Sequence record: DRR723986_6714
DNA length: 38,293 nucleotides
Strand: one strand, 5' to 3'
Shown: in pieces, positions 1 to 38,293 of the stretch
Layout of the letters: each line of letters starts with the position of its first letter
How positions within the stretch are numbered: position 1 is the stretch's first letter
The notes under the pieces: generated by a model
What the model was told of the DNA's origin: nothing
Databases searched by the model: none
What the model saw: the letters and a program-made list of their open reading frames with translations, nothing else
Program-made: the position numbers and the translations under genes

Positions 1-783
1 TTCCAGCGTCTGCACCAGGTTCGGCTGCATTGCTTCTTTCAGCAGCACGGTCATGGCGCCGTCTGCTTCCAGTTCGCGCGCGGTGATCGCCGTGCGGTCG
101 CGCCGGTAGGCAACGATGATGTCACCGAGCCGCTTCTGCAGATCTTCGAGATCGGTGGCCAGGCAGAGGATGGCCATGATTTCGGAGGCGACGGTGATGT
201 CGAACCCTGCTTCACGCGGAAAGCCGTTGGCAATGCCACCAAGCGAACAGACGATGGAACGCAGTGCGCGATCGTTCATGTCCATCACCCGGCGCCAGAC
301 AACGCGGCGAATGTCGATGCCCAGTTCGTTGCCCCAGTAGATGTGGTTCTCGATCAGGGCTGCGAGCAGGTTGTGGGCCGAGGTGATGGCGTGGAAGTCG
401 CCGGTGAAATGCAGGTTGATGTCTTCCATCGGGACGACCTGGGCATAGCCGCCACCGGCTGCGCCGCCCTTCATGCCGAAACAGGGGCCGAGCGAAGGTT
501 CGCGCAGGCAGATCATCGCGTTCTTGCCGATCCTGTTGAGGCCGTCGCCAAGACCGACCGTTGTGGTCGTCTTGCCTTCGCCCGCCGGGGTCGGGTTGAT
601 CGCTGTCACCAGAATCAGCTTGCCGTTCTTGCGGCCATTGAGGTTGGCAATGTAGTCGGCGGAAATCTTGGCCTTGGTGCGCCCATAGGGCAGGAGAGAG
701 TCTTCGGGAATATTCAGCCGTGTGCCGATCTCCTGAATGGGTTTCATCTTGGCTGCACGGGCAATTTCAATATCGCTGGCCAT
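1..783 (-). CDS. fhs: Formate--tetrahydrofolate ligase (N-terminal part; runs off window start)
   Basis: Not in ORF track (truncated). Manual translation from ATG at 783: [16 protein letters not shown]...[27 protein letters not shown]...[48 protein letters not shown], the FTHFS signatures. Confidence 0.97.
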
Positions 784-891
784 GGGTTCTCTCTCTCCGA
801 AGCGTTTCCGATTTCTTGTTTTCCGGATGCGGTTTTGCACCGCCCCGACTTGTGCCGGAACGCTATGGGAGAGGGCGGTGCAGCAAATGTT

Positions 892-923
892 CCGAAAGCG
901 ACAGGATGCGCCCCGGAAGCGAC
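892..923 (-). promoter_or_regulatory. Direct-repeat operator (GTCGCTT[C/T]CGG x2 on minus strand, 21-bp period) upstream of fhs, candidate AraC/GlxA-family site
   Basis: CCGAAAGCGAC at 892-902 and CCGGAAGCGAC at 913-923; lies just upstream of a possible minus-strand -35/-10 (TTTGCT..TAGCGT). Confidence 0.5.
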
Positions 924-929
924 GGCAAC

Positions 930-1298
930 TCAATCGGCGCGGTTGCGCAGCACTGTTGCGAGAAAAACCAGCATGGTCAGAACCGCCAGAACAGAGCCGG
1001 CCTTGGCCATGATTTCCCCTTCGGCGTTGATCGCAAATACGATCCCGGGCACCAGTACGATGACGGTGAGAACCGACAATCCGTAGTGGATGAGCGCAAG
1101 GCGCGAGGCGGCTGCCATTGGTGCCAGGGCGTAGTAGGCACCAAAGACGGCCATCATCACGAAGCCGATCAGGTTGAGATGCCCGTGCGCTGGCGCAAGC
1201 GTGTGATCAGTGGTCGCTGACATGTGGATGCCCCAGGCCATGCCGATCAGGGCAAAGAGTGCGGCCGTGGCAAAATAAAGACGTGGTATCGCTTTCAT
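930..1298 (-). CDS. Small four-TM membrane protein with [10 protein letters not shown] motif (reminiscent of heme-copper oxidase subunit I helices)
   Basis: ORF 930..1325, likely start MKAIPRL at 1298; four hydrophobic segments; conserved-looking HxHLNLxG. Confidence 0.7.
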
Positions 1299-1403
1299 GT
1301 GTTCCCCCCGGAAGACGATGGCCATTCCTGTTTTCAGGTCCTGGCGGAGGGAAAGCTTACATGATTTGTGACAGTTGGATGACGGGAAAAGTAAATTGCA
1401 ATA

Positions 1404-1438
1404 TCTGGCGAAACGGATTTTAGTTCCGCAATGACAGA
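1404..1438. promoter_or_regulatory. Two imperfect palindromes (TCTG-N6-CGGA, TCCG-N6-CAGA), 21 bp apart, at start of XRE gene
   Basis: 1404-1417 TCTGGCGAAACGGA; 1425-1438 TCCGCAATGACAGA overlaps the ATG; same pattern as the array upstream of kbl. Confidence 0.5.
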
Positions 1439-1991
1439 TTCAGACATTCTCTCCCGTTTGCCGGCCCGCCTCAAGAAAGCGCGGCGTGCCCAGGGGCTCT
1501 CGCTTGAAGCCGTTGAAAAGCTCTCCGGCGTTTCCCGCTCCATGGTCAGCCAGATCGAGCGCGGGGAGTCGAACCCGACTGTCGCGACCCTGCTCAATCT
1601 GACTAGGGCCCTGAATGTCGACTTTGCAGGTCTTCTGGGGGAGGAGGCGGCCGAGGATCGGGTCGAGATCGTGCACGAACATCAGACCCCGGCGCTCGAC
1701 AGGGCGGGAGACGGCTGCAAGATCCGCATCCTGTCACCGCCTCAGGACACAGGCCGGTTCGAAATCTATGAGCTGATATTCGCGGAGGATGGCAAGCTCG
1801 ACAGCAAACCGCACGAACGTGGAACGCGGGAGCAACTGATAGCCGAAGACGGCCAGCTTGAAGTCACGTCCGGTGTGGCCAAAGGTGTCATCGGAAAAGG
1901 GGACACGGCTCGCTATGCCGCCGACGTGCCCCATTGCATTGCAGCCGTGGGCGGCCCGGCTCGGGCGATCCTGATCGTGATTAAGTTCTGA
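1431..1991 (+). CDS. XRE-family transcriptional regulator with C-terminal cupin domain
   Basis: HTH_3 pattern LKKARRAQGLSLEAVEKLSGVSRSMVSQIERGESNPTVATL; cupin-like PHERGTREQL...GDTARYAADVPH. Confidence 0.92.
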   Translation: MTDSDILSRLPARLKKARRAQGLSLEAVEKLSGVSRSMVSQIERGESNPTVATLLNLTRALNVDFAGLLGEEAAEDRVEIVHEHQTPALDRAGDGCKIRILSPPQDTGRFEIYELIFAEDGKLDSKPHERGTREQLIAEDGQLEVTSGVAKGVIGKGDTARYAADVPHCIAAVGGPARAILIVIKF

Positions 1992-2016
1992 AGGCCGCGA
2001 GACGCTTCCTTGGCCT

Positions 2017-2547
2017 TCAAACAGCCGGCAGCGGCACATCAGGCCAGGTTTCCGTGACTTCCGCCTGCACCGGCCGGTCGAGATACGTCGTCAGCACCAC
2101 ATAACTTCTGGTCGCCCTTACGCCCGGCAGGGCATAGACCTGTGCAAGGAAGCGTTCCATCGCGTCGGCATTGGCCGTCCGCACCTTCAGGATGACACAA
2201 CAGTCGCCCGTGACCGAATGGAGTTCTTCCACTTCCGGAAAGTCCCGCAGCTTCATCATCCGCTCGCTCTTGCCCCATCCGCTGGCATCCACATGCACGA
2301 AAGCCAGAAACGGTTTGCCGACAGACATGGGATCAATGGCGGCGTTGGTGGAGGCGATGGTTCCGGACGCGATCATCCGCTTTACCCGGTCATGCACCGC
2401 CGGTGCGGACAGCCCGACCGTGGTCCCGATCTCGGCGTAGGTCTGCCGGGCATTGCGCACCAGCTCGCCTAATATTCTTCGGTCGAATGCGTCCACGGGG
2501 CGGCCGGGAGAGCTGTTTTTCTGAATGGTCTCTTTATTTGATTTCAT
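2017..2547 (-). CDS. Lrp/AsnC family transcriptional regulator
   Basis: DAFDRRILGELVRNARQTYAEIGTTVGLSAPAVHDRVKRM HTH and EVEELHSVTGD RAM domain; start placed at MKSNKE. Confidence 0.93.
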   Translation of the reverse strand: MKSNKETIQKNSSPGRPVDAFDRRILGELVRNARQTYAEIGTTVGLSAPAVHDRVKRMIASGTIASTNAAIDPMSVGKPFLAFVHVDASGWGKSERMMKLRDFPEVEELHSVTGDCCVILKVRTANADAMERFLAQVYALPGVRATRSYVVLTTYLDRPVQAEVTETWPDVPLPAV

Positions 2548-2631
2548 TCGGCCAGATCCTTGTTGCGATGAACTCTGTTCGCCTGAACAGTCATTTCCGA
2601 AACAGATTTCGGAAGAAGGATCTTCGGCTTG

Positions 2632-3015
2632 ATGGAGCGGACAATCAACCCGGACAAGGGCATTTACCCGGCAACACCGGATTATGTGCATGCCCTGGAA
2701 GTGACCGGTGCAGGGCGGTTGCTCTTCGTCAGCGGCACCATGGGGCTTGATGTAATCGGCCGGGCTCCAGAGAGCCTGGAAGAGCAGCTCGATCTGGTTT
2801 GGGCGAACCTGCGCCGGATCCTGACTGAAGCGGACATGACGACCGACAATATCGTCCGCGTCACCAGTTATCTTTCAGATCCCGACCATGCCGAAAAGAA
2901 CCAGGCCGCACGACTGGAGGCGCTGGGCGCCCGACGCGTCCCGACCACGGCCATCGTGGTTCGAACGCTGACACCCGAGTGGATGATCGAAATCGAAATT
3001 GTCGCGGCCGCTTAG
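2632..3015 (+). CDS. RidA/YjgF/UK114 family protein
   Basis: LFVSGTMG, ANLRRILTEADMTTDNIVRVTSYL and IEIEIVAAA motifs; divergent from Lrp. Confidence 0.9.
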   Translation: MERTINPDKGIYPATPDYVHALEVTGAGRLLFVSGTMGLDVIGRAPESLEEQLDLVWANLRRILTEADMTTDNIVRVTSYLSDPDHAEKNQAARLEALGARRVPTTAIVVRTLTPEWMIEIEIVAAA

Positions 3016-3061
3016 GCGAAGCAGCAGTTCTCGGCAAATCTGGCGGGCGCAGGAGAAAGCA

Positions 3062-3688
3062 ATGCAGTTCGAGACCTATCTGATCTTTCTAGTCACGACA
3101 GCTGTCGTGGTTTTCTCTCCCGGTGCGGCAGCCGTGGCCGTTGCGTCGCAAGGGGCGGCCAATGGTGGGCGTCGGGCACTTGGTGGCGTTTTTGGTATTG
3201 CGTCTGCCAATGCCGTTTATTTTGCGCTTTCGGCAACCGGCATTGCCTCACTGATCATTGCCTCCAACCTGGTGTTCTCGGTAATCAAATGGGCTGGTGT
3301 AGGATATCTCGTCTGGCTGGGTCTGACCGCACTCTTCACGCCGGCAGGCGCAATCCGTGTCAAACGGTCCGGGCGGCAGTCCAGCCTGAAGGCGTTGTTC
3401 GCCCAGGGCTTCGTGATCGAGTTCGCCAATCCGAAGGCACTGCTCTATTTCGCAGCCATTTTGCCCCAGTTTCTCGACATCAATGCACCCATTGTTCCGC
3501 AGATCCTCATCATGGGCATGACGACGTTCGTGATCGACCTGACATCCTACACGGCATATGCCTTTCTGGGGGATCGCCTCACCCGTGGCGAGATGAAGAT
3601 CTGGGTTGTAGGTCTCGTCAACAAATGCGCCGGGGTTGCCTTGCTCTATGCAGGTTTTCGAATGGCGGGTGTCACTGTAATGCGTTAG
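3062..3688 (+). CDS. LysE/RhtB family amino-acid exporter
   Basis: FSPGAA, IKWAGVGYLVWLG and GFVIEFANPKALLYF motifs; six hydrophobic segments; RBS AGGAGA. Confidence 0.92.
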   Translation: MQFETYLIFLVTTAVVVFSPGAAAVAVASQGAANGGRRALGGVFGIASANAVYFALSATGIASLIIASNLVFSVIKWAGVGYLVWLGLTALFTPAGAIRVKRSGRQSSLKALFAQGFVIEFANPKALLYFAAILPQFLDINAPIVPQILIMGMTTFVIDLTSYTAYAFLGDRLTRGEMKIWVVGLVNKCAGVALLYAGFRMAGVTVMR

Positions 3689-3759
3689 TATCTGCGGATA
3701 TTTCCTGGCCGGAAAGGCTGACGCGATCGCCTGGATCTTGCAGAAGGGCAGTTGCAAGA

Positions 3760-3836
3760 ATCCGTGATACCGGAAATCGAATCTTTTATTCCGGACAAAT
3801 ATCCGGCATAGTGGAGGAAATATCCATTTTGCCGGA
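3760..3836. promoter_or_regulatory. Four-copy operator array, ~21-bp period (ATC[C/T]-N8-GGA), upstream of kbl
   Basis: ATCCGTGATACCGGA (3760), ATCTTTTATTCCGGA (3781), ATCCGGCATAGTGGA (3801), ATCCATTTTGCCGGA (3822). Confidence 0.6.
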
Positions 3837-3845
3837 GGAAGCCCT

Positions 3846-5033
3846 GTGTCCGATGCCTTTCTGTCGCATATTTCCGAGACGCTAAAAGAAATCGAGGCCG
3901 AAGGGCTCTACAAACGCGAGCGGTTGATCACCTCGCCGCAGGGCGGTGTGATCACGGTTGGCGGGCGCGAGGTCATCAACCTTTGCGCAAACAATTACCT
4001 GGGTCTGGCCGATCATCCGGCTCTCGAGGAGGCGGCCCGCAAGGCTCTTGAGCCGAAGGGCTACGGCATGGCGTCCGTGCGCTTTATTTGTGGAACCCAG
4101 GACATTCACCGCCAGCTTGAACAGCGTCTGGCCGAGTTTCTCGGCAAGGACGATTCCATTCTGTTCGCGGCCTGTTTCGATGCAAATGGCGGCCTGTTCG
4201 AGCCGTTGCTCGGCCCAGAGGACGCGATCATATCGGACGCGCTCAATCATGCGTCGATCATAGACGGTATTCGCCTGTGCAAGGCCCAGCGCTATCGCTA
4301 CGCCAATTCCGATATGGCGGATCTGGAAGCGAAGCTGAAGGAATCCCGAGCCGCCGGAGCCCGCCACATCATGATCGCGACCGACGGCGTCTTCTCGATG
4401 GACGGCTATCTGGCCAATCTGCCGGGGGTGACCGAACTCGCCAGGCAATATGATGCCGTGGTGATGGTCGACGATTGCCACGCGACCGGCTTCATGGGGC
4501 CGAAGGGCAAGGGCACACCGGCGCATTTTGGGGTCGATGTCGATATTTTGACGGGAACACTCGGCAAGGCGCTGGGCGGCGGCATTGGTGGTTACATTGC
4601 CGGGCCTCAGCCGGTTATTGACCTGCTGCGCCAGCGGGCAAGGCCCTATCTCTTCTCCAACTCCCTGCCACCGGCAGTGGTCATGAGCGGTCTTGAGGCC
4701 ATCCGCCTGGTGGAAGAGGGGGACGATCTGCGCAAGAACCTCTTCTACAATGCCGGCTATTGGCGTGCAGGCCTCGAAGCGCTCGGCTTCACGCTTCTGC
4801 CGGGCGAGCATCCCATCATTCCGGTGATGCTGGGCGAGGCAAAGTTGGCCCAGGAAATGGCGGCAAAGCTGTTTGAGGAAGGCGTCTATGTCTCCGGTTT
4901 CTTCTTTCCTGTGGTGCCGCGCGGTCAGGCCCGCATTCGAACCCAGATGAACGCGGCCTTGACCCGGTCCGACCTGGACCGCGCACTGGAAGCCTTCGAA
5001 AAGGCCGGCAAGGCGACGGGGGTTCTGTCATGA
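3846..5033 (+). CDS. kbl: Glycine C-acetyltransferase (2-amino-3-ketobutyrate CoA ligase)
   Basis: [43 protein letters not shown] (PLP Lys), [15 protein letters not shown] start; overlaps tdh (ATGA). Confidence 0.97.
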
Positions 5034-6070
5034 CCAGCAACCAGATGAAGGCGCTGTCCAAGTCCGAACCGAAGGAGGGCCTCTGGATGACCCGCGCGCC
5101 GGTGCCGGAAATCGGTCCGGACGACGTTCTGATCAAGATCCATAAAACCGGCATTTGCGGCACGGATATTCACATCTGGAACTGGGACGACTGGGCGTCG
5201 AAGACTGTGCCGGTGCCGATGATCACCGGTCACGAATTCGCCGGAGAAATTGTAGAACTCGGCAAGAACGTCACCGACCTTGAAATCGGCCAGCGATGCT
5301 CAGGTGAGGGGCACCTGATCGGACGGCACTCACGCCAGTCTCGCGCGGGCAAGTTTCATCTGGATCCGGAAACCCGCGGCATAGGTGTCAACGAGCAGGG
5401 TGCCTTTGCAGAATATCTGCGCTTGCCGGCCTTCAATGTTGTGCCTTTGCCGGACGAGATCGACGATGAGATCGGGGCCATTCTCGACCCGCTCGGCAAT
5501 GCGGTTCATACCGCACTCAGTTTCGATCTGGTTGGAGAGGATGTTCTGATCACCGGAGCCGGTCCGATCGGCATCATGGCCGCGGCTGTTGCCCGTCACG
5601 TCGGGGCGCGCAATGTCGTTATCACCGATATCAATCAGGCGCGTCTCGACCTTGCAACGAAAGTGGCCGACGTGGTGCCGGTCAATGTCGCCCGGAAAGA
5701 TCTGAAAGGCATCGAGAAGAAACTCGGCATGAAGGAAGGCTTCGATGTCGGCCTGGAAATGTCCGGCAGTCAGGTAGCGCTCGATCAGATGGTCGAGAAC
5801 CTTGTGATGGGCGGGCGGATCGCACTGCTTGGTATCCCTCCCGGAAAGTCGCCCGTCGACTGGTCACGCATCGTGTTCAAAGCCATCACGATCAAGGGCG
5901 TTTACGGCCGGGAAATTTTCGAGACCTGGTACAAGATGATTGCCATGCTGCAGAACGGTCTGGACGTGCGCAATGTCATCACGCACCGGTTTGGTGTCGA
6001 TGATTTCGAAAAAGGTTTTGCTGCCATGAAGTCCGGCGAAGCCGGCAAGGTAGTCCTCAGCTGGACCTGA
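5030..6070 (+). CDS. tdh: L-threonine 3-dehydrogenase
   Basis: [62 protein letters not shown]; coupled to kbl. Confidence 0.96.
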
Positions 6071-6123
6071 GCCGGCTGAATGGCGAAGGGAAGTTCAGCA
6101 GCTACATCAACTCCAAGCGACGC

Positions 6124-6158
6124 AAGATCGCCTTCGATCAGATCGAGGGCGATCTTTT
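6124..6158. terminator. Long hairpin between convergent tdh and DUF2892 genes
   Basis: AAGATCGCCTTCGATC-A-GATCGAGGGCGATCTT followed by TT. Confidence 0.55.
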
Positions 6159-6193
6159 CGTGCACGTTTCTTTTCTGGCGGCGTTGCGTCGTT

Positions 6194-6397
6194 TCAGGCA
6201 AAACCGGATTTCTGAGGCAAACCCAGCTTTTTCAGGACCATCACCACCGGGCAAAGTCCGGTAAAGGACGCCTGGACGAGATGGGCGCCGAGAATTCCGG
6301 TGAGCCAAAGCCAGTTGAGATTGACGTAGACAGCCAGCAATACCGACGCAAGTATCAGCAGGCCGACCACGAGAAGAATGGCGCGTTCGACGGTCAT
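6194..6397 (-). CDS. DUF2892 (YgaP-like) small membrane protein
   Basis: MTVERAILLVVG...WLWLTGILGAHLVQASFTGLCP; the 'xQSxFTGxCP' pattern of this family. Confidence 0.85.
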   Translation of the reverse strand: MTVERAILLVVGLLILASVLLAVYVNLNWLWLTGILGAHLVQASFTGLCPVVMVLKKLGLPQKSGFA

Positions 6398-6544
6398 CGT
6401 ATTCTCCCAAGTTTCATTCATTCGAAACAGAGAAATTATGCGCCCATTTTACCGCGTTGAACAGGTCCTTGGTTCCGGCGTGACATATCGCCAGGCAGGG
6501 ATCTCACCGGCGGTATCGCGGTAATTTCCGGATCGACAAGAGAA

Positions 6545-6595
6545 TAATACTCATTTTGAGCATTATTCTCTTGCTAATGCTCAAAATGAGTATTA
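6545..6595. promoter_or_regulatory. Tandem NadQ-type operators overlapping a putative sigma70 promoter
   Basis: TAATACTCATTTTGAGCATTA (6545-6565) and its exact reverse complement TAATGCTCAAAATGAGTATTA (6575-6595); both match ATRCTCA-N3-TGAGYAT; TTGCTA-N17-TAGATG at 6571-6599. Confidence 0.8.
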
Positions 6596-6650
6596 GATGA
6601 GATGCAGCCGAGGAGTTCGGCTGCATTCCAAAAATTCGAGGGAGGCTCGA

Positions 6651-7715
6651 ATGTCCAAATTTCACTACGGTGTTTTTGTCGGCCGCTTTCAGCCGTTGCA
6701 TGCTGGCCATGAGGCCGTCATCAGATCTGCGCTGGAACAAGTCGATACGCTGATCGTACTGATCGGGTCTTCCGGTCAGGCGCGCACCCCGCGAAATCCC
6801 TTCACTTGCGCCGAACGCGAAGAAATGTTCGCAAAGGTGTTCAAGCACGAGCTGACCACCGGCCGTCTGATCCTGAAGCCTGTTTCGGATCATCCCTATT
6901 CGGATGCTGCCTGGTGCGCCGAGGTTCAGCGGGCCGTCAATGAAACCGTGCTTGCCGATTACAACAAGGGCGGTGTCGTTCTGCATGGTTTGCAGGATAT
7001 CGAGATCGCGCTTGCTGGCTATGGCAAGGACCGCACGAGCTACTATCTCAAGCTGTTTCCCGAATGGGGCAATGTGCAGTTGGCCAGCCAATACGGCACC
7101 TTCTCGTCGACAGACGTGCGCAGGCAGTTGTTCCAGCGCATCCCGGTCATATCGCGGTCGGTTCTGTCGGCCGGCGTGGTGGAGTGGCTGGAAGCCTTCG
7201 CTCTGACGGAGACCTTTCGTGCACTTCTGGAAGAGACCGAGTACCTGGATGCCTATCCCGGGCAATGGGGAAGGGGACCGTTCGTGACGGTGGATGCCGT
7301 CGTCATCCAGTCCGGAAACATTCTTCTGGTCGAGCGCGGCCAGGCTCCCGGCAAGGGATTGCTGGCTCTGCCCGGCGGTTTCCTTGATCCCAGTGAAAGC
7401 ATAAAGGATGCCGCGATCCGCGAGTTGAAGGAAGAAACCGCCATCAGCGACCACAAGGGAGAAATTCCCCCGGCGATGTTGGCGTCTTTCATAGACGGAA
7501 CCAAGACAAGGGTCTTCGACCATCCTGACCGGTCGTTGCGTGGCCGCATCATCACCCACGCGTTTCTGTTTCGCCTGCCCGAACGGCGCGAACTGTTTTC
7601 AGTCACGGGTGGCGACGATGCCAGGTCAGCCAATTGGCATCGACTTGGCGACCTTAAGTCCGAGCAGTTCTTCGAAGATCACTGGTCCATCATCCAGCTG
7701 ATGGCGGACCTGTAA
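6651..7715 (+). CDS. nadM: Bifunctional NMN adenylyltransferase / Nudix (ADP-ribose) hydrolase (NadM-Nudix)
   Basis: GRFQPLHAGH (HxGH), RNPFT, SSTDVR; Nudix box GFLDPSESIKDAAIRELKEETAI; RSLRGRIITHAF, GGDDA, FFEDH; RBS GGAGG. Confidence 0.93.
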   Translation: MSKFHYGVFVGRFQPLHAGHEAVIRSALEQVDTLIVLIGSSGQARTPRNPFTCAEREEMFAKVFKHELTTGRLILKPVSDHPYSDAAWCAEVQRAVNETVLADYNKGGVVLHGLQDIEIALAGYGKDRTSYYLKLFPEWGNVQLASQYGTFSSTDVRRQLFQRIPVISRSVLSAGVVEWLEAFALTETFRALLEETEYLDAYPGQWGRGPFVTVDAVVIQSGNILLVERGQAPGKGLLALPGGFLDPSESIKDAAIRELKEETAISDHKGEIPPAMLASFIDGTKTRVFDHPDRSLRGRIITHAFLFRLPERRELFSVTGGDDARSANWHRLGDLKSEQFFEDHWSIIQLMADL

Positions 7716-7771
7716 CAGCGCCCGCGGGGGAGGCCCGCAGGCAAACGCACCTGTCACGTGAGGAGTTCACA

Positions 7772-9178
7772 ATGACAAATCCACTTCTGGCGACCGACAG
7801 CTACAAGCAGTCGCATTTCAAGCAATACCCTCCGGAGGCCCGCAGGATTTCCGCTTACCTGGAAGCAAGGCCAAATCCGTTTTCGGACAGCGTCTTGTTC
7901 TTCGGGCTGCAAACCTACCTGAAGGACGTGCTTCTCAAGCCGATCACGGCATCGGACATCGAGGCGGCTGATCGGATCTGTGCTGCCCATGGCGTTCCCT
8001 TCAACCGGGAAGGTTGGGAACAGATCCTGACAGATCACGGTGGCCTGTTTCCGCTGGAGATCAAGGCGCTGCCGGAAGGAACACTGGCACCGACTGGTGT
8101 ACCGCTGGTTCAGGTGGAAAACACCGACGAGCGCATGCCCTGGCTGACGACCTGGGTGGAAACCGCCTTGTTGCGGTCGGTCTGGTACCCGTCGACGGTT
8201 GCCACGTTGTCTTTCAAGTGCAAGGAGATCCTGTATCGCGGTCTTCTGGACACGTCCGACGATCCAGACAGCCAGATCCCGTTCAAGCTGCACGATTTTG
8301 GCGCGCGCGGTGTATCTTCTGCCGAAAGCGCCGCTCTTGGCGGCATGGCCCATCTGGTCAACTTTGCCGGCACCGACACCATGGAAGCTCTGGAAGCGGC
8401 CATGACCTGGTACGGCGCGGATGTGGCGGGCTTTTCGATCCCGGCAGCTGAACACTCGACCATGACGAGTTGGGGCCGTGAGCGGGAAGTCGACGCGTAC
8501 CGGAACATGCTGATGCAGTTTGGCCGTCCCAATGCTCTGGTGGCGGTCGTTTCAGACAGCTACGATCTCGGCAATGCTGTCGAGAACCTGTGGTGCGGCC
8601 GGTTGAAGGACGAGGTGCTGAAATCGGGGGCAACGGTCGTCATCCGCCCGGATTCCGGCGACCCTGTCGAAATGCCGTTGAAGGTTATGGAAACCCTTTG
8701 GCAGCACTACGGCGGCTCGGAAAACAGCAAGGGTGCGCGCGTATTGCATCCGTCGGTTCGCGTCATTCAGGGTGACGGCATGAAGCTCGACACCATCAGG
8801 CAACTGGTGGAAGAGCTGGTGCGTCGCAATTGGTCAGTCGACAACATCGCCGTCGGAATGGGCGGGGGACTGTTGCAGCAGGTCAACCGGGACACGATGC
8901 GCTTTGCCATGAAGGCAAATGCGATGAAAACCGCTGATGGTACCTGGCGCGATGTCTCCAAGAACCCGGCGACCGATCCCGGCAAGGCCTCCAAGGCCGG
9001 TCGGCAGGCGACGGTCCTGGAAAACGGAGTGCTGAGCGCGGCTCGTCTCGAAGCGGTTGGCGGCAGAACCGATCAGTTGCAGAAGGTCTACCGCAATGGC
9101 GTGCTGGTGAAGGACTGGACTTTCGAAGAGGTACGCGCTCTGGCCCATAAGCACCTGTTGGAAAGGGTGGCGAGCTGA
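7772..9178 (+). CDS. nadV: Nicotinamide phosphoribosyltransferase (NadV/NAMPT type)
   Basis: TDSYKQSHFKQYP, LHDFGARG, GTDT, SIPAAEHS, VSDSYD, IRPDSG, IQGDG motifs; RBS GAGGAG. Confidence 0.88.
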   Translation: MTNPLLATDSYKQSHFKQYPPEARRISAYLEARPNPFSDSVLFFGLQTYLKDVLLKPITASDIEAADRICAAHGVPFNREGWEQILTDHGGLFPLEIKALPEGTLAPTGVPLVQVENTDERMPWLTTWVETALLRSVWYPSTVATLSFKCKEILYRGLLDTSDDPDSQIPFKLHDFGARGVSSAESAALGGMAHLVNFAGTDTMEALEAAMTWYGADVAGFSIPAAEHSTMTSWGREREVDAYRNMLMQFGRPNALVAVVSDSYDLGNAVENLWCGRLKDEVLKSGATVVIRPDSGDPVEMPLKVMETLWQHYGGSENSKGARVLHPSVRVIQGDGMKLDTIRQLVEELVRRNWSVDNIAVGMGGGLLQQVNRDTMRFAMKANAMKTADGTWRDVSKNPATDPGKASKAGRQATVLENGVLSAARLEAVGGRTDQLQKVYRNGVLVKDWTFEEVRALAHKHLLERVAS

Positions 9179-9243
9179 CCTCATGATTGACCCATGGTGT
9201 TGGCCGGATGACCGGCCAGCGCTGGAAACAGTGGTACGGACGG

Positions 9244-10461
9244 CTAAAGGGCCGTCCGTTGCCAATCCGGTTCGTAGGTGATGTCGGAAACGCCGGCAAA
9301 GCGGGCGGTGCGTTCCAGCTCCGCCTGTAGTTTGGCCTCTCGGCCCTTTGAGGCTCTGATGCCTTGTTCCGGCCAGTAGGCCCGCACATGAAGCCTGTTC
9401 TCGCTCCTGAGTGCCTTCATGTCGATGCGGCCGATCAAACGGTCGCCTTCCAGGACAGGGAAGACGTAGTAACCGTATTGGCGTTTCGGCTCAGGCACGA
9501 AGATCTCGATCCGGTAGTAGAATCCGAACAGGCGCTCGGCCCTTTTGCGGTCGCGAAGTGCAGGATCGAACGGCGACAGGATCCGCACCCGCGAAGGCGG
9601 TTCGGGAAGCTCGGAAACGGTATCCAGCGTTTCCGGATAGGCGAAAACCTTCCGCCAGGATCCATCGACACACTCAACTTCAATTTCGGTAATCGTGCCC
9701 GCAGCCTTTGCTGCCGTGCACCAGTCCTTGGCTTCCTGTGGCGTGATCAGGTCCCAGAAGGCAGCAATCTCGCCGGAGGTCGCAAAGCCCAGCCTGTCGA
9801 GCGCGGAGCGGGCTGCCCATTCTGTCGTTTCTTCAAAGTCATGAGCAGCATTGAGATGTTGCGCCGGAATGACCCGTTCCGTCAGGTCGTAGACTTTCTG
9901 AAACCCGTTCCGGCCGGTAACCGACAGTTCGCCGGTGCGCCACAGAAACTCGAGTGCTGCCTTCGAGGGGTGCCATTCCCACCAGCCGCCATTGCTGCGT
10001 TGCTCGTCTTCACCGACAGATGCCGACGTGACCGGACCATGGTCGCTGATCCTGTTCAGAATCTCGTCGAATTTCCGTTCGAACTCGTTCTGGTGCCAGT
10101 TGCGCCACCTGTTGATGAGGTTTTCCTTGTCCCGGCTGAATCGCAGGCGCCAATGCCGGAAGAACTCTGTCGGTATGACCGACGCATCGTGCGTCCAATG
10201 CTCGAAAAGATGCCGGTCACGCTCGGCAAGAAGCTTGAGGTTCTTTTCCTTGTAGGCCGGTCGCCGGGCAGCCAGGATCATGTGGTGCGCGCGGGCGACA
10301 GTGTTGATGCTGTCGAGTTGCACGAAGCCTATCTGGTCTATGACCGCAGCAAGATCGTCGCCTTTTCCGCTTCCCTTGGGGGCGGATGCAAGGCCGTGTC
10401 TTTCGAGGAAGAGGTGCCGAGCGATACGATTCGGCAGCCGGGGCAGGGGCGAGGCACTCAT
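9244..10461 (-). CDS. YcaQ/AlkZ-family (HTH_42) DNA crosslink repair glycosylase
   Basis: GFVQLDSINTVARAHH (QxD), FEHWTHDAS, ILSPFDP, YRIEIFVPEPKRQYGYYVFPVL..DRLIGRID. Confidence 0.9.
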   Translation of the reverse strand: MSASPLPRLPNRIARHLFLERHGLASAPKGSGKGDDLAAVIDQIGFVQLDSINTVARAHHMILAARRPAYKEKNLKLLAERDRHLFEHWTHDASVIPTEFFRHWRLRFSRDKENLINRWRNWHQNEFERKFDEILNRISDHGPVTSASVGEDEQRSNGGWWEWHPSKAALEFLWRTGELSVTGRNGFQKVYDLTERVIPAQHLNAAHDFEETTEWAARSALDRLGFATSGEIAAFWDLITPQEAKDWCTAAKAAGTITEIEVECVDGSWRKVFAYPETLDTVSELPEPPSRVRILSPFDPALRDRKRAERLFGFYYRIEIFVPEPKRQYGYYVFPVLEGDRLIGRIDMKALRSENRLHVRAYWPEQGIRASKGREAKLQAELERTARFAGVSDITYEPDWQRTAL

Positions 10462-10601
10462 GCGGCAAGGCTAGCATCTTCCAGGTTTCAAAGAAAATGA
10501 CCGCAGTGATCTTATTGTAATTTTTTGCAAGAGCGACAGATGCCGTTGTCAAAATGAAACCGCAAATACAACGCATGCACACGTAAAACGTGTTTTTTTG
10601 A

Positions 10602-10617
10602 TTGACCGATTAGTCAA
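10602..10617. promoter_or_regulatory. Palindrome TTGAC-N6-GTCAA, candidate TetR-type operator
   Basis: TTGACCGATTAGTCAA in an AT-rich divergent intergenic region. Confidence 0.35.
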
Positions 10618-10673
10618 AAGAAGTTTCACTGATTTGTCTGACTTCATTCATGGCTTTGTTTGAGCGGTATAAA

Positions 10674-11480
10674 ATGAGTGTTTTCAATCATTTGAGAAAG
10701 AGAATACTGGTTTCGGGTCTTGCTTGCCTGGCTTTGACACTGTCCTCTGCTGCCCGTGCCGACACGAATGAGTGTTCCTCCGTCAAGTTGAATGGTTCCA
10801 GTGTCTGGTACCCGATTTCCATGCGCCAGGAAGCCGATGTCAGCCTCAACGGTGTGTTTCCCGACCTCGCAATTGAAATCTTTTCAGCATTGGATTTGCC
10901 TTTGGTCATGGGGCCGGATCTACCGTGGAAACGGCTTTTGACATTGCTTGAGCATGGGCAGATCGACGTTCTGGCGGGGGCCTATCTGACTGACGAAAGG
11001 CTCGCCAAGTTCGGCGTCAGTCTGCCGGTCATGCGCGAAGATGTCGGTGTCTTTGTCCGCACCAGCCTGGATATCCGCCCTGCATCGCTTGAAGACCTTG
11101 CGGGACTGAGGGGCGTTGCACCGTTCGGGGCATCGTTTGGCGAAGAATTCGAGACCTATGCGGCTGCCAAACTGTCCATTGATCGGCAACCCTTCGACGA
11201 CTTCAAGACCAACATGTACCTGCTGGCAGAGGATAAGGCCGATTATCTGGTCATTGCCCGCCGGGACGGCGAGATGATGATCCAGGAAGCCGGGGTCGAA
11301 GGAAAGGTCGAAGTCCTGCCGTGGTCTGCGGCTGTCAACACGGTTCATTTCCTGTTCTCCCGCGCGACGCCGTGTATAAGAATGCTGCAGACCTTTGATG
11401 AGGAACTGCAGCGTCGCCGTGAATCCGGTGAGCTGAACAAGCTGATCGAAGGCTACACTCTGCCCACGGGCGACGGATAG
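10674..11480 (+). CDS. Periplasmic substrate-binding protein, family 3 (orphan)
   Basis: Signal peptide ending ARA-D; PWKRLLTLLEHGQIDVLAGAYLTDER motif; start at 10650 or 10674. Confidence 0.82.
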   Translation: MSVFNHLRKRILVSGLACLALTLSSAARADTNECSSVKLNGSSVWYPISMRQEADVSLNGVFPDLAIEIFSALDLPLVMGPDLPWKRLLTLLEHGQIDVLAGAYLTDERLAKFGVSLPVMREDVGVFVRTSLDIRPASLEDLAGLRGVAPFGASFGEEFETYAAAKLSIDRQPFDDFKTNMYLLAEDKADYLVIARRDGEMMIQEAGVEGKVEVLPWSAAVNTVHFLFSRATPCIRMLQTFDEELQRRRESGELNKLIEGYTLPTGDG

Positions 11481-11517
11481 AAGAAGCAAGAGACCCCATG
11501 CAGCAACAGGTGAAGGC

Positions 11518-12285
11518 GTGACGGATTTAGGCGCAGCCGGTCCGGGACTGATACTGATTGCCGTGCTGGTGTTTCTGAGCGCAGGGTTCATCAAGGGGCT
11601 TGTGGGCTTCGGATTGCCGACAATCGGGCTTGGCCTGATGACTGTTTTTGTCGGTGTCGAAAAGGCGATGGTCCTTATCCTGTGGCCGGCATTCCTGACC
11701 AACCTCTGGCAAAGCCTGTCCGGTGGTTACCTGCGCGTTCTCTTGCCCCGTCTCTGGCCCTTTCTGGTGTCAGCCGTGGTGATGCTCGCCGCCGGAACCT
11801 TCATCCTCACCCAGTTGCCGGAAGGTGCCGCCGATCTGCTTCTGGGGATACTGATGGTTTCCTACGCGGTGCCGATGCTTGCAGGGCTGGTGCTGCATAT
11901 TCCGGAAAACCGGGTCGTCCCGGTTGGAGTGGTCGTCGGGCTGGTCAACGGTGTCCTTTCGGGACTGACGGGGTCCTACACGGTGCCCGGTGTCATGTAT
12001 CTGCAGGCGCTGGGGCTCACGCGAGACGAGCTTATCCAGGCAATGGGTCTCTTGTTCCTGCTGTCGACGACGGCGCTCGGTATTTCACTTGGCGGTTTCG
12101 GACTGATGGGAGGCCAGGAAGCAGTGGCCTCTGCTGCGCTGGTCGTACCGGCCCTGTCCGGCGTCTGGTTTGGACAGCGCACACGCAAGAAAGTGTCGGA
12201 GGTCGGTTTCCGCCGGCTCGTGCTGGCAGCCATCCTCGCCCTTGGCCTTTACCTCATTCCACTGGGTCTCTGGCGCCTGCTCTAG
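11518..12285 (+). CDS. Sulfite exporter TauE/SafE family membrane protein
   Basis: AGFIKGLVGFGLP and internal repeat NGVLSGLTGS; about 8 TM segments. Confidence 0.88.
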   Translation: MTDLGAAGPGLILIAVLVFLSAGFIKGLVGFGLPTIGLGLMTVFVGVEKAMVLILWPAFLTNLWQSLSGGYLRVLLPRLWPFLVSAVVMLAAGTFILTQLPEGAADLLLGILMVSYAVPMLAGLVLHIPENRVVPVGVVVGLVNGVLSGLTGSYTVPGVMYLQALGLTRDELIQAMGLLFLLSTTALGISLGGFGLMGGQEAVASAALVVPALSGVWFGQRTRKKVSEVGFRRLVLAAILALGLYLIPLGLWRLL

Positions 12286-12355
12286 CTTTTCCGGCAGAAT
12301 TCGTGGCGGGAAATCGTGGCGCTTGGGGGCGCAGCCAAGGACTTGCGTTTCCAAT

Positions 12356-12482
12356 GTCATTCCAGCAAAGCGAAGCGCGAGCCGGGACAGAGACAACGTT
12401 GTGTTCGCTGTCTTCTTCGGCTTGTTTCGCCAGATCTCGGCTCACCGATCACGGATCTTCGCTACGCCACGTCATGGTTGAC
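12356..12482. repeat. Degenerate alphaproteobacterial REP-like element (GTCATTCC...GAC ends)
   Basis: GTCATTCCAGCAAAGCGAAGCGCGAGCCGGGA at the left and CGGATCTTCGCTACGCCACGTCATGGTTGAC at the right resemble dispersed rhizobial palindromic repeats; only one copy in window. Confidence 0.4.
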
Positions 12483-12495
12483 CATGGCGGGCTAC

Positions 12496-12523
12496 AAAAA
12501 AACGCCGCGAAGACCACGGCGTT
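12496..12523 (-). terminator. Rho-independent terminator of GlxA-family regulator gene
   Basis: Minus strand AACGCCGTG-GTCTT-CGCGGCGTT followed by TTTTT. Confidence 0.7.
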
Positions 12524-12549
12524 CGAGAACTGGTTTTTCTGGCCGCGTC

Positions 12550-13584
12550 TTACTTTGCGATCAGCCGCATGGGGGTGGCGGTGCCGACCCCGGATGTTGT
12601 CTTGGTGTTGGCCCACTGGTAGGACTGACGTTCCTCCGTCGGTGTGCACAAGAAGCGCTCGCGGTAGCATTTTGTGAAATGCGAGGTGGAGGCAAAGCCG
12701 CAGGCCAAAGCGACATCCAGCACCGGGCGGCTGGTCCGGCGCAACAGGTCGCGCGCGGTTTCAAGGCGCAGGCGCAAGTAGTACTGGCCGGGCGTGCAGT
12801 TGAAATGACGCCGGAACAGGCGCTCCAGCTGGCGCGGCGACAGGTTGACCGTCATCGCAAGTTGCTGGCAGCTCAGCGGGTCTTCGATATGCAAATCCAT
12901 GATCCGGATCGCGTCGAGGATCTTGGCATTCGAAATGCCGGTCCGGGCCTCGATGTCATGGCGCTGTGCAGATTCGCCGGAACGCATGTTCTGGTAAAGA
13001 GCGACTTCGGCCACTTCATGGGCAAGATAGGCACCATGCTGGATCGCGATCAGGCGCAGCATCATGTCGAGCGACGCCATGCCGCCGGCACAGGTGATAC
13101 AGTTGCGGTCGATGGCAAAGATATCGGACGTTACTTCGACATCCGGAAATTCTTCCCGCAGGGATCGCAGGTTTTCCCAATGGATGGTGCAGCGTCGACC
13201 GTCGAGAAGATGATACCGGGCAAGCAGATAGGCACCGGTGCAGATGGCGCCAAAGGTGCGGCCCATTGCGTTCAGACGGCGCAGCTTGTTGCCGAGTTCC
13301 GTGTCCAGCGGCAGGCGCTCGACGTCGATGCCGGTGCACAAAAGTGTAATGTCGGCATCGTGCAGGTCGCGAATAGATTTTTTGACCGCGACTTCGCAGC
13401 CGTTGCTCGCCGTGACGGGATTCCCGTCAAGCGAATAAGTTGTCCATTGGTAGTACTCTCTTCCCAAAAGGCGATTTGCTATTCTGACAGGTTCGATAAC
13501 GCTGGCGAAAGCGTTCATGGAAAATCGCTCCATGAGCACGAATGCTATCTTCTGGCCTGATTCATCGTGCGCGCGTCCGGACAT
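12550..13584 (-). CDS. GlxA-family (DJ-1/GATase-like + AraC HTH) transcriptional regulator
   Basis: FSMNAFASVIEPVRIANR, GAICTGAYLLA, CTIHWEN, LSPRQLERLF, VALACGFASTSHFTKCYR. Confidence 0.94.
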   Translation of the reverse strand: MSGRAHDESGQKIAFVLMERFSMNAFASVIEPVRIANRLLGREYYQWTTYSLDGNPVTASNGCEVAVKKSIRDLHDADITLLCTGIDVERLPLDTELGNKLRRLNAMGRTFGAICTGAYLLARYHLLDGRRCTIHWENLRSLREEFPDVEVTSDIFAIDRNCITCAGGMASLDMMLRLIAIQHGAYLAHEVAEVALYQNMRSGESAQRHDIEARTGISNAKILDAIRIMDLHIEDPLSCQQLAMTVNLSPRQLERLFRRHFNCTPGQYYLRLRLETARDLLRRTSRPVLDVALACGFASTSHFTKCYRERFLCTPTEERQSYQWANTKTTSGVGTATPMRLIAK

Positions 13585-13701
13585 TTACTGTGCCTCTATG
13601 GAAGGTATTATTGCCATTTGTCTTTGGCTTTCAGCAAGTTTTGCAGTTTGTATTTATCTGTCAAATAAAAAACGCTTACAGACCTGATATTCTCGTAAAT
13701 G

Positions 13702-14547
13702 TCACAAACGAATTGGCAACGTTGCCCAGCCCATCATCCAGGTGCGGAACATTTCATCGGCAAATGCTGTCTTTTTCACCGCGATGCCGACGCTGCGCCG
13801 CTCCAGGCCTTCATGGTCGAGCGGGACGCCAGTCAAAGTATCCTTCATCTTCAAATGACCGGCAGGAAGGATGGCAGCGCCAAAGCCCAATCCGGCCAAT
13901 TCCAGTACCTGCTGATCGTTGACCGCTTCAGCTGAAACATTCAACGGCAGGCCCGCCAGGGCGAATTCAGCCAGCAGGGCATCATAATTCGGGCAATACC
14001 TGCGGGAGATCAGGGAAACGGACTGAAGGTCGTTCATGGAAATCCTGTTGCGCCCGGCCAGCGGATGAGACCTTGCAACGGCAAGTACGTAAGGCTCGCT
14101 GTAGAGTTCCCGGTACTTGTGGCTCTTGGGTGAACAGGCCTTGTCGACCAGAGAAAGTTCCGCGTCCGCCGCTGCCTGCTCGAAACGCATCTCCAGTGTC
14201 GGATAAGTGGTGCGCAGGGCATGGAACGCCCCCTGAAACGCGGGAAGCAGAATATCGGGCGCCGTATAGAGGCTCAGGCGAAGCGGGGGTTCTTTCAGGA
14301 AGCGGTTCTCGGCCTCTCCGACAGCCCGCAGGATAGACTGGGCATGGTGATATAAATCGCGACCAGCCGGTGTCGGGCGTAACCCGGTGCGAGAACGGAC
14401 AAACAGCGACGTTCCAATTGCGTCTTCAAGTTTCTGCAAGGCCTGGGACAAGGACGGTTGGGAAATACCATGTCCCGAGGCTGCCGCGCTGATCGTTCCC
14501 AATTCGAAGGCGCTGACGAAATAGCGAAGCGGGGTCACTTCAAGCAT
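13702..14547 (-). CDS. LysR family transcriptional regulator
   Basis: LRYFVSAFELGTISAAA...ISQPSLSQALQKLEDAIGTSLFVR; C-terminal substrate-binding domain. Confidence 0.92.
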   Translation of the reverse strand: MLEVTPLRYFVSAFELGTISAAASGHGISQPSLSQALQKLEDAIGTSLFVRSRTGLRPTPAGRDLYHHAQSILRAVGEAENRFLKEPPLRLSLYTAPDILLPAFQGAFHALRTTYPTLEMRFEQAAADAELSLVDKACSPKSHKYRELYSEPYVLAVARSHPLAGRNRISMNDLQSVSLISRRYCPNYDALLAEFALAGLPLNVSAEAVNDQQVLELAGLGFGAAILPAGHLKMKDTLTGVPLDHEGLERRSVGIAVKKTAFADEMFRTWMMGWATLPIRL

Positions 14548-14560
14548 AGGAATTGCCTAT
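14546..14560. promoter_or_regulatory. LysR T-N11-A recognition box
   Basis: ATAGG-AATTG-CCTAT palindrome at the LysR start, facing the divergent gene. Confidence 0.6.
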
Positions 14561-14653
14561 ATCAATGATAGAAAGCATAGGAGTATACTGCGAAATGTGT
14601 TGAGGGCACAACTCGGGCGGTCAATTGCAACGCCGTACCGAAGGAACTCCCGA

Positions 14654-15094
14654 ATGAATTCCGCAATACCCCTGTCTCCGTCAGAAACCTTTCCGCTGCC
14701 TCGAACCGAACGGATCGCCATTCATCGTGTGCTTGATCTGTTTGAAAAAGGGTCACCGGAACTCTTCGGCGAACTGTCGGAACAGCTGGATTTCCGTATC
14801 GACCACTACCGCGATGAAACCGACGTTGCCTGGCAGGTGGCCTCCGGGCTGGAGGAAATGGCTGGTGTCCTGCAGCGCCTTGCACAGGACGTTTTTCCGA
14901 AGGGAACACATATTCTCGCTCTCGCCTCCCAGGCATTGGGGCAGGGATGGTTCCTGACCCGTTTCGAGCAAAGGTTCTTCTATCCTGTCAGGAACTGCGA
15001 ATGCGAAAGCATCACCTATATCCTCAGCCACGAAGACCACGGAAAGCTCGATTTCTTTCGGGAAACCGTGACGACAATTGAAGAAAGACGCTGA
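14654..15094 (+). CDS. Hypothetical protein, possibly NTF2/SnoaL-like fold
   Basis: RBS AAGGA, 146 aa; helix-then-beta pattern ending DHGKLDFFRETV; divergent from LysR. The fold is an inference. Confidence 0.65.
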   Translation: MNSAIPLSPSETFPLPRTERIAIHRVLDLFEKGSPELFGELSEQLDFRIDHYRDETDVAWQVASGLEEMAGVLQRLAQDVFPKGTHILALASQALGQGWFLTRFEQRFFYPVRNCECESITYILSHEDHGKLDFFRETVTTIEERR

Positions 15095-15307
15095 CGTGTA
15101 ATGCAGGTGGCGTGGCCGTCCGGCATCGCCGGATGGCCCGTCAGGAAAGGCCTGCGAATGCCTGCAGGCCGGAATCTTGAACATTTTTAGAATGATTTTT
15201 TTGAACTAAGTGCGTTTAGTGGATCGCAGTTGCTTCAAGTCAAGGCTGGACTAGTGCTACATGAGGCACAATCTAATACGAGCGCTGACATACGGACCAA
15301 GATTGAC

Positions 15308-16120
15308 ATGAACGTACTTGCCAAACCCGCCGACCTCGAAGCTGCCGCCCCGGCTGGCGCTTTCGTCGAGGAAGTGAAATCCGTCCAGCATTACACGGAC
15401 CGCCTGTTCCGCTTTCGCATGACACGTCCGGCGAGCTTCCGCTTCCGGTCCGGGGAATTCGTGATGATCGGTCTGATGATCGACGGCAAGCCGCTCTATC
15501 GCGCTTATTCCATCGCCAGCCCGGCATGGGACGAAGAGCTCGAGTTCTTCTCCATCAAGGTTCCGGACGGCCCGCTGACGTCTCATCTTCAGAAGATCCA
15601 GCCGGGTGATGCCGTGCTGATGAAGAAGAAGCCGACCGGCACGCTGGTGAACGATGCCCTCATCCCCGGCAAGCGCGTCTACATGTTCTCCACCGGAACC
15701 GGCATCGCACCGTTTGCGAGCCTGATCCGTGACCCGGACACCTACGAAAAATTCGACCAGGTGATCCTGACCCATACCTGCCGTGAAGTTTCCGAGCTGA
15801 AATACGGCGAGGACCTCGTGCAGGAAACCATCAACGATCCGCTGATCGGTGAGTTCGCAAAGGACAAGCTTGTCCATTACACCTCCGTGACCCGGGAAGA
15901 CTTTCCGCGTCAGGGCCGTATCACCGATCTGATCAAGTCCGGCAAACTGTTTGAAGACCTCGGCGTGCCGCCGCTCGATCCCGCCGTTGACCGCGGCATG
16001 ATCTGCGGTTCCATGGACATGTTGAAGGACACCAAGGCGCTTCTGGAAGAAGCAGGCCTCACCGAAGGTGCAAACAACAAGCCGGCAGAGTTCGTTGTCG
16101 AGCGTGCGTTTGTCGGCTGA
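15308..16120 (+). CDS. fpr: Ferredoxin--NADP+ reductase (bacterial subclass I)
   Basis: FRSGEFVMIGL, RAYSIAS, DGPLTSHLQ, STGTGIAPF, MICGS, VERAFVG. Confidence 0.96.
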   Translation: MNVLAKPADLEAAAPAGAFVEEVKSVQHYTDRLFRFRMTRPASFRFRSGEFVMIGLMIDGKPLYRAYSIASPAWDEELEFFSIKVPDGPLTSHLQKIQPGDAVLMKKKPTGTLVNDALIPGKRVYMFSTGTGIAPFASLIRDPDTYEKFDQVILTHTCREVSELKYGEDLVQETINDPLIGEFAKDKLVHYTSVTREDFPRQGRITDLIKSGKLFEDLGVPPLDPAVDRGMICGSMDMLKDTKALLEEAGLTEGANNKPAEFVVERAFVG

Positions 16121-16132
16121 GTCGGCAACGGC

Positions 16133-16147
16133 TTAATCTGTTATTAA
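16133..16147. promoter_or_regulatory. CtrA-like box TTAA-N7-TTAA upstream of neuB-like gene
   Basis: TTAA TCTGTTA TTAA, an exact match to the consensus spacing. Confidence 0.5.
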
Positions 16148-16163
16148 TGCTTAGATCTTTGGC

Positions 16164-16192
16164 CGGGGGCGCGTGTTTAACACGTGCCCCCG
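16164..16192. terminator. Hairpin downstream of fpr
   Basis: CGGGGGCGCGTGT...ACACGTGCCCCCG stem followed by an AT-rich stretch. Confidence 0.45.
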
Positions 16193-16364
16193 CGGCTTTA
16201 TTAATGATCTATTTTGGGTTTTCCAAAGAAAGCAGGGTCGATACACCCTAATATGGGGTTCGCGGGTGGACAGACATTGCCTGCAGTGGCAAGAATCTGT
16301 CTTAAAAATGGCAAGTCAGCAGGGCCACTTGAACGCTGCAGGCCAAACATCAAGGTACTGAGCC

Positions 16365-17228
16365 ATGATCTCCGACAGTCGAACCTATGTGATTGCCGAA
16401 ATCGGTATCAACCATAATGGCGATATCGACCAGGCCCTCGAAATGATCCGCAAGTCGAAGGAGGCCGGGTGCGACGCAGTCAAGTTTCAAAAGCGTACGA
16501 TCGACGTCGTCTATTCCGCTGAAGAGCTGGCACGTCCCCGTGAAAACGTCTTCGGCGCAACGAACGGCGATCTGAAGCGCGGTCTGGAATTCGGCAAGGC
16601 CGACTACGACCGCATCGACAAGCTGTCGAAGGAACTGGGCATCGACTGGTTTGCCTCGCCATGGGACGAAGGGTCAGTCGATTTCCTGCTGGACTACGAC
16701 ACACCCTATATCAAGGTCGCTTCCGCGATGGTGACCGATCGGGATTTCCTGGAGTATTGCGCTCGCAGTGGCCGGCCCTTGCTGGTTTCCACCGGCATGA
16801 GCGACATGGCAATGGTGAAGAGCTTCGTTGACGTGATCGAGCGCTCCGGCGGCGAGATCGCCTGCCTGTACCACTGCACCTCCACCTATCCGACGCGCGA
16901 TGACGAGATCAATCTGCTCGGCATTTCGACCCTGAAGGACGCTTTCCCCCATCTGAAGATCGGTTTTTCCGGTCATGAAGAAGGTATCCTGCCAAGCGTC
17001 TGTGCCGCCGCTCTTGGGGCGTGTTCCATCGAACGGCATGTCACGCTGGATCGCTCGGACTGGGGGTCCGACCAGAAGGCGTCGCTTGAAATGCCGGAAG
17101 TCGCTGAGCTGGTTTCACAGGTGCGCCGTGTGGAAGTGGTCCGGGGTGACGGGGTTCTGCGCTTCTATGAAGACGAGAAGCCGATTGCGGAAAAGCTTCG
17201 CCGGAAAGTCACGCTGCAGGCGGCGTGA
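16365..17228 (+). CDS. N-acetylneuraminate/nonulosonate synthase family protein (NeuB-like, no C-terminal AFP/SAF domain)
   Basis: IAEIGINHNGD, DAVKFQKR, KVASA, STGMS, HCTSTYP, GFSGHE, IERHVTLDR..WGSDQKASLE; only 287 aa. Confidence 0.93.
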   Translation: MISDSRTYVIAEIGINHNGDIDQALEMIRKSKEAGCDAVKFQKRTIDVVYSAEELARPRENVFGATNGDLKRGLEFGKADYDRIDKLSKELGIDWFASPWDEGSVDFLLDYDTPYIKVASAMVTDRDFLEYCARSGRPLLVSTGMSDMAMVKSFVDVIERSGGEIACLYHCTSTYPTRDDEINLLGISTLKDAFPHLKIGFSGHEEGILPSVCAAALGACSIERHVTLDRSDWGSDQKASLEMPEVAELVSQVRRVEVVRGDGVLRFYEDEKPIAEKLRRKVTLQAA

Positions 17229-17246
17229 GACAATTGAGGTATTGGT

Positions 17247-17277
17247 GGGCTGACCTGAACCGGTCGGCCCTTTTTTT
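17247..17277 (+). terminator. Rho-independent terminator inside the neuB cluster
   Basis: GGGCTGACC-TGAACC-GGTCGGCCC-TTTTTTT. Confidence 0.75.
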
Positions 17278-17292
17278 GTTCAAGAGCCATTT

Positions 17293-18042
17293 ATGTCCAT
17301 CATTGACCGCTGCCTGAATCTGTACCGGGGGGAGAGCTATTATGTGGCTTATCCAGCCCGGCCGCTCCCGCAGGACTATTGGGAAGCAAAGACGGATCCG
17401 GACGGCAAGGTCAGGGACATTGAAGCCGAGCGTGATCAGCGCAAGGAAGATGTTCGCTATATCGCGGACTACGTCAACGCACGGTCGCCGGGACGAGTGC
17501 TTGATATCGGCTTCGGCCTTGGCGAACTGCTTGAGCAGCTCACGGGCAAGAACGAGTGTTTCGGCCTGGATCCTTCCGAGAAGGCGGTAGAGGTCGCTCG
17601 CCAATGGTGTTCGGCCGAGCTTCGGCACGGTGTTCTGGAGAAGGGGACGTTTCCTTCAAGCACGTTCGATGTGGTGACCGCCAACCATGTCATCGAGCAT
17701 GTCGACGAGCCGATTCCCTTTGTTGAAACCATCTTCGAGATCCTGAAACCGGGTGGTGACTTCATTTGTGGCACGCCGAATTTCGCTTCAGCGGCCGCCC
17801 GGGTCTACGGTGATCGTTTCCGGTTGCTGCATGACCCAACTCATGTGAGCCTGTTCTCTGACGATTCTCTTGTCAGGCTGCTGCGTGACACGGGATTCCG
17901 CATCGAAATGGTCGAATATCCCTATTTCGGAACGCGTTTTGCCACGCGCGAAACGTTCGACAGCATGGTACGGGCCGACGCGGATGTGTCGCCGGCGTTC
18001 TGGGGATCTTTCGTAACCGTGTTCGCGCGCAAACCAGAGTGA
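17293..18042 (+). CDS. Class I SAM-dependent methyltransferase
   Basis: VLDIGFGLG motif I, FDVVTANHVIEHV, LKPGG, TPN, PTHVSLFS. Confidence 0.88.
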   Translation: MSIIDRCLNLYRGESYYVAYPARPLPQDYWEAKTDPDGKVRDIEAERDQRKEDVRYIADYVNARSPGRVLDIGFGLGELLEQLTGKNECFGLDPSEKAVEVARQWCSAELRHGVLEKGTFPSSTFDVVTANHVIEHVDEPIPFVETIFEILKPGGDFICGTPNFASAAARVYGDRFRLLHDPTHVSLFSDDSLVRLLRDTGFRIEMVEYPYFGTRFATRETFDSMVRADADVSPAFWGSFVTVFARKPE

Positions 18043-18073
18043 TCCCAGCTTCTCCGAGGTGGTTGAGCAGAAA

Positions 18074-19255
18074 ATGAAAATAGTAGCGGCCATTCCTGCC
18101 AGAGGCGGTTCCGTCGGTCTTCCGGGCAAAAACATCCGGCCCTTGAACGGCATTCCGCTTGTCGGCCGGACCGTGCGTGCCGCACGCGGGTCGCGTTTCG
18201 TGTCCGAAGTATTCGTTTCGAGCGATTCAGCGGAAATTCTGACAGTCGGTGAGAAATACGGTGCCAAATCCGTTTTGCGCCCGACCGAACTTTCCGGACC
18301 GACCGCGAGCTCGGAATCCGCGTTGATTCATCTTCTGCAGAACGAGCCAAGCCTTGTCAGCGAACCGCCGGACATTCTGGTTTTCCTGCAGTGCACGGCC
18401 CCATTCACGCAGGCGCATCATGTCGACCATGTTGTGGAAGCGCTGCTGGCCAAGAATGCGACCAGCGCGATCTCGGTGGTCGATGACCATGGCTTCTACT
18501 GGGAAGTCGGCCCCAGCGGTGAAGGCGTCGGTCTCAACCATGATCCGAGCAAACAACGCGTCCGCCGGCAGGATATCTCTGCAAGATACAGGGAAAACGG
18601 TGCCGTCTACGCCATGCGTGTTCCCGAATTCCTGGAAGCGGGCAACCGTTACTGTGGAAAGACGATCCTGGTTCCGGTGGATTCGACCTGGATCGAGATC
18701 GATACTTCGCAGGACTGGGACATGGCCGAGGCTTTCATCCGGTCAGAACCCTTCACCGGTTTCCTGACCGAGACTGAGACCCAGCCCTTGCGGGCGGTGG
18801 TGACCGCCTTTGCCGGTGTGCACACGGACAATACGGTTTTCGTCAATCGAGACGGCACGGAGTCAATCGTCTGCAACCGGTATGATGAAATCGGTCTCGA
18901 CCGTCTGCTTGGCCGCGGCATGATGTTGCTGATGCTGGATCGGGAAGAGGACAGTCTCGCTGTCCAGCGCGCCCGCAAGCTTGCCATGGATTACAAGCAT
19001 CATCTGTTCGACAAGATGGAAACCCTTTCGGACTGGCGCACCAAAAAGGGGCTGGAGTGGTCCGAGATTGCCTATATCGGCGCAGACATTGCGGATCTCG
19101 ACTGCATGAAGGCTTGCGGTCTGAGCATCGCGCCGCGCAATGCGCCGGCTGAAGTGAAGGCAACGGCAACGGTGGTTCTCGAAAGTGCCGGTGGTGCCGG
19201 CGTGCTGAATGAAGTCTCCGAGCTGCTGATTGCACGGGGCATGATTGCCAACTGA
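18074..19255 (+). CDS. Acylneuraminate cytidylyltransferase (NeuA) fused to a degenerate KdsC-like HAD domain
   Basis: IPARGGSVGLPGKN, LQCTAPF, RRQD, YRENGAVY, IEIDT..D; C-terminal VVTAFAGVHTDN...YIGADIADL; alternative GTG start at 18059. Confidence 0.9.
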   Translation: MKIVAAIPARGGSVGLPGKNIRPLNGIPLVGRTVRAARGSRFVSEVFVSSDSAEILTVGEKYGAKSVLRPTELSGPTASSESALIHLLQNEPSLVSEPPDILVFLQCTAPFTQAHHVDHVVEALLAKNATSAISVVDDHGFYWEVGPSGEGVGLNHDPSKQRVRRQDISARYRENGAVYAMRVPEFLEAGNRYCGKTILVPVDSTWIEIDTSQDWDMAEAFIRSEPFTGFLTETETQPLRAVVTAFAGVHTDNTVFVNRDGTESIVCNRYDEIGLDRLLGRGMMLLMLDREEDSLAVQRARKLAMDYKHHLFDKMETLSDWRTKKGLEWSEIAYIGADIADLDCMKACGLSIAPRNAPAEVKATATVVLESAGGAGVLNEVSELLIARGMIAN

Positions 19256-19371
19256 CAGGACCGTCATCACTCCAGGTGGTGACATGGAAGAATTTGGGTT
19301 CGGGGATCGCGATACGTGCAATTTGCAAACGTCTTCGCTCCCCGGGCACCTTGCGACTGAGAAGGTGAAAT

Positions 19372-20274
19372 ATGGCCGTAGACCCACTGCAAAAGAACCT
19401 TTCGGTGTTCGATACGCTGCAGCAGCTCGGCCTTGCATCCCTTGAAACCCAGAGTGTTTTTGCACCCCGGACCCGCGACAAGGAGGGTTTGACCGTCTAT
19501 CGCGACACGGTTTCAGGTGTTGTCTACATCAATGATTACTATGTCGGCGACGAGACCTACGAAGGCGCTGAACACCGCAAGGACGACTTCTACAAGCGCA
19601 TCGACTGGGACTACGAATACCAGCAGGATCAGTACCGGCGTCTGGATGCCTACAAGCAGTTTTATACGGGCAAGACGGTAACCGAGTTTGGATGCTGGAA
19701 AGGGCTTTTCCTGAGAGAGGCCGCCAGTCGTGGTGCCGATGTCACGGGGATCGAGCTGCACAGGGGCTACATCGAGGCGCTGGTTGCCGATGGCTATCGC
19801 TGCGTGGACAATCCAGGCCAGATCTCTCCGGCAACGCAGGATGCGGTCTTTGCCTTTCATGTGCTGGAGCATCTTCCCGACCCGCTTTCAACCTTGCGAG
19901 AGTTGCGCGCACTGCTGACGGACACCGGAACACTGATTGTCGAGGTTCCGCATGCTTCCGATTTCCTGTTGTCCAATCTTCAGAACGAAGCTTTCAAGAA
20001 TTTTACCCTCTGGAGCCAGCACCTTATTCTCCACACCCGCGAAAGCCTGAGGCGGCTGCTTGTCGCTGCCGGCTTTGCGGATGTTGTGATTGAAGGGGTG
20101 CAGCGGTATCCGCTTTCCAACCATCTCGGATGGCTTGCCAACGGCAAGCCCGGTGGCCACAAGTCAAGCCTGTCCGCATTGGAAACACCGGAACTCAGGT
20201 CGGCTTACGAGGCCGCGCTCCGCAAGATCGACGCGACCGATACGCTTGTTGCGATTGCCAGAAAGGCTCGCTAA
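19372..20274 (+). CDS. Class I SAM-dependent methyltransferase
   Basis: VTEFGCWKG motif I-like, DAVFAFHVLEHLPDP, IVEVPH, QRYPLSNHL; RBS AAGGTG. Confidence 0.85.
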   Translation: MAVDPLQKNLSVFDTLQQLGLASLETQSVFAPRTRDKEGLTVYRDTVSGVVYINDYYVGDETYEGAEHRKDDFYKRIDWDYEYQQDQYRRLDAYKQFYTGKTVTEFGCWKGLFLREAASRGADVTGIELHRGYIEALVADGYRCVDNPGQISPATQDAVFAFHVLEHLPDPLSTLRELRALLTDTGTLIVEVPHASDFLLSNLQNEAFKNFTLWSQHLILHTRESLRRLLVAAGFADVVIEGVQRYPLSNHLGWLANGKPGGHKSSLSALETPELRSAYEAALRKIDATDTLVAIARKAR

Positions 20275-20346
20275 GGCGGAGCGGCCAGTTCAACAAACGT
20301 TCGCACTGCTTTGCCGCAGGTTCACTGGCAGCGCCTGCAAAGCTTT

Positions 20347-22203
20347 CTACAGGCCCAGCCGTTCGTTCCGTTTGCCAGGATAACCGGCTGCCAGTTCTTC
20401 ACGCATGACCTGAATGACCTGCGGTACCATCTCCACCGTCGGATGCGTCTCGTCGATGTAGATGTACTTCATGCTTGGATACCAGGGCGGATTGGCCTGG
20501 CCGAGCAACAGGGCGGGTTCCACCGGGCCGAAGCGCACGCAGGGAACGCCAAGAATGCCCGCCATGTCTGCAACACTGGTGTTTGCCGAAACCACAACAT
20601 CGCAAATGGCGGTCAGGTCAGCGGCCGCCATCAGGTCGTTGAAGAGATCGACGTCCGGGAAATAGGTGAACTTTCCTTCCGAGCGGGCCACCAGAAAGTC
20701 GAGCTCCTTTTGCAGGGCCATGTACTGAAGATTGACGTAGATCGCGTCTTCAGCATCAAGGATCGGCGCAAAATCAGGCGCGGACAAGTAATAGCGCGCG
20801 CGGTATTTTTCCAGGTTCCGGGAGCGCCAGGAGACGCCGATAATCGGTTTCTTGTCGGCGTCCGGCAGCCTGCCGAGATATTCGCGGGCCTTTTCCTGGT
20901 TGAATTTGTAGACCGGGTAGGGGGCCTTCTTAAAGCTCTCGAAATCCCGCCGGAAATAGCGTGCAATATCGACCATGTTGGCCGTTATGTCGTAATCCGC
21001 ATCCTCCGGGGCCTGGTCGTCCTTTGGCGTGCCGGGCCTGACAAGGATCTCCGGAAACGAATTCTGGAAGAAGGGAACGGACTTCGCCGACACTTCGAGA
21101 ATGAGCTTTTTCGCTCGCGCCTGGATATCGAGAAACATCGTGCCGCACTTGAGCGCGTCACCAAGCCCCTGGTCGCCCCAAAGCAGCACCGTCTTGTCCG
21201 AGATATCCTCGCCTTCCCATTCCGGCTTTGGAAACTCACGTCGTTGGGAGGTTGCTTTCTTGTCTTCAAAGCGGGCGGCGTGAATGTCCCAACCCGTTTC
21301 GAGGTTCCCCATCGACAGATAGGCGAGCGACAGGTTCCAGTCGAGGCCGGAAATCACGCCACCAGGCGCTTCCTCCTTTGCCTTCTGCAGAATGTCGATA
21401 CTGTCCTGTCCGCGCCCGAGCATCAGGTAATGCACCCCAAGCGTGACCTTGCAGTGATAGTTGCCCGGTGTGCCTCTGACGGCCTCTTCGGCGTATTTCA
21501 GGCCCTCGTGTGCCCTGGAGATCGAGAACAGGACGCGGGCCTTTTCGTGGAGCAGGAGCGGGTTGTCTTTGAAGCGCTCCAGGGCCTTGTCGATCGCCTC
21601 GAGCGAGGCGTCGAACTGTTTCAGTTCAAGGCGGCAACGGGCCTGTTCGATGCAGTTCTCGACGTTGTCCGGTGCGAGTATTTCCGCGCGTTTGAAGAAG
21701 GTAAGCGCTTCCTCGAAACGGTTGTTCTTGCGCAGAAGCAGGCCATAGTTCGTATAAACTTCGCCGTGGTTCGGATTGGAGAGAAGCAGGCTCTTGAAGA
21801 TCGCTTCCGCTTCTTCAACCCGTTGCAGTCCGGTCAGCGCAATTGCCTTGATGTTGAGCGCCTCGCGCTCCTTCGGGTTGAGCGACAGGGCTTTTTCCGA
21901 AACGGCGAGCATGCTTTCCGAATCCGTTCCGATGTCCATCATCGCTCGGGCGAGGTTGGCATAGAACGACGCCTGGTTCGGATTCTGCGCAATTGCCTTC
22001 TGGATGTATTCAACGGCCTTTTTGGGAGATCCCAATTGCCTGTAGGTCACGCCTAGCAGATTGAGCGCATCCGGATTGGTCGGCGCCTTTTTCAATACCA
22101 GCTTGTAGCACCGCTGCGCCTTTTCGATCTCTCCGGACTGATGATAGGACAGCCCCTTGACGAGCTTTTCGCGTAAAGGATTTGGAGCGGTTTGCGTGGC
22201 CAT
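20347..22203 (-). CDS. TPR-repeat protein with C-terminal GT-B (GT9-like) glycosyltransferase domain, FlmG-like
   Basis: N-terminal TPRs (NPDALNLLGVTYRQLG, YTNYGLLLR); W..EDISDKTVLLWGDQGLGD, IGVSWRS, VNLQY, DVVVSANTSVADMAGILG, PPWYPS. Confidence 0.8.
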   Translation of the reverse strand: MATQTAPNPLREKLVKGLSYHQSGEIEKAQRCYKLVLKKAPTNPDALNLLGVTYRQLGSPKKAVEYIQKAIAQNPNQASFYANLARAMMDIGTDSESMLAVSEKALSLNPKEREALNIKAIALTGLQRVEEAEAIFKSLLLSNPNHGEVYTNYGLLLRKNNRFEEALTFFKRAEILAPDNVENCIEQARCRLELKQFDASLEAIDKALERFKDNPLLLHEKARVLFSISRAHEGLKYAEEAVRGTPGNYHCKVTLGVHYLMLGRGQDSIDILQKAKEEAPGGVISGLDWNLSLAYLSMGNLETGWDIHAARFEDKKATSQRREFPKPEWEGEDISDKTVLLWGDQGLGDALKCGTMFLDIQARAKKLILEVSAKSVPFFQNSFPEILVRPGTPKDDQAPEDADYDITANMVDIARYFRRDFESFKKAPYPVYKFNQEKAREYLGRLPDADKKPIIGVSWRSRNLEKYRARYYLSAPDFAPILDAEDAIYVNLQYMALQKELDFLVARSEGKFTYFPDVDLFNDLMAAADLTAICDVVVSANTSVADMAGILGVPCVRFGPVEPALLLGQANPPWYPSMKYIYIDETHPTVEMVPQVIQVMREELAAGYPGKRNERLGL

Positions 22204-22328
22204 CTTCTATCTGCTCTTCGGGAATCACTTGAAGAACAATAGCAGGAAGGGGTCTCAAAGGCAGGCCGACAAGCCAAACTGTCCGGATTACCTTGGGGAT
22301 TGAACCTGAATTTCTTGCTCGAAAGAGC

Positions 22329-22754
22329 TTATTGCCGGCGGAACTGCTGCGACTGGAATTGCTGGCGTTGGTATTGTTGCGGCTGACCCCGCTGCGGCCG
22401 GTAGTCTTCGCGCTGGTATTGCTGGCGCTGATAGTAGGACCTGTTTTGCGGCAAGCCCAGCCGGCGTTGTCTTTCAAGTTGCAAAAGGCGAACTCTTTCT
22501 TCGCGCAATTGCTGAACGCGCTGCGCTTCTTCCAGTTCACGCCTTTCCTGTGCCAGTCGTTGTCGCTCGAGCTCCAGAATCAACATCTGCTGCTGCAGAA
22601 GCGATTGATTGAGTCGCTGTTGCTCGTCGGTGAGCAGGGGGGCAGACGGCAGTTGGATGTTCTGCGAGGACTGCGCGCGAGCGACCGTTGCGGGCGCAAG
22701 GACCGCAAACAACAGGAAAAGTGCCGCAGCTTTTTTGGTCGCGGAGCGAAACAT
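22329..22754 (-). CDS. Secreted Gln/Arg-rich coiled-coil hypothetical protein
   Basis: Signal peptide MFRSATKKAAALFLLFAVLAPATVARA; Q-rich body and tail. Confidence 0.65.
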   Translation of the reverse strand: MFRSATKKAAALFLLFAVLAPATVARAQSSQNIQLPSAPLLTDEQQRLNQSLLQQQMLILELERQRLAQERRELEEAQRVQQLREERVRLLQLERQRRLGLPQNRSYYQRQQYQREDYRPQRGQPQQYQRQQFQSQQFRRQ

Positions 22755-23006
22755 GTCATCCATGCCCAGTGCCGGAGCCAGGGCTTTGCTGGCGGGCAAC
22801 ACGAAACCGGATCACTTCCGGTACGCCCGATCATCAGGATCCGCTCAACGGAACGGATCTGACCAATATACACGCTCACCTTTTGCAGGGCTGGTTTTCA
22901 GGAAAATTTGCCCAGATTTCTGGCAAGAGTTGCAATTGTGGTGAATCGGATCACGGCAAAGTAGTGAAAATTGCGGCAACCGGATCTGGAGGTAAGCAAA
23001 GGAAAA

Positions 23007-23081
23007 TGGTGGGCGATACTGGGATTGAACCAGTGACCCCTCCCGTGTGAAGGGAGTGCTCTCCCGCTGAGCTAATCGCCC
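23007..23081 (-). tRNA. tRNA-Val (anticodon CAC)
   Basis: GGGCGATTAGCTCAGCGGGAGAGCACTCCCTT-CAC-ACGGGAGGGGTCACTGGTTCAATCCCAGTATCGCCCACCA; cloverleaf with encoded CCA. Confidence 0.97.
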
Positions 23082-23104
23082 GTGCCTTGGCGGCTGGTGG
23101 CGCG

Positions 23105-23133
23105 TATCTAGGGCAAATCAACGGCTTGCGCAA
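23105..23133 (-). promoter_or_regulatory. Putative sigma70 promoter of tRNA-Val
   Basis: Minus strand TTGCGC-N17-TAGATA followed by a GC-rich discriminator. Confidence 0.55.
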
Positions 23134-23467
23134 CACCCTTTTTCTGGAGCCGACGTCTGTTGCTGGGGCTCGTCGGTTCTAGCCAATTGCTTTTTGTGCT
23201 GATGCCACGGAAAGAGGGGACCCGCTGTCCCGGGCGAAAATATTTGTCGTCTGACCGGCAATGTCTGGAAAATCGGGGTGCCGTCATGTGGGGCGGCTTC
23301 CTGTCGGCGCGGTCTTCCGTCTGGTGAGGCATTCATCGAGCGGTCGGATCCGGAAGGCTGTCGTATCGCGTGACAGATTATGTCAGGAGCCGTTATCAGT
23401 CTTCGCGAAAAGGCCGTATTTAAAGCGGACGATCGTTTCCGCTGACTGTTTTTTGGAGTGTTTTTAA

Positions 23468-25423
23468 ATGATTGCACGCGTTTCTTCTCTCGCGCTCGTG
23501 GGTCTTTTCCTGCCTGCCGGGGCGTTTGGCGCCGACAATGGGCCCATTACCAGCATCACGCTGTCTTCGGGTGGTCTCGCCGAAGTGGTTCGCAAGGCGG
23601 ATATTGACAGCAGCGGCCTTATCAACATGACGGTCCCGCTCGAACAGGTGAACGATGTGCTGAAGAGCATTGTCGTGTTCGACGAGGCAGGCGTTGTCGA
23701 GGGCATTACTCTTCCCGGCCCGAACCCGCTGGCGGAAACCTTCAAGAACCTGCCGTTCACCGTTGAGGACCTGCAGTCGCCCGCGCGCCTTCTGGCAAAA
23801 CTGCAAGGAACGCGCGTGCGTCTGGAAAAGGCCGGGTCCACGGTCGAGGGTCTCGTTCTCGGCGTGTCGGTGCAGGATGACGGCGACAGGGGGCAGTCCT
23901 TTGTCATTTCGGTTCTCAGTGATGGTCGCATCACCGGTGTCGGCCTGTCCGCAGATACCGAAGTCACGTTTCTCGATGAAGACATTCAGCAGAAAGTTGC
24001 CAAGGCCTTGTCGGCCGTTGGCAACGGCAAGTCGGACGGCGCGCGAACCGTTGCCTTGAAAGTGGCAGGCGAGGGCGAGCGTGAAGTCGCGGTTTCCTAC
24101 GTCGTGCCGGCTCCCATCTGGAAGACGGCTTACCGCGTGGTGACGATGGCCGATGACAAGGCCCGGCTGCAGGCCTGGGCCGTGCTTGAAAACGCCAGCG
24201 GCGAAGACTGGGACGATGTCAGGATAACGCTGTCTTCCGGCGCACCGGTAACGCTGAAACAGCGGCTCCACGATCTTTACTGGAAGCAACGGCAGGAAGT
24301 GCCGGTGGATGTGTCCAGCGGCTATGTGCCTCCTGTCGACATGGGGGCGGAACCGCAGTTTGATGTTGCCGAGAGCGAGGCCCGCATGCCGGGCGCGGCG
24401 CGTTCCAGCTTCATTGGCTCGGCGGTTGCGCCGGAAATGGTTCTCAACATGGCCGCTGCCAATGTCGGCGAGGTGAGCGAAGGCGCGGTCACCGCGTCCT
24501 TCACAATTCCATGGCCTGTCGACCTTGAAAGCGGGGAAACCCTGTCGGCACCGATCGTCGACAAGGTCGTATCCGCCGAAACGGTTTCCGTATTCCAGCC
24601 TGAAAGCGGCCTGCAGCATCCCATCGCTGCGATCCTGATCAAGAACGAGACCGAAACCAGCCTGCCACAGGGCATCCTGACGGTTTATGACGAAAAGGAA
24701 GGATATGTCGGTGATGCGCAGATCAGCGGCATGCCTTCGGGCGAAAGCCGCATGGCAAGCTTTGCGACCGACAAGAAGGTCAGGATTGCACAGTCAACAT
24801 CTGCCGACAGCCAGATCGTCTCGATCAAGGTCAATGACGGGGTTCTGAACGCGATGGTGCGCGAGCGATCCTCGACGCAATACGCGATCAAGGGAGCCCC
24901 GGACGGTGACCGCACGATCGTCATCGAGCATGCCAAACGTCCCGGGTGGCAGTTTTCCTCCGAGCAGGAATTGGACAGCACCGCAACGCACCACCGTTTG
25001 AAGGTGGAAGTGCCAGCGGGAACAACGGAAACGGTTTCCGCCCTGCAGGAGCGGACCTTGTCGGAGACCTATTCGCTGATCTCCACCGATGCGAACCAGC
25101 TGCTTTATCTCTCCAGGCGTTCGCCGGACAAGGAAACCGCTGGAAAGCTGAAGGAACTGTCGGAGCTGCAGAACGAGATCGCGCAGATCGAGCGCCAGAT
25201 CCAGCGCTTGCGGCTGGAAAAGGATGAGGAGAGCCGGGATCAGGAACGCCACCGGGCCAACCTGGCGGCTCTGGAGCCGGGGGCCGATCTCTACAAGCGT
25301 GCCGCCCGCAAGCTGGAGGAAAGCGAAACCCGGATCGAGGATGTCGATACGGAAATCGCGGCACTATCCGTGCGCCGGGAAGAAATCCGTGAAACCCTGG
25401 GCGATGCCATCAGGACGTTCTGA
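23468..25423 (+). CDS. DUF4139-domain exported protein with C-terminal coiled coil
   Basis: Signal peptide (AFG-A); ITLSSGGLA, NDVLKS, SYVVPAPIWKTAYR, LQAWAVLENASGEDW, YVGDA motifs. Confidence 0.82.
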   Translation: MIARVSSLALVGLFLPAGAFGADNGPITSITLSSGGLAEVVRKADIDSSGLINMTVPLEQVNDVLKSIVVFDEAGVVEGITLPGPNPLAETFKNLPFTVEDLQSPARLLAKLQGTRVRLEKAGSTVEGLVLGVSVQDDGDRGQSFVISVLSDGRITGVGLSADTEVTFLDEDIQQKVAKALSAVGNGKSDGARTVALKVAGEGEREVAVSYVVPAPIWKTAYRVVTMADDKARLQAWAVLENASGEDWDDVRITLSSGAPVTLKQRLHDLYWKQRQEVPVDVSSGYVPPVDMGAEPQFDVAESEARMPGAARSSFIGSAVAPEMVLNMAAANVGEVSEGAVTASFTIPWPVDLESGETLSAPIVDKVVSAETVSVFQPESGLQHPIAAILIKNETETSLPQGILTVYDEKEGYVGDAQISGMPSGESRMASFATDKKVRIAQSTSADSQIVSIKVNDGVLNAMVRERSSTQYAIKGAPDGDRTIVIEHAKRPGWQFSSEQELDSTATHHRLKVEVPAGTTETVSALQERTLSETYSLISTDANQLLYLSRRSPDKETAGKLKELSELQNEIAQIERQIQRLRLEKDEESRDQERHRANLAALEPGADLYKRAARKLEESETRIEDVDTEIAALSVRREEIRETLGDAIRTF

Positions 25424-25441
25424 TGTCTGACAGAACCTGCC

Positions 25442-26104
25442 TCAGGACTTGAACGAAGCGATTGCACCAGCCAGCTCGTCGAAATGCGAAATGACCCGGT
25501 CCGGGGAAAGGTCCCGGACCGGCACGACCGTGTAGCCGAAATCGACAGCGATGACCGGAATGCCGGCGTTACGGGCGGCATCGATGTCGGTGCCGCTGTC
25601 ACCGATCATGATGGAACCGCCGATTTCTCCACCCGCCCGGTGGATGGCACCATGCACGGGTTCGGCATGCGGCTTGGCCACGGAAAACGTATCGCCGCCG
25701 ACGACGGCGTCGAAATGCCTGGCGAGATCGAGTTTAGCCAACAGCGGATGCGTCAACCGCTCGGCCTTGTTGGTGCAGACCGCCAGTTTCCATCCGTCTT
25801 TTCGGAAGTTTTCCAGCGCCGCGACAACGCCATCGAACGGTTTGGTGTGAACCGCGATATTGGCGGCATAATGCTCCAGAAAATGCACATAGAGCGGCGC
25901 CACGGTTTCATCGGTCCAGGAAATGCCGTTGAATTCCAGGCCGCGCTGGATCAGCACCTTTGCACCCAGGCCGACCATGTTGGCTACGTTGTCCTGGGGA
26001 ATGGCCGAATGTCCTGCGGAGGTCATGACGACGTTCAAGGTGGCGACGAGATCTTCCATGGACGACACCAGCGTGCCATCCAGATCGAAAACCAGAACGG
26101 ACAT
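25442..26104 (-). CDS. gph: Phosphoglycolate phosphatase (HAD IA)
   Basis: FDLDGTL, CTNK, KPH, MIGDSGTDIDAARNAG, FGY; location near rpiA. Confidence 0.85.
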   Translation of the reverse strand: MSVLVFDLDGTLVSSMEDLVATLNVVMTSAGHSAIPQDNVANMVGLGAKVLIQRGLEFNGISWTDETVAPLYVHFLEHYAANIAVHTKPFDGVVAALENFRKDGWKLAVCTNKAERLTHPLLAKLDLARHFDAVVGGDTFSVAKPHAEPVHGAIHRAGGEIGGSIMIGDSGTDIDAARNAGIPVIAVDFGYTVVPVRDLSPDRVISHFDELAGAIASFKS

Positions 26105-26288
26105 GAGACCCTCTGAAATGCAGGAGCGGGACGGCAAGAACGCATTCATGCTGAAAGGCATGATTGCGGGCAGGTAAACCGGCCCCGGAATGTGGGAAAG
26201 GCCTGCATTCACCCGAACGCAGGCCACCTTCAATGCCTAGCTGCAGAGCCGCTCCGCCGCAAGGGGGGATCGGCTCCGCCGGTTGGTT

Positions 26289-28061
26289 CTAGAGTTTGTA
26301 CGCGGTCCGGAAGCCACCCCAGTGACGGCCCTGAACGATGATCGGCGCGTCGATCTCCTTCATCCAGACGATATTGCCGCCGCCCATGTCCCGGGCATAG
26401 GACTGGATCAGGAAGGGGCGCGTGTTGCGTGCCGCGCTGAGGCCGGCCCGGTCATCAAAGATGCGCTTGTTGCGGCAGTTGGCGGTGTTCCAGGCAACAT
26501 CATCCGGTTTTTGCGGCTTCGAGTAGATCAGATTGTGTACCGGCAGATAACCGTTGCGATCGACCGAGGCGCAAAAGGCCATACCCTTGCATTTGCCTAG
26601 GATTTCTTCCTGGATCGTTGGCAGGATCTTTTCCAGATGAGCCAACGCGCGCGTCGACACCTGCGGCGGGTTGGTGCCGGCTATGTGCTGGTAATTGGTA
26701 TCGAACAGGTCGTCCATGGTCAGCTGGCGCTGCGCGATAAGTTCTTCCATCGCGTTGGAAATGCGTGAAGCCCCGGTCTGGACGCGTTCTACCTCGACAG
26801 CGTGGCTTTCATGAATGGATGCGATCTTGCGCTCAAGGGCCGCCTGGAACCCGGCATCCTTGTTGACGAAGCAACCGTGGCAACCATGTTCGGAGACGGC
26901 GACGATGCGAACTTCCACCTGGCCGATCCCGGCGAGATCAAGACGGGCATTCATGCCCTGTTTCAGGTTGGAGCCACCTTCGGGCCGGAACAGCGTGCCG
27001 CCTTCCGAAATATCGTGGGTCTCGATCTGTGCGGATGTTCCGCCTGCTGTCACCGATCCGGAAATCTTGATCGGCAATCGGTCGTGCTGACGACGATCGC
27101 CGATTTCGGTCTGCCGGATCATCATGGTGAAGCGGGACTGCAGCGCTTTGGAAGCCGTGCTCATTTCCGCACCGGTTTCGCGCGCCAGCATGCCACCTTC
27201 TTCTGCTGCCGCAGCAGACTCCGTAATTGTCTGCGCGGTGCGCAGCACTTCCTGAACGAAGTCCGCCGTCTGCTGCGCCTGGTCACCGATCCGGTTCGTG
27301 GTCTCAACCTGGGTCTGAACCGCATCCTCGACCGCGGCAAAGCTGGGACGTATCCTGCCGATAACATCGATGATCTGGTTGACCGAGCCGAGGCTGAGTT
27401 CCGCTGACTGGTTGAGGCGGTCGATGTTGGCGACGATCTGTTCAGTTGCCGACTGGGTTTCCACCGACAGCGCCTTCACCTCGCTCGCGACAACGGAAAA
27501 GCCACGGCCGGCTTCGCCTGCGCGGGCAGCTTCGATGGTGGCGTTCAGGGCCAGCAGGTTTGTTTGCTTGGCAATGTCCGAAATCAGGCTGACGACATTG
27601 GCAATGTCATCGATCGCGTTCTTGAGCTCCAGAACACCCTGGTTGACCTGGGCCGCGACGTCGCGCGCCTCTTGTGCCAACTGGTTGGACACACCGACCT
27701 GCTGTCCGATTTCGCTGCTGGAGGTGGTGAGATCCTGAATGGACGTGGCCAGTCCCGAAGCGTTCTCATTGGCAACGGCCGATTGGTCCGCAAGCGACTG
27801 ACTGTCGCTGCGGATGGTCTCCAGCTTGTCCATCTGACTGACGAGCCGGTCCTGCACCTTCTCCGCCGCGGCGTTGATGGTCTTGGCCGCGACTTGCAGA
27901 TCGTCTTCCAGGCTGTCCAGTACGAAGCTCATCTGGCTGGCTGCCAGCTGCGCTTCCGGCTGGTTTCCGGAAGTATTGTCAGTTTCCTCAGGGGCAGGTA
28001 TCTTGTTGTTTAAATTATTGTATTCGTCTTTCTGCCTTGGTCTAAGTCGAAGAATGTTCAT
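26289..28061 (-). CDS. Soluble methyl-accepting chemotaxis protein with PilZ and a C-terminal extra domain
   Basis: [42 protein letters not shown] and DISEGG PilZ motifs; C-terminal FDTNY..IAGTNP...[10 protein letters not shown]...RHWGGFR; no TM segment. Confidence 0.9.
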
Positions 28062-28116
28062 TTGATTCTGTGCTTTCCAAACCCTAGACAATTGAAAGCA
28101 TTATCTATTGTTGGTC

Positions 28117-28131
28117 TGAAATGATGGTTAA
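28117..28131 (-). promoter_or_regulatory. CtrA-like site upstream of MCP
   Basis: Minus strand TTAACCATCATTTCA: TTAACCAT half-site and TTAA-N7-TTCA. Confidence 0.45.
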
Positions 28132-28285
28132 TAAACCGCGGATATGGGCGCTATGGCGGTGTTTCCCCGTTGAAGAGGGGGAATGTCACTGGACCGGCGG
28201 ACGCCGGCCATGTTAAGCACCCGGCGGCCGGATGGAGATGATTGCTTGGTCTTCTCCGCCGACAGGTTGGCCCTAGGAACGGTAA

Positions 28286-28978
28286 ATGAGCGACCAGTAC
28301 AAGAAACTGGCGGCGGAGCGCGCTGCCGACGATGTCACATCCGGAATGCGTCTTGGAATTGGGACCGGTTCGACCGCGGAATTCTTCGTCCATGCACTTG
28401 CCCGTCGGGTACAGGATGGCCTGGACGTTATCGGTGTGCCAACTTCGGAGCGCACGCGGGAACTTGCGTCGAGCCTCGGCATTCGCCTGACCACGCTTGA
28501 TGAATTGCCGGAACTTGATCTGACCGTCGACGGCGCCGATGAACTGGACCCCCATCTGTCGCTCATCAAGGGCGGTGGAGGAGCCTTGCTGCGCGAGAAG
28601 ATCGTGGCATCAGCGTCGGCCAACATGATCGTCATTGCAGACGGCAGCAAGGAAGTTGCGACGCTTGGCCGCTTTCCCCTGCCGATCGAAGTCGTTCCCT
28701 TCGGTCTGGAAGCAACGCGGCGCGCGATCCTGAAAGTGTTTGAGGATCTTGGACTGCCGTTGAACATGGCTTTGCGCGGCGGATCGGCTCAGCCTTTCGT
28801 CACGGATGGAGGTCACTTCATCCTGGATGCGCAGCTTGAAAGCATACCCGAGGTCCAGACCCTGGGCGACCGGCTGGTTGCCATTCCGGGGGTTGTCGAA
28901 CACGGCCTCTTCATTGAACTTGCAACAAAAGCTTACGTGGCCGGCACAGATGGGGTAAAGACCGTCTTGCCCATCTAA
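28286..28978 (+). CDS. rpiA: Ribose-5-phosphate isomerase A
   Basis: [42 protein letters not shown]. Confidence 0.97.
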
Positions 28979-29033
28979 GTGGTGTGGATTTGGCTTTCCA
29001 GACTAAAGATGAAAGCCGCCTAGGAGTAGAAAA

Positions 29034-29549
29034 ATGAAGCTTATCAAATCTTTCCCGCGGGCAGCTGTATTGGGCGCAGCCATGATGGCCGCTGGTTTTG
29101 TCGCCTCGGGCGCAGCCGCACAGGATGCCGTTTCTGAAAGCCACCTTGCCGCAGCCAAGCAGGTTGCCGTTGTGACCAAGGTTCTGGAACCGTTTGACGA
29201 TATTCTTCCGATCCTTGCTGAACAGACCCGGACGGCTTTCATTCAGTCCGACCCGACCCGTGCGGAAGAAATCGCCGAAGTCGTTCAGAATGTCGCGCTG
29301 ACGCTGGCGCCGAAGCGGACCGAGCTCAACAATCTGGTTTACAAGGCCTGGGCAGACGCCTTCACCGAAGAAGAGCTGAACCAGCTTGCTGAATTCTACA
29401 GCACGGAACTCGGCCAGAAGCTGACCGAAAAGATCCCGACCATCACGCAGTATTCCGTTGGTGCTGCCCGTGAATGGCAGGACAAGGTTTCCACCGAAAT
29501 GGTGACCATGGTTCAGGAAGAACTGGCGAAGCTGAACGCAGCTCAGTAA
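29034..29549 (+). CDS. DUF2059 domain exported protein
   Basis: Signal peptide; FTEEELNQLAEFYSTELGQKL; typical position between rpiA and gor. Confidence 0.87.
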   Translation: MKLIKSFPRAAVLGAAMMAAGFVASGAAAQDAVSESHLAAAKQVAVVTKVLEPFDDILPILAEQTRTAFIQSDPTRAEEIAEVVQNVALTLAPKRTELNNLVYKAWADAFTEEELNQLAEFYSTELGQKLTEKIPTITQYSVGAAREWQDKVSTEMVTMVQEELAKLNAAQ

Positions 29550-29806
29550 GGGCAGGGCTCCCGCGTCGGCCATGCCGATGGCAGGGAACACGCCTTTCAC
29601 ACGAATAAGTGAGGCCGGGGTCATGTCCGGCTTTCGGGCCGCGCAAGCGGCCCAATTCTTTTGGAAATGGCCCGTTTTGGCTGTCCCTGATGGCCTGGCC
29701 CGACCGGGCATCCGGACTTGTACCGCAGCTTCGGTTGCCTATCTGCGGGGCTGGCAAGGCTCTGCCGGACGGCAGCCGGCGGACTTTTGATCACGATGAG
29801 GCACTG

Positions 29807-31183
29807 ATGACCGACTACGATTACGATCTCTTTGTTATTGGCGGCGGCTCCGGCGGCGTACGCGCTGCCAGAATTGCCGCGACACACGGCGCCCGGGTCG
29901 GTATCGCCGAGGAGTACCGTTACGGCGGTACCTGCGTCATTCGCGGCTGTGTGCCCAAGAAGCTGTTTGTCTACGCCTCGAAGTTTTCCGAAGAATTCGA
30001 AGATGCGGAAGGCTTTGGCTGGACGGTCGGCGAACGCGCCTTCTCGTGGGACAAGCTTGTTGCGGCAAAGGATCAGGAGATCACGCGCCTCGAAGGAATC
30101 TACCGGCGCAATCTCGAGCGGACCGACGTGGAAGTCCACGACAGCCGCGCGGTGATCGAAGATGCCCACACCGTCCGCCTGCTGTCCACCGGACAGACCT
30201 TGAGCGCGAAATACATTCTCGTGGCCGTTGGCGCGTCTCCGAACGTGGACGAAGGTCTGCCGGGCGGCGAGCATGTGATCACGTCCAACGAAGCCTTTCA
30301 CCTTGCCGAACTGCCGAGCAAGATCGTGGTTGCCGGTGGTGGTTACATCGCGGTCGAGTTTGCCGGTATCTTCAACGGGCTGGGGGTCGATACGACGCTG
30401 ATCTATCGCGGAGAGGAAATTCTGCGCGGCTTCGACGGTGAGCTTCGGACCGCGGTTCGCCAGGAAATGGAGAAGAAGGGCATCAAGGTGGTGCTCAACG
30501 ACACTTTCTCCAGGATCGAGAAGGCGGCAGACGGCACTCTGACAGGCCACACCAAGGGCGGGCTAGCGCTGGAAGCAGGTCAGATCATGTTCGCCATCGG
30601 CCGCAACCCGCATACCCGTGACCTCGGTCTTGAGAAGGCCGGTGTCGAGATGGATGCGGCGGGTGCGATCAAGGTCGGTGCGGACTCCCGCACCAATGTG
30701 GCATCCATCTATGCCGTTGGCGACGTCACCAACCGGGCGAACCTGACGCCGGTTGCGATCCGGGAAGGTCATGCCTTTGCAGACACGGTCTTTGGCAACA
30801 AGCCTTGGACGGTCGACCACAGCCTGATCGCCACGGCCGTGTTCTCGCAGCCGGAAATGGGCACAGTCGGTCTTACACAGGAAGAAGCACTGCAGCGGAC
30901 GCCCAATCTGGATATCTACAAGTCCAGCTTCCGTCCGATGAAGCACACCCTGTCGGGCCGAGATGAAAAGATGCTCATGAAAATGATTGTCGATGCAGAC
31001 ACGCAGAAAGTGCTCGGTGTCCACATCATGGGGCCGGACGCCGGTGAACTGGCTCAGATCCTCGGCATCACCTTGCAGATGGGCGCGACCAAGGCCGACT
31101 TCGACAGGACGATCGCCGTTCATCCGACAGCTGCTGAAGAACTCGTCACGATGCGTGAACCGACCGAGCGTCTGCGCGGGTAG
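29807..31183 (+). CDS. gor: Glutathione-disulfide reductase
   Basis: GGGSGGVR, GGTCVIRGCVPKK, GGGYIAVEFAGIF, NLTPVAI, HPTAAEE. Confidence 0.96.
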   Translation: MTDYDYDLFVIGGGSGGVRAARIAATHGARVGIAEEYRYGGTCVIRGCVPKKLFVYASKFSEEFEDAEGFGWTVGERAFSWDKLVAAKDQEITRLEGIYRRNLERTDVEVHDSRAVIEDAHTVRLLSTGQTLSAKYILVAVGASPNVDEGLPGGEHVITSNEAFHLAELPSKIVVAGGGYIAVEFAGIFNGLGVDTTLIYRGEEILRGFDGELRTAVRQEMEKKGIKVVLNDTFSRIEKAADGTLTGHTKGGLALEAGQIMFAIGRNPHTRDLGLEKAGVEMDAAGAIKVGADSRTNVASIYAVGDVTNRANLTPVAIREGHAFADTVFGNKPWTVDHSLIATAVFSQPEMGTVGLTQEEALQRTPNLDIYKSSFRPMKHTLSGRDEKMLMKMIVDADTQKVLGVHIMGPDAGELAQILGITLQMGATKADFDRTIAVHPTAAEELVTMREPTERLRG

Positions 31184-31210
31184 TTCGGCGGCAATTCAGA
31201 AAGTCAGGAG

Positions 31211-31242
31211 CCGCTGCAGGGCAACTTGTCCCGCAGCGGTTT
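31211..31242. terminator. Hairpin between convergent gor and GGDEF gene
   Basis: CCGCTGCAGGGC-AACTT-GTCCCGCAGCGG followed by TTT. Confidence 0.5.
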
Positions 31243-32861
31243 CATTCTGCAGGCCCTGACGCTGCCCGCCGCAGCGGCTTGGCTTCAGGGTCAGTCAACA
31301 CGCCGTCTGGTCCGACTTCCAGATCGAGTGAATCGGAGTAGAAGGAATACCGGCCCCGGCCGAGTTTCTTCGACTGGTATAGCGCGGTGTCCGAACGGGT
31401 GACGAGTTGTTCGGAAGTCGTTCCGTCCTCCGGGGCGATCGCGATGCCGACACTAAGGCCGATCTGCGCAATATCGCCGCTTGAGATCGGTACGGGCAAT
31501 TCGCCGGCAGCAACAAGAGCCCGGCAAAGTGTGTTCAAGGTTTCCCGCACAACACTGCCACGATAGATCACCATGAATTCATCGCCGCCGATACGGCAAA
31601 CCAGACCGGGCTTGCCGACGGCTTTGCTCAGGCGCTCCGCCATGGTCTTGATGACGATATCGCCCGCGGCATGTCCGAAGGTGTCGTTCACCGCCTTGAA
31701 CTTGTCCAGATCGCAGTGAATGACGGCAAAGGGCTTGTCCGGCAGGGTTTTGACCGAGGATTCCAGGACACGGTTGAACTGCAGGCGGTTCGCGAGCCCC
31801 GTTAACGTATCGTGCAGAGCCAGGTACCTGTTCTGGTGTTCGCTCGCCTGAAGGGATGTGGTCAGCTGGCCGATCCGCCAGGCAATACCGAACGCGAGGG
31901 CGCCAAGGGCAACACTCAGAACCACGATGACAGGGACGATGGTTGGCCAGATGGATTCACCGACGGTCTGGCTGTCCCAGCGAAAGGTTCCGAGCGGGTT
32001 GTCGTTCTGATCCTTGACAAGATGGCGCGGCCCTTTGCCGGGCACGCCTGCATCTTCCTCAAAACCGAAATTGGCGAAATTCAGCTGCGCGTTGAGCTGG
32101 CCGAGCAGATAGGCGTCAACGTAATGGGCTGACAGCAGCACGGTGGGAGGCCCGTCGGGCAAAGTCTCTTCATAGTCGTCCGGAATGATCGGCATCGCGC
32201 CGAATATGGCCGGTTTGCCGTCGATATGGACAAAACCCATGACGGCATATTCCCCGGGATCTGCTCCTTGCAGGGACTTGTGACCGAAACCGCCAGGCAC
32301 CCGCACACGGTTTTGCAGGTACAGCGCCTTCAGTTTTTCATGAACAATTTCAAGCTCCGGCGTTTCGGAGACGGGACGCCGGATGATGTGAGTATAGTCG
32401 GCGAAGGATTCAGCCAGAACGTCCCCGTTTCCGGAGATCAGCATTACCTTGCTGTGGCGATAGGTTGACCACAGGGTGTCGAAGCTGCTTCGAACGTAGT
32501 CGGGATCGAAATTGCGCACCAGCTTGAGCACCGACTGATCCGACGACGCGATGCCGATCTGTTCGCGAACGATGGTGCGAAGGTGATCTGCCAGCGTGCT
32601 CTGGAACAGACGTTCCTCGTTGGCGATGGCCTGCTGCCGGGAAGCTTGAGAGGCAACGAAACCGACGAACAGCAACGAAACGGACGTAACAGCAATCAGC
32701 AATCCGGCAAGCAGAAACGCCAGCCGGGAAATATGCTGCCGGGGAATTTTCGCGGCCTGGTCGCTATATCTACGCCTAAACTCGGTCAAGTTGAGATCCC
32801 GATTGGGTCTTTGTTTGTTATTCTGAATTCTTGCCACTAAAGAGTAAAGTGATTGTATCAA
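31242..32861 (-). CDS. Membrane diguanylate cyclase (periplasmic CHASE4-like + GGDEF), copy 1
   Basis: Two TMs; HDTLTGLANR, DLDKFKAVNDTFGHAAGD, RIGGDEF; start uncertain (TTG). Confidence 0.88.
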   Translation of the reverse strand: MIQSLYSLVARIQNNKQRPNRDLNLTEFRRRYSDQAAKIPRQHISRLAFLLAGLLIAVTSVSLLFVGFVASQASRQQAIANEERLFQSTLADHLRTIVREQIGIASSDQSVLKLVRNFDPDYVRSSFDTLWSTYRHSKVMLISGNGDVLAESFADYTHIIRRPVSETPELEIVHEKLKALYLQNRVRVPGGFGHKSLQGADPGEYAVMGFVHIDGKPAIFGAMPIIPDDYEETLPDGPPTVLLSAHYVDAYLLGQLNAQLNFANFGFEEDAGVPGKGPRHLVKDQNDNPLGTFRWDSQTVGESIWPTIVPVIVVLSVALGALAFGIAWRIGQLTTSLQASEHQNRYLALHDTLTGLANRLQFNRVLESSVKTLPDKPFAVIHCDLDKFKAVNDTFGHAAGDIVIKTMAERLSKAVGKPGLVCRIGGDEFMVIYRGSVVRETLNTLCRALVAAGELPVPISSGDIAQIGLSVGIAIAPEDGTTSEQLVTRSDTALYQSKKLGRGRYSFYSDSLDLEVGPDGVLTDPEAKPLRRAASGPAE

Positions 32862-32985
32862 CGAATACCTTAACAGGACGTGGGAGTATTAAAAAACTTA
32901 GGAGTTTTCGTGAGGTGTATCCTCAAAGGACACTGCCTTTTATAGTATTTATGACAATGTAATTTGCCGCTTTCGGCGGTGCCCG

Positions 32986-34527
32986 CTAGCGTGACCCCGG
33001 AATTGCTTGCAGATCCATCTGTTTGCGGGCCTTGGCAGCCTCGAGACTGTGCGGGCCTGCAAACTCATAGGCATTGCGGCCCTTATCCTTCGCCCGGTAT
33101 AGCGCCATGTCGGCCATGCGGATCAGATCTTTCTCGCTCGTGCCGGACTCTGGCGCGCTGGCAATGCCGATGCTGACACCGATGTCGACCTGTTGACCTC
33201 CACCAATGTCTATCGGCTCGGCAACCGACCGGCGGATTTCCTCGGCCAGTGCTGCAAGCCTGTCCCTGTCTGTATGCTTGGTGAAGAGGACAATGAATTC
33301 ATCTCCTCCAATCCGGCTGACGACACCATCCTTGCCGACCAGAAGCCGCATTCGGTCGGCAACAGTGCAGATGACCCGGTCACCGGCTTCATGCCCATAT
33401 GTGTCGTTCACCGGTTTGAAGCGGTCGAGATCACAAGCAAATATCGCAAATCCACGATCCGGCAGGCCATCCAGCGAGAAAGAGAGGCAGTCGGAAAAAT
33501 GATGCCGGTTCGGCAGCCCTGTCAGAGCGTCGTGTCGCGCAAAGTGGCGGTTCTTCCGTTCGCTTTCTTCAAGCGAGGCCGACAGACGGCTGATCTTCGT
33601 TGCAAGCGCGAAGGCGACGATTGCGATGATGGACGCCAACAGGACGATCAGCGGCAGGGCCATGATCCAGATTTCGCGACCCGGTTTGGAATGGTCCCAT
33701 TTGAAATAGCCGAACGTGGATCCGTCTGCCGCCTGCACAAGGTAATTCGTTGGGTGCTTGCGTTCAGGTTCACCTGGGAAAAACCGGAAATCCCTGTAGC
33801 CGAGTTGTTCGTTCAGTCCGGTCAGCCAGTCCTGATCTATGTAGACGGCATTGACCAGGATTGCCGGATAGTCGCCTTCCAGCCGGACATGACCTTCATC
33901 GGGTAGAACCGGTATGGCGCTGAGGAATGCTCGGGATCCGTCGATCAGGGCAAAGGCGGATTGAGACGTTTCCAGCAACGCGGACTGCGGCATGTACCAT
34001 TCGGCAAAAACGGAGTTGGAACCGTCCTGCCGCTTCCCGAAAGCCGCAGCCGTCTGTTCGGCAAGCTTCCGAACAAGATTTTCGGCCGGCAATTGCCGAT
34101 TTTCAATCAGGACATCGTCCCTTATTGCCTGCGCGATCAAGGTCCCGTCCGGCATCACGACGAAAGTCCGGTCGAGGTTGAAATCTTCCCAAAGGTCGCC
34201 GATCAGCTCGTCTTCGATGAACTCGCGGTCCAGAGGGGCCTGAAGGGCGTTGAAGGTATCGTCCCACTGAGCCATCGTCACCTGGTCTCGCGCGACCTGG
34301 CGGTGGATGTCCTTCAAGGTGTTGGTCAGGCGCATCTGCTCGGCTTCAAGGGCGCGCCTGTCGGCTTCGCCCCAGGCCATGTGGGCAATGAAGGTGAGGG
34401 AAGCGGTCGACAGGAAAATCACGAGCGCTGCAAGGCTGTAGATCCACACCTTGATCCGCCGGCCGGCTTCTGGAGCCTCCAGCCCTGGATGTGTTGCTTC
34501 AGACGTCTTTTTCTTTAAACGGAACAA
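32986..34527 (-). CDS. Membrane diguanylate cyclase (periplasmic CHASE4-like + GGDEF), copy 2
   Basis: Two TMs; AQWDDT (CHASE4-like), HDALTGLPNR, DLDRFKPVNDTYGHEAGD, RIGGDEF. Confidence 0.88.
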   Translation of the reverse strand: MFRLKKKTSEATHPGLEAPEAGRRIKVWIYSLAALVIFLSTASLTFIAHMAWGEADRRALEAEQMRLTNTLKDIHRQVARDQVTMAQWDDTFNALQAPLDREFIEDELIGDLWEDFNLDRTFVVMPDGTLIAQAIRDDVLIENRQLPAENLVRKLAEQTAAAFGKRQDGSNSVFAEWYMPQSALLETSQSAFALIDGSRAFLSAIPVLPDEGHVRLEGDYPAILVNAVYIDQDWLTGLNEQLGYRDFRFFPGEPERKHPTNYLVQAADGSTFGYFKWDHSKPGREIWIMALPLIVLLASIIAIVAFALATKISRLSASLEESERKNRHFARHDALTGLPNRHHFSDCLSFSLDGLPDRGFAIFACDLDRFKPVNDTYGHEAGDRVICTVADRMRLLVGKDGVVSRIGGDEFIVLFTKHTDRDRLAALAEEIRRSVAEPIDIGGGQQVDIGVSIGIASAPESGTSEKDLIRMADMALYRAKDKGRNAYEFAGPHSLEAAKARKQMDLQAIPGSR

Positions 34528-34619
34528 GAAACCGCCATCCCCTCTTACCCGGATGCGACAGCTGTTTAGCCGAAGAACTTTAACACCGGGTGGGGGAGAC
34601 GCTTTTCTGGGGTGCTCAC

Positions 34620-35813
34620 CTAGCGAAAACTACCGAGACACTTAACAAAGCGTTCAATTTCCTCTTCGCAATTGAACGCATGGACCGACGCCCGCACCAC
34701 GGCATCAAGACCCCGGAGCGGCAAGTCGATCCGGGCTGAGCTGGCCTGGCTGACCGAAACGTTGATACCGGCTTGCCCGAGCCGTAGCTTGGTCTGTGCC
34801 GGGCTTTCACCGGCCAGCGAGAACGTGACGATGCCGCCCTTGCGCTGGCCCTTGTCGTGAAGGGTTACCTCGGGAAGTGCAGATAGCTCAGACCGGAGCT
34901 GAGCGCCAAGCCCGCAGATCCTGTTGCCGATCCGCTCCATGCCGAAGCCGATGGCATAGCTGACGGCAACACCCAGGCCGATCTGCCCCGCGACATAGCG
35001 TTCCCAGGTTTCGAAACGGCGTGCGTGGGGAACAAGTTCATAACGATCCTCGTCGATCCACTCCGTTGCCTGAAGATCGACAAACGGCGGTTCTACCTGG
35101 TCAAGCACGGCGTCGCTGACGTAGAGAAATCCGGTGCCGCGCGGACCGCGCAGATATTTGCGCCCGGTGCCGGACAGGATATGGCAACCGATTTCGTTGA
35201 CATTCAGCGGGATCTGCCCTGCGGACTGACACGCGTCGAGAAGATAAAGGACACCCGTTTGCCGCGCGATCTCTCCAACCTCTTCGGCAGGATTGATCAG
35301 TCCGGAAAAGGTCGGGACGTGCGTAAGGGCGATGAGCCGCGTTTTCGGACCAATCGCGGCTTTCAGGGCCTTCAGGTCGATTTGCCCGAATTCGTCGTCC
35401 TCGACAATATCGATCTCGATCCCCTTGCGGCGTTTCATCTGCAGCAGGGCAACGTAGTTGGAGACGTATTCGGCGCGGCCGGTGACAACCCGGTCTCCTT
35501 CGCGGAAGTCGATGCCGTAAAAAGCCATGTCCCAGGCCCGGGTGGCATTTTCGATATAGGCTATTTCCTGCGGTTTGCTGCCGATCAAAGCTGCCAGAGA
35601 CGTATAAAAGGTGTCCATTGCGGTCTTGGCGGCCGCTGCGGCTTCATATCCGCCGAGGGTCGCTTCAAGATCGAGATGCTGCTTAACTGCTTCAAGAACA
35701 GGAGTGGGGGCCAGCCCCGTTCCCGCATTGTTAAAGTGAATGAGCTGACGTACACCCGGAGTATCGTCCCTCATGAGGTCGATATCCTGCTGGGTAAGAG
35801 ACGGAACGATCAT
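34620..35813 (-). CDS. Class V PLP-dependent aminotransferase / C-S lyase-like protein
   Basis: [27 protein letters not shown] (PLP Lys), VRASVHAFN. Confidence 0.88.
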
Positions 35814-35866
35814 GAAACCCTCGGAAACAATCTAAGAAAAACATACAAGCGCTAGACAAGCACCAG

Positions 35867-36463
35867 ATGACGATCACATATTTTGGTTATGGTTCCCTAG
35901 TCAATATTGACACTATTCCCGCTGGCGTTGAAGTGACGCCCGGAACCCTTCACGGTTGGGTGCGGGAATGGAAGGTGTGCGGCGAGAGCCCGGACGGCCA
36001 GGGACGCTGCGCCCTGACTGTACGGGAAAAGGAAGGATCACGCATCTTGGGGGTGATGGCGCGTGAACCCAAGACCCGCCTTGCCGAGCTGGAACTGCGC
36101 GAGAAACGATACCTGAAGGTCGAAGCTGTCGGCGGCGCATTTCGTTGCGACGCGTCAATGCGGCCGGGGCCCGACGAACTGTTTCTATTCAGAGCTGCGC
36201 CAGAACATTGCCGCTGGGGCACGGACAAACATCCGATCCTGCAAAGTTACCTGGATTGTGTTCTGGCCGGGTTCCACCGTTTCTGGGGCGAAGCAGGGAT
36301 CGACCATTTTCTGGAAACGACTGACGGCTGGCATGTGCCTGTACTGCCGGACCGGGCAAATCCGCTCTATCCGCGCAAGATTGTGCTCGATCCGGAAGTG
36401 GCGAAGCTGATCGACGGCAAGCTGAAAGACCTCGGGGTCAACTTTCTTTCTCCGGCCACTTAG
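35867..36463 (+). CDS. Gamma-glutamylcyclotransferase-like (GGCT/ChaC-fold) protein
   Basis: N-terminal YFGYGSLVN; ELELREKRY; PILQSYLD. Confidence 0.75.
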   Translation: MTITYFGYGSLVNIDTIPAGVEVTPGTLHGWVREWKVCGESPDGQGRCALTVREKEGSRILGVMAREPKTRLAELELREKRYLKVEAVGGAFRCDASMRPGPDELFLFRAAPEHCRWGTDKHPILQSYLDCVLAGFHRFWGEAGIDHFLETTDGWHVPVLPDRANPLYPRKIVLDPEVAKLIDGKLKDLGVNFLSPAT

Positions 36464-36477
36464 GCATTATCGAACCG

Positions 36478-37209
36478 TCAGCCGAGCAGCGTTTGCAGGC
36501 CGTATCCGACTGCAAAGGCAATGCCCGCGGCCAGGGTGCCGATTGCGCTTGTTTCCAGCCCGCAGGAAAACCAATGCCGCTGCGACCAGCGCGCCCTCAG
36601 GGAGCCGATGGTAAAAAAGGCGAGTATCGTGAGGATTGTCGCGGTTTCTGCACTGGCTGGCACCGGAATGACGAACGGCAGCAGTGGGATCGAGCCGAAC
36701 AGAACGAAGGCGGCGAAGGTGTAAAGCGCTGCCCTCATTGGCGATCGCGCCGTGTTCGACAGACCGTATTCGGCCTGCATCATGGTTTCGATCCAGATGG
36801 ATTTGTTGGAGGAAACCAGCTCGACCAGGGTTTCCAGGTCTGGTCCGTCATAACCCTTGGCGCGGAAAATCTGCCGGATTTCCTCTCGTTCGCCATCTGG
36901 CGCCACGGCGATGTGCTTTTCCTCGACCGCCTTGAGGCGGGCGTAATCCTCGATTTCGGATTTGGAACCGGTGTAGTTGGCTGCCGCCATGGAAAACCCG
37001 TCGGCAAACAGGTTGGCAGCTCCCAGGATGAGGATAATCGTTGGAGAGAGATCCGCGCCGACGGACCCTGCAACAATGGCAAAGGTGGTGACGGCGCCGT
37101 CTATGCCGCCGTAGACCCAGTCTCTCAGGTAGCTTGCGTCCGGTCCTGAAGCGAGCCGGTTCGCGATGTCATCGGGCCTGTGGCTATGCTCCAGACGAGG
37201 TGTCGGCAT
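36478..37209 (-). CDS. VIT1/CCC1 family Fe/Mn transporter
   Basis: YLRDWVYGGIDGAVTTFAIVAG, ANLFADGFSMAA, EREEIRQIF, MMQAEYGL. Confidence 0.92.
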   Translation of the reverse strand: MPTPRLEHSHRPDDIANRLASGPDASYLRDWVYGGIDGAVTTFAIVAGSVGADLSPTIILILGAANLFADGFSMAAANYTGSKSEIEDYARLKAVEEKHIAVAPDGEREEIRQIFRAKGYDGPDLETLVELVSSNKSIWIETMMQAEYGLSNTARSPMRAALYTFAAFVLFGSIPLLPFVIPVPASAETATILTILAFFTIGSLRARWSQRHWFSCGLETSAIGTLAAGIAFAVGYGLQTLLG

Positions 37210-37487
37210 GAGGTCATCCTGTGTGATTTCGCACACGATGCATCCCCGGATCACCACCCGCAATGATCCGCCTCAAAGGCAAGGATTTCGTGTCCACGCA
37301 GAAGTGGCGAAAATGATCCTTGAAACAGGGTATATTTTGGGGGATTGCCCTGTGGCCTTGGCGGCCCATGAAGTGTATAAGGCCGCACGTTTGCCTTCAA
37401 TTGGCAGGCCCAAACGAACGAAAATGTCGCGGACCGCGTGATCTAGGGTGTGAAACGAACCTGCGGGTCCAGTGAGGAGTAGGAAGT

Positions 37488-38293
37488 ATGGCGGAGAAGT
37501 GGAGCCCGGACAGCTGGAGATCGAAGCCGATCTTGCAGGTTCCGGAATACCCGGATCAAGAGGCTTTGGCGGATGTTGAACAGCGCCTGTCGACTTATCC
37601 GCCGCTGGTTTTTGCAGGTGAGGCACGTGCGCTGAAGAGCCAGTTGGCAAATGTCGCGCAGGGCAACGGTTTTCTGCTCCAGGGCGGTGACTGTGCCGAA
37701 AGCTTTGCCGAGCATCATCCCGACCACATCCGTGATTTCTTCCGCGTCTTCCTGCAAATGGCTGTCGTGCTGACTTATGCCGCCAGCCAGCCGGTTGTGA
37801 AAGTCGGCCGGATCGCCGGTCAGTTCGCCAAGCCGCGTTCTTCCAATTTCGAGAAGAAGGGTGACGTCGAGCTGCCGAGCTACCGCGGCGACATCATCAA
37901 CGACATCAATTTCACCCCGGAAAGCCGTATCCCGGATCCGGGCCGCATGGCCATGGCTTACCGTCAGTCGGCAGCCACGCTGAACCTTTTGCGCGCTTTC
38001 GCGCAGGGCGGTTTCGCAAACCTCGACCAGGTTCATCGCTGGATGCTCGGCTTCATTTCCGATAGCCCGCAGGGCCATCGCTACAAGGAACTGGCCGACC
38101 GCATTTCGGAGTCGCTGAACTTCATGAAGGCCTGCGGCATCAACGCTGATAGCGTTCCGCAGCTTCGGTCGACCGATTTCTTCACCAGCCATGAAGCTCT
38201 GCTGCTTGGCTACGAAGAAGCCCTGACGCGCGTCGATTCCACCTCGGGTGACTGGTATGCGACCTCCGGCCACATGATCTGGATCGGCGACCG
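37488..38293 (+). CDS. Class II 3-deoxy-7-phosphoheptulonate (DAHP) synthase (partial; runs off window end)
   Basis: Not in ORF track. Manual translation: [23 protein letters not shown]...PPLVFAGE...[12 protein letters not shown]...[14 protein letters not shown]...YRGDIIN...[10 protein letters not shown]...[10 protein letters not shown]. Confidence 0.96.

Follow-up and report, generated by a model that had tools for sequence, protein, structure and literature searches.

A genus-wide FlmG-like transferase locus in Roseibium with a candidate cassette for a Kdn-type flagellin glycan

In the 38,293-nt stretch of DNA analysed here (the window), which comes from a marine Roseibium bacterium, five genes are best read as a cytoplasmic flagellin O-glycosylation module, in which an FlmG-like transferase is supplied by a cassette for a Kdn-type ulosonic acid that lacks nitrogen and is probably O-methylated. 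The probability given to this reading is roughly 0.6. It is carried by the fold and alignment of the transferase, by the placement of its NeuB synthase apart from PseI and LegI, and by the position of related cassettes within flagellar gene clusters of other bacteria.

The five-gene locus and its transferase

The locus contains the following features:

15230..16120, plus strand: fpr, ferredoxin-NADP reductase (PF00970/PF00175), left border of the variable cassette
16365..17228, plus strand: short NeuB-family ulosonate synthase, 287 aa (PF03102, E 9e-70), SAF/antifreeze domain absent
17247..17270, plus strand: predicted, weak terminator-like hairpin with a T-run, between neuB and MT1
17293..18042, plus strand: MT1, class I SAM-dependent methyltransferase, 249 aa (PF13489, E 1e-25)
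18059 (GTG) or 18074 (ATG)..19255, plus strand: NeuA-type CMP-ulosonate synthetase fused to a KdsC/Kdn-9-P-phosphatase-like HAD domain (PF02348, E 3e-22)
19372..20274, plus strand: MT2, class I SAM-dependent methyltransferase, 300 aa (PF13489, E 2e-18)
20347..22203, minus strand: FlmG-like TPR/GT-B transferase, 618 aa, matching TPR families and converging with the four plus-strand genes

The five open reading frames called in the sequence-only reading were confirmed in position and orientation and are all intact; the NeuA-HAD fusion likely starts at the ATG at 18074, giving 393 aa, and fpr is probably outside the sugar pathway. As had also been claimed, the NeuC, PseB/C, LegB/C, flippase and polymerase families gave zero matches among the 37 window frames scanned. 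The arrangement is not due to chance, because the Roseibium genome G001 carries 11 kb of this region at 98% identity, and the arrangement is complete in 6 of the 39 transferase loci examined. The hairpin at 17247..17270 is a weak site, since 7 such hairpins occur in 6.6 kb versus 7.7 expected in shuffled sequences.

A single perfect TTAA-N7-TTAA, which we take to be a CtrA box, lies at 16133-16147, 12 nt past the fpr stop and upstream of a hairpin (0.05 expected; reached by 5 of 100 shuffles). Of 32 post-fpr regions, only 2 have a perfect box, one of them being the G001 copy of the window, and none of 39 regions upstream of the transferase has one; CtrA control was consequently dropped as support. 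Contigs from RNA libraries (four libraries from four studies) span the five genes, which alone cannot show transcription. Such contigs start at 16304 in two runs, close to where a weak sigma-70-like site ends (16296), and both contig ends carry a loose poly-A.

The transferase consists of an N-terminal TPR array (approximately residues 1-285, the protein matching 21 TPR-type Pfam families) and a C-terminal GT9-like GT-B domain. The latter has no Pfam match; its AlphaFold model (pLDDT 92) has GT9/GT-B enzymes as top matches (Z 19.9, rmsd 3.2 Å over 260 residues), and the nearest folds are LPS heptosyltransferases. The protein aligns along both domains with the 596-aa Caulobacteraceae FlmG (25% identity over 552 columns, E 3e-35), and an alignment of 41 rows has 62 positions with at least 90% conservation that the C. 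vibrioides FlmG (P0243) shares. The fold and the alignment together support the earlier assignment as an FlmG-like TPR/GT-B protein. It has no Pfam match to a Maf_flag10 or MptE-like GT-A domain, in a scan that does detect the Maf of Motiliproteus (L162).

The characterised FlmGs (FlbA, CCNA_01524, of Caulobacter crescentus and Bresu_2406 of Brevundimonas subvibrioides) share with the Roseibium protein the TPR and GT-B domains, a similar size, the QGLGD and WxS motifs and the pairing with NeuB/NeuA. However, these two FlmGs are 43% identical to each other, well above the 25% found here. The Caulobacteraceae loci read adjoin flaF-flbT-flagellin and the Roseibium gene does not; in Roseibium, the transferase has its sugar genes next to it, and these differ from species to species. 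FlmG was described as restricted to Caulobacterales (10.1101/2023.12.03.569772), of which Roseibium is not a member, and as using Pse or Leg, its donor range being raised as an open question; by gene content, the donor here would be neither.

Synthase, missing phosphatase and proposed methylation

The short NeuB falls below the cut-offs of TIGR03586 (200 versus 340 bits) and TIGR03569 (235 versus 400 bits), which reference copies pass, and clusters with SAF-less synthases carrying an FQKR motif, apart from PseI/LegI. This placement was obtained in two FastTree trees, the first without Brevundimonas-type LegI rows owing to a coverage filter and the second with them, and it supports the earlier view of a non-Pse/Leg synthase. 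In addition, PseB, LegB and NeuC were not found over cut-off in the relatives G001, G004, G012 and G035, genome-wide absences thus resting on the nearest relatives and not on the genome of the window itself. A canonical PseI/LegI fed by precursor genes encoded elsewhere, the outcome named beforehand as contradicting the reading, was hence not observed. In G004, G012, G024 and G035, no NeuB other than that of the cassette was found. Because the tree, built without the B. thetaiotaomicron, Prymnesium and human synthases, holds no biochemically proven Kdn-9-P synthase, the "Kdn" label rests on gene context. With that reading of the label, Kdn is favoured as the sugar core with modest confidence.

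In the proposed pathway, NeuB would likely condense PEP with a phosphorylated aldose of central metabolism, most likely mannose-6-phosphate, to yield Kdn-9-phosphate. A non-dedicated phosphatase is proposed for the next step, because the catalytic residues are missing from the fused HAD domain. NeuA would then activate the sugar with CTP, and MT1 and MT2 may methylate hydroxyls of the sugar or of its CMP form. Finally, as suggested by FlmG and by the gene context of relatives, the TPR domain would bind flagellin and the sugar would be transferred to Ser/Thr, probably on the three flagellins of 500 residues. An intact HAD phosphatase lies within 8 kb of the short NeuB in 48 of 65 non-Roseibium relatives, most of them thereby resembling the mannose-6-phosphate route.

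The CMP-Kdn pathways of Bacteroides thetaiotaomicron (BT1713-BT1715) and Prymnesium parvum likewise combine a NeuB-family synthase, a HAD-family domain and a CMP-synthetase with no amino-sugar genes, and the NeuA domain here is close to PpNeuA. They differ in that the HAD domain of the window has lost its catalytic residues, two methyltransferases are added and the sugar would be routed to a protein transferase.

It is unlikely, although flagellin would remain the target, that the sugar is not Kdn but an octulosonate, a ten-carbon ulosonate or a deoxy variant made from another phospho-aldose (C5/C7) or a free sugar. Some members of the same NeuB clade adjoin SIS isomerases (L164, L174, L210, L364 and L366) or thiamine enzymes, and their products may be different sugars; both the missing dedicated phosphatase and the lack of a proven Kdn synthase in the NeuB tree leave room for such a product. 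One report describes CMP-linked higher-carbon ulosonates in Magnetospirillum (10.64898/2026.04.20.719630). However, the cassette contains no SIS gene, and among five Roseibium genomes SIS_2 matches are weak in three, in frames of 294-323 aa, and absent from G024 and G581. GmhA is roughly 200 aa long, and no GmhA-like gene was found in these five genomes, which argues against a heptose route in Roseibium. Furthermore, the NeuA domain matches PpNeuA (9T4Z) nearly as well as its best PDB match, the two near-equal best being 9T4Z and 6IFD, a CMP-N-acetylneuraminate synthetase; 1QWJ is also matched.

The sequence-only reading had likened the SAF-less NeuB with its NeuA-HAD fusion to the actinobacterial Kdn-type arrangement. 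The fusion is indeed present, but not as a working phosphatase. Its HAD domain is related to PDB 3E81 and to NF058599, to which the fusion scores 79 bits against a cut-off of 180. All 18 transferase-linked fusions have changes in HAD motifs I, II and IV, with motif I reading TAFAG here versus xDxDG in active relatives, and the motif I aspartate is retained in 53 of 53 other HAD rows. Because the catalytic aspartate is gone from all 18 copies, the domain is likely a pseudo-phosphatase. An intact KdsC-type phosphatase was not found in G004, G012, G024 or G035, the only intact copy among the five genomes searched being in the capsule locus of G001. Prymnesium was shown to make Kdn without a recognisable dedicated phosphatase (PMC6200933).

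The conservation of the dead HAD and the lack of an intact enzyme in four of the five genomes could also mean that the phosphate is kept, the product being a 9-phospho or methyl-phospho ulosonate in which MT1 caps the phosphate. The comparison of two loci whose transferase and MT2 are 92-93% identical is in line with this, as L092 carries NeuB and MT1 where L090 has a different NeuB and an intact HAD. Nevertheless, this product is highly improbable. MT1 relatives adjoin an intact HAD in L358, L360 and L364, which rules out MT1 as a phosphatase replacement; dead fusions also coexist with an intact stand-alone HAD (L090 and L094), and the cassettes L095, L097 and L157, which lack MT1, lack a HAD as well.

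Methylation of the sugar by the cassette is reasonably probable, and MT1 is likely a sugar O-methyltransferase, as judged from sequence. A short NeuB is present on the fetched DNA of 7 of the 11 closest metagenome relatives of MT1, and three of the other four are contigs below 3.3 kb. Of the genes partnering the transferase, MT2 is the most constant, with a copy no more than 9 kb away in 29 of 39 cases; it also stands beside the short NeuB without the transferase in L162, L364 and L440, and was found in 3 of 401 genomes in a phylum-wide search. Its Gly-rich motif has a Trp in the window, versus Gly in 23 of 26 aligned rows, and the window MT2 may therefore be impaired by this residue in the SAM-binding loop. 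No close solved or named relative was found for MT1 or MT2 (best PDB E-values of 1e-8 and 8e-4), and the Atlas returned only generic methyltransferases.

Flagellin as the candidate acceptor

By analogy with FlmG, flagellin is quite probably the target. In Stappia (L157), three flagellin genes on one side and flgI on the other flank a cluster of the short NeuB (the only NeuB found in that genome), MT2, NeuA and the transferase. Motiliproteus (L162) has this NeuB type together with MT2 and NeuA, flanked by fleQ-like genes on one side and maf-flagellin-flaG-fliD on the other. The four genomes with the best non-Roseibium matches to the GT domain carry these matches beside flagellin genes of the Roseibium type, and G001 encodes three long flagellins with about 24% Ser+Thr. 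In a GT tree of 143 domains (FastTree, midpoint-rooted, with weak deep nodes), a Roseibium/Stappia clade (0.99) is found among flagellar-cluster homologues; it is joined with the C. vibrioides FlmG in a larger group (0.92), in different subclades, and the other TPR-GT of G001 forms a separate clade (0.99) with Burkholderia and Komagataeibacter copies. The Stappia and Motiliproteus contexts, together with this tree, favour the flagellin target proposed earlier. Caulobacter FlmG is absent from the best 120 matches of a search with a Rhizomicrobium-type homologue.

The transferase could instead act on a non-flagellar protein, or be a bystander to a cassette feeding LPS or capsule. The cassette is far from flagellin genes in the window and in G001, and none of the Roseibium loci read links it to flagellar genes. 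TPR-GT9 proteins are a broad family, with up to 11 matches on a single Azospirillum replicon, and are common outside flagellar clusters, for example on Burkholderia plasmids; as noted above, the closest GT folds are LPS enzymes. Moreover, Kiloniellaceae and Pelagibius have this NeuB type in polysaccharide-like clusters, such a transferase being absent from the fetched DNA. Against these points stand the flagellar-cluster position in Stappia and the neighbouring maf in Motiliproteus, as well as the lack of a flippase, polymerase or exporter in the cassette. In addition, the capsule genes of G001 form a locus of their own, which includes another NeuB, an intact NeuA-HAD and an ABC exporter, and 35 of the 39 transferase genes have a NeuA-type gene no more than 9 kb away (31 have a NeuB). 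A non-flagellar destination is thus considered improbable.

Cassette exchange across Roseibium

The locus had been presented as a candidate for an undescribed system, but it does not stand alone: the window carries one allele of a genus-wide locus, with a transferase of a described class (found in 37 of 37 Roseibium genomes) and swappable sugar genes. At least five cassette types lie beside the transferase, differing between species, and fpr borders the cassette in most Roseibium loci regardless of the sugar genes. We tentatively propose that Roseibium and Stappia flagella bear an O-methylated Kdn-type coat added by an FlmG-class enzyme, and that the fpr-flmG slot acts as a "glyco-serotype" locus of the flagellum, with at least five exchanged ulosonate cassettes, most of them nitrogen-free. 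The cassettes so grouped comprise those with a short NeuB and either methylases or pyruvyl-transferase-like genes, those with a long NeuB and a GDP-mannose dehydratase, and radical-SAM types.

A long NeuB, with a weak PF01261 match, occupies the slot in 16 of the 39 Roseibium loci. It resembles the NeuB with a sugar-phosphate isomerase domain of the Serratia marcescens KL1/KL2 capsules, in which Kdn is made from neuA and neuB (PMC9000132); in Serratia, however, the target is a capsule and not a protein, and the window NeuB is of the short type. The Maf islands of Aeromonas, Shewanella and Magnetospirillum similarly pair a variable ulosonate cassette with a flagellin transferase, and the same NeuB type and MT2 occur beside a Maf in Motiliproteus. 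Mafs are GT-A enzymes, whereas the Roseibium transferase is a GT-B/TPR protein without a Maf domain.

If correct, a genus-wide FlmG-like enzyme with many sugar cassettes would extend the FlmG class and, as far as the literature search found, provide the first natural Kdn-type flagellin glycan. The loci would also form a natural series for the study of GT-B donor selection, as L090 and L092 have GT domains 92% identical and different synthases. R. aggregatum can be cultured and, with flagellin mass and motility as easy read-outs, would make a host for work on the SAF-less NeuB clade, which is widespread and uncharacterised, and on the methyltransferases that go with it. Roseibium species are frequent in the sea, commonly in association with algae and corals. 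With sugar genes that differ between species at one position, the flagellum would have a variable surface coat, which, speculatively, could bear on phage and host recognition.

Gene content, conservation and host

The five genes described by the sequence-only reading are all present as open frames, and the module is real and conserved.

16365-17228, + strand, NeuB: 287 aa, PF03102 match, without a SAF domain
17293-18042, + strand, MT1: class I methyltransferase
18059-19255, + strand, NeuA-HAD fusion: between MT1 and MT2
19372-20274, + strand, MT2: class I methyltransferase
20347-22203, - strand, TPR protein (the transferase): 618 aa, convergent with the other four genes

The GC content of the cluster is that of the remaining window. 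The host belongs to the Roseibium aggregatum group, judging from named relatives: NeuB is 97% identical to that of R. aggregatum IAM 12614. The relative genome G001, 98% identical to the window across 11 kb, served as proxy for the host in genome-wide comparisons.

Among other features of the window, a 157-aa Gln/Arg-rich frame upstream of the transferase (22329-22802) begins like a signal peptide and matches no Pfam family. The sole perfect CtrA-type box (16133-16147) lies directly past the ferredoxin-NADP reductase gene fpr and is not conserved in relatives. A gene flanked by gph and rpiA (26289-28091) fuses a chemotaxis-receptor signalling domain with a PilZ-like one, and many Roseibium loci keep it close to the transferase. 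The window also holds a NAD salvage pair (6597-9178; a NadM/Nudix-like NMN adenylyltransferase, then a nicotinamide phosphoribosyltransferase-type gene) and two tandem CHASE4-GGDEF diguanylate cyclases (31242-34527).

A FlmG-like transferase and its probable target

The C-terminal 334 residues of the transferase have no Pfam match, and their predicted model (31-row alignment, pLDDT 92) matches GT9/GT-B enzymes. FlmG of C. vibrioides (P0243) was reached via intermediate relatives and named by cluster look-up. A 596-aa FlmG aligns with the transferase across the TPR and GT domains at 25% identity, and 62 highly conserved positions are common to P0243 and the transferase. All 37 of the 37 genus genomes yielded a match to the transferase (in a 61% complete genome it covers the TPR part only), and among 24 further families in the order one did; a GT-domain homologue is present in 70 of 301 class genomes. 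In a FastTree phylogeny of 143 GT domains, the Roseibium sequences and one from Stappia form a clade (0.99) amid flagellar-cluster homologues, nested in a group that includes FlmG (0.92; midpoint root, weak deep nodes). A second TPR-GT of G001 branches separately with Burkholderia and Komagataeibacter copies (0.99), some sequences beyond the FlmG-containing group also adjoin flagellins, and the family holds many non-flagellar paralogues. By architecture and context the transferase would act as FlmG does, and it may be a strict orthologue. One report describes FlmG as "confined to the Caulobacterales" (10.1101/2023.12.03.569772). One Roseibium MAG protein (P0062) bears the NCBI label "glycosyltransferase FlmG".

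Roseibium loci show no linkage between the cassette and flagellar genes, and the G001 flagellins (three of 500 aa, of Roseibium type with ~24% Ser+Thr, and one of 328 aa, of another type) are megabases distant. Three contexts outside Roseibium point to flagellin as the target. In the complete chromosome of a Stappia MAG (L157), three flagellins on one side and flgI on the other enclose a window-type NeuB (65%), MT2, NeuA, the transferase and a pyruvyl-transferase-like gene; no other NeuB was found in that genome. In Motiliproteus sediminis (L162:6880-16797), a short window-type NeuB, MT2, a pyruvyl-transferase-like gene, an intact HAD and NeuA directly precede maf, flagellin, flaG and fliD, and therefore serve an unrelated flagellin transferase there. 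Four genomes, among them Ca. Phaeomarinobacter ectocarpi, supply the best GT matches outside Roseibium, and in these the GT adjoins Roseibium-type flagellin genes. The Motiliproteus locus is a Maf island whose sugar is neither Pse nor Leg.

The same NeuB clade also occurs in polysaccharide-like clusters (L159, L160, L364). G001 has a separate low-GC capsule locus (L004; L005:9274-19966; L006:719-3523) with its own second short NeuB, intact NeuA-HAD and ABC exporter, and a DUF6716 protein; the transferase cassette is therefore dispensable for that capsule.

A probable donor sugar outside the Pse/Leg pathways

The expectation that NeuB is neither PseI nor LegI is borne out by the tree, which sets it apart from Caulobacter-type PseI and Brevundimonas-type LegI and clusters it with SAF-less, FQKR-motif synthases (0.93-0.95; wider group 0.99) from Acidobacteria, candidate phyla, Nonomuraea and Hymenobacter. 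It scores under the PseI and NeuB/LegI profile cut-offs. Of 61 genus genomes, 11 have a PseB above its cut-off, but G001, G004, G008, G012, G024 and G035 are not among them; LegB and NeuC were each found in 0 of 5 genomes searched.

Among the best 80 NeuB relatives, 65 loci are non-Roseibium, and 48 of these have an intact HAD phosphatase no more than 8 kb away, which suggests a phosphorylated NeuB product, as in the Bacteroides and Prymnesium Kdn route (PMC6200933). As neither amino-sugar genes nor an isomerase were found, the simplest reading would be mannose-6-phosphate as substrate and Kdn as product; the NeuB tree contained no proven Kdn synthase. NeuB-clade members that adjoin SIS or thiamine enzymes probably make different sugars. 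In L164:7349-9365, L174:7917-9891, L364:1794-4018, L366 and L210, the neighbours of a SAF-less NeuB are an intact HAD phosphatase, a SIS isomerase and, in places, a thiamine-diphosphate enzyme; the product may be of longer chain or branched.

An alignment of 71 HAD domains speaks against a working Kdn-type phosphatase in the fusion. In 18 the motif I nucleophile Asp is gone and motifs II and IV are altered too; these are all NeuA fusions adjoining the transferase (nine from L-numbered and nine from named loci, genomes partly overlapping), and every transferase-linked fusion aligned is among them. The other 53 retain the Asp, including the G001 capsule copy, which could provide phosphatase activity in trans in G001. 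3EWI, a mouse-type CMP-sialic acid synthetase domain, likewise lacks that Asp in the alignment; its role is structural and non-catalytic. A search of G004, G012, G024 and G035 turned up no intact KdsC-type gene. The phosphate may be retained on the product, but MT1 relatives are found together with intact phosphatases. A housekeeping enzyme probably removes the phosphate instead, by analogy with Prymnesium, in whose Kdn synthesis no dedicated phosphatase is recognisable (PMC6200933).

Relatives of MT1 and MT2 also accompany short NeuBs in stretches that show no flagellin transferase (L358, L360, L362-L366, L440), which favours the sugar rather than flagellin as their probable substrate. In L439, one of two outside MT2 matches, NeuB was not found across 19 kb. 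MT2 of this lineage has a Trp within its Gly-rich loop. Other nonulosonates are reported to be O-methylated at the CMP-sugar stage (10.64898/2026.04.20.719630).

Cassette exchange across Roseibium

Around the 42 transferase matches, 40 stretches were read in addition to that of G001, and a partial G030 match was omitted; excluding L102 and L103 (other family), 39 loci from 36 genomes were counted. Within 9 kb of the transferase lie a NeuA-type gene in 35/39, NeuB in 31/39 and MT2 in 29/39 loci. Of the eight without NeuB, three end at a contig or fetch edge, two have a NeuB-family match just past the fetched DNA, adjoining PseB, two carry MT2 only and one is a solitary paralogue.

The locus exchanges sugar cassettes throughout the genus. 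Window-type NeuB occupies nine loci (complete NeuB-MT1-NeuA/HAD-MT2 order in six), and a 321-aa short NeuB with an intact HAD and a TylF-like methylase four, some adding a B12 radical SAM gene. SAF-bearing NeuB with NeuC occurs in two loci, and a 607-aa NeuB with GDP-mannose 4,6-dehydratase in 16. In L090 and L092 the transferases are 92-93% identical, yet the neighbouring synthases differ.

The commonest cassette (L071-L085, L087) comprises the 607-aa NeuB, GDP-mannose 4,6-dehydratase, NeuA and MT2; the C terminus of this NeuB weakly matches a xylose-isomerase-like TIM barrel, and the cassette could yield a rhamnose-derived 9-deoxy ulosonate. B12-dependent radical SAM genes occur within transferase-linked cassettes with TylF-like or MT1 methylases in L068, L069 and L163, with a fragment in L090. 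The G015 slot between fpr and the transferase (L096:5977-17828) holds two SAF-bearing NeuBs, NeuC, a thiamine enzyme, an AMP-binding enzyme and LuxC/LuxE-like genes; an automatic label of its NeuB as window type was rejected by the NeuB tree. In L099 and L100 (G026, G020), a second transferase paralogue adjoins PseB, NeuA and WbqC, and the usual slot retains MT2 alone.

No report uniting Roseibium, flagellin and glycosylation was found, nor one under FlmG, Labrenzia with flagellin, or flagellin with Kdn (titles and abstract openings); subscription journals and preprint supplements, outside this scope, may list Roseibium orthologues. As for the suggestion of an undescribed system, a donor outside Pse/Leg at a cassette-swapping locus stands, but the system, probably FlmG-type, is not categorically new. 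Taken together, the module is likely a FlmG-type flagellin glycosylation system with a non-Pse/Leg donor, a methylated Kdn-type sugar, and is open to direct test in a cultured host.
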